In this document: one piece after another, positions 1-64,000 of the stretch
Position numbering within the stretch: the stretch's first letter is position 1
Layout of the letters: each line of letters begins with the position of its first letter
Virus record (IMG/VR): IMGVR_UViG_3300046002_007411
Span: 1-64,000 of that record
Direction: 5' to 3' (one strand)
Length of the DNA stretch: 64,000 bases
Source of the DNA: a virus
Translations under genes and position numbers: made by a program
The notes under the pieces: model-generated
The model's database searches: none
Told to the model about the DNA's origin: nothing
What the model saw: the letters and a program-made list of their open reading frames with translations, nothing else

Positions 1-1
1 T

Positions 2-616
2 TGTCAAGACTCATATGTTGACACAATAAAAGCTTTGTATAAGGAAAATACGAATGTTACGGTTTTTAAGATTTTCCAAGAGCCTGCGGATATTGAGTTG
101 TATGCACAAAAGAACAACTTACCGGTGCTAAAAGTGGGATTTGAAAACTTATGGAAAGATACTACAGTTTGGTATCGATCATTTTATGCACAATACAATA
201 TTCCTTATGAATATAGATATGAGAAGTTTAAAATACCCAGTAACTTGCCCAGTGCTAACGATCTTTTTGATAGTTTAGATTTATCTGGGCCTTATGCAGT
301 CGTGCATAATGCAAGTAGTGCAAGCAGTCAAGGTTACCCTATAAACTTAATATTAGATAGCCATATTAAAAAAGTTATACATATAGATCCTACAGTATCT
401 AAAAACATGCTAGATTGGTTGAACGTTATACAAAATGCTGCTGAAATTCATGTAGTTCCTAGCAGTGTATTTTGTCTTGTAGATAGTATTGCAAACACTC
501 TAAAATCTAAGTTATACTATCACGACATACGTTTAACAGATACCCCTATCTTACATGCTGATATTTCACGTCCACACACAAACTGGAAAATAATTAAATA
601 TGATCAACAACTATGA
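2..616 (+). CDS. hypothetical glycosyltransferase-associated protein, 5'-truncated at window edge; paralog of 6154-6870
   Basis: Frame is open from position 2; shares LYK(E/D)N..V.VF, VGF, VHN.SS and A.EIH...SS motifs with 6154-6870. Confidence 0.7.
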   Translation, partial: CQDSYVDTIKALYKENTNVTVFKIFQEPADIELYAQKNNLPVLKVGFENLWKDTTVWYRSFYAQYNIPYEYRYEKFKIPSNLPSANDLFDSLDLSGPYAVVHNASSASSQGYPINLILDSHIKKVIHIDPTVSKNMLDWLNVIQNAAEIHVVPSSVFCLVDSIANTLKSKLYYHDIRLTDTPILHADISRPHTNWKIIKYDQQL

Positions 617-1235
617 GTATGATCAAAATGGTGTAATAAAGCAGTTACATAAAACACCAATTGAATATAACCGCACGTATATTGATGCTAGATACAATAC
701 ATATGGTATACTTAATGATTTGATTAGTCATTTACGACTGGGATATATCTCAGGATCTATTGGTAGATTGCCTTTTGATATTTTAGATGTTGGTTATGGC
801 AATGGTGCTTTCCTATCTACATGTGGAAAAATCATTGCTGATTGTAAGGGCTATGACATCAGCACTTATCCAGTTCCTAATAACTGCTCAATAGTAAAGG
901 ATATTTTTACGGAACATCACGATGTGGTAACTTTTTTTGATAGTCTTGAGCATTATGAAGAAATTTACTTTTTACATAAACTAAAATGCAACTATGTATG
1001 CATTAGTCTACCTTGGTGTCATTATTTTAGTGATGAATGGTTTGCTACATGGAAACATCGCAGGCCAAATGAACATTTATGGCATTTTAATGATAAATCA
1101 TTAGTTAACTTTATGCAATCTCAAGGTTTTGAATGTATCAATATTTGCAACATTGAAGATGCTATTAGAAAACATTCATTCTCTTATCAAAATATTTTAA
1201 CAGGTCTATTCAAAAGAATTTATGCACAAAATTAA
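600..1235 (+). CDS. class I SAM-dependent methyltransferase
   Basis: ILDVGYGNG motif I; FFDSLEH motif. Confidence 0.8.
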   Translation: MINNYEYDQNGVIKQLHKTPIEYNRTYIDARYNTYGILNDLISHLRLGYISGSIGRLPFDILDVGYGNGAFLSTCGKIIADCKGYDISTYPVPNNCSIVKDIFTEHHDVVTFFDSLEHYEEIYFLHKLKCNYVCISLPWCHYFSDEWFATWKHRRPNEHLWHFNDKSLVNFMQSQGFECINICNIEDAIRKHSFSYQNILTGLFKRIYAQN

Positions 1236-1322
1236 CCAACTATTGAAATTTGATCTTAATATAGTGCTGCTAGGTGCGGCAGCACAAAAAGATGTCCGCG
1301 TATTTTGGAAAAAAAATCATAC

Positions 1323-2054
1323 ATGAATGACTTGAACATTGTTATCCCTATGGCTGGAAAAGGCTCTCGCTTTCAAAAAGACCGTTATCTAGATCCCAAA
1401 CCGTTAATAGAAATACAAGGTTTGCCTATGATATCTTGGGCTATAAAAACACTTGGTTTGGAAGGCAAATGGTGGTTCATAGTAAGGAATAATGCATACA
1501 AAGATAAAACTGTTTCTGCAATTCAACAAGTATTGAAACACGCAAATTTTATTTACGTAGATACTGAGACAGCAGGACCGGCATGTAGTGCAGCTTTAAC
1601 TGAACACTATATTGATAAGCAGAGCCCATTATGTATTGCAAACTGTGATCAGATAATGACTTGGAACCCACAAGCGTTTTTACATACAGCACAGTTGTAT
1701 GATGGATGTATTGTAACTTACTATAATGATAGTAATAAAAATAGTTTTGCTAGAACAACCAACTTTGGACTAGTGACGGAAGTAAAAGAAAAACAAGTAA
1801 TAAGCGATATTAGTTTAAATGGAATCCATTGGTGGAAACATTCCGCTTATTTTTACGATAGCGTCGTTACTATGATCCAAGCAAATGATACTGCTCCTAA
1901 CGGTGAATATTACATTGGACCTAGTTATAACTATATGATTAAAAAAGGCCTAACTGTGGGCATTCATCATATACCAAACAGCTGGCATAATGCAGTAGGT
2001 GTGCCGGAAGATCTTGATTTATTTTTGGAAAAACAAAAAAATGCAAATATATAA
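1323..2054 (+). CDS. sugar-phosphate nucleotidyltransferase (GT-A, dTDP-glucose pyrophosphorylase-like)
   Basis: IPMAGKGSRF...PKPLI, NCDQ, NGEYY, GVPEDL; ATG at 1323 preferred. Confidence 0.85.
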   Translation: MNDLNIVIPMAGKGSRFQKDRYLDPKPLIEIQGLPMISWAIKTLGLEGKWWFIVRNNAYKDKTVSAIQQVLKHANFIYVDTETAGPACSAALTEHYIDKQSPLCIANCDQIMTWNPQAFLHTAQLYDGCIVTYYNDSNKNSFARTTNFGLVTEVKEKQVISDISLNGIHWWKHSAYFYDSVVTMIQANDTAPNGEYYIGPSYNYMIKKGLTVGIHHIPNSWHNAVGVPEDLDLFLEKQKNANI

Positions 2055-2364
2055 CTTGAGTTCATTTGTAAGAGGCTGGGTAATAGGAAATTTCCAACCA
2101 AGCTTGTTACAAACAGAACTGTTTGAAGTTGGGATACTTAAGCACGCAAAAGGAGAAAAGTGGGCAGCACATTATCATAAGATAGCTACTGAATATAATG
2201 TACTAATATCAGGTAAAATGACTATACAAAATAAGTCTTTGGTAGAGGGGGATGTATTTGTTATAACACCAAATGAAGTTGCAAACCCAGAATTTTTGAC
2301 TGACTGTGTCATTTGCGTTATCAAAGTACCAAGTAAAATAGAGGATAAATATGAAGTTTTATAG
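2041..2364 (+). CDS. cupin-fold protein
   Basis: GWVIGNF, HYHKIATEYN...G, GDVFVI.P cupin motifs; overlaps the upstream stop. Confidence 0.75.
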   Translation: MQIYNLSSFVRGWVIGNFQPSLLQTELFEVGILKHAKGEKWAAHYHKIATEYNVLISGKMTIQNKSLVEGDVFVITPNEVANPEFLTDCVICVIKVPSKIEDKYEVL

Positions 2365-3547
2365 AACTCTAGACGAAGTTGATAAAAGCAAATATATAAT
2401 TGCCACATATCATGTTACTACTACAACTAACATCCAAGAAGCTGCATGGAATATTGCTATTGGTCAAAGTGTAGGTAATCCTAGTATTAGGAATGCATGG
2501 GAAACTGATGAACTTTTTGAAACTCACAGTTGCATTATTTTAGAGGATCCAGATCTACTTAAAAATTTGCAAGAAAAGCAAATAAAAATTGCATTTCCAT
2601 TATCAAATATTGACTTAGATTCTGATGGAATAAGTCAATTATTATGTCAACTTATGGGCGGACAGGTAGATATTAATATTATCTCGTCATGCAAATTGCT
2701 AGATATTGATTTGCCCGAGAGTGCTACAAAACACTTTTTAGGTCCAAAATGGGGACTAACAGGATTTAGAAAGTTCACTAGCCAATATAATAAACCGTTG
2801 TTGGGTGGTATTGTCAAGCCCAAGATAGTTTCTAATCCGCATATGCTAAGAGAAATGGTCAAGCAGATGGTAGAAGGCGGAGTAGATTTCATTAAAGAAG
2901 ATGAAATCATGGGGAATATTGGAGCTTGCCCACTAGATGTTAGAGTGGATACAGTAGCTAACTATCTAGCAAGTCAATCCAAGCCTGTTGTGTTTTGCCA
3001 TACTATTAACTGTGATCCACATATAGTAATAGATCGCGTAAAACGTGTATATCAGCTAGGTGGCAATGGTGTGCATATTAATGTATGGAGTGGGCTTGGT
3101 GTATATAACAGCATACGTAAACTGGACTTGCCTATATTTTTACATTACCAAAGCAGTGGTGCTAAAATTTTTACCGATACAAATCATAAATTCAGCATCA
3201 GCTGGAAAGTTATGTGTCAACTCGCCACACTAATGGGTGTTGATACTATACAAACTGGCATGATTGGTGGTTACAGTAATGATAATCAAAATGATATTTT
3301 AGAATGCATAAAAACTTTGCACCAAGGTAATACAATTCCTGCTCTAAGCTGTGGGTTCCATCCTGGACTGGTGGATTATGTCACACAAGTTGCTGGTGTG
3401 GATTACCTTGCGAATGTGGGCGGGGCCATACATGGCCATCCTGAAGGTACTTTAGCCGGTACAATGGCTATGAGACAAGCTATTGATAATAAACCAAGTA
3501 AAGAATATTATACTGCCATTAACAAATGGGGCATGCTTCATCCATAA
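2351..3547 (+). CDS. RuBisCO-like protein (form IV)
   Basis: GGIVKPK, GGVDFIKEDE (RuBisCO motif with KEDE), LSCGFHPG, GGAIHGHPEG; 398 aa. Confidence 0.9.
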   Translation: MKFYRTLDEVDKSKYIIATYHVTTTTNIQEAAWNIAIGQSVGNPSIRNAWETDELFETHSCIILEDPDLLKNLQEKQIKIAFPLSNIDLDSDGISQLLCQLMGGQVDINIISSCKLLDIDLPESATKHFLGPKWGLTGFRKFTSQYNKPLLGGIVKPKIVSNPHMLREMVKQMVEGGVDFIKEDEIMGNIGACPLDVRVDTVANYLASQSKPVVFCHTINCDPHIVIDRVKRVYQLGGNGVHINVWSGLGVYNSIRKLDLPIFLHYQSSGAKIFTDTNHKFSISWKVMCQLATLMGVDTIQTGMIGGYSNDNQNDILECIKTLHQGNTIPALSCGFHPGLVDYVTQVAGVDYLANVGGAIHGHPEGTLAGTMAMRQAIDNKPSKEYYTAINKWGMLHP

Positions 3548-3589
3548 GATGTAAGACGGATTTAACATAGGGGTTTGTTGGTAAAAGTT

Positions 3590-4051
3590 ATGAAATTTAT
3601 TGCACATCGGGGGCTGATTAATGGGCCAAATACTTGCTTGGAAAATACTCCAGAGCAAATTTATTTTGCACTTTCTCAAGGATATAATTGTGAAATAGAT
3701 GTTTGGTTTATAGATGGCCATTGGTGGCTAGGACACGACAAGCCACAGTATTCTATTGAACTTGATTTTTTAAACGATAATAGATTTTGGATACACTGTA
3801 AAAATCATTTGGCACTAAATCAACTACACGCTGCAGGCAATCATAACTATTTTTGGCACCAAAATGATGATATAGTCTTAACAAGCAAAAATTTTTTTTG
3901 GACATATCCTGGGAAACCTCTTTTTTCTAACAGTATATGTGTAATGCCTGAATGGGTGATGCCTATGGAAGAAATCAAAACCTTAAACTGTTATGGAGTT
4001 TGTAGTGATTATATTTTAGACATTCAAAAAGGAATTTCGAATGAAGTGTAG
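3590..4051 (+). CDS. glycerophosphodiester phosphodiesterase-like (PLC-like) protein
   Basis: IAHRG, ENT, EIDVW, LGHD, WIHCKN, CSDY motifs. Confidence 0.8.
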   Translation: MKFIAHRGLINGPNTCLENTPEQIYFALSQGYNCEIDVWFIDGHWWLGHDKPQYSIELDFLNDNRFWIHCKNHLALNQLHAAGNHNYFWHQNDDIVLTSKNFFWTYPGKPLFSNSICVMPEWVMPMEEIKTLNCYGVCSDYILDIQKGISNEV

Positions 4052-4323
4052 CACATTGTATTTGCAGGAAGTTTGCTTCTCATCAGACAGAGAATTATTT
4101 ATTTGGATCAAGGTCTAGAAGTTTCTAATAAGTGATGTGATGCAAAATGGTAATAAAGAACATATTTTCTACTAGGCGTCTATAGTTGCCTATAGTAAGT
4201 TGGCAAGTAAGAAAAAAATGTGCAATAATACTATTAGGCCTATATTCCTAGATTACATGACAGAATATGGAAATATTTTTGAAGTAATCACACAGACCCA
4301 CAAATTTTATACAGGATAGTCTA

Positions 4324-5268
4324 ATGAAGGATTTTTTATTTTTGCACTATAGCTGGGTAGCTCCTGCATCTTATATTTTTCGTGCATTTGAAAAATGCGG
4401 ATACACTTGTGATTTTGTAACAGAACGTGAAATACACACATGGACTCCTACCACTGATTACAAAATAATTGTAGCTTATTTGCACGATTACGCACCTTGG
4501 GTTAATCGTATTGTAAGTGAGTGGTTTCCACATAGCTTTCTCATACAACATGATGACACAGATTTTCCCAATGTTATGTCATATTACTCTAGACAACCAG
4601 ATTTAATTCTACATAGAGAATTAACTGATAAAAGTCAAACTCCTTATCCAAATACACCTACGTATGGTATGCACTTTCCAATAGCTAGTGTCTATAACGC
4701 TGAACAATCAGCTAACAAAAAATATGATGTGTGCTTTTTAGGCTGTCCAAACAACCCAAGACGTAACATCTTTATTAGCACAATAGAGCAACTTGCAAAT
4801 AACGAACTAGCCCATTTGAAATGGTACATCAAATATGAGCCAACTAGAAATTGGTATGAATTTCAACAAGTAGTCAATCAAAGCAAAATAGGTTTAAACT
4901 ATCCTAGCAACAGTTTTGATACCCAAAGAGTTTGGGAGCTAGCAAGTGCAAGTAGTTGTATTATTCAACCTGAAATGCCAAATCTAAGTGTCAAAGAACA
5001 GGGACGGAGATTTGATAGTTATGTAGTTATTGATCCTAGTTGCAGTGATTTACGTGAAAAAATTCTCTGGTGTTTGGAAAAAGATCGTTGGAAGCAACAA
5101 GGTGCAATGGCTCTAGAACAGTATCAGCTGCATCATAGCCAAATCAGATGTTTTGAAAGATATCACGATATAATATTGCGGCATTGTTTGAGTATATTGC
5201 CTCGACCAATTGTGGCATGGGAAGGAATAGAAATTTATAAAAAATGGAGGGATAATCCTAACGTTTAA
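4324..5268 (+). CDS. glycosyltransferase (CgeB/YkvP-like, GT-B)
   Basis: YDVCFLG, SKIGLN, RVWE motifs. Confidence 0.65.
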   Translation: MKDFLFLHYSWVAPASYIFRAFEKCGYTCDFVTEREIHTWTPTTDYKIIVAYLHDYAPWVNRIVSEWFPHSFLIQHDDTDFPNVMSYYSRQPDLILHRELTDKSQTPYPNTPTYGMHFPIASVYNAEQSANKKYDVCFLGCPNNPRRNIFISTIEQLANNELAHLKWYIKYEPTRNWYEFQQVVNQSKIGLNYPSNSFDTQRVWELASASSCIIQPEMPNLSVKEQGRRFDSYVVIDPSCSDLREKILWCLEKDRWKQQGAMALEQYQLHHSQIRCFERYHDIILRHCLSILPRPIVAWEGIEIYKKWRDNPNV

Positions 5269-5463
5269 GGCCTAATAAGTTAAGCATGGCATTGTTATGA
5301 TTTGCAGATTACTGTGGCAAATATTAAAATAAAATAAAGAAAAGATAAATGTTCTGTAAATCCCTTGTATATAATCCTTTATTACCTGCATTAGTAACAT
5401 TTTATAATATCATTGGTATAGTGTTAGATTATGCTAATACTACTATGGGAAATATTTGAAATC

Positions 5464-6150
5464 ATGAAAATTATAAGTATCAGTGTTTATGGGCCACAAG
5501 ATCGCTATATTGTTGGGGCAAAACGTCAAATAGAACTAGCGCAACGATTCTTAGCGGATTGGACCGTGAGAATATACACAGATAACCCTGCTAATTTTAT
5601 GAACTGTGATAATGTTGATGTTGTAGAAGTAAAAGATAATAGTTTTGGTGTGTTTTGGAGATTCAGGCCTATGTTTGAAGATCCTAATAATATCGTTTTA
5701 GTTAGGGATAGCGACTCTAGATTGACTACAAGAGAAATTCTGTGCATAAAAGAATGGTTAGAAAGTGATGCTCAGTTACATATAATCAGGGATCATCAAG
5801 CACATTATGATTGGCCAATCATGGCTGGATTATTTGGTTATAAAGGAAAACTTCCTGATGCGTTGTATCAAAGTATGTTATTACAACAAATGAATCATTT
5901 CTATACAAGTGACCAAGTTTGGCTACGCGATGCGCTATGGCCTTTTGCGCAATCTTCGTGTTTGATTCACAGTATAACATCAACAGATTGGTTTAAACAT
6001 TCACGAACTCATTTACAAAATCCTTTTGATTTCTGTGGTAATGGCTGGAATGAACATGATTTGCCAATTTACCCTCCTGATTTTGGACCAACATGGAAAG
6101 ATTTTATATCAGACAATAATAAGTTTAGTTTAGGGCTGTTAGGACCTTAG
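5464..6150 (+). CDS. conserved hypothetical, glycosyltransferase-like
   Basis: KIISISVYG, WRFRPM, VRDSDSRL, IRDH..H...MAGLFG, DQ.WL; located in glycan cluster. Confidence 0.6.
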   Translation: MKIISISVYGPQDRYIVGAKRQIELAQRFLADWTVRIYTDNPANFMNCDNVDVVEVKDNSFGVFWRFRPMFEDPNNIVLVRDSDSRLTTREILCIKEWLESDAQLHIIRDHQAHYDWPIMAGLFGYKGKLPDALYQSMLLQQMNHFYTSDQVWLRDALWPFAQSSCLIHSITSTDWFKHSRTHLQNPFDFCGNGWNEHDLPIYPPDFGPTWKDFISDNNKFSLGLLGP

Positions 6151-6153
6151 GAG

Positions 6154-6870
6154 ATGTCTTTTATTGTTCATCATCATTTAGGTTTAGGAGACTTTTTTAT
6201 TTGCAATGGTTTAGTTAATAGCTTAGCTAAGCAACATGGTCAAATATTTTTAGCATGCAAAGAAAAAAACTACGAGACAATTGGTAGCTTATACAAAGAT
6301 AACTCACAAGTAAAAGTTTTTGTTGTAAGAAACGAGCCACAGGACATTTTTGATTTTAGTAACAAAAACCAAATACCAATTTTACATGTGGGGTTTCAGT
6401 TTTGTGATTTAAGTAACTTTGAAAGCAGTTTTTACTTACAGTTGGGTTATGACCCTCAAATGCAATATAGTGCGTTTACGTTGCCGTTGGACACCTTACA
6501 ACCAAATAAAATGTTTTTTGATTGGATTGATGATAAAGGCAAGGAATATGTTTTTGTACATAATCAAAGTAGTTTAGAAACATTTAATTTGCATATTGAG
6601 TCAAATCTACCTCAGTATATTGTCAAAAAGTCGCAAACCGCAAACATATTGGATTATGTTCCACTTATGCTTGCTGCAAAGGAAATACATTTGATCAACA
6701 GCAGTATACAAGCACTTGTTTGGCCTTTACTGATGCAAAACTATTTTGGTAAAACACAGATCTTTTTCCATGATTTTTCACAAGTAAGTGTCAATCAAAC
6801 TACACCTATTAAAGTTCCTAAACATCCTAATGTAAAGATTTTGCATTACACAACCCAATCTAAACCGTAA
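6154..6870 (+). CDS. hypothetical glycosyltransferase-like protein
   Basis: HHLGLGD N-terminal motif typical of GT-B (GT9-like) proteins; paralog of 2-616. Confidence 0.6.
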   Translation: MSFIVHHHLGLGDFFICNGLVNSLAKQHGQIFLACKEKNYETIGSLYKDNSQVKVFVVRNEPQDIFDFSNKNQIPILHVGFQFCDLSNFESSFYLQLGYDPQMQYSAFTLPLDTLQPNKMFFDWIDDKGKEYVFVHNQSSLETFNLHIESNLPQYIVKKSQTANILDYVPLMLAAKEIHLINSSIQALVWPLLMQNYFGKTQIFFHDFSQVSVNQTTPIKVPKHPNVKILHYTTQSKP

Positions 6871-6888
6871 CACTGGTAAGGAAAAACA

Positions 6889-7587
6889 ATGAAAATCCAC
6901 TGTTTTATCTTTAACTGGCCAGGAAAAACTCCTTACGCAAAAACTCTCGAGCAGCAACTGACCAATATTGGATATTATCCCACAGTAATCAATAGTGATC
7001 CCAATTACCAACCTTTTAACTGGATAAACTTGGGTAATCAAGCATATTTTGGTGCTCAATGGCAACTGGCGGTTTCTTTATTCCAAGCTGATTTATTTTT
7101 TCATGTACAAGCAGACACTGAATATCAAGATTGGCAGGGAGTTTTTGATAGAGCATTGAAATACAAAAAAACATTAAACTGGGGTGTCTGGGCACCGGAT
7201 TTCCAAGAAAACACATTTTGGGCACACCCATTGCCACAATGGAATCATGCAGACAGAAACTTGCAACTGGTCCCTAATAGTGACTGTACGTGTTGGTTTA
7301 TTGATGGCGGTTTAATATCAGAGTTTCGCACATTGGGGATAGACTGGAAAACTAATTTTTATGGTTGGGGCATGGACAGTATAATATGTTCACTAAGTTA
7401 TATAAACGCTCAACCTGTCATACGAGATACCATGCACCAGATCATACATCATCCTGGACGCGGCTATGATACCACGCATGCGTATAATCACATGCAACAA
7501 ATGTTTAGTCAACTAAATCCTGACCTTAGAAAGGTCATTGAGTTATCGTTTGCTAATAGTTCTGAACTTGTAAACTATGTTAGATGA
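6889..7587 (+). CDS. hypothetical GT-A-like protein, paralog of 9329-10030
   Basis: MKI..FIFNWPG, FHVQAD, DCTCWF, GWG.D shared with 9329-10030. Confidence 0.7.
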   Translation: MKIHCFIFNWPGKTPYAKTLEQQLTNIGYYPTVINSDPNYQPFNWINLGNQAYFGAQWQLAVSLFQADLFFHVQADTEYQDWQGVFDRALKYKKTLNWGVWAPDFQENTFWAHPLPQWNHADRNLQLVPNSDCTCWFIDGGLISEFRTLGIDWKTNFYGWGMDSIICSLSYINAQPVIRDTMHQIIHHPGRGYDTTHAYNHMQQMFSQLNPDLRKVIELSFANSSELVNYVR

Positions 7588-8563
7588 AAATATGAAAAAA
7601 CCAATTAAGATTTCCTATTCAAGCATGTGGCCCAAATTCAATCATGAAGTTATGCCACAAGACTATTTTTTTGAATTTGTTTTAAGCCAAAAATACCAAG
7701 TCCTTTATTGTGATCAAGATCCTGATGTAATCATTTACAGTGTGTTTGGTCCAAGCCCTGATATATCCAAAATAAATCCCAAAACACTTGTAATAGCATA
7801 CAGCGGAGAACCATTTGACGTTCAAGGTCCTGCTGATATAGTTTTTGGATTTCATGGCGAAAATCAAGAAAACTATTTTCGTTTGCCAATTTGGGCGTTG
7901 TGGATTCATTGGGACAACCAACCTTGGAAATACAAACTAACAGAAACATCACATGCAGGTCAGGGCAGTCATCATGTAGCTACCTCAGGTAACTACGAAA
8001 ACTCCAGTGGGCATCCCATGCGATTGAGCAATATATTAAAACGTCATACCAATATCAATCATGCAGATAAATTTTGTAACTTTACATACGCCCGTAACAG
8101 CCGAGAGCGTGTGGAATTCTTTTTGTTATTAAATCAAAAAAAGAAAGTGGATAGCACTGGAAAGTTGTTTAACAACGCAGGATACTATCTTGGTAGTAAA
8201 CCTCATGATTTATCATCTTGGAGATTTACTTTGGCATTTGAAAATACACAACTACCAGGGTATGTAACTGAAAAGTTGATAGAACCACTTGCTGCCGGCA
8301 GTATTCCTATTTATTGGGGTGGAAACAAGTCTATAGAAGACTTTAATCCTGACAGTTTTATCAATACTGCAGATTTTTCCGACTGGTCTGCTGCTATTGA
8401 CTGGATAATGCATGTAGAGAATACACCCAGTTTGCAACAGAAATATTTACAAGCACCTGTGTTTAAGGCCGACCCCTGTTATCCTCAACAAGTATTGTCT
8501 GCCATTTACAACAAGCTAATACTAAAAAATCCCGCACTAATTTTGGATAGCCATGACTCCTGA
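7577..8563 (+). CDS. alpha-1,3/4-fucosyltransferase family (GT10)
   Basis: FTLAFEN...GYVTEKL...AGSIPIYWG motif. Confidence 0.85.
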   Translation: MLDENMKKPIKISYSSMWPKFNHEVMPQDYFFEFVLSQKYQVLYCDQDPDVIIYSVFGPSPDISKINPKTLVIAYSGEPFDVQGPADIVFGFHGENQENYFRLPIWALWIHWDNQPWKYKLTETSHAGQGSHHVATSGNYENSSGHPMRLSNILKRHTNINHADKFCNFTYARNSRERVEFFLLLNQKKKVDSTGKLFNNAGYYLGSKPHDLSSWRFTLAFENTQLPGYVTEKLIEPLAAGSIPIYWGGNKSIEDFNPDSFINTADFSDWSAAIDWIMHVENTPSLQQKYLQAPVFKADPCYPQQVLSAIYNKLILKNPALILDSHDS

Positions 8564-9332
8564 TATTCCCACATATATTTTGCATTATACCAAAAACACA
8601 CAACGACGTCTTTTCCAAGAACATATTTTGGCACTGGAAGGATTTACAAATGTAACATGGATTACGGATTTTGACCGTGAAACTATTACATATGATATGT
8701 TTTTAGAGCATTTCAGTGCCCATGTTGTGGAATACATGAAAAGACGGCCCACTGCGTTTGATCCTTTTTATCCACTGCGCGGAGAAGAAATCAGTTTGTG
8801 TATGAAACACAAAGCTGCGCTGAGTTTATTTTGGCAAACATCTGCAACATGTTGTCTGATTTTAGAAGATGACGTGGTTATACAAAAAGACTTCAAAAAT
8901 CAGCTAATCGAGCATATGGTTTCTTTACCACAGGATTGGAAGTTGGCTTTTCCTGGAGATTGCAACATGAGAATAGAAACACATTTGTTAAAGCCCAATC
9001 AAGCTTGGTATTTGAATCCTGTGGGCAAAGCCAAATGCAGCGATAGTATTTTATGGAATCGCAGCAGTGCAAGGGAAATATTACAAGGTTGGGCTAATCA
9101 TAAAATATGCATGCCAAGTGATCATGAAATAAGTTTTTGGATGCGTGTTCTAAACTGGCCAACTTATTGGTTGGAACCTCCTATTTGTGTTCAAGGCAGC
9201 CACATAGGCTTGTTTGAAAGCATGCAACTACCACATGGAAAATACTACAATCCCGATTTAAAATATCGCGAAGATCTCACAGAAATCCTGCAAAAACTTG
9301 ATATTGCAACACACATCAATAGACCCTTATGA
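8553..9332 (+). CDS. glycosyltransferase family 25
   Basis: N-terminal YILH...RR, EISL..KH, LILEDD. Confidence 0.75.
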   Translation: MTPDIPTYILHYTKNTQRRLFQEHILALEGFTNVTWITDFDRETITYDMFLEHFSAHVVEYMKRRPTAFDPFYPLRGEEISLCMKHKAALSLFWQTSATCCLILEDDVVIQKDFKNQLIEHMVSLPQDWKLAFPGDCNMRIETHLLKPNQAWYLNPVGKAKCSDSILWNRSSAREILQGWANHKICMPSDHEISFWMRVLNWPTYWLEPPICVQGSHIGLFESMQLPHGKYYNPDLKYREDLTEILQKLDIATHINRPL

Positions 9333-10030
9333 AAATTCAAAGTTTTATTTTTAACTGGCCAGGCCATTATACGCAAGCGCAACAGCTTGAGCAAAGATTG
9401 CTGCCCTTGGGGCACTGTAACGTAGTGAATAGTGATCCTGATAATATACCCAGCCATTGGTTAAACATTGGTAACCATGCTTGGTTCACCCAACAATGGC
9501 TAACTGCTTGCCAACACTTTCAAGGCGATATTATGTTTCATGTCCAAGCCGACGCTTGCCCAGAAAATATACCCCAGTTATTTCAGGATTGTTTGCAATA
9601 TCAACAACAATATAACTGGGGCATTTATAGCCCTAACTTGGATTTTACACCACATACATCTCAACAGGCAGATATTACATCTATAAAACTACATCATGAT
9701 CATTTGAAAATGGTCAACAATCCCGACTGCACCTGCTGGTTTTTACATGGAGATATCATTGAGGATTTCAACAAGTTAGCTATCGATTGGTCAGGAAACA
9801 CGATAGGTTGGGGTATTGATTATATAATGGTAGCCCTGAGCTACATGAAAAAACGTCCTGTGATTCGAGATTATAATCATTTAGTAGATCATCCTCGCCA
9901 TACCAACTATACCGGAGATGCAGCGTGGACTCAAATGCAACATACATTGCGTCAATGTCCGGCTGAACTACTAGACACAATACACTTGCTCATGCAAAAT
10001 AGAAACCAAATAGTAAAGTTTTTCCTATGA
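9329..10030 (+). CDS. hypothetical GT-A-like protein, paralog of 6889-7587
   Basis: Shared motifs with 6889-7587. Confidence 0.7.
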   Translation: MKIQSFIFNWPGHYTQAQQLEQRLLPLGHCNVVNSDPDNIPSHWLNIGNHAWFTQQWLTACQHFQGDIMFHVQADACPENIPQLFQDCLQYQQQYNWGIYSPNLDFTPHTSQQADITSIKLHHDHLKMVNNPDCTCWFLHGDIIEDFNKLAIDWSGNTIGWGIDYIMVALSYMKKRPVIRDYNHLVDHPRHTNYTGDAAWTQMQHTLRQCPAELLDTIHLLMQNRNQIVKFFL

Positions 10031-10905
10031 AACCCTGTCTTCGCCTCGCCTACAAAAATATGTGGCCTGATCACAATCCTGATCAACTACAACCACGGGA
10101 TTTTTTCCGTGGTTGTTTGGAACAACATTACACAGTGGTTATAGACAACCATGCTCCTGATGTTGTGATCTATAGCTTGGGTGGAGGCCCGCAACCTGGT
10201 GAATATTACAGCGACCCTATTTCTATTGCCTACAGCGGAGAAGTTCAAGACGCCCCGGGACCTTGTGATTTAACTTTGGGATTTCATCATCACCCTGACG
10301 TAAAATACAAGCGACTGCCTTTATGGCCTTTATATATTGACTGGGATGTAACACAAGTTACGCAACATCCATTGCATGTTTACAACATCCTGAATCGTCA
10401 TAAACAGGAACCTATTCGAAAATCTAGTTTTTGTAACTTTACATATCGAAATCCTGTTAAAAGCAGAGTGGAGTTTTTTCTGGCTCTTAATCAAAAACAA
10501 CGTGTTGATAGTACCGGACAGTTATTTAATAACACTGGACGATTGCTTGCTGACAAAACTGTAGAGTTACAGACATACAGATTTACAATAGCTTGGGAAA
10601 GCAGTATTTCTCCAGGATATGTTACCGAAAAACTTCTAGAACCACTTGCAGCAGGCAGTATACCCATTTACATGGGAGGCAGTGATGCCGTAAAGGACTT
10701 CAATCCCCGCGCATTTATCAATGTAAGTGATTTTCCAAACCTTCAACAAGCTGTAGATTACATAACATATGTGGATTCTAACCCTAACTTGGTTGATGAT
10801 TACTTATCACAGCCTGTTTGGGAAACTACTCCTACATGGCCACACGATGTATTTTCCTGGCTATATGAAATATTTGTGGAGAAAAAGCCTCACTTGAAGC
10901 TTTGA
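10027..10905 (+). CDS. alpha-1,3/4-fucosyltransferase family (GT10), second copy
   Basis: FTIAWES...GYVTEKL...AGSIPIYMG. Confidence 0.85.
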   Translation: MKPCLRLAYKNMWPDHNPDQLQPRDFFRGCLEQHYTVVIDNHAPDVVIYSLGGGPQPGEYYSDPISIAYSGEVQDAPGPCDLTLGFHHHPDVKYKRLPLWPLYIDWDVTQVTQHPLHVYNILNRHKQEPIRKSSFCNFTYRNPVKSRVEFFLALNQKQRVDSTGQLFNNTGRLLADKTVELQTYRFTIAWESSISPGYVTEKLLEPLAAGSIPIYMGGSDAVKDFNPRAFINVSDFPNLQQAVDYITYVDSNPNLVDDYLSQPVWETTPTWPHDVFSWLYEIFVEKKPHLKL

Positions 10906-11933
10906 TTTATTATCTTTAAATTTTCAGCAAGCCGGGAATCTTGCGGGTCAAGCACACATGCAGCTTGTGCGTGTGTCTTTGCTTGGGCAAACCAAGATAA
11001 GTTCCAATAGCCTATAGCAAGATAATCATGAAAATCCACACAATCATCAGCAACTGAATCTAGATAAGTCAGTGTTTTCGCTGCAATTAACCCCTGATGA
11101 CTGGCCCATACACATTGATGCCAATCCTGCCGACTGTAATATAACTTGGCTAAGTCCCGCCAAGTTTCTCTGCGACTGCCTTCAGCTACAGCATGCAGGA
11201 AATACTTTTCCTGGTTGACAGGATCAACTAAAGCCCACAGTCGCCAGGCTTCGTTACGTTCTGCCCACCAAGCGTTTTTCAAACTCAAGAAATCATCTAA
11301 TGCTGTTTTTGCACGCTCATAGTGGCCCTGATGAATGCATTCCCTAGCATACCAAAAAGCAAGTTGACTATCCTCGGGATCTTCTTCATGGGCCAAAGCC
11401 ATGAGTTCCAAATAATCTCTGCGATGAGGCTGACTGCGATCTTGTGTTTGCAATATGAGATTTGCCTGGCATACTCGTTCTTGCTCAGTTATACCACAAG
11501 CAAAAACTGACTCATGAACAGCTCGGCGCCAAGTATATCCCTGCCGGGCATGTATTTTATTTGCCCAAAAGCCCTGATCACTTACATCAGCAGCAAACAC
11601 ATACATGTAACTTAGTCTGGTTGTTCCCGGTGTCCATGCTTGTTCCACAGCTTGACGCCATCCCGGCATCAGCCATTCATCCATGTCCAAGCTTATGCAA
11701 ATATCTGCGTCTTGTGGGCACAAGTTCAAAGCTTGATTTCTAGCATGATCAAAACGCCAGGGAGTTTGTTGTATGTTGTAAACAGTAACTCCCTGTTGCT
11801 GCAACGCTACAACAGTGCTATCTTGGCTGCCAGTATCACATACCACGCGATAATCTGCATCTTGACAACTGTCCGCCCAACGTTGGACATTGGCATCTTC
11901 GTTCCTGGCGATAGTATAAACACAAATTTTCAT
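10890..11933 (-). CDS. GT2 glycosyltransferase with TPR-like C-terminus
   Basis: MKICVYTIARNE, DTGSQD, FDHARN, LDMDE; true start at 11933 rather than 12296. Confidence 0.85.
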   Translation of the reverse strand: MKICVYTIARNEDANVQRWADSCQDADYRVVCDTGSQDSTVVALQQQGVTVYNIQQTPWRFDHARNQALNLCPQDADICISLDMDEWLMPGWRQAVEQAWTPGTTRLSYMYVFAADVSDQGFWANKIHARQGYTWRRAVHESVFACGITEQERVCQANLILQTQDRSQPHRRDYLELMALAHEEDPEDSQLAFWYARECIHQGHYERAKTALDDFLSLKNAWWAERNEAWRLWALVDPVNQEKYFLHAVAEGSRRETWRDLAKLYYSRQDWHQCVWASHQGLIAAKTLTYLDSVADDCVDFHDYLAIGYWNLSWFAQAKTHAQAACVLDPQDSRLAENLKIINQSFK

Positions 11934-11981
11934 ATTGTAATATAACGAGTTTTTTGTTTGATTATCAATAAATATTTCACA

Positions 11982-12626
11982 ATGAAGATTCAAGAACTTG
12001 AGATCACCAAACTTGCTCGTGACCATGCAGAACCTTGGCTGGAAGTGTTTGAACATTATGGCTGGAAAATACTGGGAACAGGACGTGAAGCTTATGTTGC
12101 CTTGAATCCCCGTAAAAACTATGTTATAAAAATCTGGCGGCGGGGCAGTAACTACAACAAATATGTGGATTTTGTGAAAAAACATCCCAATCCACATTTT
12201 CCAAGATTTTTCCGTGAACCTCGACGTATTCCCGGCACTAATTTTTATTATATTGCCTTGGAGAAACTGGAACCTGTGGGCAGCCAGGGATCCCAAGGCA
12301 ATCGTTTGGTAAAGGATTTTCTACCAGAAATGATTTACATGGGATTGGCATTCAGCGATCAAGGAAGATATTTCTCACAACTGCTGGATGTTAATCGTGA
12401 ACTAGCATCTAGATTTCCCACGATATCATATAGATTGGAGTCTATTGCGATGAACCCAGAACTACATGAAATGGTGTATAAAACTATAGGTTATCCACCA
12501 GAATCATGGAAAAAGGCCATTGAGCAAATTATGGAGTTTGCTGACAGTTGGCAGTTGGAATTTGATTTGCCAGACTTTAACTTCATGAGATGGCACAGCA
12601 CACTTGTGATAACTGATCCTTTTTAA
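11982..12626 (+). CDS. protein kinase-like (T7 Gp0.7-like) #1
   Basis: LGTGREAYV Gly loop, VIK, ALEKL hinge, DLPDFN catalytic loop, ITDP; TAAATA at 11969-11974. Confidence 0.7.
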   Translation: MKIQELEITKLARDHAEPWLEVFEHYGWKILGTGREAYVALNPRKNYVIKIWRRGSNYNKYVDFVKKHPNPHFPRFFREPRRIPGTNFYYIALEKLEPVGSQGSQGNRLVKDFLPEMIYMGLAFSDQGRYFSQLLDVNRELASRFPTISYRLESIAMNPELHEMVYKTIGYPPESWKKAIEQIMEFADSWQLEFDLPDFNFMRWHSTLVITDPF

Positions 12627-12636
12627 GAGCAGCAGT

Positions 12637-13293
12637 ATGAAAATAACTGAAATAGAAGTTACAAACTTTATACGGCAAGCAGAAGCAGGACGGTTTAAAC
12701 CCAACTGGCGTCATGTTTTTCAGCATTATGGTTGGGAATTACTTGGGCATGGTCGAGAAGGGCATGTAGCGTTACACCCGGAAAAGAACTATGCATTTAA
12801 AACATGGCCAAGTTCCAGCCATTATACTGATTTTGTCGCGTTTGTTAGGCGCCATAACAACCCACATTTTCCCCGATTTTATCGTGACTCAAAACGGATT
12901 CCTGGCACCAGTTTCAACTATATTGCCATGGAAAAACTTGAACCTCTTCAAGATAACGAACTGATCTTGGGGTATTTTCCCGAAATGCTGTGGTTTACAG
13001 TGGAACTTTTGAAAAGAAACGAATGGAGCGAGCAATCTGGTGCGATTTTACATCAACTGCTGGTATTATTTCCCGGCATGGTATTACCCAACTTAGTTCC
13101 AAACAGTCCATTTTATAAACCCGATCTTGCAAAGGCAGTTTGGAAGAGAGTTAAAGAACCACCACAGGCATGGAAAACTGCGGTTGAAGATTTAGACTCT
13201 TGGGTTGATAAAAACGGCTTCTCCTACGATTTATTTGATTTCAACTTCATGCTGCGGGGCACTACTTTGGTTTTCGTGGACCCCGTGCGTTGA
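12637..13293 (+). CDS. protein kinase-like (T7 Gp0.7-like) #2
   Basis: LGHGREGHV, AFK, AMEKL, DLFDFN, FVDP; clear paralog of the upstream gene. Confidence 0.7.
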   Translation: MKITEIEVTNFIRQAEAGRFKPNWRHVFQHYGWELLGHGREGHVALHPEKNYAFKTWPSSSHYTDFVAFVRRHNNPHFPRFYRDSKRIPGTSFNYIAMEKLEPLQDNELILGYFPEMLWFTVELLKRNEWSEQSGAILHQLLVLFPGMVLPNLVPNSPFYKPDLAKAVWKRVKEPPQAWKTAVEDLDSWVDKNGFSYDLFDFNFMLRGTTLVFVDPVR

Positions 13294-13480
13294 AAACTTT
13301 AAACCTATTGCAGGGGCAATATTTGCATCCCACCGCTGCCCAATCCTCATAGGGATCAAAATGTCGATCGTATGTATGTTGACATTCGGGATCAGCGCAT
13401 AGCTGATCACCAGGAAAGTCTGGATTAAAGGCATACAGTGTATAACTGCGGCGCTTTTTGATGTAAGGTGCCTGGCTCAT
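13262..13480 (-). CDS. small Cys/His-rich (putative Zn-binding) protein
   Basis: C....C.H...RH.....GCKYCPC; own TTGACA-N16-TAACTT promoter. Confidence 0.6.
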   Translation of the reverse strand: MSQAPYIKKRRSYTLYAFNPDFPGDQLCADPECQHTYDRHFDPYEDWAAVGCKYCPCNRFKVFNARGPRKPK

Positions 13481-13515
13481 GTTTACAAGTTAACACACGT
13501 TGTAAATGTGTCAAG

Positions 13516-13545
13516 AAAAAAAGGTGGCTTGCGCCACCTTTTTTT
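13516..13545. terminator. intrinsic terminator after dnaK
   Basis: aaaaaaaggtggc-ttgc-gccacctttttt hairpin with A/T tracts on both sides. Confidence 0.8.
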
Positions 13546-15373
13546 AGTTTGCTGTTGCAGCAGGTTCTGCAGGTGGCGGTTGCTGATAAAGCTCCTCACC
13601 AATCTTCATGCTTAATTCACTTAGATTAGCGGTTTCTTTCTCAATGATTTCAATGTCTTCTGCCTCCATGACAGCCTTTACAGCCGTGAGTTGGGCATCA
13701 ACTTTTTCCTTGAGTTCAACACTGATTTTTTCACCATTTTCACGTAGAGTGCGTTCAACATTGGCAATTACACCATCAGCATGATTGCGAACTTCCACGC
13801 CCTGGCGCCGTTGTTGGTCTTGTTCTTGATTGGATTCAGCAGTTTTTATCATGTCTTGGATTTCTGCTTCAGTCAACCCACCATTTGATTTAATGCTGAT
13901 TTCCTGTTGCTTGCCAGTTCCTTGATCTTTTGCACTGATACTGACGATGCCGTTGGCATCGATGTCAAAGGCAATTTCGATTTGTGGAACTCCTCGGGGT
14001 GCAGGTGCAATGCCTGTCAAATCAAACTGGCCCAACAGCTTGTTGTCAGCCGCCATGCTGCGTTCACCTTGGAACACTTTGATAGTCACAGCATCTTGAT
14101 TGTCGCTGGCAGTGCTGAACACTTGACTTTTCTTGGTGGGAATAGTGGTGTTCTTGTCAATAAGTCTAGTAAACACACCGCCCAGTGTTTCCAGTCCCAA
14201 GCTCAAGGGAGTTACATCCAGCAACAGCACGTCTTTTACATCGCCAGCCAGCACGCCGCCTTGGATTGCCGCGCCCAGTGCCACTGCCTCGTCGGGATTC
14301 ACACTGTGATTGGGTTCACGTCCAAAAAATGCCTTGATGGCATCACGCACGGCGGGAATTCTAGTAGTGCCACCCACTAGTATGATTTCACGTATGTCTG
14401 TTGTTTCCAGCCCGGCATCACTTAACGCAACACGGCAGGGTGTGATAATACGTTGAACTAGATCAGCTGTTAGATCGTTGAACTTGGCACGATTCATACG
14501 CACAAGCAAATGTCTTGGCCCACTGGCATCAGCAGTAATATAAGGCAAGTTTACTTCTGTCTCAGTGCTTGTGCTGAGCTCAATCTTGGCACGCTCGGCA
14601 GCTTCACGCAAACGTTGCACAGCCATGCGGTCCTTGCGAAGATCAATGCCTTGGTCTCTGAGGAATTCACTTGCTAGAAAATCAACAACTCGAGTATCAA
14701 AGTCGCTACCTCCTAGATGTGTGTCACCAGTTGTGGCAAGAACTTCCACAACACCGCTGCCAATATCCAAAATACTCACATCGTGGGTGCCACCGCCTGA
14801 ATCCACAACCATTACTTTACCATCGCCACCACGATCTTGACTAAATGCCAGGGCGGCTGCTGTGGGCTCGTTGATGATGCGTAGCACTTCAAGTCCTGCA
14901 ATGCGACCAGCATCCTTGGTAGCCTGTCGTTGAGCATCATTGAAATATGCTGGAACTGTAATGACTGCTTGGGATACTTTGCGGCCAAGATAAGCTTCGG
15001 CAGTTTCTTTCATTTTTACCAAAACTTGTGCAGCAACTTCACTGGGACTGCGAGCTTGTCCTTGAGTTTCCACCCAAGCGTCTCCATTGTCTGCACGCAC
15101 AATTTTATAAGGCAAAGTCTTCATGTCGGCTGCAATGCCGGGATCATCAAACCTGCGCCCAATCAGCCTTTTGCTTTCAAAAATAGTGTTTTCTGGGTTG
15201 GTTACTGCCTGTCGTTTAGCAGCTTGGCCCACAAGCTGCTCGCGCTCCAGCCAAGCTACAATACTGGGTGTGGTGCGAGCACCTTCGGCGTTTTCAATCA
15301 CTCGTGCTGTGCCATTGTCCATGATGGCTAGGCAAGAATTAGTCGTACCTAAATCGATACCAATTACTGTCAT
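13544..15373 (-). CDS. dnaK: Hsp70 chaperone DnaK
   Basis: [49 protein letters not shown]. Confidence 0.98.
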
Positions 15374-15429
15374 ATAGAATCTCCTTCATTAAGCAAGATA
15401 ACAGTTAAAGCCTATACAGGCCCTTAACC
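15374..15429 (-). promoter_or_regulatory. ROSE-like RNA thermometer in dnaK 5' UTR
   Basis: Minus strand: hairpin GTTAAGGGCCT-GTAT-AGGCTTTAAC, then UCUUGCUU-AAUG-AAGGAGA (UUGCU pairs with the SD, bulged G). Confidence 0.7.
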
Positions 15430-15463
15430 TCAAGTTTTTATATAATATATTTTTCCAACAAAA

Positions 15464-15901
15464 TCAAGTAGCTTTGGGTTTGCGCTGGTTGATTTTCTTG
15501 ACAGCTGGTGGCGCCTTTTTCTCAACTGTTTTAGTTTTAGTTGCGTTTTTTGGTTTGGCTTTGGTTTCCACAGGCTCTTTGACATTGGTAGTTACAATAG
15601 GTTCAAGTGCAGGTTCAGCAGCAACTACTGGTTGTTGCACTACAGGTGCTGGCTCTGGCGTAGCAACCGCTATGGGTTGTTGCACTACAGGTGCTGGTTC
15701 AGGCACAGGTTGAGGAGCAGGTGCAGCAACAACGACAGGCTGTGTGACCTGCACAGGTGTTTCTACTGGCGGAGCAGCCGGAGTTTGTGGTCGGTCACCT
15801 ATTACAGTCACAGGAACTTGCTGAATGACTGCTTCTGCTGGTTTTGGTTGGCGTATGTTCAACCAACGCTCTTTAATAGTTTGCCAAATATTCGTTAACA
15901 T
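15464..15901 (-). CDS. Pro/Ala/Val-rich low-complexity protein with basic tail
   Basis: Strong GGAGG SD; PEPAPVVQQP repeated twice. Confidence 0.7.
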   Translation of the reverse strand: MLTNIWQTIKERWLNIRQPKPAEAVIQQVPVTVIGDRPQTPAAPPVETPVQVTQPVVVAAPAPQPVPEPAPVVQQPIAVATPEPAPVVQQPVVAAEPALEPIVTTNVKEPVETKAKPKNATKTKTVEKKAPPAVKKINQRKPKAT

Positions 15902-15936
15902 AATACCTCCTGGGTTTATGTTAATTTATGCCTGTT

Positions 15937-16761
15937 TCACTCAGTGGAAAATATTTGTGCAGGAATTGCTGCTGATCTGCATGTTTGCATGCACATTTCG
16001 TGATATTCTGGACTTATTTCGCAGCCAATAAATCTCCTGTTCAATAGCAATGCCTGTTGGCCTGTTGTGCCGCTTCCAGCAAAAGGATCCAACACTACAT
16101 CACCAGGGTTACTCCAGCTCATGATCTGATCATGTGCCATGGCAACGGGCATTTTAGCAGGATGTGCTACAGCTTTACAAGGACGTTCTTGACCTGCTGT
16201 TTTCATGCGCCAAATGTTGGTGCGCATGCCAAAGTCCTCATAGGCTTTCCGTGTGCCGCGTTCAGCCATGGTGCCGTCTTTTTGGCGCACTGTGTTTTTA
16301 CCAAACGTGCTTAACCTAGCATGATCCGGTGTATTCATTCCTGTATTAGGTTTGTCTTTTATGGGATTGAAAACTCTAGGTTTACCTTTACTGAATACAA
16401 ACATGTACTCAAATATTTGATGATATCTGTTGCTGCTGGGATTGCTGAAGTTGCCCTTTTCGTAAATCATGGTATCGTGAAGCCGCCAGCCAGCCTCTAT
16501 AAAAGCCAAAGCTTGACGGAAACTTGTTCCAGTTTCACTGCCGTTGACAACTTGATCGGCGACATTCCACATAACAACACCACCATCACATGTCACTCGT
16601 GTAAGTTCTGTTACCAGCTGTGCAAAGTCCCAAGAGAACCCGTGATAATCACGGAGATTGTCGTAGGGAGGACTTGTTACAGTTAAGTGAACACTGCTGT
16701 CAGCTACGTGCGTCTGCAAGCACTGCACATTGTCACCAAGATAAATGTCATATAAGTTCAT
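15937..16761 (-). CDS. N4/N6 DNA methyltransferase (beta class)
   Basis: TSPPY, HPAKMP, VLDPFAGSGTT; ATGA overlap with the upstream gene. Confidence 0.9.
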   Translation of the reverse strand: MNLYDIYLGDNVQCLQTHVADSSVHLTVTSPPYDNLRDYHGFSWDFAQLVTELTRVTCDGGVVMWNVADQVVNGSETGTSFRQALAFIEAGWRLHDTMIYEKGNFSNPSSNRYHQIFEYMFVFSKGKPRVFNPIKDKPNTGMNTPDHARLSTFGKNTVRQKDGTMAERGTRKAYEDFGMRTNIWRMKTAGQERPCKAVAHPAKMPVAMAHDQIMSWSNPGDVVLDPFAGSGTTGQQALLLNRRFIGCEISPEYHEMCMQTCRSAAIPAQIFSTE

Positions 16762-17252
16762 AGTTGCCATGTGCGCCAAGGATTTTTTGTCAAATGTATG
16801 TTGCTGTAACGAGAGTCACCAGTAACTTCAGGTCCCAAGTCTTGGGGTCGGTAAAACTCTTGATCCAAGCTAGGTAGTTCTATCTCTGCTAAAACCAACC
16901 CTTGGTTGTCATGGTGAAACTGATCTATATGCCACGTTCGACCATCAGGTGCCAGCCAATGCGTGCGAGTTTTGGATAACTTCCACAAGCAGGCACTTTC
17001 AATAACGTTGGCTGCCCACATGGCATCTACAGCAGTTTCATATTCTCGGTTACAACCAGCTGAGAGAAAGCTTTTGATGGTCACAAAAGCCTGCGGGGCA
17101 AGTTGCCCTTGCAAGCACTCTTGATGCCTAAATCTAACCAAACAGTTGGTATTATCAGTCGCGTAACCTTGAATAATATGATATCTAGGACCAGTCCAAG
17201 GATATTTTGTCGAGCTAGCTAGGAATTTGCGTTCAATTTCCAAGTTGTTCAT
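16758..17252 (-). CDS. CYTH / triphosphate tunnel metalloenzyme
   Basis: EIERKFL, IIQGY, EYE, K.R, LAEIEL, EVTGD.RYSN. Confidence 0.9.
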   Translation of the reverse strand: MNNLEIERKFLASSTKYPWTGPRYHIIQGYATDNTNCLVRFRHQECLQGQLAPQAFVTIKSFLSAGCNREYETAVDAMWAANVIESACLWKLSKTRTHWLAPDGRTWHIDQFHHDNQGLVLAEIELPSLDQEFYRPQDLGPEVTGDSRYSNIHLTKNPWRTWQL

Positions 17253-17282
17253 GCTTTATGATAACACAAACGCATGACACAA

Positions 17283-18566
17283 TCAACCAGCATAATATTC
17301 CACGCGCACTTTCTGACCGTCATCTGTAATGATGACATGGCGTTCTATCCACTTGCCCATGGAACTGAAAATGTCATAGTATTGGCGTCGGGAGTTATAG
17401 CGCAACCATGCATTGAGAACTTTGTCCCAGTTCAACAAAAAATCCCAACCATCTGTTGGTGTATCCGAGTCATCTGGATATTTGTCATTTAGTAACTCCA
17501 CTACCTGACGCATGCTAGCTGGATCAAGATCCACCCACTTTTCTGCGTAATCCAGGATGTCTTGCCAATTATCATTGTATTGTGTGTAGGGAGGTGCTTG
17601 TGACCAATCAATAAGGCCATGGTCATCTACTAGGCCTTGACTCTCCAGCCATTCGAAATAATCCTGATCACTTACCTCGGCATCAGATAAAGCCGGCATT
17701 AAAAAGTTTTCGTTTACTAGCTCCCATGTTTTTTTGCTGACTTTTTCCAGCACTGAGTCGCTAGCTAACGTCACACTTAGCATGAACGCCTGACGCATGT
17801 TGTCGTCATTTGTTGCCCGGAACCAGGAAAACAAGCCGGGAAACTTCCGGGCAAGGTCACCAATCATAATGGGATCATCGTTTTCGTCCATCCAGGATCT
17901 CGAGGCAAAATGCAACTGATATTTTTCTCCCTTGTGTTGTGGGTTCCGGGGTATTAGAATATAAAGAGGACCCTGACGGTTATACTGATCAAAATAGTTC
18001 ATGCCGTGAACAGCAGCAGTACACCAACGAGTTTGTCGTCCATATCGGCATGCTGCTTCTTGGTCACGTGGTATAATCACAGTTACAAGATCATCTTGGT
18101 AGACCTTGTCAGCTTTACCTTGTTGTGTTTCGGGATTATCTTCTTCAGTTTGCTCAATTTTGTCCATTAACGCAACTGCATTGGGGTATCGATTTATGTC
18201 ATTAAATGGTGCAGCAAGTCGACGACGTTGATTTAGATTATGGAATCTGTGAACATAGTCACTTAGAGTGCTCTCAATGTCCTCCATTTTGCTTACAGCC
18301 GGCTGGCCGCTGGCAAACTGGCGTGCCATCCATTGCGTGTATTTTTTGTTGGGGGTAGGATCCGCTTGCTCGATACGCTCTATGGCTCGAGTTACCAAGC
18401 TGGGTAACCGAGGATCTTTCAAGAGTTCTTGAGCTCGCGGCAGAGTTTGCCAGTTTGCACCATAATAGCGTATGTAATCTTTTACCACTGCATCAGTAAA
18501 CTTTTGACCCAGGGCTGCTAGTGCTCGGGCCCGGTCATATTCCAATAAAATGTCTTTTATCTGCAT
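17283..18566 (-). CDS. conserved large-phage hypothetical protein
   Basis: 427 aa ORF; ACRYG..TRWCTAA...YF..Y...GPLYI...KYQLHF; TAAATA 4 nt upstream of ATG. Confidence 0.7.
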   Translation of the reverse strand: MQIKDILLEYDRARALAALGQKFTDAVVKDYIRYYGANWQTLPRAQELLKDPRLPSLVTRAIERIEQADPTPNKKYTQWMARQFASGQPAVSKMEDIESTLSDYVHRFHNLNQRRRLAAPFNDINRYPNAVALMDKIEQTEEDNPETQQGKADKVYQDDLVTVIIPRDQEAACRYGRQTRWCTAAVHGMNYFDQYNRQGPLYILIPRNPQHKGEKYQLHFASRSWMDENDDPIMIGDLARKFPGLFSWFRATNDDNMRQAFMLSVTLASDSVLEKVSKKTWELVNENFLMPALSDAEVSDQDYFEWLESQGLVDDHGLIDWSQAPPYTQYNDNWQDILDYAEKWVDLDPASMRQVVELLNDKYPDDSDTPTDGWDFLLNWDKVLNAWLRYNSRRQYYDIFSSMGKWIERHVIITDDGQKVRVEYYAG

Positions 18567-18596
18567 GTGTTATTTAACATTTTGGTCCCAGACAGG

Positions 18597-18627
18597 AAAA
18601 CCAGTGAGGCAAAGCCTCACTGGTTTT
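18597..18627. terminator. intrinsic terminator after the ATPase gene
   Basis: aaaaccagtgaggc-aaa-gcctcactggtttt perfect hairpin. Confidence 0.8.
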
Positions 18628-18652
18628 GGAAAGGCCTGCTAGTTGCCGGGGC

Positions 18653-19459
18653 TTAAACGTCCCGCAGCAGCAGCGCCTCGGCCATGTCCTGCCAGTCACG
18701 GTCGGTCTTGACAAAGTTCGCCATCTGGATCACAGTGCGAATGCTCAGCACCCGCACGCGCTCCAGGTGCTGATCCAGCCACTGCACCATGTCCTCCGCT
18801 TGCTTCTTGCTGAGGCGGTTGTCTGCCAGGAAGTCCGCATCAAACACCACCTGCTTGACCCGCACAAACACTTCGGTCTTGGTGTGGATGCGCATGTCAA
18901 CGTAGAGGCTGCGGCTGAGCAGGGCCTCATAGTGCGGAGCCATCTTGTTCTGCTTGGCAATCTCACGCACAAAGTCGATGTTGGTGATAAACAGCACTGC
19001 ACCCTTGAACTCAAAGCTACGCGGGATGTCTTCTTCGTTCAGTACCCGGCTTTCCTTGTTCCAGTGAACGCGGCGGGTCTTGCCCGTGTCCAGCGCAGCC
19101 TTGAGAATGTTCATGGCGTCGAGATCGCCAAACACGCTGTCGCAGTCATCAATCACCAGCACTGAGCCCTGCTCGCAGCACTCCCAAAGGGCGCGGTAAA
19201 GGCCAATGGCGCTCATGCTGCCCTTGACGCTTTGGTAGCGAATCTTGCCCTGCGCTTCGGCAATGTTCAGTTCACGCTCGAGGCTGTGGGTCTTGCCGCA
19301 GCCCGGGGCGCCGCTGACGATAGCGGCATTGATATGCCCCAGCACCACACCGCGGGACACCTTGTCCAGCACGGCAAAGCTCTTGAGGATACGGGCATGG
19401 ATGGCATCGAGGCTTTCCCCAACGCGGGCAGCTTCGGTATTCTTACGCGGACGAGCCAT
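18653..19459 (-). CDS. AAA+/P-loop ATPase
   Basis: Walker A GAPGCGKT, Walker B VLVIDDCD, FITN sensor; markedly GC-rich; ATG at 19459. Confidence 0.85.
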   Translation of the reverse strand: MARPRKNTEAARVGESLDAIHARILKSFAVLDKVSRGVVLGHINAAIVSGAPGCGKTHSLERELNIAEAQGKIRYQSVKGSMSAIGLYRALWECCEQGSVLVIDDCDSVFGDLDAMNILKAALDTGKTRRVHWNKESRVLNEEDIPRSFEFKGAVLFITNIDFVREIAKQNKMAPHYEALLSRSLYVDMRIHTKTEVFVRVKQVVFDADFLADNRLSKKQAEDMVQWLDQHLERVRVLSIRTVIQMANFVKTDRDWQDMAEALLLRDV

Positions 19460-19494
19460 GTAGCTTGCACCTTGTCTGTTTCGTCTATGAGCCC

Positions 19495-19522
19495 ATAATA
19501 GCATGTAAGCAGGCGTTGTCAA
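19495..19522 (-). promoter_or_regulatory. sigma70-type early promoter
   Basis: GGTTGACA-N16-TATTATGGGC, near-identical architecture to the promoter at 50239. Confidence 0.7.
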
Positions 19523-19677
19523 CCATAAAACGCCCAGCCGCCAAAAGTTTTTTGAAAAAATCTCAGCTAGCTGAGCATGCTGACATACGCAGGATGCTGA
19601 CGAACAGCACGACACAGCGCAAAATCCGCTAACCTATTGATGTTGTTGGTGCAAGAACACCAGCTAAGCTATTGATA

Positions 19678-20025
19678 TCACTGGTCGCGCAGCTCATAAT
19701 AGCCGCATTCCAGCTTGTGCCACAGCTGGTCGAGGTATGTTTCCAAGCTAGCTAGGCTGGCTGTGGCTTTTGTGTCACACACTGTGACATGCATCACACA
19801 CTCGCCATCCTGCCCATATAGAACCACCCTGGGCTCATATGTGATTTCCGGCCCAGGACGTTGAGGCCATTGCTGCCAATTATATTCATGGATATCAATG
19901 AAGTAGCGTGTGCCCCGTTGATCCTTAACGATTTTTTGCCAAAACCGCGCATCCCATGCATCTCGGGCAAGGCTGTTGGGCCAGGGACGATAGCCTCCTT
20001 GCTTTAGCTCTTGCTCGCTAACCAT
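19678..20025 (-). CDS. hypothetical protein
   Basis: AAGGAG SD before ATG at 20025; TTGACA promoter upstream. Confidence 0.7.
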   Translation of the reverse strand: MVSEQELKQGGYRPWPNSLARDAWDARFWQKIVKDQRGTRYFIDIHEYNWQQWPQRPGPEITYEPRVVLYGQDGECVMHVTVCDTKATASLASLETYLDQLWHKLECGYYELRDQ

Positions 20026-20122
20026 GGCATTCTCCTTCAACACCTGTAACCTAGCATGGCTCCCTGGGCGTGTCAACCATTAATTTCACAAACTTTTTGA
20101 TTGACACGCCTGTCCATATATG

Positions 20123-20347
20123 CTAGCGGGTGACAACGTGCAGGCGGGTTACACCGTATGCAGTTTTCACCAGCTTGCTGCGATAGCCGTGCTTTTTGAG
20201 CGCATCAGCCGCAGCTTGGTAATCAGGTAGCTCAAAGCCCCAAACCTTGATGCTGCGTCCACCAAGGATTTTATCATTAAACATTAAAATTCCAGAATTC
20301 CGGGAAATCATAACGCTGCGAACAATCTTACCAGGTGTAAAGGACAT
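20123..20347 (-). CDS. hypothetical protein
   Basis: GAGG SD; TTGACA promoter near 20404. Confidence 0.6.
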   Translation of the reverse strand: MSFTPGKIVRSVMISRNSGILMFNDKILGGRSIKVWGFELPDYQAAADALKKHGYRSKLVKTAYGVTRLHVVTR

Positions 20348-20400
20348 TTCTACCTCATGTGTTGCGGACAACACAGTTGTAACATGAGGCTATCTAGGTG

Positions 20401-20709
20401 TCAAGCAAGTGTTGGCTCAATCGTGCAAACCAAAGGGTAGCCGTGGCCACGAGCGCTGAACACAGTTTCTTCCTGTTTTTGACGAGCAGTCTCGTGAGTG
20501 TATGTGCCTGCTATTCCTCTGCCGTCATGGTGAACTTTCAACATCAGTTCGCTAGCTGATTCAAAGCTTTGATGAAAGATTTGCATGAGAACCAATACCA
20601 CAAACTCCATGGCTGTTTTATCATCGTTGTGCAGAATCACATTCCATCTAGTCGGCTGGGCTAGAAGTGTTTGGGTAGTTGTTTGTTCAATAATTTCCAC
20701 AGAGCTCAT
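20401..20709 (-). CDS. clpS: ATP-dependent Clp protease adaptor ClpS
   Basis: VILHNDDKTAMEFVV.VL..IF, MLKVH..G.GIAG.Y, GYPL. Confidence 0.93.
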   Translation of the reverse strand: MSSVEIIEQTTTQTLLAQPTRWNVILHNDDKTAMEFVVLVLMQIFHQSFESASELMLKVHHDGRGIAGTYTHETARQKQEETVFSARGHGYPLVCTIEPTLA

Positions 20710-20758
20710 GTTCACAACACTAAAAACCAAGGGCAGTTTACCTGCCCTTGGTAATATT

Positions 20759-21232
20759 TTAGCCTTGATTTTCTTGTTTTGCAAGTGATGGGCTGGAAAA
20801 GCCCACGGGGATCTTGCGTGGTAGATGTGCTTCGGGTATCTCTTGTTGGAAATCCACAGTGAGAATGCCGTTTTCCAACCGTGTTCCAGAAACTTTCACC
20901 CAGTTGTCCAACCAAAAACTACGACGGAACTGCCTTTGTGCAATGCCCTTAAACAGATATTCACGGCTGTGGGAAGTTGCAGCATGACCTGTGATTGTCA
21001 ACAAAGTATCTTCTTGCACAATCTCGATGTCATCTGCTGTGTAACCAGCTACAGCCATGGTCAAGCGGTATTGATTTTCACTAAGACGTTCAATGTCATA
21101 GGGTGGAAAACCAGTGCTGCTGTTTTGTCTCACATAGTCCAGTGTGCGGAAAGTTGGTTCCATTCCCACACTGAAGCGATTGAGTTCAGTTATCATGTTG
21201 GTCATATATTCAGCAAGAGCGTTTGTACGCAT
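20759..21232 (-). CDS. small heat shock protein (IbpA-like Hsp20)
   Basis: FPPYDIE, MAVAGY, YLFKGIAQRQFRRSF.L, LENGIL.V, IPE. Confidence 0.95.
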   Translation of the reverse strand: MRTNALAEYMTNMITELNRFSVGMEPTFRTLDYVRQNSSTGFPPYDIERLSENQYRLTMAVAGYTADDIEIVQEDTLLTITGHAATSHSREYLFKGIAQRQFRRSFWLDNWVKVSGTRLENGILTVDFQQEIPEAHLPRKIPVGFSSPSLAKQENQG

Positions 21233-21295
21233 GATATTTTCTCCTTGAAAAGCGAGTTAGCATGCAGAACCCCATTTGAGCGTTCTGCATGCTAA
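21233..21295 (-). promoter_or_regulatory. ROSE-like RNA thermometer in hsp20 5' UTR
   Basis: 14-bp hairpin, then CUCGCU-UUUCA-AGGAG (UCGCU anti-SD with bulged G); TAAATA at 21296-21301. Confidence 0.8.
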
Positions 21296-21327
21296 TATTT
21301 AATAACGCACTACTGCGTTGTCAAGTG

Positions 21328-21603
21328 CTAGTTGGCGGTTTTTGTAGGTTTATTGACTTTTTTAGCAGGAGCATCAAGTTCCATGATTTGAGCATGCCGC
21401 TTGCGCCAGCGAAGCTTGGCTTCTGCCAAACGGCGGCGACGTTGAACACTGGGTGGCTCGTAATGTTTGCGACTGCGTAGTTCTTTGTTGACACCTTCGC
21501 TGTTCATGCGACGCTTGAGTGTGGCAATGGCCTTTTCAATGTCGTTGTTGTAGACCTTGACAGTCATACCTTTTTTCTTCAGCTGAAAATCATCAGATTC
21601 CAT
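21328..21603 (-). CDS. rpsU: ribosomal protein bS21
   Basis: VKV.NNDIEKAI..LKR....EG..KELR.RKHYEPPS..RRR. Confidence 0.9.
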   Translation of the reverse strand: MESDDFQLKKKGMTVKVYNNDIEKAIATLKRRMNSEGVNKELRSRKHYEPPSVQRRRRLAEAKLRWRKRHAQIMELDAPAKKVNKPTKTAN

Positions 21604-21660
21604 TTTGTTATTCCCAATATTTGTGATAAAGCTAACGGGCATTGCCCCAGTTGTCAATTT

Positions 21661-22218
21661 TTATTTCACAGGACTGATTATAGCTGTGATGTGATTGCCC
21701 TGCATTTCCGGGATCTTTTCCAACTTGTAGTTTTCCAAGCCGTTGATAAATGTTTGAATCAACTGGATGCCAATGTGGCTGTGACGAACTTCTCGACCAC
21801 GAAACTTCACGACTACTTTGACTTTGTTTTGTTCGTTTAAAAACATCTGTGCGTTTTTTTGTTTAACTGCTAGATCATGACTGTCAGTAACCGGGCGCAG
21901 TTGAATTTCTTTTACATGAATGGCATTTTGTCGAGCTGAACGATCTTGTTCTTTTTTGGCTTGACGCAAGTTGTAGATATGCTTTTTGGCATCCATGATT
22001 TTGGCAACAGGAGGCTGTGCTTGTGCGTTTACCAGCACTAGGTCCAAGCCTTGATCTTGAGCTATTCTCATAGCTTGAGCTGTGGTCATACTCTGAGGAC
22101 GACCACTGTTGTCCACAAGTAGAACTTCACGTGGAGTGATGTCTTGATTATATACCACACTTTCAGCAATGGGATCACGCGGCTTTTGTCTGAGCCCTCT
22201 CAGCATGCGGTTTTTCAT
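21661..22218 (-). CDS. infC: translation initiation factor IF3
   Basis: NQDI...[41 protein letters not shown]. Confidence 0.93.
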
Positions 22219-23453
22219 TGAGCTGCCTTTTCTGTGCGATAAATCATAAGTGGTTCATGTCCTTGTGTTAAAAAATCTCGTGTAATTACAATAGTTTCTG
22301 TGTTGTTTTCTGCTAGTTGCGGAAGCTGGAACTGTATCTCTAACAGGGCTTCTTCAAGTATAGCACGTAGGCCTCTAGCACCTACATGGGTTGCCACTGC
22401 TTTGCGAGCTATTTCTTCAATAGCATCTGGGGCAAAATCCAGTTTTACGCCATCCACAGCAAACAGGGCTTGGAACTGGCTGATAATGCTGTTACGTGGT
22501 TCGGTCAAAATATGTTGCAGTTCCAGTTGTGAGAGGTCTTGGAAAGGCACACGTATGGGCAGTCGCCCAATCATTTCGGGAATGATGCCAAACTTTGTCA
22601 AATCAGCACCTGTTACTTGTTTTAACAAATGGCTGCGACTAAGTTTAACTGTTTCACTAAACGAGTTGACACTAAACCCCATGCGAGTGTTTGTAGTAGT
22701 TACTCGCTGCTCGATGATTTTTTCCAACCCCTCAAAACTACCGCCCACAATGAACAAAATATTAGTTGTGTCGATTGTGATATATTCGCCCTGTGGATTT
22801 TTCCTGCCGCCCTGAGGAGGTACTTTTACTTCACAACCCTCGATCATTTTCAAGAGCGCCTGCTGAACACCTTCACCGCTTACATCTCTAGTAATGCTGG
22901 TGTTTTCGCTTTTACGACCTTTTTTATCAATTTCATCAATGTAAATGATACCTTGTTGAGTTTTCTCAACATCGTTTTGGCTGGCAGACAACAGCCGGGC
23001 TATTATGTCCTCAACATCAAGTCCCACATATCCACTTTCAGTCAAGCTAGTGGCATCTACAATAACAAATGGAACTTCTAAATAGTCGCTGATGCATTTC
23101 AGCATGTGAGTTTTACCAACACCACTGCTGCCAATAATCAGCATGTTGCTTTTTTCTATCCGGGGATGACGATCGCCATGTTTAATTCTTTTGTAGTGAT
23201 TATACACTCCCACACTTAGTATTTTTTTGGCGTGATCTTGACCAATAACATATTGGTCAAGATGTTCTTTTATACTTAAGGGAGTGCGTGGTTTATCGGT
23301 TTTGGCTGCTGTTTCATTGGTATGAAGTATATCGTAACATAAATTTATACACTCATCACAAACATAAACGCCATTACCACTTATGAGTTTCTTCACTTGC
23401 ATTTGATTTTTGTTGCAGAAGTTGCAAATATGCAAGTCTTTGCTCGCGGCCAT
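22215..23453 (-). CDS. clpX: ATP-dependent Clp protease ATP-binding subunit ClpX
   Basis: CNFC..CDEC zinc domain, [35 protein letters not shown]. Confidence 0.97.
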
Positions 23454-23522
23454 CAGCCATTTGATCCTTTAAACGCATTTACGCAATAATGCTGTTGTGA
23501 TAGCTGCTTGTCAATACAGCTA

Positions 23523-24671
23523 TCACACATAAGCAACTTGGGTCACTGTGATGTTGTTTTCAATAGTGGCAATGTTTGCTATAGCATCCCAGGGGTCTGC
23601 TGTGATATAAGTCACTCGTGCAGCATTGGGACGATCTGTTTGCACTCCATATGTTTGCAAAGTGGGATCAAAAACATTGCGATTACTGCCAAGAGTTTTT
23701 ACAAGAGCACGAGCAACACTGCGCTTGACAGCAGCTTCGGCAGTCAACACAGTGCCTGGGCTGGGTTCTGTGCTGGTAGCTATAGTTGTTACCCAATCCA
23801 CACTGTTATAGCCCACTGTAAACTGCAATGTAGTTACAGCAGCATTGCCGTCTTGATTGCCTGTGCTAAACCAACTTCCCAGATATGCTGGAGTTGCCAT
23901 GTTTTCAAGTTCCATGACGATTTGGGTATAACGCAAGTTGGCGCGATCCTTGTTCTCACTTAGGGCCAATGTTACCGGGCTACCACCATGATTGCCCCCA
24001 GTAAAGCCCAGTTGTGAGATATTTGCTCCGCCTAGCTGATAGGCTTGGTTGTAAACGCTGGCAAGTTGAATTTTACCACCGGAAAGTTGAGCAATAACTC
24101 CAGTTTCACCTTGGCGAGAGTTAATAGCGGTTACTGCGCCTACTATTGTTGTTGTTCCAGTAAATGCAATATTTACACCGTTAATGGTAATCACATCGCC
24201 TGCACCAAAGTTGCTGACTGTGCCACCAATTTCGCTAACGCCTGCACGATATGTGCTGGCAGGAATTCCCAGTTTAGCCAAAGCGGTGCCATTACCTTCA
24301 GCTACATAGAAAGGATATCCCATGCTGTCAATAACATTGGTCAAAGTCAAGCAGTTGGCATTAAATTGATTGGTAGCAGTTACGTTTGTGAACTTGCTGG
24401 TTGTTTGAACTTTGGCAATAATGTCTGCTAGCAAATCGTTGTCATCAAACACAACATTGTAACCATTGATAACAATAGTTTCATTGTTGCTCATTACATT
24501 GCTGGTAATAGCAGTATTGCCAGTTACCCAAACTCGCTGATTGTATTTTCTAGCTGTGCCAACATCAACACCACCTGCTTGATTGCCAGTCAACGCATTG
24601 TAGTTGGTTGGTGATGCTCCGTTTACGGTCACAGTGTAGTAAATTGGATAAGGGCTGTAGTTCTGTGTCAT
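23523..24671 (-). CDS. putative virion structural protein (Thr/Asn/Gly-rich)
   Basis: Repeated I.ING..V.F beta modules; TAAATA late promoter; ATG at 24671. Confidence 0.55.
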   Translation of the reverse strand: MTQNYSPYPIYYTVTVNGASPTNYNALTGNQAGGVDVGTARKYNQRVWVTGNTAITSNVMSNNETIVINGYNVVFDDNDLLADIIAKVQTTSKFTNVTATNQFNANCLTLTNVIDSMGYPFYVAEGNGTALAKLGIPASTYRAGVSEIGGTVSNFGAGDVITINGVNIAFTGTTTIVGAVTAINSRQGETGVIAQLSGGKIQLASVYNQAYQLGGANISQLGFTGGNHGGSPVTLALSENKDRANLRYTQIVMELENMATPAYLGSWFSTGNQDGNAAVTTLQFTVGYNSVDWVTTIATSTEPSPGTVLTAEAAVKRSVARALVKTLGSNRNVFDPTLQTYGVQTDRPNAARVTYITADPWDAIANIATIENNITVTQVAYV

Positions 24672-24715
24672 AACTGTTCCTTGTGATTGCAAAGTATTTA
24701 TCACAATCCCATTGT

Positions 24716-25291
24716 CTAAACACGCTTGACTTTTGCAGAATTTCTTGACTGAACTGCCATGAACTTGCTATGCCCAATTACAGCAACTCGTTGAGCTCGA
24801 TTTGCCCATACAGGATTAACTCGCCGGCTGTGAAAATGTGTTGCTCCACGAGTAGGGTCTTTTGTTTGCCCTTGGTAAACTTGATATGCCAATTTTTGAC
24901 TATCCAGCCAAGCTTGTGGCTCACGAGCATGACGTGCAGATTTCACTGTCCAACTAAACTGCGGGCGTTTACGTCCATTGTAGTAGCTGTATTGAAATAT
25001 AGTGTTGCAAATGTCAGGATCATAGCTAGCGTGCTGTGTTCTATTCAATGTAACATGTGCAACAGCAAGTTTCTCCTGTAAAATACTGCCGCGGGCTTCG
25101 TGATAAATGTTCATGGCCAAACAACTTACTGAGCGCCGGCCTTGACCATCAAGGTTCGAGGCATGACGGTAGGTGATAGGCATGTGGTAAAACCACTTGT
25201 TCATTTGTGTGTTATCAACATGAAATTCTGCATGGCTTGGTGAAGCTGTGAAAATCACAGCCGCCACAGCAAGTGACTTGATAAGTTTCAT
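24716..25291 (-). CDS. cell wall hydrolase (SleB / Hydrolase_2 family)
   Basis: CLAMNIYHEARG, VTLNR, QFSW, DPTRGATHFH; N-terminal signal-like segment. Confidence 0.9.
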   Translation of the reverse strand: MKLIKSLAVAAVIFTASPSHAEFHVDNTQMNKWFYHMPITYRHASNLDGQGRRSVSCLAMNIYHEARGSILQEKLAVAHVTLNRTQHASYDPDICNTIFQYSYYNGRKRPQFSWTVKSARHAREPQAWLDSQKLAYQVYQGQTKDPTRGATHFHSRRVNPVWANRAQRVAVIGHSKFMAVQSRNSAKVKRV

Positions 25292-25476
25292 TGTTATTAC
25301 TCCTTTGTAGCATGGTAGCAGTGGGATACGCAAATGTCAATAGTGAGTTTATAAGCTATTGATATTGCTTGCTATTTTTACTAAATATCCCTGGTTTTTG
25401 CCCCTTATGTATTTGCTTGAAAACGTTTACTGTAGTATATATGTCTAGACTTAAAAATCCACTGAGTTCATGAATC

Positions 25477-25821
25477 ATGAGACAAGTAACCCAAGACGAG
25501 CAGGCACTTTGGCACACTTATATGAACAAACTAACCATCATGCCGGCGCTGGTACCCTATCGCCCGGTGCGGCGACGCTCTTATATCCTGGACTTGCACA
25601 AATACACTGTGCAACAGGCTTTCAATAAGTGCCAAGATTTCATCCAAGAGCATTTAGAACAAGGATCACATTATGTAACTGTGATCACAGGTCGAGGTGG
25701 CCCTATTTCTCAGGAGTTTACTCTGTGGTGTCAAAACTGGTTGGGGGTGGCCAAGGTTGTTCCCTTGGATGGTGATCCGCAATCAGCTGGCAGCTGGATG
25801 GTTTACTTACACCGGCGGTAA
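25477..25821 (+). CDS. Smr-domain protein
   Basis: LDLHKYT.QQA, VITGRG, G.W.VYL. Confidence 0.85.
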   Translation: MRQVTQDEQALWHTYMNKLTIMPALVPYRPVRRRSYILDLHKYTVQQAFNKCQDFIQEHLEQGSHYVTVITGRGGPISQEFTLWCQNWLGVAKVVPLDGDPQSAGSWMVYLHRR

Positions 25822-26283
25822 ACTGCCTGCCAGTATGACATACATGTGCAGTGATTGCAGTTGAGCTTGATCACCTGCTATTGATGCTTGAATGTCATAT
25901 GTATGACTGTAATACCAGTTGAGTTGAGGCATGTAATGCTGGCAGTATAGTTGATTGTTCCAAACAACACGATCTACCCAGTCATATTCTGACTGATCCA
26001 TAATAACTCGCCAAGTGTCTCGGTCATTTCCCTGTTCATATTGATAAACTTTGCTGGTTATGGCCAGAGAAAAGTCACTATGCAAAATCCAAATTTGCGG
26101 TTCTCCCCAACCCCCACGACTATATTGCATCAACAAATTATGCTGGGGTGCATAGTATTCACTGACCTTTGTTCGCGGGCTGCCTGTGAGCCAGTGTGGC
26201 CGTTTGAGCTTGTCAACAATCATGGCCACAGCAGGCCAATCTTGGATTTGCAAAACATCATCATAATGCGAAAACAATGTCAT
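25807..26283 (-). CDS. hypothetical protein
   Basis: 158 aa ORF with a -10 box 6 nt upstream of ATG. Confidence 0.55.
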   Translation of the reverse strand: MTLFSHYDDVLQIQDWPAVAMIVDKLKRPHWLTGSPRTKVSEYYAPQHNLLMQYSRGGWGEPQIWILHSDFSLAITSKVYQYEQGNDRDTWRVIMDQSEYDWVDRVVWNNQLYCQHYMPQLNWYYSHTYDIQASIAGDQAQLQSLHMYVILAGSLPPV

Positions 26284-26419
26284 GACACCAAAATAGCACA
26301 GGGCTCATAGGCAACAACTGCAAAAATCACATAGCTGCGCTATGCTGCACTGCAAGATAAAAACCTTGACGGCATGCTAAGTATGCTACACAATAGCGAA
26401 CAACAAGGAGACAACAGCA

Positions 26420-26587
26420 ATGATGTCAAAGTTCAAAACAAAACTATCTACATGGTGGCAGCGCCGCAGTGTAAGTCCAGAAGAACAATGGCTGGCACAA
26501 TCAACCAATCTTGCTGAACTGGAAAATCGCATGCGTCGTCTGCAAACAGCTACCGATCGGCTTATTTTCACACAATATGGAGGTTAA
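26420..26587 (+). CDS. small protein, DUF3563-like (not in ORF track)
   Basis: AAGGAG SD; MMSKFKTKLSTWWQRRSVSPEEQWLAQSTNLAELENRMRRLQ... resembles the DUF3563 xLA.S.D..DLE.R.R motif. Confidence 0.6.
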   Translation: MMSKFKTKLSTWWQRRSVSPEEQWLAQSTNLAELENRMRRLQTATDRLIFTQYGG

Positions 26588-26588
26588 C

Positions 26589-26765
26589 ATGGAAAACAAG
26601 GCTCTAGAGAACATCATGACTGACTACGTCACTCGCACTATGAAAACAGTTACAGAGTATAATACCCAACTGTTCCAAGCATGGGTGGACATGAACACTC
26701 GCATGATGCAAGTGAATCCTGTTACCAGTTGGATGAACCCAACCAACAAATCAACAAAAAACTAA
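26589..26765 (+). CDS. small amphipathic helical protein (phasin-like?)
   Basis: GGAGG SD; 58 aa, helical composition. Confidence 0.5.
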   Translation: MENKALENIMTDYVTRTMKTVTEYNTQLFQAWVDMNTRMMQVNPVTSWMNPTNKSTKN

Positions 26766-26772
26766 CTGCTCA

Positions 26773-26799
26773 AGGGAGAATAACTTTTGGTTATTCTCC
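26773..26799. terminator. hairpin between convergent genes
   Basis: gggagaataac-ttttg-gttattctccc. Confidence 0.65.
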
Positions 26800-27441
26800 C
26801 TAGCTTTTATAAGGATTTGGTTGACCGGGATAATTTTCGTCCCATAGGATCGCCAAATAATCCCAAGGCTCGTGGCCGTTGTGCTTTTTGAATGCAGTCA
26901 CAACCCCGGGATATAGCACATTCCAAAACCAATCTTGTAGTCTAAAACCCTGACTGTTGGTGACGTCAACAACATCGTCTAGGGAGATATTTTGGGCATC
27001 AGCGCCCAACAGTCGCGAAAGTTGGTTGCGGTTGTTTATGATTTTTTGAAATACATTAACTGTGGCGTCATGTGGATCGCCATCGGGAAAGATATTTCCC
27101 AGCTCATCAGTCAGCTCATGCGCTGCATATTCTGCTAAACGTGCCAGCAGCTTTTTAGCCGACTGTGGTTGCCGGGACTTGCTGGCAACTTGAAGTTGTC
27201 CACGCAGAGCAGCAGCCACGTCTTTTACAACTTCTTGCGGGCTTACTGAACCCAATGGCCAATTGATTTCACGTTTAATAGCAGATTCTAGCTCAGTTCG
27301 ATCTACTTGCCGGTTTTGAAACCTTTGTAGAATTTTTTGAGCTAGTTCTTGGACTCGGCTTTGATAATCTTCATGTAAAGCAGTATGTTCCAACAACATA
27401 CGGTATTTTAAAATATCTTCAATCATAATCATCCTGCTCAT
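26800..27441 (-). CDS. hypothetical protein
   Basis: 213 aa ORF; TATAAATA late promoter upstream. Confidence 0.65.
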   Translation of the reverse strand: MSRMIMIEDILKYRMLLEHTALHEDYQSRVQELAQKILQRFQNRQVDRTELESAIKREINWPLGSVSPQEVVKDVAAALRGQLQVASKSRQPQSAKKLLARLAEYAAHELTDELGNIFPDGDPHDATVNVFQKIINNRNQLSRLLGADAQNISLDDVVDVTNSQGFRLQDWFWNVLYPGVVTAFKKHNGHEPWDYLAILWDENYPGQPNPYKS

Positions 27442-27471
27442 GCTACCTATAGGATATTTATAAAAATCATG

Positions 27472-28146
27472 TTAACTCCAAAGCAAATTCATTTTGCCCT
27501 GCATGAACTCTCGAGCTGTTAGGGATTTTCCTGTGCGATGATCTTGTACAGCATCATCTTGAAATCGGATAGTGCGGATTTTATCTCCACGCTGTCCACT
27601 GCCAATCTGTATTTTGCGCTTGTGATTGTGTTTGTTGTTTTGGGACTCTGCGTGTTGATTTTCTATCAACACTTGCAGTGCCAGCAGCGCATTGCTGTAG
27701 CTATTTACCCGACTACGAGTTTGACTTGTGGTTGTAAAACCCGTGGGTATATGACGTAAACGGCAACTGTTGGCGTGTTTGTTTCTATGTTGGCCGCCAC
27801 AGCCTGTGCCGCTAAACCATGAGATTTCTATATCCTGGGGATTTATGATGTTTTTTTGATTATCGTGGTAATCAATAACAGCTACAGTCACGGTACTAGT
27901 ATGAACTCTACCGCGTCTTTCAGTGGGAGGAACACGTTGCATACGCAACCCCCCAGCTTCTTGATCTAGTTGTGAGAGATCTTGACCTTGAACAACAAAG
28001 CTATAGAACCCCGGTGCTTGCTGCTCGTGACTAACCAGTCAACCCAGGGCCAAGGCCAGCCGGCGATAAGCGCGGGCTAGGTCTTGAACAAATAACTTGC
28101 TATCTTCGCCGCCTTCAGCAGCACGTATCTCAATTATTTTTTTCAT
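27472..28146 (-). CDS. class I peptide release factor (RF1-type, lacking domain 1) with in-frame UGA at codon 36
   Basis: MKKIIEIRAAEGGEDSKLFVQDLARAYRRLALALG*LVSHEQ...EAGGLRMQRVPPTERRGRVHTS...GGQHRNK...KIRTI; single frame 28146-27472, TGA at 28039-28041. Confidence 0.85.
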
Positions 28147-28191
28147 AATGACATCTTCAGGGTGTGAAAATATTTAGCCGCACAGCCGCTA

Positions 28192-29613
28192 TCAGGCTTG
28201 AATAACCTGATAGCGATCACTTTTAATGGTTTGCTTCATTATGGCTTGGGGTGTGAAAGTTTCAGCAGCCAAAATGCTGGTCATAATGCTGGGACTAAAT
28301 CCGCTTACCAGGGCAGAACCTTGCTGGTCAAATCTCACCGGACTGTTTCCAGTGGCATTGGGCCGAGCATTCAAGTTCCACCAAACAAGACGTGGTAGCT
28401 CATATCCTGCCTGCTTGAACATGCTGCGAGCTAGATCCCATGCACTGACACTTACGCCGTGAGCTAAGCCGGAGTCAAACTCCATGTCACTTAGCACCAA
28501 CAGATATCGGGGCATTTGGTCAGCAGCTAGTTGGTTTACTATAGCCACTTGCAGAATGCTGCGAAATGCGCTTTCCAAGTTGGTATTATACCCCATGTTG
28601 TCGCGCATTTGCTGTAGCTTTGCCAAGAGATCACCTTTGAGAATGTCAATGTGACTGTCGCGTGTGAAGGTCAGCCACATGTCCCGGAAGGCGCCTTGTT
28701 GCTTGTCGGCAATATAGAGACCTAGGCTGATAGCCACCTGCATGCAAGTGAGCCCGGTACCTTGTTGGCCGCCCACAGGGGCACTCATGCTGCCGCTGAC
28801 ATCCACCATGGGCAAAATGCTGTTATCGCCGAGATAGTTGGGCAAAGCCTGCCACTGAGCTAGAGCCACTTGTGGATCGCCGCGAGTCACACTGCGGATG
28901 ACATCATAGGGATAAACAGCCTGAGCGTTTACATGCCCTTGTCCAGTTTGCAGACTTTGCTTCCACTCAGCATAACGTAGGGGATCTTGGCGATTAAAAG
29001 CCTTTTGATATCTAGCCGCAGCAACACTGGGAACATGATTATAGTTGATTTCCTGCCACTGCCGGGCACACATGGGAGTTTCCACAACAGTTGTCAACTC
29101 CACAAGCATTTTACGCCAGGCTTTTGGTGAGTAGTTGATATACCCACGCAGACGATTGGCAATAGCACCCTGACGAGGCATCCATTTTGCAGCCAAAGCG
29201 TTACCTTGCTTGAGTGCGCGGATAATCATGTCGGCAGCCAATAGCTGCATGCGAGCTGTAGAGAAAATCAAAAGATCGTCCCACCGTCCGTATTCGGGAA
29301 TACAAGCTAGATTGGCTTCCACACTGGCTGGATGATTTTTTTCCAGCCAGCGTAGAACTTGTCGGAAAATTTCCCGTTCACCAGCCCCTTGACGAATATC
29401 ACGTGCCCAAAACAAAACTTGCATGGCACTTAGGGCGTCGTGCTGATAAGCTCGTTCAAATGCGGTAGTGATATCTTTGCCACGGCTTGCGCCAATGGCA
29501 AAGAAAAGATCCACAACTGGATCGGCACTGGTGTCATATGTGACCATGCCATTTGCTGTTGTTGCTACAACAGCAGAATTTTCCACGGCCTGGGCAAAAG
29601 TGATTGTAGTCAT
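28192..29613 (-). CDS. DUF2828 TROVE/Ro60-like protein with C-terminal VWA domain
   Basis: T.NG, DLFF, RDIR.G.GER, YGRWDDL, AAKW.PR, VPS.A, MIDAS DVSGSM, SDMEFD, WWNL, VSGFS. Confidence 0.85.
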   Translation of the reverse strand: MTTITFAQAVENSAVVATTANGMVTYDTSADPVVDLFFAIGASRGKDITTAFERAYQHDALSAMQVLFWARDIRQGAGEREIFRQVLRWLEKNHPASVEANLACIPEYGRWDDLLIFSTARMQLLAADMIIRALKQGNALAAKWMPRQGAIANRLRGYINYSPKAWRKMLVELTTVVETPMCARQWQEINYNHVPSVAAARYQKAFNRQDPLRYAEWKQSLQTGQGHVNAQAVYPYDVIRSVTRGDPQVALAQWQALPNYLGDNSILPMVDVSGSMSAPVGGQQGTGLTCMQVAISLGLYIADKQQGAFRDMWLTFTRDSHIDILKGDLLAKLQQMRDNMGYNTNLESAFRSILQVAIVNQLAADQMPRYLLVLSDMEFDSGLAHGVSVSAWDLARSMFKQAGYELPRLVWWNLNARPNATGNSPVRFDQQGSALVSGFSPSIMTSILAAETFTPQAIMKQTIKSDRYQVIQA

Positions 29614-29625
29614 AAAATCTCCTAA

Positions 29626-29683
29626 CAGGTTGGCGTTTTGTGCTACAAGAGCTTGCTATTAAAGGTTTTGCTGCAACCAACCT
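29626..29683 (-). ncRNA. CAGCAA stem-RNA unit D (abuts the SD of the DUF2828 gene)
   Basis: AGGTTGG-TTG-CAGCAA...CCAACCT-G. Confidence 0.7.
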
Positions 29684-29707
29684 TGAATTAATTCAAGTTT
29701 AGATAAA

Positions 29708-29752
29708 CAGGCTGGGGTTCTTTTTTCCAAAAAATATTGCTGTACCCAACCT
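29708..29752 (-). ncRNA. CAGCAA stem-RNA unit C
   Basis: AGGTTGG-GTA-CAGCAA...CCAGCCT-G. Confidence 0.7.
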
Positions 29753-29804
29753 TGATGTTTCCCAGCCTGCTAACGCAGGATGTTCCACATTTAGCTTTTA
29801 TAGT

Positions 29805-29861
29805 CAGATTCGACTATGGAATTGAACCATTTTCATATCCTTGTTTTGCTGAAACGAATCT
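29805..29861 (-). ncRNA. CAGCAA stem-RNA unit B with T-arm-like hairpin
   Basis: AGATTCG-TTT-CAGCAA...ATGG-TTCAATT-CCAT...CGAATCT-G. Confidence 0.7.
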
Positions 29862-29880
29862 CGATAGTTACCAGGAAACA

Positions 29881-29997
29881 CAAGATCAACTTTTTGCCTC
29901 TTGCTCTACCCTTGAGCTACCGCCCCATTTATGGGGGAGCGGATTGGATTCGAACCAATAACACCTAGGTTGATTTTTGATTTGCTGTAATGATCCT
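29881..29997 (-). ncRNA. CAGCAA stem-RNA unit A with circularly permuted tRNA-like module (YrlA/Y-RNA-like)
   Basis: AGGATCA-TTA-CAGCAA...T arm ATTGG-TTCGAAT-CCAAT, CCGCTCC-C-CCA, TAAAT, GGGGCGG, D arm TA-GCTC-AAGGGTA-GAGC...TGATCTT-G. Confidence 0.8.
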
Positions 29998-30022
29998 TTA
30001 GCCTCTTGGTAAGCTATTTCTA

Positions 30023-30250
30023 CTAGCTATTGTGTGCTTTGTCAAGCAGTTTTTGTTTAAAAACCACTGCGCACTGGGCATCACATAGGTTTACCTGATG
30101 CTCACGATTGTGATATAACCCGGCATTGTATTCATGCACTGTGTTGGGCTGTGCAGGGTTACCCAGACTGAAACACTGGATAACAGCATCCACTGGCTTG
30201 CCACATGCACCACAAGCTGTCCAAATGTCTTTTTGATCACGAATTTTCAT
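30023..30250 (-). CDS. small putative Zn-binding protein
   Basis: CGACG...C...C; start at 30250 overlaps the upstream gene end. Confidence 0.5.
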   Translation of the reverse strand: MKIRDQKDIWTACGACGKPVDAVIQCFSLGNPAQPNTVHEYNAGLYHNREHQVNLCDAQCAVVFKQKLLDKAHNS

Positions 30251-30692
30251 GCTGCCAAACTTCAACTTCCAGTGGATTATTGGTGCTGTTGACCACACGA
30301 CGAATTCCAAAAGCTGCAATCGCTCGTGTGCATCCTTCACAAGGATGAGCCGTGCCGCTGCACCAATGCGCTCGAGGACCTGCTCCGCTGCGCTTGACTC
30401 GGAACACAAACAAAGTGCATCGCGTGAGCAAATCTGCCGTGGTATGATTCAGGGCATTGCGGATGGCATCAATCTCGCTGTGCAGAAAAATAGCTTCGCT
30501 GTTCTTGCCAAAACGAGCTTGCAGCGGGTGCGTGCGAAACTGATTGATGCCAAAACTCACAATGTCATTTCGATGAACCAAGGCACTGGCAATTTTTGCT
30601 CCGCGAACCGGAGCAACATCTTGTGCCATGATCCTAAGCGTGTTGAGCACACGCTGATCACGTCGGCGGAGGTCGTGGACTTGCTTTATCAT
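30237..30692 (-). CDS. zinc-dependent nucleotide/nucleic-acid deaminase
   Basis: HSEIDA and PCEGC deaminase motifs. Confidence 0.85.
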   Translation of the reverse strand: MIKQVHDLRRRDQRVLNTLRIMAQDVAPVRGAKIASALVHRNDIVSFGINQFRTHPLQARFGKNSEAIFLHSEIDAIRNALNHTTADLLTRCTLFVFRVKRSGAGPRAHWCSGTAHPCEGCTRAIAAFGIRRVVNSTNNPLEVEVWQHENS

Positions 30693-30726
30693 GTCCTGAT
30701 AATAGCATGATTCCACCACATGTCAA

Positions 30727-31011
30727 TCAGCAAAATGTCAATCTAAACAACATGGCTTCCTGGGCATCTTGGAACCACAAACATGCAGTTTGTTTATCAA
30801 ACAGATATTCGTGATGTATGTTCGCTTGCATCCATGCACGCTGATCGTGGCTCAAGCTGGCTAAAAATGCTTGGTCGGAAAGATGTCGAGGGCCGGAAGT
30901 TCGCTGCAACCAGGTGAAAATAAAATCCCAAAAATACCGGTGATACCACGGGTCAGGAACAGCAACTGATGTCCAGTTACTGGGTACGGGATTTTCGCCA
31001 AGGGAACCCAT
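30727..31011 (-). CDS. hypothetical protein (start uncertain)
   Basis: ORF with WF.D..EA.LFRL.F C-terminus common in large-phage small proteins. Confidence 0.45.
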   Translation of the reverse strand: MGSLGENPVPSNWTSVAVPDPWYHRYFWDFIFTWLQRTSGPRHLSDQAFLASLSHDQRAWMQANIHHEYLFDKQTACLWFQDAQEAMLFRLTFC

Positions 31012-31708
31012 GGGGATATTTTTCCTGCTGAAGTTTGTTTCCATTTTGGAAAAAATCCCAGTTGACACTTTGGGCATTCCCGCCTAGTCGGTAGTTGACA
31101 GTGGAGAACCCCGTGCAGGCAAAGCTGCGCCAGTTTTGGCTCACAGCCGTGTAGAACTTGCGATCTTCACCCCACAGTTGCACCCAAGAGGCTGAAGCTT
31201 GTTGGGCAACATCACGTGGCACACAATAGCAGCTGGTATCAACCATGTGGTGTTGCTGTTTAGCAGTGCTGAAATAAATTGGCCAGCGTCCTAGACTTTC
31301 ACAGTCATCGGGACCTAGAACTTCTCCGCTGGGGCTGGCAATTTGCCTAAGGCTGTAACACCATTTGACTCCACGACCAATTACGGTCATGCAATCTTGC
31401 ACATGTTGTGGTTCAAACCAGTTGTCTTCGTCCAAGTAGCAAATATAATCTGCAGGAATCCACATGCCAGCTGATGCATATACGAACTGGCCGTTTCGTC
31501 CGCCACCACCAGTGTTCCAAGGCAGTGTAAACACAGTTATGCCATCAACACCTTTTAGTTGTTCACGCACAGCTGGTTCGGCTTGCGGTCCATCAACTAC
31601 CACAACACACTCAGTGTGGTATGTTTGTTGTTTGACACTTGCAACTGCTTGTGCAAGTGTGGATCTGCCCGTGCTGGGTATAACTGTGAATACTTTTGGT
31701 GTTTGCAT
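30977..31708 (-). CDS. glycosyltransferase family 2
   Basis: VIPSTGR, VVVDG, YLDEDNWF. Confidence 0.85.
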   Translation of the reverse strand: MQTPKVFTVIPSTGRSTLAQAVASVKQQTYHTECVVVVDGPQAEPAVREQLKGVDGITVFTLPWNTGGGGRNGQFVYASAGMWIPADYICYLDEDNWFEPQHVQDCMTVIGRGVKWCYSLRQIASPSGEVLGPDDCESLGRWPIYFSTAKQQHHMVDTSCYCVPRDVAQQASASWVQLWGEDRKFYTAVSQNWRSFACTGFSTVNYRLGGNAQSVNWDFFQNGNKLQQEKYPHGFPWRKSRTQ

Positions 31709-31718
31709 AACCACAAGT

Positions 31719-32708
31719 TTATGTTTTTGGCACCAAGGTGTCTAATTTTCCACCTAGCAAATGGATCTTGTGTCCATGTTTTTGAATAGTCAAGGTTTTC
31801 AAACTCAACTCTGTGCGGCTGTCGCTTGTTGCTGCCAGCAACCCGCGTGCAAAGTTTTCAATATGACCCACACTGTAACCATATTGATTGGTTTGATCCA
31901 ACACACGCAAGAGTAGATTCTTAATCCTCAAATAGCCCAAATCACGCAGTTTTGGCCAACTCCAAGTCACAGCGTCAATAGTCACAGTTTGTAGATCTTG
32001 ATCAGCTAGGCAGTTTACCAGATCCCAAGCTTCACCAAGATGGTGAATACTGCGCAGGGCATTGACATCAGCAATGTCAAATCTTTGCAACACAGTGGGC
32101 CAGATAACTCCGCGAATGTAGTTGCGATCATAAGTTGTATCTTGGTTGCTGGGATCGTGACACCAAGAAATATCATGATGTCGATTATAGTCCATGATTT
32201 GCTCGCGTGTGACATTTAGCAGCGGGCGCACTACCTGCTTGTGAGGATCAAACCAACAGCTGGCTTGCGCCGTCATGGCTTTCAATCCCTTGATGCCACT
32301 GCCGCGAAAAATCCTCAGCAGAAAGTTTTCAATTTGATCGTTGGCATGATGTGCTGTGATAATGCAATCGATATCTTGCTGACAAAATGCTTGATATCTA
32401 GCACGGCGGGCTGCATGCTCAAGATTGCCTTGCAGTTGGTTTTTCTCAAGGGCAACCACTACATGTTCAAATCCCCAAGCTTGTGATGCCTGTTGCACTT
32501 GCTGTGCCCATTGTGCGCTGGCACCCATGATGTTGTGATTGACATGCACAACCAAAAACTCAGTTGTAAACTTGTCGCGATGTTGCGCAAACCAATGCAG
32601 CAGCATCATGCTGTCTGCTCCCCCACTTACTGCTATGACAGCTCGCTGGCTGTGTTGGAGAAGTTCTTGCACATCAGAGATTTTCACAAGCTGTGGCATG
32701 TATGTCAT
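31719..32708 (-). CDS. tilS: tRNA(Ile)-lysidine synthetase
   Basis: AVSGGADS, HVNH, EHAARRARY, TAHHANDQ.E, RPLL, DPSN...YDRNYIR. Confidence 0.95.
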   Translation of the reverse strand: MTYMPQLVKISDVQELLQHSQRAVIAVSGGADSMMLLHWFAQHRDKFTTEFLVVHVNHNIMGASAQWAQQVQQASQAWGFEHVVVALEKNQLQGNLEHAARRARYQAFCQQDIDCIITAHHANDQIENFLLRIFRGSGIKGLKAMTAQASCWFDPHKQVVRPLLNVTREQIMDYNRHHDISWCHDPSNQDTTYDRNYIRGVIWPTVLQRFDIADVNALRSIHHLGEAWDLVNCLADQDLQTVTIDAVTWSWPKLRDLGYLRIKNLLLRVLDQTNQYGYSVGHIENFARGLLAATSDSRTELSLKTLTIQKHGHKIHLLGGKLDTLVPKT

Positions 32709-32747
32709 ACCCTGAACATACATGCACCTAGCTCAGTTGTCAATGTG

Positions 32748-33209
32748 TTATTGACTCTGTTCGCCTTGCTTGAGAAACTTCCGTAGAATTTCCGCCGCTT
32801 GGTCGTTGCTCAGGGCAGCGGTTAAACCAGGATGCTGCGGTTCAGGAACTTCATCTATCGAGCACCAGCGAAACTCACTTATTTCCCAGTTGGGCTTACA
32901 GGAGAATTCCAAATCCACAGCACAAGCCAACAGCATGTATTGACTTTTTGGCCAAGCCACACGCTGTTGCCAGATTTTAACATGAGGCCAAGCTGCAATA
33001 TCTTGCCCTATTTCTTCTTGGCATTCACGTGATGCAGTTTGCCAGGAAGTTTCACCGGGCTCACTGAAACCTCCGGGCACACTCCAAGTGCCTGGATGGT
33101 TTACAAAATCGCTGCGCTTGACAAACAAAAATCTATTTGTGTCTTCTGCATGTATCAACACACCAGCTGCACGACGCGGGGGTTCACCAGTTATTTCTTC
33201 CGTCAACAT
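32748..33209 (-). CDS. Nudix hydrolase
   Basis: GGFSEPGE...TASRECQEEIG Nudix box. Confidence 0.9.
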   Translation of the reverse strand: MLTEEITGEPPRRAAGVLIHAEDTNRFLFVKRSDFVNHPGTWSVPGGFSEPGETSWQTASRECQEEIGQDIAAWPHVKIWQQRVAWPKSQYMLLACAVDLEFSCKPNWEISEFRWCSIDEVPEPQHPGLTAALSNDQAAEILRKFLKQGEQSQ

Positions 33210-33212
33210 GAG

Positions 33213-34571
33213 TTATTTATGAACAAGTTTAAGTTTTTTCAGTGCTGTGACTTCCTGTCGATATTGCTTTCGCAATGCAGCGGGACTTGCCAACATTGCT
33301 TGATACTGTGCAAGCAGCTTTTCCTGTTCGGCGATTTTGTCTAATGTGTCTTGGTATTGATCTTGTGCCCACCGATAGCTGGGAAGTTGTGTGATGCGGT
33401 CAATTTGATCAGCATCAATAGGCAGCTTGCTGGTGATTTTTTGCACCCGTTCCGCAATAGCCTGCTTGTTGGCAGCTTGTGGCAAAAATACCGGTAGTTT
33501 TTGATCGTAACATAGCTTGAGGGCTTGATACCAAGTCAAATCGCGTTGTGCTTGTTCAATAAGTTTTAGATATCGCTTGGTGTACCAAGTCAAACGCCAT
33601 TCCACAAATGCCTGCACAAGTTCTCCTGAGTTGGCAAACTGACGAATACTGGTGTTATTGAAGTCCAAGACTACCAAACGTTGCGTGCTTTTGCTGCGCA
33701 GTTTGAGAAAGTTCACAGCCTGTTCTTGTGTCCAAGATTCCATGCTGCCACGCTTCATGCGTATCTCAATGTTAATAGTTTTTGTGCTGCGATCAGTGTA
33801 ACTGTGGATGAGATCGTCGTCTTCCATTTGATTCAGCCTAGCACGAAACTTCTCCAAGCTGAGATCTGGTGGCAGCTCAGTTACTTTCAACAAAGTGGAA
33901 CTCACGATATCCACTTGGCCTTGGAACTCATAGCCGTTGCCGCCGAGATCACGAACATTTACTTGTAGAAAATCATAACTGGGAATCAAGACTGGCAGAG
34001 GTTTTTGATCAATAGCTGCAACAACTGCGTCAATCAGGGACTCCAAACTATGAGGCAAAATATCAGTGCTCCAGCCCACAGCAATGCCACTTACACCATT
34101 CAACAGCACAAGTGGAATCAAAGGCAAAAAGTTCACAGGTTCCAAAACTGATCCATCATAGTTGGGCTTTTGAGGAACAAGATCCAAATCGCTGTAAAGC
34201 AGGGCTTGTGCAACTGCATGACGTTTGACATAAGTGTATCGCGGAGCACCCCAACTGTCGGGACCCACTCGTGTGCCAAATGCACCAATGCCTTCCAGCA
34301 AAGGCACATTGTTGAGATAGGGCGCAGCTAGGCGACTGATTGTTTCTGCTGCTGATGTGTCTCCGTGAACGAAAAAACCCTCTTGAATTACCTGGCCGGC
34401 AAGGCTGATGGTCTTGACCTTTTCAGATCGTGTGCGCATGAGCCACAGCATTTTGCGCTGGCCGTCTTTTAATCCATCACATACACTGGGAATGGCACGG
34501 TTTTGTGCTGTGTAGATGGCGTATTCTCTGCTACTGGTATTGATAAAATCACTGGTTGTAGTTGTGCTCAT
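33213..34571 (-). CDS. type IIA DNA topoisomerase, cleavage subunit (T4 gp52-like)
   Basis: RAIPS..DGLK.GQRK, HGD.S, APRYT catalytic Tyr, NGVSGIAVGW. Confidence 0.95.
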   Translation of the reverse strand: MSTTTTSDFINTSSREYAIYTAQNRAIPSVCDGLKDGQRKMLWLMRTRSEKVKTISLAGQVIQEGFFVHGDTSAAETISRLAAPYLNNVPLLEGIGAFGTRVGPDSWGAPRYTYVKRHAVAQALLYSDLDLVPQKPNYDGSVLEPVNFLPLIPLVLLNGVSGIAVGWSTDILPHSLESLIDAVVAAIDQKPLPVLIPSYDFLQVNVRDLGGNGYEFQGQVDIVSSTLLKVTELPPDLSLEKFRARLNQMEDDDLIHSYTDRSTKTINIEIRMKRGSMESWTQEQAVNFLKLRSKSTQRLVVLDFNNTSIRQFANSGELVQAFVEWRLTWYTKRYLKLIEQAQRDLTWYQALKLCYDQKLPVFLPQAANKQAIAERVQKITSKLPIDADQIDRITQLPSYRWAQDQYQDTLDKIAEQEKLLAQYQAMLASPAALRKQYRQEVTALKKLKLVHK

Positions 34572-34572
34572 T

Positions 34573-36456
34573 TTAAATACTCATCCAAGCTTTGCGTTGA
34601 TCGGCTTTTTTGTCATTAAAAAGCAAGTCTAGAAGTTCTGCTAGTTTACCATCATCTTGCAAGGCAATCAATCTAGGTTTATTCAAACTGTTGTTCCAAT
34701 CTTGTTCTTCCAAACTGCCCAAGCCCTTGGCTCTTGTGGGTTTGGGACAGCCCTGCCAATCTTGTGCTTGATAGTTCAACCAATCATCGCTATACCAATA
34801 GTGCCGGTTTTTCTTCTTGTCTTCTTGAATAATAAACGGCGTGCTGAATACTTGGAAAAATGCCGGCTTCTGTGGATCAAACAGTGATGGCCAATACACA
34901 TGGAAAAAGTTCACTAACAGCGCCATGATGTTAGCACCGTCGGTGTCAGCATCACACGTGATCCAAACTTGTCCATATCGCAAGTCCTCGCGCCGTGGCT
35001 GTTGACCCAGTGTCAAACCAATGCTGCTCATGATATCTTGCAAAATGGCATTGTCTAGAACTGTTTTGTTGCTTTCTCCACGCACATTGAGGATTTTACC
35101 TCGTAAAGGCAAGCCACCGTGTATTTCGGGATTTCTCACAGCAGCTACAGAACTAACAGCCGAGTCGCCTTCCGTTAGCATCAAAATACATTTGGTGCGA
35201 TCTTTGCCAGTTGCATCCATGAGCTTGGGCACTTTGGTGCGGAGAACCTTGCGTGCCAGCTTGGCAACATCTGCATCGTCTTTTTTCTGTGTTCTAGCTG
35301 CGCAGCGTGCGTAGATGCTGTCGATCCATGTGCTGTTGTCACGAATGATTTTTTTCCAAGTCTTTTCATCCTCACATGCAGCACGAATCCAAGCATCTAC
35401 TTCTTCATTAATCAGTCGAGTTTTGCTTTGACTGTCAAAGTCCGGCCGATTCATTTTAGTGATGTTGTAGATTAAAAGTCCTTCTAAAATATCACTCCTG
35501 TTGGGAACAAGAGATCTGCGCCGACTTTCTTTTGCTAGAGCTTGCAGTAGATTGCTGACAAAGTGCTTGCGAAAACTGTCGATATGGCTGCCACCGTTAA
35601 ACACTGGTATGTTGTTGACCATGCTGTGTGCATGATCGCCCTGCGCAGTGAAGTTGGGAACAATCACAAACTGACTGCGAAAGCCTGCAGATTCCGTTTC
35701 AGCTAGAATGCTGAATGTTTCGCGATTGCCAAACAACCCCCGCTCGACATTTTTAACTTTCACAGCATCACCGTTGAATGTGAACTTCACAGCAGGGTTG
35801 GCAGCAGCAAGTTCCACTACACGATTGCGCACAAACTCCAAGGGCAGTTCGCAGCAAGCAAACACTCGCTTGCTGAGTTTCCAACTAACACCAGTGCCTG
35901 TGCGACCTTGTTTACGAGTTATTTTGGGATCACTTATTTGCAGTGCATCTCCAAATATTTCACTGCCTTCACTGAAGTTTTGTTGAAACCGCTGGCCGTC
36001 TCGTGTAATATCAACTCGAAACCATTCACTGCAAAAGTTTACGCCACTGGCCCCAATACCATTCATGCCTGCTGTGTTGGTACGCTCGTCAAAGTTTCGG
36101 CCACTCATGAGTTCACTTAGTGCCAGCGTGGCTTTATGGCATTTGTGTTCAGGGTCCCAATCAATGGGAATGCCTCGGCCATCATCGCTTACGGAGAACG
36201 TCAGTTGTTGCGGATCATAGGTAATGTCAATGCGACTGCCATGCCCGTGCGCAACTACTTCATCCAAGGCATTCTCCCAAATTTCTCTAAGGGTGCTGAA
36301 CACTGCTGGTACCCATGTGTAGTCTTTGACACACGGGCAATCTGCTGAATAGTTGATAACAGGTTGAGTGTGAGCAGTAGTTTGGCCATAATACATCGAT
36401 GTGCGTAGTCGCACGTGAGCATACGGGGTGAGCTTCTTAATATCATCTTGGGGCAT
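34573..36456 (-). CDS. type IIA DNA topoisomerase, ATPase/TOPRIM subunit (gp39+60-like)
   Basis: ENALDE, DDGRGIP, GMNGIGA, TEGDSA, PLRGKILN, DADTDG, KGLGS. Confidence 0.95.
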   Translation of the reverse strand: MPQDDIKKLTPYAHVRLRTSMYYGQTTAHTQPVINYSADCPCVKDYTWVPAVFSTLREIWENALDEVVAHGHGSRIDITYDPQQLTFSVSDDGRGIPIDWDPEHKCHKATLALSELMSGRNFDERTNTAGMNGIGASGVNFCSEWFRVDITRDGQRFQQNFSEGSEIFGDALQISDPKITRKQGRTGTGVSWKLSKRVFACCELPLEFVRNRVVELAAANPAVKFTFNGDAVKVKNVERGLFGNRETFSILAETESAGFRSQFVIVPNFTAQGDHAHSMVNNIPVFNGGSHIDSFRKHFVSNLLQALAKESRRRSLVPNRSDILEGLLIYNITKMNRPDFDSQSKTRLINEEVDAWIRAACEDEKTWKKIIRDNSTWIDSIYARCAARTQKKDDADVAKLARKVLRTKVPKLMDATGKDRTKCILMLTEGDSAVSSVAAVRNPEIHGGLPLRGKILNVRGESNKTVLDNAILQDIMSSIGLTLGQQPRREDLRYGQVWITCDADTDGANIMALLVNFFHVYWPSLFDPQKPAFFQVFSTPFIIQEDKKKNRHYWYSDDWLNYQAQDWQGCPKPTRAKGLGSLEEQDWNNSLNKPRLIALQDDGKLAELLDLLFNDKKADQRKAWMSI

Positions 36457-36578
36457 GAGATCTCCTTAATGCATTGATTATAGCAGTGTGGGTTGCGAAG
36501 ATCAAGTGCTAAATACATGTGCCGATCGCGATGTTGACCGCATCCACCGGCTCTATAACTGAATAGGAGTTACAGCAC

Positions 36579-37553
36579 ATGGGTATTTACACGCATACCA
36601 AGTCTCTGTCTACAAGATGGCAGAAATTTCTCAATCAAGTTCACAAAAAATTTGACAACAGGTTCGACTATAGTAACTCAAAATATATTAATGCCAATAC
36701 CCCAATAACCATTTTGTGTCCTGATCATGGTCCATTTGAAATGATACCTTGGGTCCATTCTGCATCAACTACTGGGTGCCCTGCATGTAGTCAAAGCAAT
36801 TTCACAGGTTCTCGGCGTTTTACTAAGGAATCATATATAAGGCGTTGTGAAACTGTTCATGGAAACAAATTTAATTATGATAATTCTGAATATAATAATA
36901 TGAAATCTGAGTTGGTTATTACATGTCCAACACATGGCATCTTCAAGATGATAGCTTGGCTACATTTAAAGAGCAAACATGGATGCCCATCTTGTGGCAA
37001 TGAAGCTATAGGAAGAGCTCTATCATTCACCAAAGAGAAATTTATACTTGAAGCCCAAAAAGTTCACGGAGACAAATTTAATTACTCTAAAGTGGAAATG
37101 TACAATAACACAAATAAGGTTATCATCATTTGCCGTAAGCATGGTGAATTTAAACAGCTAGCTCAAAGCCATTTAGGTGGCGTTGGATGCCCTAAATGTG
37201 CAAGTAGTAAAGGGGAAGACGCTATTAGAGCTTTCCTAGATGCAAATAACATAAGATATATAGCACAACACAAATTTCCAGATTGCAAGAGAGTGAGATG
37301 CTTGAAGTTTGATTTTTACTTGCCTGATTACCACATTTGCATTGAATATGATGGAGAAGGTCATTTCAGACCCATTAAAATAAAGGATCAGGACAGGGGC
37401 AAATTACTATTGAAGTATGCGCAAGAGAATGACCAAATAAAAACCAGTTATTGTAAGATAAAAGGTATTCCCCTGTTAAGAATAGATTATTCTAAAAAGA
37501 ATCAAATAGCAGAAATACTAACAGAATCGTTACAGTTAGTTTTGAATAAATGA
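36579..37553 (+). mobile_element. freestanding homing-endonuclease-like gene (three Zn-ribbon repeats + Vsr/PD-(D/E)XK-type nuclease)
   Basis: Repeats of F.YS...Y......I.C..HG.F.....H....GCP.C; FDFYLP...IEYDG..HF; AT-rich, opposite strand to neighbours. Confidence 0.8.
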
Positions 37554-37587
37554 GTATTGGTATTACCTGTCAGTCTTAATAGAAAAT

Positions 37588-37612
37588 CCTAGAGCCTTGC
37601 AAGACTCTAGGT
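37588..37612. terminator. hairpin between convergent genes
   Basis: cctagagcctt-gc-aagactctagg. Confidence 0.5.
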
Positions 37613-37639
37613 TGGGGATTACCAGTTTCCTGGAGGAGT

Positions 37640-38350
37640 TTATTTTCTATCACCAATTAGGTTCATTAAGTGAACAAAAATATTGATGAAATCAAGGTAA
37701 AGAGTAAGTGCTCCAAAAATACTGCTTTTGGCAGCGCTGTCAAAACCATAAACTGCACCTTGACTCATGTATTCTTCTTTTAGTTGCTGGCTATCATAAG
37801 CCGTTAGTCCTGTGAATACCAACACTGCAATGCAACTGATCACAAAACTCATGAGACTGCTTTGCAAGAAGATATTCACAATACCCGCGATAAAGATACC
37901 CACAGCACCCATGATTAAAAAACTACCCATGCTAGTTAAATCCCTTTGAGTAGTGTAACCATAAATGCTGGCTGCGGCAAATGTTGCTGCACTGATAAAG
38001 AACACCTTGGCAATACTAGTTGTAGTGTAAAGCACAAATATTGTGCTTAAACTAATGCCCATGGACACAGCAAAAAGATAAAATACCGCTGTTGCCATGG
38101 GCACGCTGAACTTGTCAATACCAAAACTTAGCACCAAAATAAATGCCAATGGCAAAAGTGCCATGACAATCCACAGGGGTGTTTGCATCATGGGCAAGAG
38201 AGCCCAGCTGGCCCAATACGCCACAGCCCCTGTTACTGCAAGAGCCATGGTCATTTTGTTATAAATGCTTACAAGATAAGTCTTTAATCCCTGATCTATT
38301 TGTTCTTGTGTGGCATCAGGGTTGGCTGTTGCGAATGAATTAGGTTCCAT
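37640..38350 (-). CDS. Bax inhibitor-1 / YccA family membrane protein
   Basis: Multiple TM helices; YGYTT.RDL..MGSFL, LTAYDSQ, GALTLYLDFINIF. Confidence 0.93.
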   Translation of the reverse strand: MEPNSFATANPDATQEQIDQGLKTYLVSIYNKMTMALAVTGAVAYWASWALLPMMQTPLWIVMALLPLAFILVLSFGIDKFSVPMATAVFYLFAVSMGISLSTIFVLYTTTSIAKVFFISAATFAAASIYGYTTQRDLTSMGSFLIMGAVGIFIAGIVNIFLQSSLMSFVISCIAVLVFTGLTAYDSQQLKEEYMSQGAVYGFDSAAKSSIFGALTLYLDFINIFVHLMNLIGDRK

Positions 38351-38359
38351 GTTTTCCTT

Positions 38360-38602
38360 TTAATGCTTGCGACTTACAAAGTCATTTAACTGTTGAGCTA
38401 GTGCAATAATCTGATGACCTGATGGAAGTGGATTAGCAGTGGGATAAGGAACTTCCATGCTGGATTCTCGTCGACGTTCAATCTCACAAAGCTGATAATA
38501 GGTTTGTTCAGCAGCTTGACGCTTGCAGTTCCATTCCTCCATTAGCATGTCTTTTGCCATGTTAATCAAGTCATAACGTATTTTGTAACCGTTGTGTTCC
38601 AT
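38360..38602 (-). CDS. conserved phage hypothetical protein
   Basis: GY.IR.DL..MAKD...P....II..A..L..FVS pattern; GGAG SD. Confidence 0.7.
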   Translation of the reverse strand: MEHNGYKIRYDLINMAKDMLMEEWNCKRQAAEQTYYQLCEIERRRESSMEVPYPTANPLPSGHQIIALAQQLNDFVSRKH

Positions 38603-38687
38603 GTTAGTCTCCTGTGTGTGTTTGTGGGTCCATTTTGGTTACTGGGCTGGACCCCTACCTATTGTATATACAAGACAGCTAATATTG

Positions 38688-39599
38688 TCAACTAGATTGT
38701 CCAGCTTTGTGTATTTGCATGCTGAGATATCTCCACATGAAAGTTGCCGCTGCCAAACTGGTAATCTCACTGTGATCATATGCCGGAGCAACTTCCACAC
38801 AATCCATGCCTACTAAATTTAAAACATGCATGCAGTCGATAAACTCATCAACCCACATGCTAGTCAATCCGCCTATCTCGGGAGTTCCTGTCCCTGGAGC
38901 ATAAGCAGGGTCTAGGACATCAATGTCCAGGGTAAAATAACAGGGCGTGTCGCCAATACGCTCTAGAATACTAGCAAATAATTCGTAAGGCTGCGCCCTC
39001 ATGGCTGATCTAGCTGAAATGGTCAAGCCACCTTGAGTGTTCAACCAAAATCTTGTGGGATTGTCTGCAGGACTTCTTACACCAATACTCACTGTTTTTT
39101 CAGGATCTATTAGTCCTTCTTCAATGGCATTACGCAACCAAGTACCATGTCCCTGAGGCTGACTGCCATGACGTTGCCAAGTATCACAATGTGCATCCAA
39201 ATGCACACACGCTAGACGCGGATAGCGATGATGCATGCCGCGTAAAATACCCAAAGTCACACTGTGGTCACCGCCCATGGCAACTACGTGATGTTCAGCT
39301 GCATGCAGTTGTAAAATCAACTGCTGTATTTCAGTCAATGTTACTGCAAGATTGCCCGTGCTGAGATTGGCGTCGCCAAGATCAGTTAGGTTCTGGGTAA
39401 CATCAACAGGCCAATCATCACAAACCCCATCAACTAAATGTAAACTGCTATGCCTTATAGCAGCAGGAGCCATGCGTGCACCGGGTCTATGGCTTGTTGC
39501 ACAATCACTGGGCAAGCCCACAACCACGAAAGCTGTTTGTGGTTGCTGACTGGTCCAACTGCGCAAAAATGTGCGTATGCCCGGGAAAGTTAAAGTCAC
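38688..39599 (-). CDS. speB: agmatinase (ureohydrolase family)
   Basis: RPGAR.AP, GGDHSVT, HLDAHCD, DIDVLDP..APGTGTPE.GG, EVAP.YD. Confidence 0.85.
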   Translation of the reverse strand: MTLTFPGIRTFLRSWTSQQPQTAFVVVGLPSDCATSHRPGARMAPAAIRHSSLHLVDGVCDDWPVDVTQNLTDLGDANLSTGNLAVTLTEIQQLILQLHAAEHHVVAMGGDHSVTLGILRGMHHRYPRLACVHLDAHCDTWQRHGSQPQGHGTWLRNAIEEGLIDPEKTVSIGVRSPADNPTRFWLNTQGGLTISARSAMRAQPYELFASILERIGDTPCYFTLDIDVLDPAYAPGTGTPEIGGLTSMWVDEFIDCMHVLNLVGMDCVEVAPAYDHSEITSLAAATFMWRYLSMQIHKAGQSS

Positions 39600-39928
39600 T
39601 GAATAATACCCGACCTACGTGGCAAAGCAATAGTGCTGGTGCTTTGGGTATAATTGTCTTGCATGGCTTGAGCTGATTTTACTAACGTGGTGATGTGGTC
39701 TCGATTTAAACTGACGTTTTGATCCCAATCAGCCCCTAAAACAAACCCCGGTGCCATGCCAATAGCTACTTTTTGTGTTTGTGGATCCATGGTCAAATCA
39801 ACTATAAGAGGCTTGGCCAGCGTAACTGTAGTAGCATCTTGCGCATGCAGTTTGCCGATAAGCTCAACTCCACTTTGTAGTTTAATAGATACTATTGAAC
39901 CAATATCAGTTGGTGCAGTTATTAACAT
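39596..39928 (-). CDS. Sm-like fold phage protein
   Basis: IVSIKL.SG.ELIGK...L.KP; Y...TS.I C-terminus. Confidence 0.6.
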   Translation of the reverse strand: MLITAPTDIGSIVSIKLQSGVELIGKLHAQDATTVTLAKPLIVDLTMDPQTQKVAIGMAPGFVLGADWDQNVSLNRDHITTLVKSAQAMQDNYTQSTSTIALPRRSGIIQ

Positions 39929-39939
39929 TTTGTTTTCCT

Positions 39940-40821
39940 TTATACAAAGTTTGCACTTAAATCTACCAAACCAAATCCGTTGTTGGGCTGACATCTCACA
40001 TCATTTACCATGGTCATAACACATTCACGATTGGTTCTTGGACGATTACTAGTTCCTGCATAACTTACATGAATCCAATGGCTGGGGCTGGCACGGCCGC
40101 CCCCAGTACGCCATTCTAAAATAAGTTGATCAAAAGGTGTGTTGTCCTTAATCCACTGAGCTATAGTAAAATACTGTCGCTTATCTGTTTTACTAAACAC
40201 CAAGTCCGCAGCCTGTCCTTTTGCATGTTGATTAGTTGCATAGTATCGTGGAGGATCGTTGGCCCTAAATGTATTTGTAACCCGCATGTCGGGAAATTTA
40301 TCAATAACAATGTCTAGGACATTTATGGCTAAAAGTTTCAAGTTAGCAACTATTTGCCCTTGTGTTAGTCCACCAAAATCTCGTGTTTGATGTTGAAAAT
40401 CCACAAATGGTTTAAGTGTAAGTTGTCCCAAAGTAAACCTACGACTTAACTGTAAGGTTCCAGGGAAACTAGTTGAGTTTTCTACCCCACCTGTGTCATT
40501 ACCAAATGTTGGCGTATTGGGAGGTGGCTTGGTATCACTTGCACCGAGACCTTGTTGAACATTTGCAGCTTGATCAACTTCTTGTTGGCTGATAAGTCCT
40601 TTACTCACAAGTTCTTTTTGATATTGTTGAGCTGCAACAAGGCTTTCAGGTGTTCCAGCGCCATCAATATGGCAGCCTTGAAATAAAGCTTGAGTGAGTT
40701 GATCAGTTCCCACATTGTTGCTTTGTGGAATTTGCCACAAAGCAACAGGCACTTGATTTACCCAAGTATCAGGACTGTAGTAAACATCTTGTCCCTTGTA
40801 GCTAGGCGGATTTAACGGCAT
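39940..40821 (-). CDS. peptidase M15 family (peptidoglycan hydrolase)
   Basis: NQHAKGQAAD and WIHVS Zn motifs, FDQLILE; late promoter and AGGAG SD. Confidence 0.85.
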   Translation of the reverse strand: MPLNPPSYKGQDVYYSPDTWVNQVPVALWQIPQSNNVGTDQLTQALFQGCHIDGAGTPESLVAAQQYQKELVSKGLISQQEVDQAANVQQGLGASDTKPPPNTPTFGNDTGGVENSTSFPGTLQLSRRFTLGQLTLKPFVDFQHQTRDFGGLTQGQIVANLKLLAINVLDIVIDKFPDMRVTNTFRANDPPRYYATNQHAKGQAADLVFSKTDKRQYFTIAQWIKDNTPFDQLILEWRTGGGRASPSHWIHVSYAGTSNRPRTNRECVMTMVNDVRCQPNNGFGLVDLSANFV

Positions 40822-40841
40822 ATATGTCTCCTTTTAGATAT

Positions 40842-41126
40842 TTACTGGTGATTTTCCTGACGGTCCATGCCAGTAAAATACTGTTCTAGTTCTTCGGCAC
40901 CGCCAATATGTTGCCCGTCCAACCAAATTTGTGGAACAGTCCGGGCATCAGGGTAACGTTCTAGAAGACTTTCACGAGTTGTCACTTGCTGATTTTCAGC
41001 AAGCAGGTTAGGATCACCGCCAATAATGTATTCTTGATAGCTGATATTGTGTTGGGCCAAAAGTTTCTTGGCCAAGTTGCAGTGTTTGCATGTTTTTTTG
41101 GTGTAGATTTCTGCTTGATATTCCAT
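40842..41126 (-). CDS. glutaredoxin
   Basis: IYTK..CKHC, TVPQI, IGG. Confidence 0.92.
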   Translation of the reverse strand: MEYQAEIYTKKTCKHCNLAKKLLAQHNISYQEYIIGGDPNLLAENQQVTTRESLLERYPDARTVPQIWLDGQHIGGAEELEQYFTGMDRQENHQ

Positions 41127-41214
41127 AATCACCAGCATACAGTCTGTGACAAGAGATATCAATATCGTATGTAAATAAATACACTGCAACATTCAATCAG
41201 GCAGCAGAGATCAC

Positions 41215-42615
41215 ATGGCCAATATCGCAATTCCCAATCTTCCCAGTTTAAGTATTGTAACTGATCCTGATTTACTGATCATTAACTCAGGTGGACTATC
41301 ACGCAAAACAACAGTAAGCAACTTTTTATCCAATGTGCGTGCTGATTTGACTTCCATAAGCGTGAGCTTGAACAACAAAGTCAATGCCACTAATACCACA
41401 GTTATCAACAGCTTGACAGCCAGTGTTATACAGCTTAATCAAAACCTTGTCAGCAACAGTGCAGCACTGGCCCAACAAATTAGTGTGGTAAATGTCAGCT
41501 TGGGTAACTCTTTAACTGCCAGTGTTAATACCTTGAACCAAGCTATTATCAGCAACAGCAGCATATTGGCACAACAAATCAACAGTGTCAATGCATATGT
41601 GTTAGGGGTAGGGGCCGCGGCAGTAAGTGCGCTTAATCAAGCTATTATCAGCAACAGCAGCATATTGGCACAACAAATCAACAGTGTCAATGCATATGTG
41701 TTGGGATATACTGATGCAGCAGTTAGCACACTTAATCAAGCTATTGCCAGCAACAGCAGTGTGCTGGCTCAAAGTATAACCACAGTAAGCACCACTTTGG
41801 GCAGTGTAAGTGGCAGCGTTACGACCTTGAGCACGAGTGTCAACGGGCTTAATAATACCTGGAGCGTGAAACTTGACAGCAATGGCTACATAAGCGGCAT
41901 TACCAGTGTAAACAACGGCAACATTGCCAACATTGTGATTAATGCCGACAACTTTTTTGTCAGCAAGGCAGGTGCAAATGGCAACGTAGCTGCATTTAGT
42001 ATTGATACACTAGCCAATCCACCAACTTTAACGTTCTTGGGAAAAATAAGTGCTGGTAGTATTGAAAGTGGCAGCATAAGCACCGCCAATATTTACATAA
42101 GTGCGAATACCACGCCCAGTGCCAACTATTTTGCTATTGAAGGAACCAATCAAAGACTAACAGTAAGAGATGGCCAGAACCGCGAGCGTATACGTCTGGG
42201 GTACTTGAGTAATAATGCACCAGGCACAGATCCTGGTAACTATGGATTGAACATTTACGACACAACTGGCAATATCATTCTGGGAGCAAATGGACTGGGT
42301 AATGCTGTTGTTTATCCTGCAAACATGCCCTTGGGAACTACCACAGTGGCATATGGCGCGTGGGCAGGTAGCGGAAATGTGGCGCTTAACCCAGACCCTA
42401 CAGTATATCAAATAGCCAGCTTCAATGTTAATGTGCAAGCAAGTGGGGAGGGTGTTCTCATTCTCAGCAGCGGACTTTTCAACAGTTATTTGGCCAATCT
42501 GGTTACACCTACACCTACGCCGCCACCGCCACCTAGCCCACCGCCACCCACACCCGAGCCTCCTTTCATACCGCCGCAGGAATATTATGGCGGTGAAGGT
42601 TCTGGCGGCAACTGA
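41215..42615 (+). CDS. tail fibre / host-specificity protein (coiled-coil repeats + DUF1983-like) with poly-Pro C-terminus
   Basis: 33-aa repeats; WSVKLDSNGYISG...INADNF; RIRLG.L.....YGL.I.D. Confidence 0.7.
   Translation: MANIAIPNLPSLSIVTDPDLLIINSGGLSRKTTVSNFLSNVRADLTSISVSLNNKVNATNTTVINSLTASVIQLNQNLVSNSAALAQQISVVNVSLGNSLTASVNTLNQAIISNSSILAQQINSVNAYVLGVGAAAVSALNQAIISNSSILAQQINSVNAYVLGYTDAAVSTLNQAIASNSSVLAQSITTVSTTLGSVSGSVTTLSTSVNGLNNTWSVKLDSNGYISGITSVNNGNIANIVINADNFFVSKAGANGNVAAFSIDTLANPPTLTFLGKISAGSIESGSISTANIYISANTTPSANYFAIEGTNQRLTVRDGQNRERIRLGYLSNNAPGTDPGNYGLNIYDTTGNIILGANGLGNAVVYPANMPLGTTTVAYGAWAGSGNVALNPDPTVYQIASFNVNVQASGEGVLILSSGLFNSYLANLVTPTPTPPPPPSPPPPTPEPPFIPPQEYYGGEGSGGN
41539..41702 (+). 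repeat. 99-bp-period tandem repeat (65 bp identical)
   Basis: caagctattatcagcaac...gcatatgtgtt at 41539-41603 and 41638-41702. Confidence 0.9.
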
Positions 42616-42637
42616 TAGCTAATTTCAAGGATTAAAA

Positions 42638-42862
42638 ATGACAGTTACCCTTACATTACGACGTAGAAATCCTGACAACACAGTGACCAATCTAAGTGTA
42701 TTGACTACAACTAGTTCCACTTTGCTACCTACGTCTTTTACTTTGACAGATTACCCCCCTCAACTGGGAGTTAATTCCTATGAACTCGTAGCCACTAGTG
42801 CCGACAGTGATAGAATTCAATACTACAATGTCAATCTATCAGGATTATGGGTTCGCCGATAA
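42638..42862 (+). CDS. small beta-rich protein resembling a tail-fibre C-terminal half-domain
   Basis: TLTLRR...FTLTD.PP..G..SYEL...LSGLWVRR; AAGGA SD. Confidence 0.6.
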   Translation: MTVTLTLRRRNPDNTVTNLSVLTTTSSTLLPTSFTLTDYPPQLGVNSYELVATSADSDRIQYYNVNLSGLWVRR

Positions 42863-42880
42863 AATTCATATAATGTCGGC

Positions 42881-44710
42881 ATGGACATAGAAACTGCATG
42901 GGATTTATACAAGAATAACAACTGGCAATCAGCCTGGGAGATCTGTCAAGATCTAGTAGACAAAAACGCACAGCATGCAGACGCATGGCATATTGGCGGT
43001 GTTTGTTTACGTAACTTAAAACAAACTACCACAGCACAAAAATGGCTGATGCATGCAGTGCAACTATTACCGCAAGCGTGGGAACCTTGGTATAACCTAG
43101 CCTTGGTCTATCAAGACACACAACAATGGCCCAACAGTTTGCAAGCATGCAAGCAAGCTGAACAGTTTTATCAGCAAGACACCCGAATACAAATCTGCAA
43201 ACTTATTAACTTGATTCATCTTGAAGATCTCAACACATGGCAGGATGTCTGGCAGAATATCAAAAATCTTGACACTACATTTGGTTGGGATTTAGTTGCC
43301 AATGCCTGTGAGCAACAACAACACTATGACCTTGCACAACAAGTTTACGATCAGCTTATAATACGCGAACCCCAGCAGGCTCTTTGGTGGAATAATCGCA
43401 GCAGTGTTTGTTATAAACAAAACAACGTTTCTCAAGCTCTGCACGATGCTCTGCAGGCAAATCTTCTGGATCACACTCAGGGCTGGCACAACATGGCTGT
43501 GGCATGGCAAGCAGTAAAAAACCTAGACATGAGCTTGCAATGTTATTCACAAGCGTTGCAACACAATCCTTGTGCTAGTGAAACTTGGAACAATCGCAGT
43601 GTGATTTTCCACGCACAAGGAAAAACCACAGAGGCTATACAAGATGCCAATCGCAGCTTGGAAATTGATCCTCGCAACATAGCAGCTAGAAACAATCGTG
43701 GCACGTATTTTCTTGACATCATGAACTATGTTGCTGCGTTACAAGACTTTCAACAAGCAGCAACTTGGGCACCTGATAATCGCGATGTGGCTTTTAATCA
43801 TAGCATAGCTTTGTTTAAAACCCACAGTTGGCAACAAGCATGGTGTTATTGGGAACATCGGGAGATCCCACAAGTTTTATCACAAGATATTCCTGTGTAT
43901 AACGGGCAACAAATATTAAGCAACAAAAAGATTGCTGTAATACATGAACAAGGTTACGGCGACAGTATTCAGTTTGCTAGATATATCCAATGGCTGAAAA
44001 AGCAAGGTGCGCAAACTCATGTAATAATTCCTCAGCCCTTGCATAGATTATTTCAAGGACTTCCGGGGTGTGATCATATACAAGAACAGCTTCCGGGACC
44101 TGGTGATGTGGATTATCAAGTTGCCATGATGAGTATTCCCCATTGCATGAGCAGCCAATGGGACTTCCAAGCGCAACACAACAGCTATTTTCAATTAGAT
44201 GCGGACAACCTTCTCATGTGGCGGCCTGCCCGTGCAAAAACTCCACGTTTACAAGTGGGGATTGCTTGGCGTGGTAATCCTGATCACAAAAATGCCCGCA
44301 ATAGAAATATTAACTTGCAGTCACTGGAACCACTGTTTCAGTTGCCTTGTGATTTCCATGTGTTACACACCGATACTACCAGTCAGGAGCAAGACATTAT
44401 CGGGAAATATCACAACGTATCTATATTACCTGAACCTATAAAAGATTTCAGTGACACAGCAGCAATAATACACTATTGCGATTTAGTAATCTCAGTGGAT
44501 ACCAGTGTGTTACACTTGTCTGGTGCTTTGGCCAAAAAGTCTTGGGCGTTATTGCCTTACAACAGTTGTTGGCGTTGGGGGCATCACGAGGCTAAAACCT
44601 CCCCGTGGTATTGCGACATGACGCTTTACCGCCAGTCGCAGCCACAGGACTGGACTGGCGTTGTAAAGACAGTTACATGGGACTTACTGACCTTATTAAA
44701 TGGCAGGTAG
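42881..44710 (+). CDS. TPR-repeat protein with C-terminal GT9-like glycosyltransferase
   Basis: TPRs; EQGYGDSIQFARY, VGIAWRG, DFSDTAA, ISVDTSVLHLSGAL, WRW, SPWY. Confidence 0.9.
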   Translation: MDIETAWDLYKNNNWQSAWEICQDLVDKNAQHADAWHIGGVCLRNLKQTTTAQKWLMHAVQLLPQAWEPWYNLALVYQDTQQWPNSLQACKQAEQFYQQDTRIQICKLINLIHLEDLNTWQDVWQNIKNLDTTFGWDLVANACEQQQHYDLAQQVYDQLIIREPQQALWWNNRSSVCYKQNNVSQALHDALQANLLDHTQGWHNMAVAWQAVKNLDMSLQCYSQALQHNPCASETWNNRSVIFHAQGKTTEAIQDANRSLEIDPRNIAARNNRGTYFLDIMNYVAALQDFQQAATWAPDNRDVAFNHSIALFKTHSWQQAWCYWEHREIPQVLSQDIPVYNGQQILSNKKIAVIHEQGYGDSIQFARYIQWLKKQGAQTHVIIPQPLHRLFQGLPGCDHIQEQLPGPGDVDYQVAMMSIPHCMSSQWDFQAQHNSYFQLDADNLLMWRPARAKTPRLQVGIAWRGNPDHKNARNRNINLQSLEPLFQLPCDFHVLHTDTTSQEQDIIGKYHNVSILPEPIKDFSDTAAIIHYCDLVISVDTSVLHLSGALAKKSWALLPYNSCWRWGHHEAKTSPWYCDMTLYRQSQPQDWTGVVKTVTWDLLTLLNGR

Positions 44711-45796
44711 TTCCTGATAGTTGATTTGATCGCCCATTACGCCCACAATGTAGTTTGTGCTTTCGGATTCTTGCAAAGCTGTTTGCTTTTTATCAGTCTC
44801 CACATGCTTGTTGAACCAAGGAATAGGAGTGGTTTTAGGGCTGGGAGTTGCGTAGCGAATACCAATGTCTTTTAGAGATTGATTGGCTGTGAAGTCCACA
44901 AAATCTTTGAGAATAGCAGCGTTCAACCCAATAACTGGACCTTTCTTAAACAGATAGTCAGCCCAGTCTTTTTCCTCTTGTATGACATCCAAGTAAAGTT
45001 TATAAACTTCTCCTTGGCATTCTTCTCGTGCCTGTGCAAATCTTGCATCTTCTTTCACAAGCTGATTGATTATCCAAGCTGTCCAACCCTTGTGCAGCAG
45101 TTCATCTTGTAGAATCAAACTAATGATGTTGCCATTGCCCATGAAGATTTTGTTTTCCACCATGGCAAGACTTGTGGCAAAACTTACCATAAACCTCAGT
45201 GCTTCCAGCGCATAGCTTGCATGCAGTGCCATCCAAATGGCGCGAATATGTTCTGCTTCGCTAACTGGCAGCCCCAGCTCTTTTTTGCAGTTGAGTAAAT
45301 GTAGATCATCATAATATCCGCCCACACTGCTGGCCATGTCCACGATTTCCTGCGTGTCATGAATGGTATTAAACACATCCTTGGGCACATTGTAGATGTT
45401 TCTAATGATGTGACTGTAGCTTTTGCTGTGTAGATTGGTTTCAAAAAAGCCCCAGTTATACATGATAGCTTCCAGCTCGGGGATACTGCACACTGGCGTA
45501 AACACCTGAGTAGGTGCTCGCCCCTGCAAGCTGTCTAGTGCAGTTTGCCTTAGCAAGTTGCTGGTGAAAATATGCTTGACTGCGTCACTGGCATTTTTGA
45601 AATCTGCTGCGTCTTTTGTAAGATCAATTTCTTCAGGAACCCAAAAGAATCCACGAGCTGTGAGTTCAAAGTCTGCTATGCGCTTGTATTTCACCTCTTC
45701 AAAACGTTGAATAGTTACTGGACCCTGAGGATCCAGAAACATTTTCCTAGACAAATAATCAGTTGTAGTGGAAAGGTTGTATTGCTGTTTGCTCAT
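44696..45796 (-). CDS. nrdB: ribonucleotide reductase class Ia beta subunit
   Basis: FFWVPEEIDL, LDSLQGR, ETNLHSKSY, LEALRF, DELLH. Confidence 0.96.
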   Translation of the reverse strand: MSKQQYNLSTTTDYLSRKMFLDPQGPVTIQRFEEVKYKRIADFELTARGFFWVPEEIDLTKDAADFKNASDAVKHIFTSNLLRQTALDSLQGRAPTQVFTPVCSIPELEAIMYNWGFFETNLHSKSYSHIIRNIYNVPKDVFNTIHDTQEIVDMASSVGGYYDDLHLLNCKKELGLPVSEAEHIRAIWMALHASYALEALRFMVSFATSLAMVENKIFMGNGNIISLILQDELLHKGWTAWIINQLVKEDARFAQAREECQGEVYKLYLDVIQEEKDWADYLFKKGPVIGLNAAILKDFVDFTANQSLKDIGIRYATPSPKTTPIPWFNKHVETDKKQTALQESESTNYIVGVMGDQINYQELPAI

Positions 45797-45806
45797 GTGT
45801 TTTTCC

Positions 45807-48140
45807 TCAAAGCTTGCATGCGTCACAATCCGAATCATCAATATCTTCAATGTCAGTTGCAAGCGGTTGTTGCTCAGGTTCTTGAGCGGTTTTACTGCCT
45901 TGTTTGTTTACCAAACTGTAATACAAGGACTTCAGCCCCCATTTGTGTGCTAGCATCAAGTTGCGTGCAACAAGTGTGGCAGGTATTTTTCTCTGTGGAT
46001 AATGTGCAGGGTTGTAAAAGGTATTTGTGCTAATGGATTGATCAACATACGCAGCAAGCACAGCAGATGTTTTCAGGTAATCCACGCAATCTTTTTGTTC
46101 CCACATGAGTTGATAACGATTTTTCAAACGTTGATATTCCGGAACAACTTGTGTGAGACTGCTGGCACGACTTTCCTTTGTGGTGATCAAGCTCATGGGC
46201 ATTTCAATGCCGTTTGTGCTGTTAATGGCCACACTGCTGCTTTCCACAGGTGCAATAGCCATTAATGTGGCATTGCGCACGCCATGTTCCAGCATTTGCT
46301 GACGCAGGGGTTCCCAATCTAGTTCAGGTTGAAAATCTGTTAGTTCATTTACACCGGGATTTCTACGTTCCCAGGGAAACACACCTTTACCGTAATATGT
46401 TCTAGAACTGTTTTCGCAACTGCCGCGCTCGCGTGCAAGTTCCACACTGGCTTCTGTCAAATAATAAGCTTGATGTTCCATCCAGCTTTTGACTTCTGCC
46501 AAAGCTTCTGTTGTACCATAGCGGAAGTTTCTCTTGGCATGCCAGTAGGCAAGGTTAGTAACACCAATGCCCAAGGGCTGTATTTCTTTATTGCTTAGTT
46601 CACTTTGCACACTGAGATAGTCTTGATAATCCAAGATGTTACACAGGCTGCGATGCAGGATTCTGCATGCACGGCGCATGTCTTCGGGATTACGGAAACT
46701 GCCCCAGTTCATGCTGCCCAAGGTGCAAAGAGCAATGCGCCCGTTGGCATCGTCGAGACGCTGAAAGCTTTTTGTGGGTAGGAAAATCTCCATGCACAAG
46801 TTGCTTTGATATATAGGATCTACACGAGTATCAAAACTGCCTTGCTTTTGCACATTATCAATATATGCAAGATAAATCCTGCCAGTATCAGTGCGTTCTT
46901 TGAGAATACCGCCACGGAATACTTCATCAGCACTCATTACTTTTTTGCGCAGATCACTGCGTGACTCATATTCCACATAAAGCTTTTCAAACTCATCGCT
47001 GTCACGATAAAATGCTTCATATAGATCAGGCACTTGGTTGGGATCAAAAAATGTGATGTTTTGTTTGTCGCGGAATCTACGCCAAAAGAAAGCACTCAAT
47101 ACCACACCGTAGTCCATGTGACGCACACGAGTTTCTTCAGTGCCTTGATTGTTTTTCAACACAATCAAGTCATCAAACTGATAGTGCCAGATGGGATAAA
47201 AGATAGTTGCGCTGGCGTTGCGTATTCCGCCTTGACTGCATGAACGCAAGTCACCAAACCATTTCTTCAAAAACGGCACAACACCAGTGTGCATGATTTC
47301 GCCACCGCGAATCTCGCTGCCCAGAGGTCGCATGCGTCCCATTTCTAGACCAATGCCTGCACGCTTGCTGGCGTATTTGGCCATCATTTCGCCACTGGCG
47401 AAAATGCTGTCGAGATTGTCGTCGCTGCGAATCAGCACACAACTGCTGAACTGTTTGGTAGGTGTGCCCAAGCCTGCCAGCACAGGTGTTGCTAGTGTGA
47501 ATAGGCCATCGCTTGCGCAATTGTAATATTCGCGAATATATCGCAAGCGTGCATTTTCCGGACCTTCACGATGAAACACCGTGGCGGCTGCAATAATATA
47601 GCGCACTTGTGGTGTTTCGTAAACTTGCCGAGTTGCGCGATTGCGAACTAGATATTTGTCGATAAGTTGTTCGATGGCAGCATAACTGTAGCTTTCATCC
47701 TTGCTGTGATCAAGCATGTCATTCATTTTGTCCCAGTCGTCTTGACTATACCATTCAAGAAGTTCTGGTGTATATAGCCCTAAAGCTACATTTTTCTTGA
47801 CAATGTCCACAAGATGCGGTGGTTCATACCCACCATACACGTCTTTTCTCAGCATGCTGACTCGATGCTTGCCAGCAACATACTGATAGTTCACATGTGC
47901 TAAATCAGGATCTTGCTCTACGTCAATCAAGTTGACTATTGCACGTAATGTGACCTCGTCAATTTCCTTGGTGGTAATCCCATCGTAAAACTGTGGTTGA
48001 GCACGAATTTCAATCATGCTTTGGCTCACATCACTTATCCCACGACAGATTTTGCCAATCTGCGCTTGCCATTTTTCAATTAATAGTGGTTCTCTCTTGC
48101 CGCTTCTTTTAATAACATTTATTTGTTTCATTGACGTCAT
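45807..48140 (-). CDS. nrdA: ribonucleotide reductase class Ia alpha subunit
   Basis: ATP cone, QFSSCV, SNLCME, APVESSS, KSLYY, C-terminal CDAC. Confidence 0.97.
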   Translation of the reverse strand: MTSMKQINVIKRSGKREPLLIEKWQAQIGKICRGISDVSQSMIEIRAQPQFYDGITTKEIDEVTLRAIVNLIDVEQDPDLAHVNYQYVAGKHRVSMLRKDVYGGYEPPHLVDIVKKNVALGLYTPELLEWYSQDDWDKMNDMLDHSKDESYSYAAIEQLIDKYLVRNRATRQVYETPQVRYIIAAATVFHREGPENARLRYIREYYNCASDGLFTLATPVLAGLGTPTKQFSSCVLIRSDDNLDSIFASGEMMAKYASKRAGIGLEMGRMRPLGSEIRGGEIMHTGVVPFLKKWFGDLRSCSQGGIRNASATIFYPIWHYQFDDLIVLKNNQGTEETRVRHMDYGVVLSAFFWRRFRDKQNITFFDPNQVPDLYEAFYRDSDEFEKLYVEYESRSDLRKKVMSADEVFRGGILKERTDTGRIYLAYIDNVQKQGSFDTRVDPIYQSNLCMEIFLPTKSFQRLDDANGRIALCTLGSMNWGSFRNPEDMRRACRILHRSLCNILDYQDYLSVQSELSNKEIQPLGIGVTNLAYWHAKRNFRYGTTEALAEVKSWMEHQAYYLTEASVELARERGSCENSSRTYYGKGVFPWERRNPGVNELTDFQPELDWEPLRQQMLEHGVRNATLMAIAPVESSSVAINSTNGIEMPMSLITTKESRASSLTQVVPEYQRLKNRYQLMWEQKDCVDYLKTSAVLAAYVDQSISTNTFYNPAHYPQRKIPATLVARNLMLAHKWGLKSLYYSLVNKQGSKTAQEPEQQPLATDIEDIDDSDCDACKL

Positions 48141-48212
48141 ATAAGTGATGCCTTTCACAGTAGATTATAGACAGTGGTGCCTTGCTTACGCAAGGCATGT
48201 AAATTCCGATGT

Positions 48213-48710
48213 TTAAACTGGCACAGGTAGGTATTTTTCTAAGTCACAGCGCCAACGATTCTGTAAAATAACATTGTTTCGTGGTAGTTGCCAAGATTTA
48301 ATCTTGCGGTATTCCCATCCTATCAACCATGTGTTTGCAATGCAAACTGCCAGTTGTTCTTGATGCTGCTGTGTGTCACGCAGCAATAAAAGTTCCAAAT
48401 CATGAGGTTGCCAACGTGAGTCTTGGGACAATGCACAGGTATAAAACATACCCAAACTCACGCTGTTCTCATCAAAATCACCTTGATCTAAAAGCTGCCA
48501 GGGATTGGGCCAAGTGCCAAGTTGACTGTAATCTAAAACACGAGGTTTTAGTGGAGCCAAACTCCAAAAATCAACAATCTTTTCCAGCCAATCTTGATCT
48601 GAAAGATCTGGTGTCAACTCTCGACGTAATTTTTTCCAAGATGACAATCTGTGCTCACTTCCTTGCACAAAGTCTACTTGACTCCAGGAAGTGCCGTTAA
48701 CAACTGACAT
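48213..48710 (-). CDS. conserved phage hypothetical protein
   Basis: RL..WK.LR, FWS.AP, WP.PWQL pattern. Confidence 0.65.
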   Translation of the reverse strand: MSVVNGTSWSQVDFVQGSEHRLSSWKKLRRELTPDLSDQDWLEKIVDFWSLAPLKPRVLDYSQLGTWPNPWQLLDQGDFDENSVSLGMFYTCALSQDSRWQPHDLELLLLRDTQQHQEQLAVCIANTWLIGWEYRKIKSWQLPRNNVILQNRWRCDLEKYLPVPV

Positions 48711-48739
48711 GTTTATTTCTCTTGGCAACTGCGGTTGGA

Positions 48740-50113
48740 TTAAGTATTAGGGTGAGATGTAATATTAGTACCAACTATAGTATTAGCCCCTGTAGTAATC
48801 AATCCATCGTTACATATGTTACCCACAAAGTTATTGTAGTCGGCAGTGCCGCTTTCGGTAATATTGGGTGTTATTGCACTTGCACAAGTGTTGCCAGTTA
48901 TTGTGGTATATTTGCCTTTTACATCAATGTCACTTGTTCCATTGGGACTGAATACACAACCAGTAACCGTATTCCAACGACCATCTATATTGGCAGCATA
49001 GGTGTTTAGCGCAACAAAGCAACCAGTAAGTTGTATTCTTTCGCAATCGCTGTCAGTGTGCAAGCCCGGTCCCCAGTATCCACCTGTTCCTGCAAAGGAA
49101 ATGTCAGTGCCTTGGAATCTCCAGTTTGCACAGTTCACCAAATCAACCATGGGATCACTTGTGGGCGTAGGTGTTGTGCCCGAGGGGAATCCACTGGTAA
49201 AGCTGCCGCCAATTACATTTGCCCAGTGAATTTCGTTGGCATAAATGCCTTTTTGACCATTAGATTCACAGTTGATCAACCGTTGTCCTTCACTAGAAGG
49301 TCCCCGTGGAGACTCGCTTTGAATAAGAGTGTATCCATATCCTGTGCCGTTTTGTGCATGACAACTGTTGAAGTTCACGTCACCGCAGGTGTCTATGTAA
49401 TAGGGAGTAGTGCAACTTTGCGCTTGAAGATTGTTCAACCAAATATTTGCAGAAAAACGCAAATGCACAGCTTTGTTTAATAAACCAAATTCGCAATCAG
49501 TTATTCTAATATAAACAACGCGGATGGCAGCATCTGTGCCTGAAATATATACTGCTGTGCCTGCTCCGGGATTCTGACTGATAAACGATAGTTGGCTGAT
49601 GTTTATATTTGTGTTTGTAACTGTAGTTTCTGTGTATGTGAATATATCTTGACCAGAGTCTCTAGCATAAACTTCACTTACACCAGTTCCATCACCCACT
49701 ATAGTGATATTGGGACCAATAGTGATGGCTCCTACCTTATACTGACCTGATGGAAAATACACTGTGGCTCGATCTGCCGCCAAAGCTGCGTTAACCGCTG
49801 CTTGCACAGCACCAGTTGCATCTTGTGCAAAAACACCAGTTGCACCAAAATCTTTTACATTGAAAACGTCAGCAAATCTGTCGGCAAGAACTCTAGCAAA
49901 TGTTGTATTGGTAGCTAAAACATTGACATTGCTTAAAACATCTTGACTAAACTGCGTGATGATTTCAGTGTTGTCTCCAAATCCATCACTGTTGCCTATA
50001 AACAACTGGCGGGTGTCCAAGCACCAACCCAACTCGCCTTCGCTAAGTTGAACGGGTAAATCGCTACGCAAACCTCTACGGTGCTGAATTTGGCTGGTAA
50101 CTACAATAGTCAT
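48740..50113 (-). CDS. tailspike-like protein (virion-anchoring N-terminus + pectate-lyase-3 beta helix)
   Basis: IQHRRG...L.EGELGW..DTRQLFIG; NVKDFGATG, VYFPSGQY; beta-helix repeats. Confidence 0.8.
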   Translation of the reverse strand: MTIVVTSQIQHRRGLRSDLPVQLSEGELGWCLDTRQLFIGNSDGFGDNTEIITQFSQDVLSNVNVLATNTTFARVLADRFADVFNVKDFGATGVFAQDATGAVQAAVNAALAADRATVYFPSGQYKVGAITIGPNITIVGDGTGVSEVYARDSGQDIFTYTETTVTNTNINISQLSFISQNPGAGTAVYISGTDAAIRVVYIRITDCEFGLLNKAVHLRFSANIWLNNLQAQSCTTPYYIDTCGDVNFNSCHAQNGTGYGYTLIQSESPRGPSSEGQRLINCESNGQKGIYANEIHWANVIGGSFTSGFPSGTTPTPTSDPMVDLVNCANWRFQGTDISFAGTGGYWGPGLHTDSDCERIQLTGCFVALNTYAANIDGRWNTVTGCVFSPNGTSDIDVKGKYTTITGNTCASAITPNITESGTADYNNFVGNICNDGLITTGANTIVGTNITSHPNT

Positions 50114-50238
50114 GCTAGTGGGATCTCCATGTTGGATATTTATTAAAGGTAGGGCTGTAATGCGCTTACATTTACCACACGTTTGTTAATATCATACACA
50201 TGCTGCGTGGGTTATCCCAAACACATGCATTTTTTTGG

Positions 50239-50266
50239 TTGACATACCGGCTGACTGTGCTATCAT
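50239..50266 (+). promoter_or_regulatory. sigma70-type early promoter, leaderless
   Basis: TTGACA-N16-TATCAT, ATG 6 nt downstream. Confidence 0.7.
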
Positions 50267-50272
50267 GGGCAC

Positions 50273-50686
50273 ATGAGCAAGAAACCCCAGGTCAGCGTTG
50301 GTGACGTTGTCACCGTTTTGGTCAAAAATCGCATGCAGGGCATGCTAGTTTGGAGGCCTGCTACTGACGAACTAGAGGGCAAGATCATGTCAAGCCCGGA
50401 CTGGGTCCCTGAGCACAGCTTTTGTATGACTGGCTCGCGATGGGTTCCCATGCGTGTGATCCGTTGGAGCGATGTGGTCAGCATCACGCAGAACGGTCGT
50501 ACTGAAAAGGTAGCCCTATCTGCTGAGGTTACCGCCAAGCCACAGGAATGGCAGATTGCAGGCAGCCGCGGTGCAACCTACACTGTCAGCAAGGTTCGTG
50601 GAAACTGGCGTTGCAATTGCGTGGCAGGACAGTTCAACCGGGCGTGCAAGCATGTAGCACAAGCCCAAAAGCTGGCTGCGGCTTGA
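50273..50686 (+). CDS. SWIM zinc-finger protein
   Basis: GSRG..YTV, W.CNC..G.F...CKH; GC-rich. Confidence 0.85.
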   Translation: MSKKPQVSVGDVVTVLVKNRMQGMLVWRPATDELEGKIMSSPDWVPEHSFCMTGSRWVPMRVIRWSDVVSITQNGRTEKVALSAEVTAKPQEWQIAGSRGATYTVSKVRGNWRCNCVAGQFNRACKHVAQAQKLAAA

Positions 50687-50687
50687 G

Positions 50688-51371
50688 CTAGATCTTGTAA
50701 AATTCAGCCACACGCTGCCACCACAGCTGGCTGATATCGTCAAACTCTTGATCTTTTAGCACCCAACACTGGTGCTCTAGTTGTGGCGTGCACATGACAA
50801 TCACACCTTGACGAATATCCGTGCCAAACATAGCATTGTGACAATGTGCATATGCTACCAGCTGTAGCTTGTAATCAAACACCCGCTCGTTGGTTTTGGG
50901 ACGGTTGCTTTGTTTGAAGTCCACAATGCTGGGCTGGCCAGCCCAATTTCCGCAGCAGTCGGTTGTTCCTGCGTAAAGCTCGGGATAATATAAGTTGGCT
51001 TCCAACCCCCAAACTTCGTTTAGGTTGGGGCGAAGATAGTTTTCTATCAGGGTCTGTGCCATGTCCCAGCCCTGCTTGTGGTAGATGTTTGTGCCGGATT
51101 GTGGATTTAATCCCAGCAGTGTTTTTTCCAGATAGTTGTGCATGATAGTGCCGCGAGTAGCAGCCTCGGTGGTAATAGCTTGTGCTTTCTGAGCACCCAT
51201 GCGTCGTTTCCAAGCAGCAAGTGCTTGTCTAGCTTCTAGAGGCTTGGTAGCCTCTAAAATAGTTGTCACACTGGCAAGTTTATTGCCGTCGGGAGTTAGA
51301 TAACGACGTTGACCTTGGTCATTTGTGCCACGTTCAAGTTTGCTGTAGGAATAGACAGGATTAAGTTGCAT
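50688..51371 (-). CDS. PD-(D/E)XK exonuclease
   Basis: SVTTIL, RGT..H, YAGTTD, IVDFKQS, QL.AY. Confidence 0.9.
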   Translation of the reverse strand: MQLNPVYSYSKLERGTNDQGQRRYLTPDGNKLASVTTILEATKPLEARQALAAWKRRMGAQKAQAITTEAATRGTIMHNYLEKTLLGLNPQSGTNIYHKQGWDMAQTLIENYLRPNLNEVWGLEANLYYPELYAGTTDCCGNWAGQPSIVDFKQSNRPKTNERVFDYKLQLVAYAHCHNAMFGTDIRQGVIVMCTPQLEHQCWVLKDQEFDDISQLWWQRVAEFYKI

Positions 51372-51408
51372 AAGCTAGCTTACTACATGCTTTATGAAAA
51401 GTCACACG

Positions 51409-51738
51409 TTAAATCTTGCGTGATTTTTTAGCCATTTTAGCTACATGATCTCGCGCTTTTTCTGATTCATCAGCACTGGTAATAGATTCCGGGGTGCCAA
51501 CATCCAGATACACATGATCAGGTGTCACTCTCTTGACAAAATCAGCACCTGTTAGAGCGTTCATGACCCATTCCGGGCTAACGTCGTAATCTTGCCCGTG
51601 CAGTTCTTTCATGTGTTTGAGAACCAAGTCCATGCTTACCTTGCTGGTTTTATTAGCAAGGTAAGGTATGAACATCTGTTTCAAACTTTGTGCGACTTCA
51701 GTTTCAATGTCCTCGCACAAAATTTCACTAATACGCAC
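51409..51738 (-). CDS. hypothetical protein (GTG start, MRISEIL)
   Basis: Start directly follows the upstream stop; N-terminus matches the M-x-I-x-E-I motif. Confidence 0.6.
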   Translation of the reverse strand: MRISEILCEDIETEVAQSLKQMFIPYLANKTSKVSMDLVLKHMKELHGQDYDVSPEWVMNALTGADFVKRVTPDHVYLDVGTPESITSADESEKARDHVAKMAKKSRKI

Positions 51739-51739
51739 G

Positions 51740-54700
51740 TTACAGGGTGCCCTGTAACTTGGTGATCTTTTTATCAAAGTCTCTGGGACCAAACATTTGC
51801 AAAACTTTGATATCTTTTGCATTTAAATCACGCCAAAATTTGGCATTGGCACGGCTTTCAAAAAACTTCTGCTGTTGTTGACCTTGCTGGTCTTGATAAG
51901 CCAATCCCCATGGTGCTTGTTTTTTAGCTTGCACCAGTTTGCGGATTTGCAGCACAGTGGCAACTTGTTCTTGTAGCTTGTGAATGCCTTGATTGCGATA
52001 AGCTGCCAGCCAAGTTTCAACTTTACGTTGATGTTGTTGAGCTTGGGCAATTTTACCTGCAACAACTTCACCTTCTAAACCGTAACCTACATTCAGGGGA
52101 TCAACTACAATGCCTTCGCTAAGCTGTTGTTTCCATGTTTGGCGATGTTCTTGAAGAGTTTTTTGCAAGCTACCAATGTGCTTTTTGAGTGTTTCCAAAC
52201 GAACTTGGTTGCGTGTATAGCTTTCTTCTTTTTTGCCAAACATTTTCCAAGCTGTTGCATACAAGACTTCTTCAGCACGATCACCGTATTGTTTGCGGAA
52301 CTTTTCTTTGTTTTGGCGTATAAAACGTTCGGCTTTTTCACCAGGAGGCGCAACTTCTTGCAACTGAGCTTCTGGTAATCCTGATGTTTTACGACGTTGC
52401 AGTTCCTTATTTGCGTTTGCGTCGCCTTTAGCAGCTAGTTGTTGCAAACGCTGATCGCTTGCAATGTCGTAGGGATTGCTTACACCAGTTGCGCTGGGCT
52501 TCATATCCAGGCTAGGAGTAGGTTGCGGTCCACGACGTGCAAGTTCTTGACGTGCCTTGGAATCACTAGCAGCTTTTTGCTTTAAACGATCATAGTCCAT
52601 TATTTCATAAGGATTTGCTCCCATTAAACTATTTTCTTTTAGTTTACCGTATGCAAGTGTAGGTGCAGCAGCTTGTGCAGTCCCTGTCCGTGGAATGTGC
52701 CCACCTCTGGTCCTTTGTGATTTTTCCGCTCCGCGTGCACGTTTTGCAGAACCCTGCGTAACGTTCCCACCACGTGCCAAAAACTCACGTTCCATTCTTT
52801 CCTGTTCTTTACGTTCGTCGGGACTTAGGTCTTCTTTCATACCCATGCCGTCATCTTCAGGATCTTCGTCACTGCCCCAGTCATCGTCCCATGCTTCTGC
52901 CAAGTCATTCTTTTTGCTGCGGCCTAGTGGTTCTTCAGCCCCCGGTGCTTCTGCAGGAGGTTCACCTAGTTCATCGCCATCAGGAGTTTCTTCGCCAGCT
53001 AATTCAACATCAGGGGCTGGTGCTTCTGCTTGTTGACCGGGTATTCCACCTTGTTGTAGTGTTTCAATGCTAGTGTCAACTTGTTCTTTTGTTTCAGTTG
53101 TAGTGCTTAATAGTGATTCCAAACTGGCTTTTACAGTGTCATTGAAACCTTGTGCAGCTTCAGGGCCAAACTGTTCGCGCATGACGTCTACCAAGGGCAT
53201 GAGATCTTCCACGCTCATCTTGGCAATCTTTTCAGCAGTTTGTTGAAGTTGATTGCTTAAATCTTTAGCTGCCAACAGTGTTTCTGCTTGAGCTAGGTCT
53301 TGCTGTTCCATGACCTTTGCACGGCGCAGGCGTTGCTCGGCAAGGTGGCGGCTTTTGCCAGCGCGGGCATCACTGAAGTGATCATCTAGGGCGTGCATTT
53401 CAAATTGCTTGTAGTCTAAATAATGCTTGGCGCTGCTAATGCATTCGCTTGCTGTGGTAAGCTTCATGGCCACCCAGCCTTCGAGATGATCTCCTGGCTT
53501 GATCATTTCAAACAACTTGGTGCTGTATTCCACAATCATCATGAGATTTTGGCGAGTAATACTTCCTGATGTTTCGCCAAGTTCCATGTCACCATCAAGG
53601 TCTTCAGGAAGTTGTTCAGGCTCAAAAGTCTTGTAATAGTCAAGGTAGTGATAAATTTTGTCAAGGTAGTTGGCTGACTTGGTCAATGCACCAGCTATCC
53701 AAGGCTCAATTTCTTCGTTAACTTGTATTTGATTCATCATGCTCATGGCATACTTGGCATTGCGATAAAGTTCGCTGCGGGTCATGCTAGCTTGATATTC
53801 ATAATGCTTGACATCAGTATGTGGGTCACGTTCAACGTCTACGTCAAACTCCAAACTGTCATGCATTTCTCCCAGCACATTTTCATCAACTTTTGCAAGT
53901 TCATCACGTGTGTCGCCAGTTACTTGGAAAGTCTTGCCAGCAACTGTGAAGTGTTTTTTACCTGATTTGATAGCGTCAAGGCGTGCTTTTACAAACTCAT
54001 TGCCTTCCGGTGTAACTTCACGACGACTGTGAATCATATCGGTTTCTTTTACTGACTTTTTAGCCTTTTTGTCCATGGGCTGCTCTTTCTCTTTTTCAAT
54101 TTCTTTTTCCACTTCCCAGTCGCCGCGACGTATTTCGGGATCACCGCGTAGCTCTTCACGCTGTGCTAGCAAAGCTGGGCCATAAAGCTCAACCCCTTTG
54201 TTGACTATACGTGTTTTGACTTTGTCAGTTACGTCATCTAACATGCCTGCTTGCTCCGCATGCCGCATGAGCTTGACAATATCACGCTCAAGTGTTGTCA
54301 GTTGGGTTGCTTGCTCTTTGGCAAAAGCTGTGCCCACATGCTGTAGTTTATCTGCTATAGTTTGCAGCGCAACAATGAACAAATCGCGTTGTTCTTGCTG
54401 TTGCTTTTCTTCATTGCTGAGCTTGCCAGTTTTACTGGGAGGAACAACATACATGGCAAACTGCTCAAGTTTGCGGGCAAATGCCAAACGTTGCTGTTCC
54501 TTGCTGACAGGAGCATCTAGGGATTCTTTTACAGTGGTTTTCTTCTTGCGTCCAGGACTTACTTCACGAAGAGTAATAGACAACGCTTCCAAAATCAGCA
54601 TGTTTTTAATGTATTCGGGATTGCTGAGATAGCTGTTGAAGCTGCTGTTTTCAATCACAGTATCCCGGGCCTGCTGTGTTTCCGAGATCATAGCATGTAT

Positions 54701-54811
54701 TTTGCTCTCACTGAGATTGTTTGGTAACTCAATACCATGAATACTTTTTAAAGTATGACGTAGTTGTTGTAGTCTATAAGTTGGAGTGGGGTCCAAGTAA
54801 TCAATAACCAT
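51740..54811 (-). CDS. large acidic/helical head-assembly (scaffold/core-like) protein
   Basis: 1023 aa; internal duplicated helical modules; many xxE sites; TATAAATA late promoter. Confidence 0.55.
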   Translation of the reverse strand: MVIDYLDPTPTYRLQQLRHTLKSIHGIELPNNLSESKIHAMISETQQARDTVIENSSFNSYLSNPEYIKNMLILEALSITLREVSPGRKKKTTVKESLDAPVSKEQQRLAFARKLEQFAMYVVPPSKTGKLSNEEKQQQEQRDLFIVALQTIADKLQHVGTAFAKEQATQLTTLERDIVKLMRHAEQAGMLDDVTDKVKTRIVNKGVELYGPALLAQREELRGDPEIRRGDWEVEKEIEKEKEQPMDKKAKKSVKETDMIHSRREVTPEGNEFVKARLDAIKSGKKHFTVAGKTFQVTGDTRDELAKVDENVLGEMHDSLEFDVDVERDPHTDVKHYEYQASMTRSELYRNAKYAMSMMNQIQVNEEIEPWIAGALTKSANYLDKIYHYLDYYKTFEPEQLPEDLDGDMELGETSGSITRQNLMMIVEYSTKLFEMIKPGDHLEGWVAMKLTTASECISSAKHYLDYKQFEMHALDDHFSDARAGKSRHLAEQRLRRAKVMEQQDLAQAETLLAAKDLSNQLQQTAEKIAKMSVEDLMPLVDVMREQFGPEAAQGFNDTVKASLESLLSTTTETKEQVDTSIETLQQGGIPGQQAEAPAPDVELAGEETPDGDELGEPPAEAPGAEEPLGRSKKNDLAEAWDDDWGSDEDPEDDGMGMKEDLSPDERKEQERMEREFLARGGNVTQGSAKRARGAEKSQRTRGGHIPRTGTAQAAAPTLAYGKLKENSLMGANPYEIMDYDRLKQKAASDSKARQELARRGPQPTPSLDMKPSATGVSNPYDIASDQRLQQLAAKGDANANKELQRRKTSGLPEAQLQEVAPPGEKAERFIRQNKEKFRKQYGDRAEEVLYATAWKMFGKKEESYTRNQVRLETLKKHIGSLQKTLQEHRQTWKQQLSEGIVVDPLNVGYGLEGEVVAGKIAQAQQHQRKVETWLAAYRNQGIHKLQEQVATVLQIRKLVQAKKQAPWGLAYQDQQGQQQQKFFESRANAKFWRDLNAKDIKVLQMFGPRDFDKKITKLQGTL

Positions 54812-54813
54812 GA

Positions 54814-54877
54814 ATATTTCCCTGCTGCCTGGGTATGCTAACTGATTTGTATTTATACACCGGCAGCAGAGAAATAT
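54814..54877 (-). promoter_or_regulatory. T4-type late promoter inside an RBS-occluding hairpin
   Basis: ATATTTCTCTGCTGCC...TATAAATA...GGCAGCAGGGAAATAT-TC-ATG. Confidence 0.75.
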
Positions 54878-54892
54878 ATTTTTAAAATTCTA

Positions 54893-55540
54893 CTAGATTG
54901 GCAAGTGTTTTTTTAGTTGATCACGTATCTGTTGTGCGCGATCGCTGCTGGCTTGCATGCGGGTTTCGTAGAGTTGACGTTGATGTTGATCACGTGTTTT
55001 GCGACTGCGGATGCGGAACCTGTGTGCATCAATTTTATGACTGGTATAGGTATCATCTTGCTCAAACAGCTCGCGAACTTTCCAACTGTTGACCATTTCG
55101 CCTTTGTTTAACAGTCGTGCAACGCCCAACGCAGTTTCATAAAGACTGATGTCATTTGCTATTACTTGTTGAGTTTGTGTGTGATGGATACTGTAGTATT
55201 GTTTTCCAGCTAGGCGAGCAGCATCTTCATGAACAGCAATCTGCCAACTTCCCACACTTATTCCACGTGTATTACGTTGCTCTTGTAAAGCTTGGCGGAA
55301 TTCTTGGTTGGGCTCAGGATCTTGAACCAAATCATCAGTAATATGTTCCAGTCTAGAAAGCACATTATGCATGGCTTGCACGTCAGCTGACGTTATTTGG
55401 CCAGGACCTGCCAGTTGCACACTTTCATTCAGTGGTTTACTGGGATTTTTAGGAGAGGATGCTGCACCTGCAGGGGATTTGCCATCCATAATATCCAGCA
55501 GATTTTGCATGTAGTTGCGTTCTTGTTCGCCAACGGTCAT
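54893..55540 (-). CDS. hypothetical protein
   Basis: 215 aa ORF, AGGAG SD, operon context. Confidence 0.7.
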   Translation of the reverse strand: MTVGEQERNYMQNLLDIMDGKSPAGAASSPKNPSKPLNESVQLAGPGQITSADVQAMHNVLSRLEHITDDLVQDPEPNQEFRQALQEQRNTRGISVGSWQIAVHEDAARLAGKQYYSIHHTQTQQVIANDISLYETALGVARLLNKGEMVNSWKVRELFEQDDTYTSHKIDAHRFRIRSRKTRDQHQRQLYETRMQASSDRAQQIRDQLKKHLPI

Positions 55541-55758
55541 GATTTATGCTCCTGATAACCATAGTAAATATGGCCCTGACTTTGCAGTCTTGTCAAGAGG
55601 CCACGCTGACAAAGTTGTCGGGCTATTTCCTGTTCACGTTCATTTAATGCTCGACGCAAGCAAACACCATTTTCACTTCCACGAACCCGTTCAAGTACAA
55701 CAGATTCTTCATTGCTAATGGGTTGCAGCACGCCTTGAGCTATTTCGATAAACTTCAT
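55537..55758 (-). CDS. small hypothetical protein (winged-helix-like)
   Basis: ISNEE, LNEREQ.IA..L..RG.L.R; ATGA overlaps. Confidence 0.65.
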   Translation of the reverse strand: MKFIEIAQGVLQPISNEESVVLERVRGSENGVCLRRALNEREQEIARQLCQRGLLTRLQSQGHIYYGYQEHKS

Positions 55759-56156
55759 CTTGGTGTTGCACCAACAGGTGCAGGCTGCGCAGCGGTGGGT
55801 TTAACGGCTGTTTGTGAACTTTTTATAAAGTCTGCACCTATTGCACCCAATGCCGTAAGAGCTTTGGTTTTTGCTTGTGCTTGCACAGTTTGAAATGGCT
55901 GTGCTTGAGCATTTTGATAAATGGCACTCAATAACGTTCCAATAACATATAATCTAGCTGCTTCGGCATTTCCTTTGTATTGCGGAAGGTTAATGGCACT
56001 TTTCACCAACTGCGAAATTGTATTACTAGCAGCATCTTCTTGTAAAGTTTCTGCAGGTGTATCAACTCCAGCCAGCTGCAACATTCTACCCAAGGGGTCT
56101 AATGTGGTTAAGTTGCCCATTACCCCTTCATTTACGATGTTTTCTGATTGTGTCAT
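55755..56156 (-). CDS. hypothetical protein
   Basis: RML.LAG motif; late promoter and AAGGA SD. Confidence 0.65.
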   Translation of the reverse strand: MTQSENIVNEGVMGNLTTLDPLGRMLQLAGVDTPAETLQEDAASNTISQLVKSAINLPQYKGNAEAARLYVIGTLLSAIYQNAQAQPFQTVQAQAKTKALTALGAIGADFIKSSQTAVKPTAAQPAPVGATPR

Positions 56157-56208
56157 AATGTTTTTCCTTGAACGTCAAGTATTTAGTTAGTGAACTTGAC
56201 ATCAAGAA

Positions 56209-56233
56209 AAAAGGGCGCAAAAGCGCCCTTTTC
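56209..56233 (-). terminator. intrinsic terminator
   Basis: aagggcgc-aaaa-gcgccctt with U tract on the minus strand. Confidence 0.75.
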
Positions 56234-56249
56234 TCCTAGTGGAAAAGTA

Positions 56250-57035
56250 TTACACGCCCACTGTGTTAAGCACAAAGCCTTGTGCTGCCATGGTGTTTGT
56301 AAGAGTTGCACTGCTTGTATTCCATGTTGTTACATAGGGTTGAACAGTGTTCTTGAGGTAGTAGTAGTTGGTTGCATCGGAACCTTGAGCACTTCCGCTA
56401 AGCACTTGAGCGCTTTGAGTGTCATATGCAGTAAGGCCATCCAATCCTTGGTAACTGCTGTTGCTTGCCAAGATGTTGTAACCTTGTGCATTTGTGTTGT
56501 CAGCAGCAGTTGAAGTACTGAAGTTGCTGTTAGTGCCAGCTGTCCACAGCAATGTCTTTTCTGTAGCAACGTGAACACTGTAGAAAGTTTTACCAGTTGT
56601 GTATGCGCTACCAAATACTTGTGTGGGTGTAGCAATGTTGTTGTAAAGCCCGTAAAATGCCCACAAAGTTGTTGTATTTGCATTGATTGCTGTTGCTGTG
56701 CCGGGAATGTTACCAGTTATGCTGTTAACACTAATGGCAACTGGATTAGCACGGCCAGAAAATGTGCGGATCAAGTTGTCAAGATTGGTTTGCTTGTAAA
56801 AAGCATCTAGATATGCATTCAATGTGGCATAGCTTGTTGCGGTACCGCTGCTGTCTGTAACAGACACTGTGGTCCACACGCCGGTGCTAGCATATGTTTG
56901 ATAGCTGGGCAGATCAACTACTGGTGTTACTACATTGGTTTGTCCAACTGGCACAAGTGTCAACAGGGTGAAGAAATCCATGTTGCCAGTTAGGAACTCA
57001 CCTGCAAATGTAGATCCATTTACGCGATCAGTCAT
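56250..57035 (-). CDS. putative virion structural protein (Thr/Ala/Asn-rich)
   Basis: Late promoter, strong SD and own terminator; composition typical of structural proteins. Confidence 0.6.
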   Translation of the reverse strand: MTDRVNGSTFAGEFLTGNMDFFTLLTLVPVGQTNVVTPVVDLPSYQTYASTGVWTTVSVTDSSGTATSYATLNAYLDAFYKQTNLDNLIRTFSGRANPVAISVNSITGNIPGTATAINANTTTLWAFYGLYNNIATPTQVFGSAYTTGKTFYSVHVATEKTLLWTAGTNSNFSTSTAADNTNAQGYNILASNSSYQGLDGLTAYDTQSAQVLSGSAQGSDATNYYYLKNTVQPYVTTWNTSSATLTNTMAAQGFVLNTVGV

Positions 57036-57108
57036 TGTTTATTCTCCTTGTAAGTGCAAGTATATTTTTGCATGAGTATTTATTAGGTTTGCCCAAATCA
57101 CGCGGGTT

Positions 57109-58815
57109 TCACACGTCTTGTCGGCGTTTGTAAAGAACAAAGTTCTCATGATGGAACAGGGAGTTTTCGGGATTGAAAAAACTTTGTTCATCTGTGTGGA
57201 TGAAATCCCCATCTATTTTGGTAATAGTGTGAGGTTTTTGATCTTTTCTGTCCCCCCATCTGGATATCACTTGATCCCCAACTTGAAATATATTCTTTCT
57301 TTTTGGTGCAGGCGCGTCTTCAGGAACATATCCAAACAAACTGGGCCTGCGATTTACTTGCCCCTGGGGATTTGCCATGCTGGCTATTGCACCAGCACTG
57401 GTTCCACCCGCACTTGCTGATTCTGAAACTGGTTTTCCAAATGCATTTAAGTTCCCGTTTTTGGCAACTTGAGTTTTTTGCCTGGTTATATTGTCAAGTG
57501 TTTTAGCATACTTGCCGGTATTTGCATCCGAGCGTGCTTGTATTTCTTTTTCTCTGGCGTCCAACTGTTTCCATTTTTCTATAGCCCGTGCTTGACTATT
57601 ACCATTGTCGGAAGCTTTTTTTAAAGCCTTTTCAGCAGCGGCACCTATTTGATGTCTAACTTCTTTTAGGTGTGTGGCATCCAGCAGTTGCACTAACTGA
57701 CCATCAACATATAGATTGTGCTTGATATTTCTACCAGGATTAAGACCTATCAAACGTTTGTGATATTCTAGAGCTTGGTCTTGTGTATCAAATGTTTTCA
57801 CAGCGTCATGCATTTTGCTTTCATTACCATCTTTTTTAACAGAAACAAGCTTAACTGGTTGCGATGCTGATTTTTTTCCAGCTCTCCACTTTGCCAAGTC
57901 ACTTTGTGCATGCTTCCAGCCTTTTATAGCTTCGGGTATATTAGTTTCTTCTCTAAAACCCCGCACATTTGATTGTCTAACCCAGTCGTCGGGTGTCATC
58001 TGATGCTGTGAGACAAACTCTTTATGCAGTTGATGCGGGCTGATCGACAACTTTTGGCAAATACCACGCATGATTTTGTCTATGTTTTCATAGCTGTGAT
58101 CTTGTGTTTTAGTCAATGCATGTTCAAGATCTTTAACGCCTTGACTGGCTTCTAGGTTTTCTTTCACAACTGGTAGGCGAGTCAGCAACTGCATGCGGTT
58201 GGCAGCACTGACAGGTGGTTTTTCTCCAGTAACAGGAGCAGGCCATTTTTGTTCTTGCACATAACGTCGCAAGCAGTTGCGTAGGTCACGCAAGCCTTGC
58301 GTGCGATGAATGTTTTCCCAAAGTTTCTGGCACACTGACCAGCGTGTGTCAGCATCAAGTTTCTGCCAGTTGGCAACATCACGACGTAGTTTTTTATCAG
58401 CAGTGCTGGTGATTTTATAACTGCTCTCCAACTGCAATAATCTTTGATTTTGCATGGACTGCGGATAGGTTACCTCACTACATGCATGCAGAAATTCGTG
58501 AGTAACACGGATCTGTTGGTCAATTTCGCTTTTTGTAAAATAACTTTTTTCGTCTCTAGCATGCTCACGTAATACTTCAGTATGCATGACATGCAAAAAC
58601 TCATACAAACCTGTGCTGTTGGCTATTTGCAGCGTGTTTTCTGCGTATTCTCTTATTACATGATGACTTTCTGGCTCTTGACGTAAAACATGCAAGGCAA
58701 GCAAGCCTTGGAAAATAGTATTAGAACACTCTGCAACATTAACTGGATTATTACCAGCCAAGCTTACTGTGGCATTTTGTGTTACGTATCGATTCAAATC
58801 TTGAAATAGTTTCAT
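57109..58815 (-). CDS. hypothetical (probable head internal) protein
   Basis: 568 aa; ESASAGGTSAGAIAS motif; many xxE sites. Confidence 0.6.
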   Translation of the reverse strand: MKLFQDLNRYVTQNATVSLAGNNPVNVAECSNTIFQGLLALHVLRQEPESHHVIREYAENTLQIANSTGLYEFLHVMHTEVLREHARDEKSYFTKSEIDQQIRVTHEFLHACSEVTYPQSMQNQRLLQLESSYKITSTADKKLRRDVANWQKLDADTRWSVCQKLWENIHRTQGLRDLRNCLRRYVQEQKWPAPVTGEKPPVSAANRMQLLTRLPVVKENLEASQGVKDLEHALTKTQDHSYENIDKIMRGICQKLSISPHQLHKEFVSQHQMTPDDWVRQSNVRGFREETNIPEAIKGWKHAQSDLAKWRAGKKSASQPVKLVSVKKDGNESKMHDAVKTFDTQDQALEYHKRLIGLNPGRNIKHNLYVDGQLVQLLDATHLKEVRHQIGAAAEKALKKASDNGNSQARAIEKWKQLDAREKEIQARSDANTGKYAKTLDNITRQKTQVAKNGNLNAFGKPVSESASAGGTSAGAIASMANPQGQVNRRPSLFGYVPEDAPAPKRKNIFQVGDQVISRWGDRKDQKPHTITKIDGDFIHTDEQSFFNPENSLFHHENFVLYKRRQDV

Positions 58816-59915
58816 TTTGAACTCTTGGCTAAAGTTTCTTGGGCTGATCGAACAGCTTGAGCAGCACTGCGATAAATGCCTGCTTGTGTTATATGATGAA
58901 CACGATCAGCAGGTTTTAACTTATTGATTTTGCTGAACTTTTCATGGTAATCTGCAAGCTTTTCATATTGTAGGGCTTTATCGCCTTGCTGCTCAGCTTG
59001 CTGTGCAGCTACTAAATCTTCAGTGTGGGCGCCAGCTGGTCCTTGGGGAGAAACCCCTTCTTTTACCTGTTTAGCAGCATAATAGTCATTAAACCAGTCA
59101 GCGTCTTTACTGCCAGCTGGGGGTTTGACCCAAACCTTATCAACTGGATTCCAATACACCCATCCTGAAGGTGCTTGTGGAGTAACAGGAACTTTCCAAA
59201 CTTTTGTTGGTTGACCTTTAATATCCACTACTAAATCGGGCTTCTGAGGATCAAAAGGTTTTTGGTCTTGTTGTGCAGCAGGTGCTGCTGCTGGAACAGC
59301 TGGCGATGTAGATGTTGCAGACGTAGTATTGGAAGATGCAGATGCAGGACTAGCTGCAGGGCTGCCAGCTGCGGCAGCAGGAGCATTAGCTGTGGTGCTT
59401 GCAGCAGGTTCTTTTTGTGAACCGTCGCCTAGCCCTTGCTTGGCTTGTGCTTGCACTATACCTTGTTTCAAAAGCCCTTTTACAATCGCTTGGCTTGTAA
59501 GTGCATCGTCATTTATATTGACGTTGTTTTTGATATTAGGTATGTTAAACTGCTTTTGAACTTTGGCAAAAACTTTATCAACATCTGCATCATCCAAGCC
59601 AATACGATTACTTGGTGCTTTGAAAAAATGACGCATGTTACCAAAACTTAATTCAGTCCAGTCTATGTTTTGACGCCCCATTAGTAATCCCAACCATTTG
59701 AAGTTTTGATTAACATAATGTTCAAGTTCGCGTCGTCCAGCACGTTGTCCAGCCCGTTTTTCTCGGCCAGCCCAACCAGTTTTCTTTTTTGACCAATAAG
59801 TTTGGGCTTTTTTTACCAAATCACCCAGGGCTTCATTTGTGTCTTGATGTTGTATTTCATCAATAAAATTTATATTTTTGCGAATGTCTTCATAAACAGC
59901 AAGTGATTGGGTCAT
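58812..59915 (-). CDS. hypothetical protein with Ala/Ser/Pro linker
   Basis: Long ORF, operon context. Confidence 0.6.
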   Translation of the reverse strand: MTQSLAVYEDIRKNINFIDEIQHQDTNEALGDLVKKAQTYWSKKKTGWAGREKRAGQRAGRRELEHYVNQNFKWLGLLMGRQNIDWTELSFGNMRHFFKAPSNRIGLDDADVDKVFAKVQKQFNIPNIKNNVNINDDALTSQAIVKGLLKQGIVQAQAKQGLGDGSQKEPAASTTANAPAAAAGSPAASPASASSNTTSATSTSPAVPAAAPAAQQDQKPFDPQKPDLVVDIKGQPTKVWKVPVTPQAPSGWVYWNPVDKVWVKPPAGSKDADWFNDYYAAKQVKEGVSPQGPAGAHTEDLVAAQQAEQQGDKALQYEKLADYHEKFSKINKLKPADRVHHITQAGIYRSAAQAVRSAQETLAKSSK

Positions 59916-59919
59916 GGAT

Positions 59920-60168
59920 TTACTTCTCTTGATTCTTATATTCGCTAATTTTGCGGGTGAACTTTTTGTCATCATTTGTCAACAACGCACGCTGAAGACG
60001 GCGAATCAAGTCATCTGCTTGATCTTGACTGTAAGTTATACGGATTTGTTCACAAAGATTTGCCATGTTGGCAACTAGATGAATAACACGGTTTTCTATA
60101 ACACTGTGTTTGTTGCGGCTGCCAATGTGCCGGTCAAGTTCTTCAAGAATGCTAGATTTAGACTTCAA
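59920..60168 (-). CDS. conserved phage hypothetical protein
   Basis: SILEEL, IENR..H.V, RRL..A....D..KF.R; TTG start after a late promoter. Confidence 0.65.
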   Translation of the reverse strand: MKSKSSILEELDRHIGSRNKHSVIENRVIHLVANMANLCEQIRITYSQDQADDLIRRLQRALLTNDDKKFTRKISEYKNQEK

Positions 60169-60225
60169 AATAGTTTCCCATAAGCAAAAACATTTGCTTT
60201 ATTTATGGGAAACTGATGTAAAAAA

Positions 60226-61623
60226 TTAACGTCGTATCAAGCTTGTTAGCTTGCTGAGATCCTGCATTTTGCTTGCAGCAACTGGTGGTTGAGTATCTGA
60301 TTTGGGCGGAGGTTGTGTGCTTTTTCTACGAAGATCAGCCAGCACATCTGTAACCACTCCTGCCTGTGCCTGTTGCACTTGACCTTGATCTTCAAGATCA
60401 AATATTTTCAGTGTTGCTGGATCATAGCCCAAAAACAACTTGCTGCCCACGCCACTGCTGCTACGTGTTTTAATAAACTGGATTTGGTATTGTCCACGTT
60501 CTTTCATAGCTTGTGTGGCATAGATTGTGATAACATTGTCTGCTGTGTGGATTTTGCTGATACCACCAGCAATCATGCTTTGATCATGTTCCTGCTCGTT
60601 GATTGAACCGCGATTTAGCTGACTGGCTGTCATGCAAAGTATTTTACGCTCCACAGCCAAGCCGCGAAGCTCTTCGGCAACAAACTTGTCCTTGATAAAC
60701 AAGTCACTGGGATTGATCTTTTTGTTGTTGGGATACAACAAATCCAAATAGTCCACAATCAAGGCGTCTGCTCGCTGCCCGGTTTTAATCTCATATGCCT
60801 TGAGATAGGCTTTGATGTCGTTGGTTGTGCTGCCTTGTGGCATTTGCTTGATGTGAAAAGTTCCTGATGAACGACTGGTTTGCTTGACTTTGATTTCCAC
60901 GTCATCAAGTTTACGGAAAATATCAGTAGTTGCTACGCCAGTCAACATGCTGTCCACTCGCATGCTGGTTAGTTCTTCACTGAGCTCGAGACTGATATAA
61001 ATCACGTTGAGTTTTTGTTTAACAAAACTCAAACTGAGATTTTGCAAAAACAAACTTTTGCCCACACCGCTGGGTGCAGCCCAAATAGTGATTTCACCAC
61101 GATTTACACCACCATATAGTTTCTGATCAACAGTTTTCCAGCCTGTGCTTACTTGTCCGTTGTTGCTTTTGATACGATTAAGACGTTCGCGTGGATCGGC
61201 AAAGTAATCTGTGCCTACATCACTTACCAAACTAATGAGAATGGCATCGCGAACTCGTTTCTCTACTTCACCATAGTTGCCCTTTTCAATAAGATCCACT
61301 GCCGATAACACAGCTTCAGCCAATGCACGATTTTTACAAAACTCTTCAATTTCCTGCAAAAAGGCTTCAATATGATGTGTGTTGATATCAGGAATCAACT
61401 CAAAGTTACTTTGAGTCTCAACATTGAGTTGTTGTATTTTTGGTAATGCTTTATGATCATCAACATAGTCCAAAATATACTTGATGGCTTTGCGAAACTT
61501 TTGATTCCAATACTGTGGTTTGAGAATATTCTGACAGCGAATAAAAACTTCCTCACTGCTCATTAATATATCAATCAACAGCTTTTGCTTGGCCTCGCTG
61601 TATTCGTGTTTTTTAGAATCCAT
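60226..61623 (-). CDS. DnaB-like replicative helicase (T4 gp41-like)
   Basis: APSGVGKS, ISLE, IVDYLDL, TASQLNR, K.R. Confidence 0.95.
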   Translation of the reverse strand: MDSKKHEYSEAKQKLLIDILMSSEEVFIRCQNILKPQYWNQKFRKAIKYILDYVDDHKALPKIQQLNVETQSNFELIPDINTHHIEAFLQEIEEFCKNRALAEAVLSAVDLIEKGNYGEVEKRVRDAILISLVSDVGTDYFADPRERLNRIKSNNGQVSTGWKTVDQKLYGGVNRGEITIWAAPSGVGKSLFLQNLSLSFVKQKLNVIYISLELSEELTSMRVDSMLTGVATTDIFRKLDDVEIKVKQTSRSSGTFHIKQMPQGSTTNDIKAYLKAYEIKTGQRADALIVDYLDLLYPNNKKINPSDLFIKDKFVAEELRGLAVERKILCMTASQLNRGSINEQEHDQSMIAGGISKIHTADNVITIYATQAMKERGQYQIQFIKTRSSSGVGSKLFLGYDPATLKIFDLEDQGQVQQAQAGVVTDVLADLRRKSTQPPPKSDTQPPVAASKMQDLSKLTSLIRR

Positions 61624-62650
61624 TGTTTTTACCCATGGCCTGTCGTAATACGCCTATTTTCAAATCACTTGTAGTGCGAGACTGAATTATGCTTCTTATT
61701 GTAAACAACTCACCATAACGCTGAGCTGCATCTGCTGCATCTTTGCATGATTTTTCCCATTGTGGGAAACTCACAGCCCAATCCAACTGTAATGCTTGAT
61801 CAATTAAGTCTTGATTCTGTTGTTCTTGATCAGGCATTATGATTATTTGTTTGCCAGATTTTTGCAGCTGAGATATTTGCCCTTGACTTAACACATGGCT
61901 CATGACAGCTACACAATCAATACTTATGGCAGTCAAAAGTCCCTCAACTACAATCACAAAGTGTCTGCTATTATACAGCACATGACTGTTGAACAAATAG
62001 TCTGTGGGCAACTTGCTGTTGACATATCTAGGCTGCCCAGCAGGTGGGGTTCCTGCCCATCGCGCACTGTAACCCACTGTGGCTTGTTTGTGATCTTTCA
62101 TGGGAACGAGAACTCTGTGTTTCATTTTCCATCGTCCCCCGTGAGGTGACCAAAAGTATTCACTGTTTCTCATGATACTAGAGCCACGCTGATTGATATA
62201 GTGCCAAGCTTGTAGAAAATCAGGATCTTGATTGTTTTCCTCGACAAGTTTACTCATTAACTGGCTGTTCAAGGGCCAAGCATCAGGTTCAAACTTCACG
62301 TCTAACGTAATGGCCGGAAGAGAATCTGTGCTGGAGCTGCCTTCAAGGCTTTTTTGCAGCTCGTGCATTTTTAAACTGTCAATAATTTCTTGTGGAACAG
62401 ACATCCACGACAGCAGCATGCGAAAACTGTCAGTTAGGCCATCACCTGTATATCTACAACGATATCCACAGTTATAACAACTGTAGGAAACGTGTGATTG
62501 TCCATCAATCAACCAGTTGCCACGACCACGAGTGTCAGGCCTGTGTCCGCGATGGCTGCAACATACTGCATTTGCACTTTTCCAGCCTTTACTAGCGGTT
62601 CTAGCTCGCGCAGGAATCCATTGACCAACTACATCTGCTACAGATACCAT
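61613..62650 (-). CDS. DNA primase (T4 gp61-like)
   Basis: Zn finger C..H...D.R.RG...CYNC; GYSAR, VVEG TOPRIM, KDAADA; adjacent to the helicase. Confidence 0.85.
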   Translation of the reverse strand: MVSVADVVGQWIPARARTASKGWKSANAVCCSHRGHRPDTRGRGNWLIDGQSHVSYSCYNCGYRCRYTGDGLTDSFRMLLSWMSVPQEIIDSLKMHELQKSLEGSSSTDSLPAITLDVKFEPDAWPLNSQLMSKLVEENNQDPDFLQAWHYINQRGSSIMRNSEYFWSPHGGRWKMKHRVLVPMKDHKQATVGYSARWAGTPPAGQPRYVNSKLPTDYLFNSHVLYNSRHFVIVVEGLLTAISIDCVAVMSHVLSQGQISQLQKSGKQIIIMPDQEQQNQDLIDQALQLDWAVSFPQWEKSCKDAADAAQRYGELFTIRSIIQSRTTSDLKIGVLRQAMGKNNGF

Positions 62651-62658
62651 TACATGGT

Positions 62659-63471
62659 TTAGCTTTTGTAGAGTATTTTGTCAAACGTTCCTGTGTTGCC
62701 AAGAGCACTTTGATAAACAAAACGCACCCAGTAGAGATTTTGTGTGGTGCTGCCCTGCCATATTGTGGGCTGATCGTCGCCAGTCCATTGTTTGTAGTTG
62801 GTGTCAGCTGTTAGAGGAATGAAAAACCATTCGTTATCTGTGGGCACATTTTCTGTCAAACTGCCTTGCATCCAAAGCTTGCCCAACCAGTTGGTTGTGT
62901 AAACCACCCATGTATGAGTCCCCGAAGTCTCACCTGTTTGTGCATTGCCAGGTAAACTGGAACTCACGTATAAAATATCAGTCCACCAGTTGAGCGGTGT
63001 GGGTGTGAAGTTAGTGATTACTGTGGCTGGAACAAGTTCACGTTGAGTGCCAGCTAAAATTTCCACTGCCACATCAATGTCTTGATATTGATCACTGTAA
63101 AGAAAACGTTGCACATTGCTGTCATCAGTGCTGGTAAGCTGAATATTGTAAAATCCCAAAGGCAAAAACTGAATATCAGTTTCTTGTATGTCAACTACAG
63201 CTTGGCCTTGAGCAGCATTGGTAGTTGTGACACTTTTAACCAAAACTGTCTGTTGTGTTTCCACATTAATCATTTGAGCAGTTAGAGTGAGACCGGTAAT
63301 GTCCACAGGTCTCCGATCAACATTACGCACCAGCATTTGCAGGGTGTTAGTAACGCCTTTGTATATTTTTTGCTTATATTGAATCATGGGCCATGTCTGC
63401 AGGAAAGTTCCAGGTGCATCATACATCCAATATAGCTGTTGTTGATAAGAATAAAGGGTAATAGTGGACAT
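62659..63471 (-). CDS. putative structural (baseplate-like) protein
   Basis: IYKGV.N, N.DRRPVDITG; beta-rich; late promoter. Confidence 0.55.
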   Translation of the reverse strand: MSTITLYSYQQQLYWMYDAPGTFLQTWPMIQYKQKIYKGVTNTLQMLVRNVDRRPVDITGLTLTAQMINVETQQTVLVKSVTTTNAAQGQAVVDIQETDIQFLPLGFYNIQLTSTDDSNVQRFLYSDQYQDIDVAVEILAGTQRELVPATVITNFTPTPLNWWTDILYVSSSLPGNAQTGETSGTHTWVVYTTNWLGKLWMQGSLTENVPTDNEWFFIPLTADTNYKQWTGDDQPTIWQGSTTQNLYWVRFVYQSALGNTGTFDKILYKS

Positions 63472-63534
63472 ATCATGAATAAAATAGTGATTAATCTAAT
63501 AAGTATTTAGCTGAACTGTTACAAGGAAACTGCT

Positions 63535-63909
63535 ATGACACCACAGGAACTAACCGACTTGCAACAAAGATATCCCTTTCTCAGTGTAGTGCAATATCTC
63601 AACAACGAGTATCTAGGAATCATTCAACAAGCTGATCAACAGTTTATCAACATTTATGCTTGGGATGACAACTGGACTGATGTTCGCAAGAAAAGGTTTC
63701 TAGTTTGTGGTGAAACTTGGTGGTGGGAAAGCAACAGAAATATCCCCATAAATTTGTTTATGGGGCAAGACTTTCAAGAGTTTAGAACCGTATTAAAAAC
63801 TTTTGCAAGCAAAGAAAGTCGTGTAGTTCAAGGTCCCACAGTAAATCTACGTGAAATGTTAAACAAACGAGTAAAACGACGCACCATTACTTTGGTGCGC
63901 GAAGTTTAA
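63535..63909 (+). CDS. conserved phage hypothetical protein
   Basis: YPFLS, EYLGII, WWWESNR.IPINLF, GP; AAGGA SD. Confidence 0.75.
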   Translation: MTPQELTDLQQRYPFLSVVQYLNNEYLGIIQQADQQFINIYAWDDNWTDVRKKRFLVCGETWWWESNRNIPINLFMGQDFQEFRTVLKTFASKESRVVQGPTVNLREMLNKRVKRRTITLVREV

Positions 63910-64000
63910 TCGCCTAGAGTACTAACTTTCACTCTCACTTTTACAGTTTTACCATCAGCACTGACTTTTGGTTCAAACTTAACACGCTGTTCTCTTAGAT

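What the first reader, a model, noticed from the sequence alone, without database searches (positions are those of the whole stretch)
1323..4051. Form IV RuBisCO-like protein in a phage glycan-biosynthesis operon
Nucleotidyltransferase, cupin and RLP overlap (translational coupling), are followed by a GDPD-like gene, and are embedded among glycosyltransferases and a methyltransferase. Characterised RLPs act in methionine salvage or catabolism of sugar acids (enolase, isomerase, decarboxylase chemistry). Inference: here the RLP is biosynthetic, making an unusual (branched or carboxylated) sugar-phosphate that is then NDP-activated for glycosylating the virion, DNA or host surface.
Basis: partly seen in the sequence, partly recalled or inferred. 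Interest (0 to 1): 0.78.

Follow-up and report, generated by a model that had tools for sequence, protein, structure and literature searches.

The report
Phage RuBisCO-like sugar-activation gene cassette
A large lake-water phage carries a RuBisCO relative that cannot fix CO2 and that sits beside, or in other genomes is fused to, a sugar-activating enzyme, a small metal cupin and a miniature phosphodiesterase, which points to an untested sugar-building job for the RuBisCO fold.

Summary
Window 1323-4051 (+ strand) encodes a nucleotidyltransferase (NT), a small cupin, a 398-aa RuBisCO-like protein (RLP) and a 153-aa GDPD-like protein. The first three overlap by 14 nt each. They lie in a low-GC island of glycosyltransferases and a methyltransferase, on a T4-like lake phage.

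The RLP keeps the Mg/carbamate enolisation residues and one phosphate site. It lacks the carboxylation residues and the second phosphate site. It falls in a well-supported clade apart from MtnW-, OiaX- and form III-type sequences.

The cassette is not a chance neighbourhood. NT lies near the RLP in 48 of 51 viral loci and 11 of 13 genome loci. Natural RLP-NT, RLP-NT-cupin and GDPD-like-RLP fusions exist.

In cultured cyanophages that lack the RLP, the same NT family is fused to RpiB, RibB or a HAD domain. RpiB and RibB act on ribulose-5-phosphate.

My best reading is that the RLP isomerises a pentulose-type sugar phosphate that the NT then activates for the island's transferases. "Branched or carboxylated" is not supported. 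The product and the target are unknown.

Phage RLPs were reported in 2019 with function unknown. This scan has already noted the same cassette in at least 69 other genomes.

The parts
600..1235 (+). SAM-dependent methyltransferase directly upstream of the cassette
   Evidence: Pfam Methyltransf_23, E 2.7e-11. It is not homologous to the Methyltransf_24 gene (cluster c4) that accompanies the RLP in 30 other loci.
1323..2054 (+). Nucleotidyltransferase (NT) of the 4evw-like / phrog_3980 family
   Evidence: Pfam NTP_transf_3, 27.7 bits. Full-length weak matches to RmlA/GlmU/AglF models. Family profile against PDB 4evw, E 6.8e-32. phrog_3980, E 3.2e-52. G-x-G-S-R-F and P-K-P-L motifs are invariant. 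Present near the RLP in 48 of 51 viral loci.
2041..2364 (+). Small single-domain metal cupin (107 aa); overlaps the NT end by 14 nt
   Evidence: Invariant H-x-H-x4-E cupin motif 1 that aligns with the metal ligands of YxaG. AF2 pLDDT 89. Its structural neighbours are small monocupins, including archaeal phosphomannose isomerases and 'sugar phosphate isomerase' cupins. phrog_24762, E 6.5e-32.
2351..3547 (+). RuBisCO-like protein (398 aa) of the 'IV-like' phage/Patescibacteria clade; overlaps the cupin end by 14 nt
   Evidence: Pfam and NCBIfam results. Best PDB match is MtnW 2oek, E 2.7e-32. Separate clade with SH-aLRT 99. Active-site map.
3590..4051 (+). Miniature GDPD-like phosphodiesterase (153 aa)
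   Evidence: Invariant H11 R12 E23 N24 E40 D42 H54 D55. Profile against GDPD 7e0v, E 3.9e-4. AF2 pLDDT 95.4 and top Foldseek hits are GDPDs. phrog_34507, E 1.7e-22.
4324..5268 (+). Probable glycosyltransferase (cluster c20), recurs in 5 other RLP loci
   Evidence: A relative (L036) matches Glyco_trans_1_2, E 2.6e-6. The window copy gives a weak WaaS/CpsH match. Recurrence.
7577..8563 (+). GT10 fucosyltransferase-like gene
   Evidence: Pfam Glyco_transf_10, E 2.6e-17, plus FucT_N.
10027..10905 (+). Second GT10 fucosyltransferase-like gene
   Evidence: Pfam Glyco_transf_10, E 5.5e-20, plus FucT_N.
10890..12296 (-). GT2-TPR protein at the far edge of the island
   Evidence: Pfam Glycos_transf_2 and TPR_2; weak, below the cut-offs.

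Best explanation
The four genes form a sugar-activation cassette. The RLP uses the RuBisCO-superfamily machinery (carbamylated Lys, Mg2+, general base) to enolise and isomerise a monophosphorylated keto-sugar. This is most likely a pentulose phosphate of the ribulose-5-phosphate type. The NT then joins the resulting phosphate ester to a nucleotide. The cupin does a second metal-dependent isomerisation or epimerisation. The GDPD-like enzyme handles a phosphodiester or cyclic-phosphate intermediate or by-product. The activated unit is used by the glycosyl- and methyltransferases of the island.

Shown: the gene identities, the conserved linkage, the fusions, the retained and lost active-site residues, and the separate clade.

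Inferred: the substrate class, the order of steps, the role of the cupin and the phosphodiesterase, and the glycan target.
For: Linkage: NT is near the RLP in 48 of 51 viral loci, the cupin in 36 and the GDPD-like gene in 40, while the flanking genes vary. The same module occurs in 11 of 13 genome loci, including Patescibacteria, a 2.28-Mb Verrucomicrobiae chromosome, Bacteroidota and Balneola.

Fusions: RLP-NT (P0123); RLP-NT-cupin (P0272 and P0273, 52% identical and colinear over about 815 aa); GDPD-like-RLP (P0156).

Chemistry: K175, K177, K201, D203, E204, G381, G403 and G404 are kept, and mean column identity is 75% across 20 phage RLPs.

Entry metabolite: the same NT family is fused to RpiB in phage Bellamy, to RibB/DHBP synthase in S-SKS1 and to a HAD beta-PGM-like domain in B23 and S-CAM9. 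RpiB and RibB both act on ribulose-5-phosphate (established knowledge). In Bellamy a cupin 45% identical to this one follows NT-RpiB.

Context: glycosyltransferases and methyltransferases surround the module in phage and bacterial loci. The 111.7-kb record holds no other NT or epimerase.
Against: No enzyme of this clade has been assayed. The cupin is missing from 15 of 51 viral loci and the GDPD-like gene from 11, so neither is essential. A HAD gene coexists with the RLP in 4 loci, so RLP and HAD are not simple substitutes. The RLP keeps the phosphate site that in RuBisCO lies next to the carbonyl. Ribulose-5-phosphate could therefore fit only in the orientation seen for the products of the Rhodospirillum rubrum RLP (recalled knowledge, not tested). 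The NT's substrate could be a glycosyl-1-phosphate or an acyclic keto- or polyol-phosphate; nothing here decides. No RNA data were found.
Confidence: 0.65

Rival explanations
1. Same cassette, other order. The NT first makes a nucleotide-linked ketose from a common keto-sugar phosphate. The RLP and the cupin then isomerise the nucleotide-bound sugar, with the RLP phosphate site holding the beta-phosphate.
For: In the triple fusion the order is RLP-NT-cupin, and small cupins often act on NDP-keto-sugars (established knowledge for RmlC and FdtA). Only one phosphate site is kept in the RLP.
Against: To my knowledge, no RuBisCO-family enzyme is known to take a nucleotide-linked substrate. The NT fusions to RpiB, RibB and HAD, which act on free sugar phosphates, argue that tailoring comes before activation.
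Confidence: 0.15
2. A salvage module for SAM by-products (methylthioadenosine or 5'-deoxyadenosine), like MtnW with the ARD cupin, or the R. rubrum RLP with its cupin methylsulfurylase. It would serve the many SAM and radical-SAM enzymes of these islands.
For: RLP-plus-cupin pairs are known from both methionine-salvage variants (recalled knowledge). Methyltransferases and radical-SAM genes are frequent in the loci. The best PDB match is MtnW.
Against: The RLP scores far below the MtnW cut-offs (155.5 against 409; 130.2 against 513.6) and lies outside the clade that holds a true MtnW. The record has no IF-2B/MtnA-type isomerase. The constant partner is an NT, which salvage does not need, and it is fused to the RLP. 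The cupin profile finds neither ARD nor the R. rubrum cupin in the PDB at E up to 1.
Confidence: 0.08
3. A working carboxylase that adds CO2 to make a carboxylated or branched sugar acid.
For: The carbamate/Mg site is intact.
Against: K334 is Tyr, N123 is Gly, E60 is Gly, T65/W66 are Asn/Pro, and R295/H298 are lost. All RuBisCO equivalog cut-offs are missed.
Confidence: 0.04
4. A non-catalytic or regulatory RLP.
For: Some RLPs (Chlorobaculum tepidum type) have no known reaction (recalled knowledge).
Against: The catalytic residues are invariant across a clade that has diverged to about 35% identity. The protein is fused to enzymes.
Confidence: 0.03

Closest known systems
'Form IV-like' RuBisCO-related proteins of phages and Beckwithbacteria (Jaffe, Castelle, Dupont, Banfield 2019, PMC6389311)
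   Same: A phage-borne, highly divergent RLP that groups with Beckwithbacteria sequences and lacks several RuBisCO residues. In my tree a Beckwithbacteria locus (L060) falls in the same clade.
   Different: That paper left the function open and, in the passages I read, did not describe a nucleotidyltransferase, cupin or phosphodiesterase partner. The linkage, the fusions and the cyanophage analogues come from this work.
R. rubrum DeepYkrW RLP (5-methylthioribulose-1-phosphate 1,3-isomerase) with its cupin partner; recalled knowledge
   Same: An RLP paired with a small cupin. The chemistry moves a carbonyl along a monophosphorylated pentulose, and its products are ribulose/xylulose-5-phosphate analogues.
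   Different: A different clade. There is no sign of methylthio metabolism, the partner here is an NT, and the setting is a glycan island.
MtnW (YkrW) 2,3-diketo-5-methylthiopentyl-1-phosphate enolase
   Same: The best solved-structure match (2oek, E 2.7e-32). Both keep K175, K201, D203 and E204 and replace E60, N123 and K334.
   Different: Scores are far below the family cut-offs and the branch is separate.
Bifunctional PMI-GMP enzymes (AlgA/ManC type: nucleotidyltransferase plus cupin isomerase); recalled knowledge
   Same: An NT and a cupin sugar-phosphate isomerase work in one nucleotide-sugar pathway and can be fused.
   Different: The cupin here is a 107-aa generic cupin that does not match the MannoseP_isomer family. 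An RLP and a mini-GDPD are added.
Cyanophage glycan islands (Bellamy gp206-208, S-SKS1 SWZG_00042, B23 gp352-353, S-CAM9 gp064-067)
   Same: The same NT family (31-39% identity to the window's NT; 61-66% to the NT of cupin-less RLP loci), the same cupin (40-45%) and the same mini-GDPD (33-47%).
   Different: They have no RLP. RpiB, RibB or a HAD domain is fused to the NT instead.

Membership tests
RuBisCO large-subunit superfamily | Catalytic and N-terminal Pfam domains above the gathering score | tested here: met
   PF00016: 101.7 bits against 30.1. PF02788: 22.6 against 20.7.
Bona fide RuBisCO (forms I-III) | Carbamylated Lys and Mg ligands (K201, D203, E204) and K175 | tested here: met
   K182, D184, E185 and K156 are invariant in 20 phage sequences.
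Bona fide RuBisCO (forms I-III) | Carboxylation and second-phosphate residues (K334, N123, E60, T65, W66, R295, H298) | tested here: not met
   They read Tyr, Gly, Gly, Asn and Pro, and R295/H298 are lost. H327 is Gln here but His in most of the clade.
Bona fide RuBisCO (forms I-III) | NCBIfam equivalog cut-off | tested here: not met
   Form III: 162.2 against 497.45. PRK13475: 86.4 against 489.
MtnW / YkrW enolase | NCBIfam equivalog cut-off and clade membership | tested here: not met
   155.5 against 409 and 130.2 against 513.6. A true MtnW (P0217, 652 bits) lies in another clade.
OiaX 3-oxo-isoapionate-4-phosphate decarboxylase | NCBIfam equivalog cut-off | tested here: not met
   131.6 against 700.
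'IV-like' phage/Beckwithbacteria RLP clade | Groups with phage and Beckwithbacteria sequences, apart from the other forms | tested here: met
   A 36-row clade with SH-aLRT 99 holds the window, phage loci and the Beckwithbacteria locus L060. The tree used a quick search and is unrooted.
GDPD (PF03009), for the 153-aa protein | Catalytic H-R, E/D metal ligands and second His | tested here: met
   H11 R12, E40 D42 and H54 D55 are invariant and align with GDPD 7e0v.
GDPD (PF03009), for the 153-aa protein | Pfam match and full-length barrel (about 220-250 aa) | tested here: not met
   No Pfam match at E 0.01 or better. The protein is about 150 aa. Foldseek query TM-scores to GDPD chains are only 0.41-0.59. 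It is therefore 'GDPD-like', not a member.
Cupin superfamily | Beta-barrel fold and motif 1 (H-x-H-x4-E-x6-G) | tested here: met
   Motif. Fold model and neighbours. Pfam Cupin_7 matches 24 of 25 members, but below the cut-off.
Sugar-phosphate nucleotidyltransferases (RmlA/GlmU-like fold) | G-x-G-x-R loop, conserved Lys and full-length profile match | tested here: met
   All equivalog cut-offs are missed, so the substrate is not assigned.
BcbE family (IPR016873; needed for the fructose side chain of the Pasteurella multocida type B capsule, PMC13552107) | Sequence membership of the NT | not tested
No BcbE sequence or model was at hand, and the names of the 120 best NT relatives do not mention BcbE.

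The most novel reading that the evidence does not exclude
The RLP carries out a new RuBisCO-superfamily reaction on a ribulose- or xylulose-5-phosphate-type substrate: carbonyl migration or epimerisation through an enediol. Its product becomes, through the NT and with help from the cupin, a nucleotide-activated ketopentose or pentofuranose donor that the host cannot make. This would be a route to an activated sugar that needs neither a kinase nor a phosphomutase. The mini-GDPD would recycle a cyclic-phosphate breakdown product.
Probability: 0.25. Interest if true: 0.88.

Novelty: new variant of a known kind. Interest (0 to 1): 0.72.

Why it matters
All assigned functions of RuBisCO-like proteins are catabolic or salvage reactions. 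A biosynthetic role in making an activated sugar would add a new branch of chemistry to one of the best-studied enzyme folds. It would also give a function to a clade with thousands of metagenomic members (2,679 clusters matched).

It would further show how large aquatic phages build glycans from central pentose phosphates.

The question can be tested directly. The proteins are small and soluble-looking, natural fusions exist, and cultured cyanophages carry the sister cassettes.

Tried and rejected
- Searching the RLP with tblastn against 50,697 GenBank phage records found nothing.
- A search for NT-cupin fusions seeded with L022:3134-4189 failed. That protein turned out to be NT-HAD, not NT-cupin.
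- The family of about 250-aa proteins with many paralogues (c5) gave no PDB match. I call it WavE-like only from a shared S-G-x-x-R / R-x-D pattern and from one relative's Pfam match.
- The promoter and terminator scan gave no more sites than shuffled sequence.
- No RNA holder was listed among the sequencing runs. All 24 listed runs are lake or freshwater metagenomes and are possible sources of this DNA.
- Four literature searches for the RLP together with phage, cupin, nucleotidyltransferase, viral/auxiliary-metabolic or capsule/glycosyltransferase terms found only Jaffe et al. 2019 as relevant.
- The alignment cannot say whether the single retained His (H265) matches H292 or H294.
- A simple 'HAD replaces RLP' model was rejected, because 4 RLP loci hold both.
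Full report
**What is there.** The window is the first 64 kb of a 111.7-kb virus record that CheckV rates 27% complete. It carries DnaB, primase, a split type II topoisomerase, ribonucleotide reductase, ClpX and DnaK, so it is a fragment of a large phage. Related contigs carry T4 neck and tail-sheath-stabiliser genes. Near-identical DNA is held by 24 lake or freshwater metagenome runs.

Bases 1-10,900 are a run of tightly packed + strand genes at 33-39% GC, against 42-48% for the rest of the window. Within this run the genes are:
- a methyltransferase (600-1235);
- the NT (1323-2054);
- the cupin (2041-2364);
- the RLP (2351-3547);
- the GDPD-like gene (3590-4051);
- a probable glycosyltransferase (4324-5268);
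- two GT10 genes.

A GT2-TPR gene closes the island on the minus strand. NT/cupin and cupin/RLP each overlap by 14 nt. I set the cupin and GDPD-like starts at the ATG codons where their relatives begin.

**The RLP.** It is a clear member of the RuBisCO large-subunit superfamily, but it misses every NCBIfam equivalog cut-off by a wide margin. I aligned it with a form III-like sequence, a true MtnW and an OiaX-like sequence.
- Kept: K175, K177, K201, D203, E204, and the G381/G403/G404 phosphate site.
- Replaced: E60 by Gly, T65/W66 by Asn/Pro, N123 by Gly and K334 by Tyr. R295 and H298 are lost.
- H327 is Gln here but His in most of the clade.

One His of the H-x-H motif remains. The alignment cannot say which one it is. 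This pattern fits an enolising enzyme that acts on a monophosphate. It does not fit a carboxylase.

I built a tree of 124 rows: the window, phage loci, genome loci and 50%-identity representatives. The window falls in a 36-row clade with SH-aLRT 99. Three comparison sequences lie outside that clade:
- P0217, a true MtnW scoring 652 bits;
- P0218, OiaX-like;
- P0177, form III-like.

The tree came from a quick search and is unrooted. The clade matches the 'IV-like' phage and Beckwithbacteria group of Jaffe et al. 2019, who left its function open.

**The partners.**
- *NT.* Its family profile matches PDB 4evw, a pyrophosphorylase of unknown substrate, at E 6.8e-32. It matches RmlA, GMP and HddC-type enzymes only at about 1e-7.
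- *Cupin.* It has an invariant H-x-H-x4-E motif that aligns with known metal ligands. Its model resembles small monocupins, among them archaeal phosphomannose isomerases. No specific cupin family fits.
- *153-aa protein.* It keeps the GDPD catalytic motif and its confident model finds GDPDs first. It is about two-thirds of a normal GDPD in length.

**Is the grouping real?** I fetched 52 viral loci whose RLPs are 54-70% identical to this one. Of the 51 that could be scored:
- the NT is within 6 kb of the RLP in 48;
- the cupin in 36;
- the GDPD-like gene in 40;
- the window's other island genes in at most 5.

Gene order varies but the set persists. A Methyltransf_24 gene joins it in 30 loci.

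Thirteen loci from genome assemblies hold clade members. Eleven have the NT beside the RLP. They include Beckwithbacteria, Saccharibacteria, a complete 2.28-Mb Verrucomicrobiae chromosome, Sphingobacteriales and Balneola, again among glycosyltransferases, methyltransferases and radical-SAM genes.

Fused proteins exist:
- RLP-NT (P0123);
- GDPD-like-RLP (P0156);
- two RLP-NT-cupin proteins of 813 and 817 aa, which are colinear and 52% identical, so the fusion is old and maintained.

**A lead on the substrate.** No record in a 50,697-record GenBank phage collection holds the RLP. PHROGs does hold families for the NT, the cupin and the GDPD-like protein. Their relatives sit in the glycan islands of cultured cyanophages. 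There the same NT family is fused to:
- RpiB in Bellamy gp206, which is annotated 'phosphatase';
- RibB/DHBP synthase in S-SKS1;
- a HAD beta-phosphoglucomutase-like domain in B23 and S-CAM9.

RpiB and RibB both act on ribulose-5-phosphate (established knowledge). In Bellamy the cupin follows NT-RpiB directly. In B23 the GDPD-like gene follows HAD-NT.

I infer that this NT family activates a small sugar phosphate drawn from the pentose-phosphate pool, and that a variable tailoring enzyme goes with it. In the uncultured T4-like group that tailoring enzyme is the RLP. This is an inference from gene fusions, not a measurement. A HAD gene coexists with the RLP in four loci, so the tailoring enzymes are not simple substitutes.

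**How it may work.** The RLP binds a keto-sugar monophosphate through the retained phosphate site, enolises it at the carbamate/Mg centre and releases an isomer. The R. rubrum RLP sets a precedent: it interconverts a 1-phospho-2-pentulose with ribulose/xylulose-5-phosphate analogues (recalled knowledge). The NT then forms the nucleotide-linked unit. Two details remain open:
- The unit may be a glycosyl-1-phosphate. The cupin would then make the ketose-to-aldose step, and the mini-GDPD might reopen a cyclic phosphate.
- The unit may be an acyclic keto- or polyol-phosphate, as in CDP-ribitol-type donors. The mini-GDPD might then act on the resulting phosphodiester.

Earlier notes of this scan call the NT 'BcbE-like'. 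BcbE is needed for the fructose side chain of a Pasteurella capsule (PMC13552107), which would fit ketose activation. I could not test the homology.

**Rivals.** A salvage role is unlikely for three reasons:
- the RLP lies outside the clade that holds a true MtnW;
- the record has no MtnA-type isomerase;
- the constant, sometimes fused partner is an NT.

Carboxylation is unlikely because of the residue losses. A non-catalytic role is unlikely because the catalytic residues are invariant.

**Novelty.** Phage RLPs are published. The cassette, the fusions and the proposed role did not appear in the papers I could search. This scan has already noted the same cassette on other DNA: 109 notes in at least 69 genomes, with follow-ups that reached the same general reading.
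- the triple-fusion comparison;
- the RpiB, RibB and HAD fusions of the NT in cultured cyanophages;
- the residue map for this copy.

Noticed in passing
P0187 (protein): A 583-aa protein with a TIR domain (residues 3-134) fused to a RuBisCO-family protein. This could be a defence-type architecture.
   Followed up: no
P0157, P0181 (proteins): IF-2B-type isomerase fused to a form III-like RuBisCO (726 and 742 aa). This would put two steps of the AMP/nucleotide pathway in one chain.
   Followed up: partly
L072:4489-5646 (phage Bellamy gp206); L075:7004-8431 (phage S-SKS1 SWZG_00042): Bellamy gp206 is annotated 'phosphatase' but is an NT-RpiB fusion. The S-SKS1 gene annotated as DHBP synthase carries the same NT at its N-terminus.
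   Followed up: yes
window 1-10900: The glycan island is 33-39% GC against 42-48% for the rest of the phage. It lies at the very start of the contig, so it may be cut off upstream.
   Followed up: no
window 2-616 and 6154-6870: Two paralogous genes of unknown function (cluster c22) that recur in 5 other RLP loci. Gene 5431-6150 (cluster c12) recurs too.
   Followed up: partly
L076 (Azospirillum lipoferum plasmid AZO_p6, 55108-59202): A bacterial plasmid locus with a HAD phosphatase, a 537-aa protein containing the same NT, an unknown gene and a WavE-family gene. It lies beside SIS-domain and GT41/TPR genes. NT homologues were found in 38 plasmid records.
   Followed up: no
window 42881-44710: A TPR protein with a weak heptosyltransferase-like C-terminus, far from the island. 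It may be a protein glycosyltransferase.
   Followed up: no

Follow-up and report, generated by a model that had tools for sequence, protein, structure and literature searches.

Codon 36 of a short RF1-type release factor gene from a virus is a UGA that very probably constitutes a gate, kept by selection and translated through. The gene was found on the minus strand of the window, i.e. the whole stretch of DNA analyzed here, which covers positions 1 to 64,000 of an IMG/VR virus record 111.7 kb in length, with a CheckV completeness of 27%. It counts 224 codons if the TGA is taken as sense. In our best explanation, which we hold to be likely, its product would be an RF1-type class I release factor without domain 1, encoded by a large T4-like phage, and its synthesis would depend on programmed readthrough of the UGA as Trp by a near-cognate tRNA-Trp that competes with host RF2.

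The gene is broken in the list of open reading frames, where it appears in two separate pieces, one of 158 codons starting at TTG 27948 and one of 35 codons. The original prediction had claimed that release factor homology continues in frame beyond the longer piece up to an ATG. This was borne out, since the protein profiles cross the TGA without a break and ATG, TGA and TAA lie in the same minus-strand frame (Table 1). The PPT (PxT) and GGQ motifs were also found as predicted. As to the TAAATA late promoter that had been proposed, a motif resembling such promoters is indeed present ahead of the ATG, and its function as a promoter is probable from this resemblance. The true terminators of the 155 family genes described below were TAA in 142 cases, TGA in 13 and TAG in none.

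Table 1. Parts of the release factor gene, with positions counted along the 64-kb window.
Feature	Position	Strand	Basis or remark
Short RF1-type release factor gene, 224 codons with TGA counted as sense	27472..28146	-	
Start codon ATG	28144..28146	-	
CTAAATAT, T4-late-promoter-like motif	28170..28177	-	24 nt 5' of ATG; putative promoter
Codons 1-35: first strand of release factor domain 2 and helix alpha-5, with EGGED tip	28042..28146	-	profiles, alignment, AlphaFold2
UGA gate, codon 36 (GGU UGA C), at the conserved RF1 Trp position	28039..28041	-	alignment, 155/155 homologues; DNA context GGT TGA CTG
Codons 37-224: remainder of domain 2, domain 3 (GGQ), domain 4	27475..28038	-	profiles, Foldseek
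PPT tripeptide (PxT, RF1-type anticodon-like motif), inside ...QRVPPTE...	27922..27930	-	translation, alignment
GGQ peptidyl-tRNA hydrolysis motif	27790..27798	-	translation, alignment
True terminator UAA (UAA-C)	27472..27474	-	sequence

In the protein, the Pfam domain PCRF (PF03462, 9e-19) covered residues 4-88 and the domain RF-1 (PF00472, 3e-17) residues 100-204. The NCBIfam prfA profile aligned residues 4-221 with its positions 107-333 of 347. The two prfA equivalog scores of 185 and 178 bits stayed far under their cut-offs of 400 and 423 because domain 1 is missing: the first ~106 profile positions, and with them the four-domain architecture of RF1, are absent, and the genes of all relatives begin with the first strand of domain 2. 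Other profiles scored 93 bits (prfB), 38 bits (PrfH, TIGR03072, cut-off 167) and 16 bits (ArfB). With a PrfH score below the cut-off and no RtcB among the 13 neighbouring genes examined, the protein does not qualify as a PrfH.

The phmmer alignment to Thermotoga maritima RF1 (1rq0/2fvo) placed codon 36 opposite the Trp of a conserved Gly-Trp, confirming the earlier assignment of the TGA to this residue. In an alignment of nine family sequences, called A1 in the following, the GGQ motif (residues 117-119) was invariant, as were Q70, P73-P74-T75, H82-T83 and E11-G12-G13, all of them aligned to RF1. The functional meaning of such RF1-type decoding residues is known from published structures; this residue set reportedly shuts out a G at the second codon position, as described by Laurberg et al. 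in 2008. An AlphaFold2 model (pLDDT 85.5), for which nine members of the family were used, predicted a strand for residues 2-9 and helix alpha-5 for residues 14-34. Its best Foldseek matches were RF1 structures on the 70S ribosome (TMq 0.84-0.86, E 5e-21), in agreement with an RF1 fold of domains 2 to 4. The 35 codons ahead of the stop are thus predicted to be an integral part of the decoding domain, and a product initiated at an internal start would miss this part.

Homologous DNA was drawn from viral contigs, metagenome contigs and bacterial genome contigs and yielded, after removal of duplicates, 155 distinct genes anchored at QR[VI]PPTE, with protein identities to the window gene of about 42-98% (~42% for contig L011). 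TGA occupied the column of codon 36 in 155 of these 155 genes, which is far beyond chance; this and all other statistics across homologues ignore shared ancestry. TGG, TAG and TAA were found at this column in none of the 155, and the preceding codon encoded Gly in nearly all of them. The objection raised in the original prediction itself, that the homologues might all carry TGG, fails wholly, as no homologue with an in-frame TGG was found. The claim that the UGA is decoded in a programmed manner is, by the same count, strongly supported. Residues on both flanks of the TGA were invariant alongside synonymous change, the pattern of a conserved stop in programmed readthrough. Synonymous sites of the family were well mixed, with a mean codon identity of 0.45 where the residue was the same. 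Given this mixing, and with TGG a single transition away, the retention of TGA indicates that the stop as such is under selection.

Many relatives of full-length appearance (222-232 residues), all of them on contigs of ~0.8-6 kb, came up in a search of 5.8 billion proteins. Among the matches listed (P0003-P0120), 109 of 120 proteins had this appearance, and database proteins P0049, P0078 and P0090 were relatives of the window gene at 60-71% identity. All four 'full-length' proteins that we traced to their DNA fitted only with TGA read as Trp. On the evidence of these four, the full-length entries are code-4 gene calls and not TGG alleles. Gene callers truncate these genes or, on short contigs, take code 4, and in the latter case they put false TGA=Trp proteins into the databases.

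The nucleotide context of the gate differs from that of a true terminator. The base following the gate was A in 119 genes, G in 19, C in 17 and T in none, compared with a U after 75 of the 155 true terminators of the same genes (0/155 at the gate; Fisher p 3e-28, uncorrected for relatedness). In E. coli, UGA-U is said to be the strongest opal signal and UGA-C the weakest, following the work of Poole, Brown and Tate in 1995. The weak UGA-C context stressed in the original prediction therefore holds for the window gene but does not extend to the family, where C occurs in the 17 genes mentioned.

Across the family, no common RNA structure around the gate was detected (RNAalifold, 0 pairs), the folds being lineage-specific only. 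The 75 nucleotides 3' of the UGA were nevertheless more structured than expected: in 54 non-redundant genes the mean z was -2.6 against dinucleotide shuffles, with 67% of the genes below -2, compared with -0.7 to -1.1 for three control stretches taken from these genes (Wilcoxon p 5e-8 to 3e-6). In the main subfamily, the synonymous sites of codons 37-45 are constrained, with codon identities of 0.65-0.97, where comparable residues at other places have 0.2-0.5. The mean downstream z varied with the tetranucleotide of the gate, from -1.4 for UGA-C to -2.8 for UGA-A and -3.3 for UGA-G (one-sided Mann-Whitney p 0.007). This trend, which is no proof, suggests two routes to a leaky stop, either a weak tetranucleotide or a downstream hairpin. 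The window gene, with UGA-C, had a downstream z of about 0, i.e. no significant structure, and a weak Shine-Dalgarno sequence, so that its readthrough could be very low.

The genome of the window uses the standard code. Code-11 open reading frames cover 92-95% of its DNA, and TGA ends 32 of its 102 long open reading frames. Two complete relatives, G001 (363,943 bp) and G003 (363,531 bp), were read whole; there TGA ends 117 of 352 and 75 of 418 genes, respectively, and the share of TGA among gene ends ranges from 18 to 33% over the phage and these two relatives. A genome-wide reassignment of TGA or TAG was considered and rejected, as code 4 did not lengthen the longest open reading frames and TGA connected same-frame pieces no more often than TAG or TAA did. 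The marks of a code 4 phage were absent, the tRNA complement being judged on the complete relatives. In the window's genome, no gene other than that of the release factor had a free in-frame piece upstream to which a TGA connects it. In G001 and G003, too, the release factor gene was the sole convincing case of an in-frame TGA; the few other candidates for in-frame stops looked like chance once translated.

ARAGORN detected 31 tRNA genes in G001 and 45 in G003, plus a tmRNA, including one tRNA-Trp(CCA) each and one or two tRNA(CUA). No tRNA with a UCA anticodon and no tRNA-Sec was found by ARAGORN in these two genomes, and no tRNA at all in the 111.7 kb of the window's genome. Both relatives contain a single gene with a release factor domain and no RF2, and in G001, G003 and a further relative, G002, the release factor gene lies beside or within a tRNA array. 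The amber-anticodon tRNA(CUA) genes are located at 339529-339603 in G001 and at 252271-252344 and 252952-253023 in G003; TAG terminates 22 of 352 genes in G001 and 45 of 418 in G003, and no gene with an in-frame TAG was evident.

These data make a dedicated opal suppressor, the alternative decoder named in the original prediction, unlikely, since the two complete relatives do not encode any tRNA with a UCA anticodon. A general opal suppressor is an unlikely decoder, too, as it would lengthen a third of the phage's own proteins. Near-cognate tRNA-Trp is the natural misreader of UGA in bacteria, as illustrated by the Q-beta A1 protein and by the Hirsh suppressor work, and we infer that it is the remaining decoder of codon 36, inserting Trp. 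Decoding by tRNA-Trp would explain why the stop is located at a Trp codon, since readthrough restores the native residue, and why it is always UGA and never UAG, both of which are one transition away from UGG. A Hirsh-type feature in the phage tRNA-Trp was also looked for and dismissed: position 11-24 is U-A in G001 and C-G in G003, without a consistent signal.

The neighbouring genes encode topoisomerase II subunits, a NUDIX protein, a PP-loop ATPase, a GT2 glycosyltransferase, a dCMP deaminase, ClpX, a cell-wall hydrolase, a DUF2828/TROVE-like protein and four proteins that had no Pfam match. The motif [ACT]TAAATA was found upstream of 27 of 111 genes in the 111.7-kb genome, where 2.5 were expected. 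It resembles the T4 late promoter, which suggests a corresponding function, and the release factor gene is probably transcribed from such a late-type promoter. For a longer form, [ACT]TAAATA[TAC], counted up to 80 nt upstream, the tally was likewise 27 of 111 genes against 2.5 expected, with examples at 27447-27456 and 28170-28177 of the window. The sequence TATAAATA, a T4-type late-promoter-like signal, has six occurrences in the genome, all six of them upstream of genes.

Several side observations were made in the same window. The PP-loop ATPase (31719-32732, minus strand; PF01171, 2e-53) belongs to the family of the tRNA(Ile)-lysidine synthase TilS, in keeping with the translation-related gene load of these phages. 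A match to the Rfam family YrlA (Y RNA-like) at 29880-29983 on the minus strand (E 5.7e-4, 31.7 bits, for a gathering score of 69) is intergenic and lies directly upstream of the DUF2828/DUF7788 TROVE-like gene (28192-29613, minus strand), which matches PHROG 850 'RNA-binding protein' (2e-136). The two could form a phage Ro/Y-RNA-like pair. A functional tie of the release factor to this TROVE-like gene was discarded, because the adjacency was seen only in the near-identical contig L002 and the gene is absent from both complete relatives. On the plus strand, 5428-6870 contains two open frames of 240 codons that are in register, with one TAG between them; they showed no Pfam match and no mutual similarity and are probably two adjacent genes.

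One family member escapes the rule. L012 (IMGVR_UViG_3300031673_000789, site 472-484) is the sole one with TGG at codon 36; its zero frame stops at TAT CTT TAG C, two codons before that position, and coding resumes in the +1 frame. This shift site is like that of prfB with UAG in place of UGA, and no clear Shine-Dalgarno-like element precedes it. Searches among viral contigs with the L012 protein and with a DNA pattern for further CUU-stop variants recovered L012 only. Among bacteria, 37 RF1-like loci (within L325-L396) require a +1 shift, 25 of them at CTT TGA and 12 at CTT TAG. They are mostly from Myxococcota and also from Thiobacillus denitrificans, Achromobacter anxifer and Hahella, and many carry GGAGG and a 3-nt spacer before the CTT, i.e. 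the prfB cassette. The window gene does not have this cassette: its zero frame runs on past the TGA, and the preceding codon is GGT.

The gate at the Trp codon was also encountered in contigs of Alphaproteobacteria, including the isolates Thalassospira xianhensis and Rhodovibrio sodomensis, where the flanks of the gene held no informative domains. In other bacterial subfamilies the TGA lies about 10-15 codons further on. Phages of 600-735 kb (L245-L248; LR745206, LR756504, LR756502, LR756501) encode short RF1-type genes at 35-40% identity whose in-frame TGAs, one or two per gene, lie outside the column of the Trp codon, and the 50 kb around the LR745206 and LR756501 genes look standard-code. 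Canonical full-length prfA genes (PAT or PVT) recovered in the same bacterial search had no gate. The occurrence of TGA, CUU-UGA and CUU-UAG gates in sister genes points to a recoding gate as a property of the whole short PPT-type family, with several origins. L263-L310 proved to be small stand-alone GGQ-domain genes and not gated relatives. The viral proteins of L263-L306, of ~100 residues and starting with MKITEDQFRYEWFSGTGKGGQ, have a GGQ region much like that of the short RF1-type family and are possibly ArfB-like rescue factors.

In the mechanism that we favor, ribosomes starting at ATG 28146 would reach the UGA at codon 36, where most of them would terminate via host RF2 and release a 35-residue peptide without the PxT and GGQ parts. 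A minority would decode the UGA with a near-cognate tRNA-Trp (CCA anticodon) of host or phage origin. Reading as Trp would bring back the ancestral residue and give rise to the full 224-residue factor which, judging from its RF1-type decoding residues, should read UAA and UAG and not its own gate. The output of factor would be low and should rise as RF2 activity per ribosome drops, for example late in infection, when host prfB could no longer be re-expressed. A dependence on low RF2 activity, as put forward in the original prediction, may reasonably be expected from the chemistry. As for the purpose of the gate, we see about even chances that it lies in sensing RF2. The presence of CUU-UAG besides CUU-UGA in sister genes fits poorly with a purely RF2-specific sensor superfamily-wide, and argues that the superfamily gate may sense termination capacity more generally. 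It is conceivable, although we would put it forward only tentatively, that synthesis of short phage or prophage-like RF1-type factors is almost always gated by recoding, through a UGA read at a Trp codon or through a prfB-like +1 shift at CUU-UGA/UAG, and thereby senses termination capacity, the present gene coupling a UAA/UAG factor to a shortage of RF2.

The UGA might act as a fixed attenuator only, holding a potentially toxic factor to ~1% of initiations without any RF2 signal. Release factor overexpression does lower fitness in B. subtilis (PMC12421855), the window gene has neither downstream structure nor a strong Shine-Dalgarno sequence, and the sister shift cassettes take either UGA or UAG. 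A weak ribosome binding site or promoter would suffice for such a purpose, however, and would drift, whereas stop, column and the avoidance of U at +4 are kept throughout the 155 genes and other subfamilies gained stops at other columns. Readthrough is, moreover, physically tied to the ratio of RF2 to tRNA-Trp, which makes some coupling unavoidable, and we consider a mere attenuator unlikely. An autoregulation like that of prfB, in which the short factor would also read UGA and end its own synthesis at codon 36 when abundant, seems more doubtful still. It would be in line with the UGA (25) and UAG (12) of the related SD-CUU-stop +1 cassettes, which are apparently interchangeable, with the CUU-UAG-C of L012 and with the PPT tripeptide, unlike the PAT/PVT of canonical full-length prfA genes. 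The RF1-set residues (Gln before PxT, Thr of PxT, His-Thr of RxHTS) are invariant in A1, however, and the protein scores 185 bits with prfA and 93 bits with prfB.

A stage-specific change of the code, by which a phage tRNA(UCA), possibly encoded in the unsequenced 73% of the genome, would read TGA as Trp late in infection, has a precedent in the TGA-recoded Jade phages, which hold RF1 beside a suppressor tRNA and TrpRS (bioRxiv 10.1101/2021.08.26.457843). The low completeness of the window's genome and its lack of any tRNA in 111.7 kb leave room for such a gene. The complete relatives are without UCA despite their large tRNA sets, however, TGA is an ordinary terminator in these phages, no other gene needs a sense TGA, and the extension of a third of the proteins weighs against a general suppressor here as well; we regard this explanation as very improbable. 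Hardly any weight is left for a pseudogene, a sequencing error, a selenocysteine codon or a split gene re-initiated past the stop. A lone in-frame stop in one assembly usually means damage, and ORF callers give the downstream piece only (e.g. P0002), but 155 independent assemblies show the identical TGA, and purifying selection acts on either flank of it, which does not fit with damage. Selenocysteine would call for a SECIS-like hairpin, of which RNAalifold found no conserved trace, and for a tRNA-Sec, which is absent from the relatives; the codon, in addition, aligns to Trp. Re-initiation is countered by the lack of a conserved in-frame start past the stop, the first in the window gene being a TTG at codon 67, and an internal start would, according to the model, cut off helix alpha-5 and three strands.

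Readthrough of a selected UGA by tRNA-Trp thus remains our preferred explanation, and it bears on a wider question. Recoding control of release factor genes has so far been described only for RF2. The phage family studied here shows that RF1-type genes can be gated, too, and a gate at a stop that its own factor should not read would link the two termination pathways. If true, this would be the first cross-regulation between release factor classes and a means for a virus to keep termination going after host shut-off. The gate may also account for the presence of a release factor in large phages that bring along tRNA sets of their own. Being short and easily cloned, the cassette could serve as a tool for bacterial studies of UGA readthrough and of RF2 sufficiency.

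Prince et al. (2025, PMC12421855) surveyed over 12,000 bacterial genomes and reported no programmed recoding in prfA. RF1 and RF2 were listed in huge phages by Al-Shayeb et al., where internal stops were not noted, and a full-text search of the literature returned no account of an in-frame UGA or a frameshift in a phage RF1-type gene. In the +1 frameshift of bacterial prfB (SD-like element, 3 nt, CUU UGA C), recoding of an early in-frame UGA likewise sets the output of a release factor, and L012 and the 37 bacterial sister loci share the architecture of this cassette. The window gene, in contrast, keeps its frame; the stop stands in for a Trp codon and needs to be read through, and UGA is not the cognate codon of an RF1-type factor, so that cross-regulation instead of self-regulation would result. 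The contrast with the RF2 frameshift drawn in the original prediction is justified in that the frame is kept, yet it is less sharp than it appeared, as sister genes use CUU-UGA/UAG +1 cassettes.

A close parallel for the decoding step proposed here is the coat gene of Q-beta, where UGA readthrough reportedly yields the A1 protein, the Trp being supplied by ordinary tRNA-Trp, as found by Weiner and Weber in 1971-73. There as here, a phage gene would make use of low-level programmed readthrough of UGA by the near-cognate host tRNA-Trp. In Q-beta, however, readthrough adds a second, C-terminally extended product to a terminated one that is itself the main functional protein. In the window gene, the terminated product is a fragment of 35 residues, only the readthrough product can be the factor, and the stop occupies an ancestral Trp position. 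The 'code change module' of the Jade phages, in which genomes recoded to code 4 carry RF1 genes in the standard code (Borges et al., bioRxiv 10.1101/2021.08.26.457843), likewise places an RF1-type factor in a phage that brings translation parts along, as the tRNA arrays and tmRNA in the relatives of the window phage show. It differs in that RF1 comes with tRNA(UCA) and TrpRS and that the genomes have many in-frame TGAs, whereas the window phage uses the standard code, its complete relatives are free of tRNA(UCA), and the release factor gene alone has an in-frame TGA. With PrfH, finally, the window factor shares a length shorter than RF1 and RF2 and the lack of domain 1. It differs from PrfH and ArfB, which do not have the full architecture for stop codon decoding, in that it keeps both the PxT loop and the tip of helix alpha-5.

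What the first reader, a model, noticed from the sequence alone, without database searches (positions are those of the whole stretch)
29881..29997. Circularly permuted tRNA-Ala mimic (G3-U70) with no anticodon, inside unit A
Order is T arm (29959-29943), acceptor 3' strand CCGCTCC plus C-CCA, 5-nt linker UAAAU, acceptor 5' strand GGGGCGG (29926-29920), then a full D arm. The anticodon arm is replaced by the connection to the CAGCAA stem, which is the YrlA topology. The acceptor carries the alanine identity pair G3-U70 and an intact CCA, but discriminator C73 instead of A73. Inference: RNase P cleavage at G1 plus 3' trimming would give a two-piece RNA with a free CCA end, acting as a decoy for AlaRS, EF-Tu or tRNA-targeting toxins, or entering the ribosome.
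Basis: partly seen in the sequence, partly recalled or inferred. Interest (0 to 1): 0.88.

Follow-up and report, generated by a model that had tools for sequence, protein, structure and literature searches.

The report
Phage Y-like RNA with tRNA mimic
A freshwater phage encodes, just upstream of a gene for a Ro60-shaped protein, a small RNA containing a back-to-front tRNA look-alike with no anticodon; it resembles bacterial Y RNAs (YrlA) but has a different protein-binding "handle" and a built-in CCA end, so it may be cut open like a real tRNA.

Summary
On the minus strand, 29959-29903 reads T arm, 7-bp acceptor hairpin (G3-U70, C73, CCA, 5-nt spacer), U8-A9 and D arm, with no anticodon arm.

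It is not chance or an artefact. A strict pattern hits once in the window against 1 hit in 200 shuffles. The same design lies beside homologous genes in other phages: 20 hits on the gene strand, 0 on the other, 0.05 expected.

The element is the cargo of the first of four tandem "stem + CAGCAA ... CUGU" handle RNAs upstream of a DUF2828 gene, whose predicted fold matches Ro60. It is therefore a YrlA-like Y RNA of a branch I found in neither Rfam nor the papers searched. This scan has already noted that branch on other DNA, in at least 230 genomes.

The RNase P/CCA idea is plausible but unproven. In the family, acceptor loops of 6 nt or fewer never hold CCA, while loops of 7 nt or more begin with NCCA in 8 of about 12 lineages. 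M. smegmatis YrlA is cut this way.

The alanine mark is real (pairs 1-5 match E. coli tRNA-Ala) but specific to this lineage. Charging and decoy roles are speculation.

The parts
29875..29999 (-).
   Evidence: Family covariance model R1 scores it 102.8 bits, E 2.4e-19. The window itself is one of the 18 seed sequences, so part of this score is by construction.
29991..29997 (-). Closing (basal) stem, 5' strand AGGAUCA
   Evidence: Pairs with 29888-29882. All 7 pairs show changes on both sides across 18 modules from different phages.
29982..29987 (-). CAGCAA handle motif, unpaired, just inside the closing stem
   Evidence: CAGC is invariant in the 18-module alignment. 75 of 93 model hits carry the motif.
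29943..29959 (-). T arm: 5-bp stem and UUCGAAU loop
   Evidence: G53, U54, U55, C56, A58 and C61 are invariant in the family alignment.
29936..29942 (-). Acceptor 3' strand CCGCUCC (tRNA positions 66-72)
   Evidence: 7/7 pairs with 29926-29920. All 7 acceptor pairs covary across the family.
29932..29935 (-). Discriminator C73 and encoded CCA
   Evidence: NCCA opens 8 of about 12 long acceptor loops in the family.
29927..29931 (-). 5-nt spacer UAAAU, which would be the 3' trailer and the RNase P leader
   Evidence: Two of its five bases differ in the 97% relative L001 and in RNA run X17, while CCA is kept.
29920..29926 (-). Acceptor 5' strand GGGGCGG, with G3 opposite U70
   Evidence: Positions 1-5 and 68-72 are identical to E. 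coli tRNA-Ala alaX.
29903..29919 (-). U8-A9 and the D arm (GCUC / AAGGGUA / GAGC)
   Evidence: U8, A14, G18 and A21 are invariant across the family, and G19 nearly so.
29882..29902 (-). Return strand: A26; AGG pairing with CCU at 29969-29967; an A-rich internal loop; closing stem 3' strand UGAUCUU (29888-29882)
   Evidence: The A-run before the 3' stem is conserved.
29878..29881 (-). GUGU tail, standing where the family has (C)UGU
   Evidence: G at 29881 is invariant in the alignment.
29799..29863 (-). Module 2: handle plus a lone T-arm-like hairpin (29829-29817)
   Evidence: R1 20.9 bits, E 0.067 in the 111.7-kb record, so weak on its own. The T-arm repeat is family D6.
29702..29754 (-). Module 3: minimal handle RNA
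   Evidence: R1 25.7 bits, E 0.006.
29620..29685 (-). Module 4: minimal handle RNA ending just before the ribosome-binding site of the DUF2828 gene
   Evidence: R1 25.7 bits. 26 comparable modules end within 100 nt of the gene start, in 25 other loci.
28192..29613 (-). DUF2828/DUF7788 protein, 473 aa, Ro60-like fold; the presumed protein partner
   Evidence: Pfam and PHROG phrog_850. AlphaFold model with pLDDT 81.7, whose top 12 PDB matches are all Ro60/TROVE proteins.

Best explanation
The element is the tRNA-like cargo domain of a Y-RNA-like small RNA. It belongs to the first of four tandem 'handle' RNAs encoded just upstream of, and on the same strand as, a phage gene for a Ro60-fold protein (DUF2828).

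Each RNA has the same handle: a closing stem joining its two ends, an unpaired CAGCAA just inside the 5' strand, an A-rich stretch before the 3' strand, and a (C)UGU tail. By analogy with Ro60 and its Y RNAs, the handle is the protein's docking site (inferred). The variable interior is the working part.

In module 1 the interior is a circularly permuted tRNA body. It has a T arm, a 7-bp acceptor hairpin and a D arm, keeps every nucleotide that builds the tRNA elbow, and has no anticodon arm. It cannot decode, but it can present a tRNA elbow and acceptor end to tRNA-binding factors.

The acceptor loop encodes C73-CCA plus a 5-nt spacer. At about even odds, RNase P cuts before G1 (29926) and 3' trimming stops at CCA (29932). 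That would leave a two-piece RNA held together by the acceptor and closing stems, as shown experimentally for M. smegmatis YrlA. The acceptor is of the alanine type, so charging by AlaRS is conceivable but is the least supported step.

What is shown: the sequence anatomy, conservation, covariation, gene linkage, the protein's Ro60 fold, and presence in RNA libraries. What is inferred: protein binding, cleavage, charging and the biological role.
For: Anatomy and significance.

Linkage to the gene:
- In 97 loci holding a DUF2828 homologue, the strict pattern gives 20 hits on the gene strand and 0 on the other, against 0.05 expected.
- Model R1 gives 93 hits at E<=0.01, all on the gene strand. 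75 have the handle, in 49 loci.
- In the window's own 111.7-kb record, R1 hits only these four modules.

Structure:
- 20 of 23 pairs change on both sides. The covariation score is 0.92 against 0.22 in shuffles and 0.10-0.17 when partners are slid.
- The family's invariant bases are those of the tRNA elbow.
- The proposed fold lies 3.4 kcal/mol above the minimum free energy.

Protein: the top 12 PDB fold matches are all Ro60/TROVE, led by Thermus phage phiLo Ro60 at E 1.7e-7; TM-score reaches 0.59 in this set.

RNA: contigs from four freshwater metatranscriptome studies cover the array, with upper limits at 29964-29992 (three of the four at 29986-29992).

Processing:
- In the family, loops of 6 nt or less never hold CCA, while loops of 7 nt or more begin with NCCA in 8 of about 12 lineages (1/64 expected per loop).
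- The orthologous modules L054:1129 and L064:1243 keep ACCA although their spacers differ in length and sequence.
- M. smegmatis YrlA, which has a 7-bp acceptor, is cut by RNase P and carries CCA in vivo (PMC4201824; 10.1101/312249).

Alanine type: pairs 1-5 match E. coli tRNA-Ala. Four further viral contigs carry permuted modules with G3-U70, A73 and CCA.
Against: - No experiment shows that DUF2828 binds this RNA.
- The Rfam YrlA score is below the cut-off, and the YrlA motif GNCGAA is absent.
- Thermodynamic folding alone is not significant: z = -0.62 for the module and -1.56 for the whole array.
- My seed sequences were chosen because they can pair, so the 98% paired figure is partly by construction.
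- All four RNA runs contain contigs that run uncut through the acceptor loop, and contigs cannot show ends. DNA carry-over in those libraries is not excluded.
- The orthologous module in the 68% relative (L018:95-226) has G3-U70 but no CCA.
- G3-U70 occurs in only this lineage among about 25 in the DUF2828 set, where wobble pairs are common.
- A control pattern with G3-C70 finds as many permuted CCA-bearing modules (6) as the G3-U70 pattern does.
- The discriminator is C73, not the A73 of tRNA-Ala.
Confidence: 0.75

Rival explanations
1. Same RNA family and partner, but the acceptor hairpin stays closed, as in Salmonella YrlA. The encoded CCA would then be a leftover of how such modules arise: the junction of two tandem copies of one tRNA gene reads T arm, acceptor 3' strand, NCCA, spacer, acceptor 5' strand, D arm.
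For: - Most family members have closed loops of 3-6 nt with no CCA.
- The orthologue L018:95-226 lacks CCA.
- L077:1253 has a tetraloop where its relatives L054 and L064 have ACCA plus a spacer.
- RNA contigs run through the loop.
- Most YrlA RNAs are thought to remain closed (10.1101/312249).
Against: - Long loops fall into two clean states, NCCA or no trace of it. No half-decayed CCA was seen.
- ACCA is kept while the spacer and stem diverge between L054 and L064.
- CCA is kept while two spacer bases change between the window and L001.
- A full 7-bp acceptor with a discriminator and a leader is what RNase P needs, and M. smegmatis YrlA is cut.
Confidence: 0.35
2. The four structured modules are a cis-acting leader of the DUF2828 mRNA, for example for autoregulation by the protein, and not free small RNAs.
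For: - RNA contigs continue from the array into the first 90-330 nt of the gene.
- Module 4 ends next to the ribosome-binding site, and 25 other loci have a minimal module within 100 nt of the start codon.
Against: - In Felixounavirus, Mycobacterium phage Lewan, Xanthomonas phage XbC2 and others, modules lie downstream of the gene or 200 kb away from it, among tRNA genes.
- A complete tRNA elbow is not needed for a leader.
- M. smegmatis Y RNAs are also made from one precursor upstream of rsr and then released (PMC4201824).
Confidence: 0.1
3. A working permuted tRNA gene, or a two-piece (permuted) tmRNA.
For: - The order of the halves is that of permuted tRNA genes and two-piece tmRNA genes.
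- The acceptor has G3-U70 and CCA.
- Rfam tmRNA_permuted aligns to the acceptor region (19.8 bits, E 0.089).
Against: - There is no anticodon stem-loop.
- ARAGORN, which also finds permuted tmRNA, finds nothing.
- On the re-joined sequence ARAGORN calls a tRNA only at a lowered threshold and with a 38-nt 'intron'.
- The tmRNA_permuted score is far below its cut-off of 47.
- A full D stem is present, which by my own knowledge tmRNA lacks.
- No tag reading frame or pseudoknots were found.
Confidence: 0.02
4. A chance match, a decayed tRNA pseudogene, or an assembly join of two tRNA halves.
For: No canonical tRNA gene is present in the 111.7-kb record, so a remnant is conceivable.
Against: - 1 hit in 200 shuffles.
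- The same arrangement in independent contigs and in DNA runs of 11 studies.
- Covariation and strand-specific linkage to the gene across distant phages.
Confidence: 0.01

Closest known systems
YrlA (Y RNA-like A, Rfam RF02553), especially the Mycobacterium smegmatis form (Chen et al. 2014, PMC4201824; Wang et al. 2018, 10.1101/312249)
   Same: - A circularly permuted tRNA body (T arm, closed acceptor stem, D arm) whose 'anticodon' side runs into a stem formed by the RNA's two ends.
- Encoded beside, and on the same strand as, a Ro60-fold protein gene.
- Several Y-like RNAs in tandem, one with only a T arm, like YrlB.
- A 7-bp acceptor, as in the M. smegmatis RNA that RNase P cuts.
   Different: - It scores 31.7 bits against a cut-off of 69.
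- The handle motif is CAGCAA plus a (C)UGU tail, not GNCGAA(N)G.
- The protein is DUF2828/DUF7788, with no Pfam TROVE match.
- CCA is fully encoded here, whereas in M. smegmatis CA is added after cutting.
Thermus phage phiLo Ro60 with Yrl1 and Yrl2 (PMC12135203; PDB 9KOP, 9L5Y)
   Same: - A phage-encoded Ro60-type protein with two or more Y-like RNAs just upstream of its gene.
- It is the best structural match of the DUF2828 model.
   Different: - phiLo Yrl RNAs use the CGAA motif, and that paper's text, as searched, does not describe a tRNA-like domain.
- Sequence identity of the proteins is about 15%.
Two-piece (permuted) tmRNA
   Same: - The acceptor 3' strand with CCA lies upstream of the 5' strand in the gene, joined by a spacer that is removed.
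- G3-U70 alanine identity.
   Different: No tag-coding region or pseudoknots, a full D arm, no match to ARAGORN or to the Rfam cut-off, and no sign of an SmpB-dependent design.
Dictyostelium Class I RNAs (Rfam RF01414; Kjellin et al. 2021, PMC7919456)
   Same: - The same handle plan: a short stem joining the 5' and 3' ends, a conserved 11-nt unpaired motif next to the 5' strand (T, C, C, A, A fixed at positions 3, 6, 9, 10, 11, which fits ..UUACAGCAA), a variable interior, and a conserved CUGU 3' end.
   Different: - The RF01414 model does not hit any of the four modules.
- The paper reports the class only in social amoebae and names Rnp1A as a direct binder.
- No tRNA-like cargo is described there.
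Bas63 (Felixounavirus) gp130, a Ro60-like protein reported to counter the Ppl defence (PhageMaP preprint, PMC11482910)
   Same: - By its description it looks like the same protein family. It is a Ro60-like protein placed just upstream of the phage's tRNA genes, as is the DUF2828 homologue of the Bas63-like E. coli phage in L011. I did not compare the two protein sequences.
- The authors guessed that some of the neighbouring 'tRNA genes' might be Y RNAs.
   Different: - No partner RNA was identified there.
- Here a handle-plus-permuted-tRNA module is located in the Bas63-like E. coli phage locus L011 at 3771-3904, between tRNA genes.

Membership tests
YrlA (Rfam RF02553) | Scores at or above the curated Rfam gathering score (69 bits) | tested here: not met
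   31.7 bits, E 8.5e-5 in a 900-nt search. No hit at gathering thresholds over the whole window.
YrlA (Rfam RF02553) | Permuted tRNA-like domain: T arm, loop-closed acceptor stem, D arm; tRNA elbow nucleotides kept | tested here: met
   U8, A14, G18, G19, A21, G53, U54, U55, C56, A58 and C61 are all present.
YrlA (Rfam RF02553) | GNCGAA(N0-1)G motif near the 5' end (proposed Ro60 contact) | tested here: not met
   CAGCAA stands in that position. The motif is conserved as CAGCAA in 75 of 93 family hits.
YrlA (Rfam RF02553) | Encoded within a few kb of a Ro60 orthologue, on the same strand | tested here: inconclusive
   The gene 28192-29613 is adjacent and on the same strand, and its model matches Ro60 structures. 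By sequence, however, it is DUF2828/DUF7788 and not Pfam TROVE.
YrlA (Rfam RF02553) | Bound by the Ro60-type protein in cells | not testable with these tools
   Needs co-immunoprecipitation or a gel-shift assay.
M. smegmatis-type processed YrlA | 7-bp acceptor stem cut by RNase P, with the upstream piece ending in CCA | tested here: inconclusive
   The 7-bp stem, discriminator, CCA and 5-nt leader are present, and NCCA is enriched in the family. Only contigs were available, and they cannot show ends.
Canonical tRNA (Rfam RF00005) | Cloverleaf with an anticodon arm, in the normal order | tested here: not met
   ARAGORN finds 0 genes and RF00005 has no hit in the record. The re-joined sequence is called only at a 90% threshold, with a 38-nt insert.
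tRNA-Ala acceptor identity | G3-U70 with G1-C72, G2-C71, G4-C69 and A73 | tested here: inconclusive
   Pairs 1-5 are identical to E. coli alaX, but position 73 is C. Whether AlaRS accepts it was not testable.
Permuted tmRNA (Rfam RF04321) | Gathering score of 47 bits, a tag reading frame, pseudoknots, no D stem | tested here: not met
   19.8 bits over the acceptor region only. ARAGORN finds no tmRNA. A full D stem is present.
Dictyostelium Class I RNA (Rfam RF01414) | Match to the family model | tested here: not met
   No hit in 29600-30000 at E<=10. The best hits in the record lie elsewhere, at 9-12 bits.
CAGCAA-handle RNAs beside DUF2828 (uncatalogued; defined here by model R1) | Closing stem, CAGCAA, A-rich 3' side, (C)UGU tail; same strand as a DUF2828 gene | tested here: met
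   102.8 bits for module 1 (a seed of the model). Modules 2-4 are found independently at 20.9-25.7 bits. All 93 hits lie on the gene strand.

The most novel reading that the evidence does not exclude
The RNA is opened by RNase P, trimmed to its encoded CCA and charged with alanine by the host AlaRS. That would make an aminoacylated, anticodon-less tRNA body riding on a Ro60-like phage particle. Such a particle could bind EF-Tu or the ribosome, or soak up host defence enzymes that attack the acceptor ends of tRNAs. It would be a phage counter-defence or translation-takeover device with no described equivalent.
Probability: 0.15. Interest if true: 0.9.

Novelty: new variant of a known kind. Interest (0 to 1): 0.64.

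Why it matters
DUF2828 is a very large family of unknown function: homologues occur in 710 of 50,697 phage records, and my literature search for the name returned papers on plant and animal genomes. A conserved RNA partner built on the Ro60/Y-RNA plan gives the family a testable function.

It also ties in with the report that a Ro60-like protein of phage Bas63 counters a bacterial defence (PMC11482910).

The CCA-bearing, alanine-type acceptor makes directly testable a question left open in 2014: can a Y RNA be processed and even aminoacylated like a tRNA? If the handle truly matches the Class I RNAs of social amoebae, it would also point to a protein partner for an RNA class whose role is unexplained.

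Tried and rejected
- Rfam at gathering thresholds over the whole window, and ARAGORN: no hit. Standard annotation therefore misses the element.
- blastn of the 409-nt intergenic region against 50,697 phage records: no match.
- Thermodynamic folding of the array and of module 1: not better than shuffles. This is uninformative, as is usual for tRNA-like RNAs.
- The sigma-70 scan did not list the TTGACA (30045-30040) / TAGAAA (30022-17) pair that I read by eye. The promoter is unconfirmed.
- Laying RNA runs: only Logan contigs were served. They cannot show RNA ends, strand or a cut. The contig over the array in X15 has depth 48 against 3.5-4.6 on the upstream gene, but depth per contig cannot rank genes.
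- The anticodon-like stem (29969-29965 with 29901-29897) forms only 3 pairs in the window and is not shared. Many relatives have a separate hairpin there, so I left it out of the model.
- Test for enrichment of G3-U70: the G3-U70 pattern gave 12 viral hits. Six are permuted modules, in 5 lineages: two are the window's own relatives (L111, L116), and L113, L114, L118 and L119 are independent. The other six are tandem tRNA junctions or coding sequence. The G3-C70 control gave 6 permuted modules. There is no clear excess.
- RF01414 (Class I RNA) against the record: no hit on the modules.
- Two review articles (PMC10870794, PMC6047535) are not held. The supplementary tables of Chen et al. 2014 are not held either, so I could not check which 22 phages they listed.
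- Complex prediction was not used, because it scores protein-protein pairs only.

Full report
**What is there.** I read the minus strand between the stop of a small upstream ORF (30023) and the start of a 473-aa gene (29613).
- a T arm (29959-29943; 5-bp stem, UUCGAAU loop);
- the acceptor 3' strand CCGCUCC (29942-29936);
- C73 and CCA (29935-29932);
- a 5-nt spacer UAAAU (29931-29927);
- the acceptor 5' strand GGGGCGG (29926-29920);
- U8-A9, then a D arm with a GG-containing loop (29917-29903).

All seven acceptor pairs form, and the third is G-U. No anticodon hairpin follows. Instead, the sequence before the T arm and after the D arm runs into a closing stem (29997-29991 with 29888-29882), with CAGCAA (29987-29982) just inside it.

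ARAGORN and Rfam at curated thresholds report nothing. In a local search, Rfam's YrlA model matches end to end but below its cut-off: 31.7 bits against 69, E 8.5e-5.

**Is it more than chance or an artefact?** A strict pattern (perfect 5-bp T stem, TTCRA loop, 7/7 acceptor pairs, loop of 12 nt or less, D arm) finds one site in the 64-kb window on both strands and one site in 200 dinucleotide shuffles. DNA runs of 11 studies of lakes and fresh water hold every sampled word of the stretch, one of which may be the source. Two other IMG/VR contigs carry the same arrangement at 100% and 97% identity. A join of tRNA halves during assembly is excluded.

**The neighbour.** The downstream gene (28192-29613) is DUF2828 plus DUF7788, PHROG 850 'RNA-binding protein'. 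An AlphaFold model built on 26 relatives (pLDDT 81.7) has Ro60/TROVE proteins as all of its top 12 PDB matches. These include Thermus phage phiLo Ro60, Xenopus and human Ro60, and Deinococcus Rsr. They cover the full length, with best E 1.7e-7 and TM-scores up to 0.59. Sequence methods do not see this: there is no Pfam TROVE hit, and a PDB profile search gives E 0.12. Homologues occur in 710 phage records.

**Relatives.** I fetched 97 loci around homologous genes, from cultured phages and IMG/VR contigs, at 27-100% protein identity.
- The strict pattern gives 20 hits on the gene's strand and none on the other, against 0.05 expected from shuffles.
- Hits include a Bas63-like E. coli phage, Bacillus phage PJN02, Mycobacterium phage Lewan and an Enterococcus phage.
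- Printing the flanks showed that nearly every hit is preceded by CAGCAA and enclosed by a stem whose sequence differs from phage to phage.
- In an 18-module alignment, 20 of 23 pairs of the closing stem, T arm, acceptor and D arm change on both sides. The covariation score is 0.92, against 0.22 in shuffles and 0.10-0.17 with slid partners.

A caveat applies. These sequences were picked because they can pair, so the 98% paired figure is partly by construction. The independent evidence is the enrichment, the strand bias and the agreement of a sequence-only alignment. The invariant columns are CAGC and the bases that build the tRNA elbow.

**The family.** A covariance model of the module (R1) finds 93 matches at E<=0.01, all on the gene strand.
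- 15 are junctions of real tandem tRNA genes.
- 75 carry the handle, in 49 loci.
- 26 of these end within 100 nt of the gene's start.

The interior of the handle varies. It can be a permuted tRNA body, a tRNA body in normal order, a lone T arm, another conserved hairpin, or a short AU-rich hairpin.

In the window's own 111.7-kb record, R1 hits only four places, all in this intergenic region: 29875-29999, 29799-29863, 29702-29754 and 29620-29685. The finding is therefore the cargo of the first of four tandem handle RNAs. No canonical tRNA gene is in the record. By contrast, 52 of the 97 fetched loci have tRNA genes right beside the DUF2828 gene.

**Expression.** Six metatranscriptome runs from five studies hold part of the stretch. 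In the four I laid, contigs cover the array and run into the first part of the gene. Their upper limits are at 29986, 29992, 29992 and 29964, near the first handle, and nothing covers the 150 nt above. This is a weak hint of an RNA 5' end there. Contigs cannot show ends or strand, and DNA carry-over is not excluded. All of them run through the acceptor loop.

**Is the loop cut?** Three lines bear on this.
1. *Precedent.* M. smegmatis YrlA has a 7-bp acceptor. RNase P cuts it in vitro and in vivo, and the upstream piece ends in CCA, whereas Salmonella and Deinococcus RNAs with shorter stems are not cut (PMC4201824; 10.1101/312249).
2. *Family pattern.* Among modules with 7/7 acceptor pairs, loops of 3-6 nt never contain CCA. 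Loops of 7 nt or more begin with NCCA in 8 of about 12 lineages, where 1/64 is expected for each. Related modules keep ACCA while the spacer differs entirely (L054:1129 and L064:1243), and a third relative has a plain tetraloop instead (L077:1253). This suggests two stable states, sealed or CCA plus spacer.
3. *Against.* The module most like the window's (L018:95-226, from the phage with 68% protein identity) has no CCA. NCCA could also be a relic of origin from tandem tRNA copies.

I put cutting at about even odds.

**The alanine mark.** Positions 1-5 and 68-72 are identical to E. coli tRNA-Ala, but the discriminator is C, not A. Within the DUF2828 set, G3-U70 occurs only in the window's lineage and its L018 orthologue, and wobble pairs are common in these stems.

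A pattern search of the viral collection found four more independent contigs with permuted modules carrying G3-U70, A73, CCA and a 4-6-nt spacer. A control with G3-C70 found six permuted modules. I therefore see no clear excess of G-U. The acceptor probably descends from a tRNA-Ala. Whether AlaRS charges it is open.

**Comparison with what is known.**
- The design matches YrlA in topology, in its tRNA tertiary bases, in its tandem companions and in its linkage to a Ro60-fold gene. It fails the YrlA score cut-off and lacks the GNCGAA motif. Its protein is a different sequence family, and its CCA is encoded.
- Phage Ro60 with upstream Y-like RNAs is known from phiLo (PMC12135203).
- A Ro60-like protein of phage Bas63 counters the Ppl defence, and its authors only guessed at a partner RNA among the neighbouring tRNA genes (PMC11482910).
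- Searches for DUF2828, Ro-like and YrlA plus phage found no description of this RNA family.
- Earlier notes of this scan report the same handle beside DUF2828 in at least 230 genomes. They also point to Dictyostelium Class I RNAs. The published description (stem, 11-nt motif, CUGU end; PMC7919456) fits the handle plan, but the Rfam model does not hit the window.

**Verdict.** This is a real, conserved RNA. It is a new variant of the Ro60/Y-RNA kind. A CCA-ended, possibly alanine-accepting two-piece form is the interesting but unproven possibility.

Noticed in passing
97 fetched loci (L001-L097): The DUF2828 gene sits inside or beside arrays of real tRNA genes on the same strand in 52 of the 97 fetched loci. 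The window's own 111.7-kb record has no tRNA gene at all.
   Followed up: partly
L075:4057-4161 and L060:868-975: Some handle RNAs carry a tRNA body in normal order (D arm, anticodon-like arm, T arm), with the handle standing in for the acceptor stem. The handle therefore accepts both permuted and unpermuted tRNA cargo.
   Followed up: no
window 29817-29829 (-): Module 2 holds a lone T-arm-like hairpin (AUGG / UUCAAUU / CCAU), recalling the T arm of M. smegmatis YrlB. RNA run X16 has a variant that makes the loop UUCAAAU.
   Followed up: partly
L038:1200-1302, L020:1318-1426, L054:1245-1350, L029:864-973, L082:1295-1420 and others: A further cargo type recurs inside the handle: a conserved hairpin GUGAGUUUCGAUUUCUCAC followed by ..AAUCAAAAAGUAGAAAAC.
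   Followed up: no
window 29761-29769 and 29708-29716 (-): CAGGCUGGG is a perfect complement of the 3' strand of module 3's closing stem, so two exclusive pairings are possible (pair I7).
   Followed up: no
window 30023-30252 (-): A 76-codon ORF rich in cysteine pairs (CxxC type) ends 25 nt before module 1. It has no Pfam or PHROG match when searched as part of the longer listed ORF.
   Followed up: no
window 27472-27948, 30237-30719, 31719-32723 (-): Translation- and tRNA-related genes surround the locus: an RF-1 (GGQ) domain protein, a cytidine/deoxycytidylate deaminase-fold protein, and a PP-loop TilS-like protein.
   Followed up: no
L113:956-1068 (-): A permuted module with a full alanine-type acceptor (G3-U70, A73, CCA) also has an anticodon-like hairpin that ARAGORN reads as tRNA-Thr. 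No DUF2828 gene or CAGCAA handle lies in the DNA held.
   Followed up: partly
Xanthomonas phage XbC2 (OP292654.1) 306291-309759: In this cultured jumbo phage, six R1 hits cluster about 200 kb away from its DUF2828 gene. The four I printed carry the handle. The RNAs therefore need not be adjacent to the gene.
   Followed up: partly
L008 (XbC2), L015 (Listeria phage LMSP-25): RNA ligase (RtcB-type 'tRNA-splicing ligase') genes lie within 1.3 kb of the DUF2828 gene, and XbC2 also has a CCA-adding enzyme gene about 4 kb downstream.
   Followed up: no
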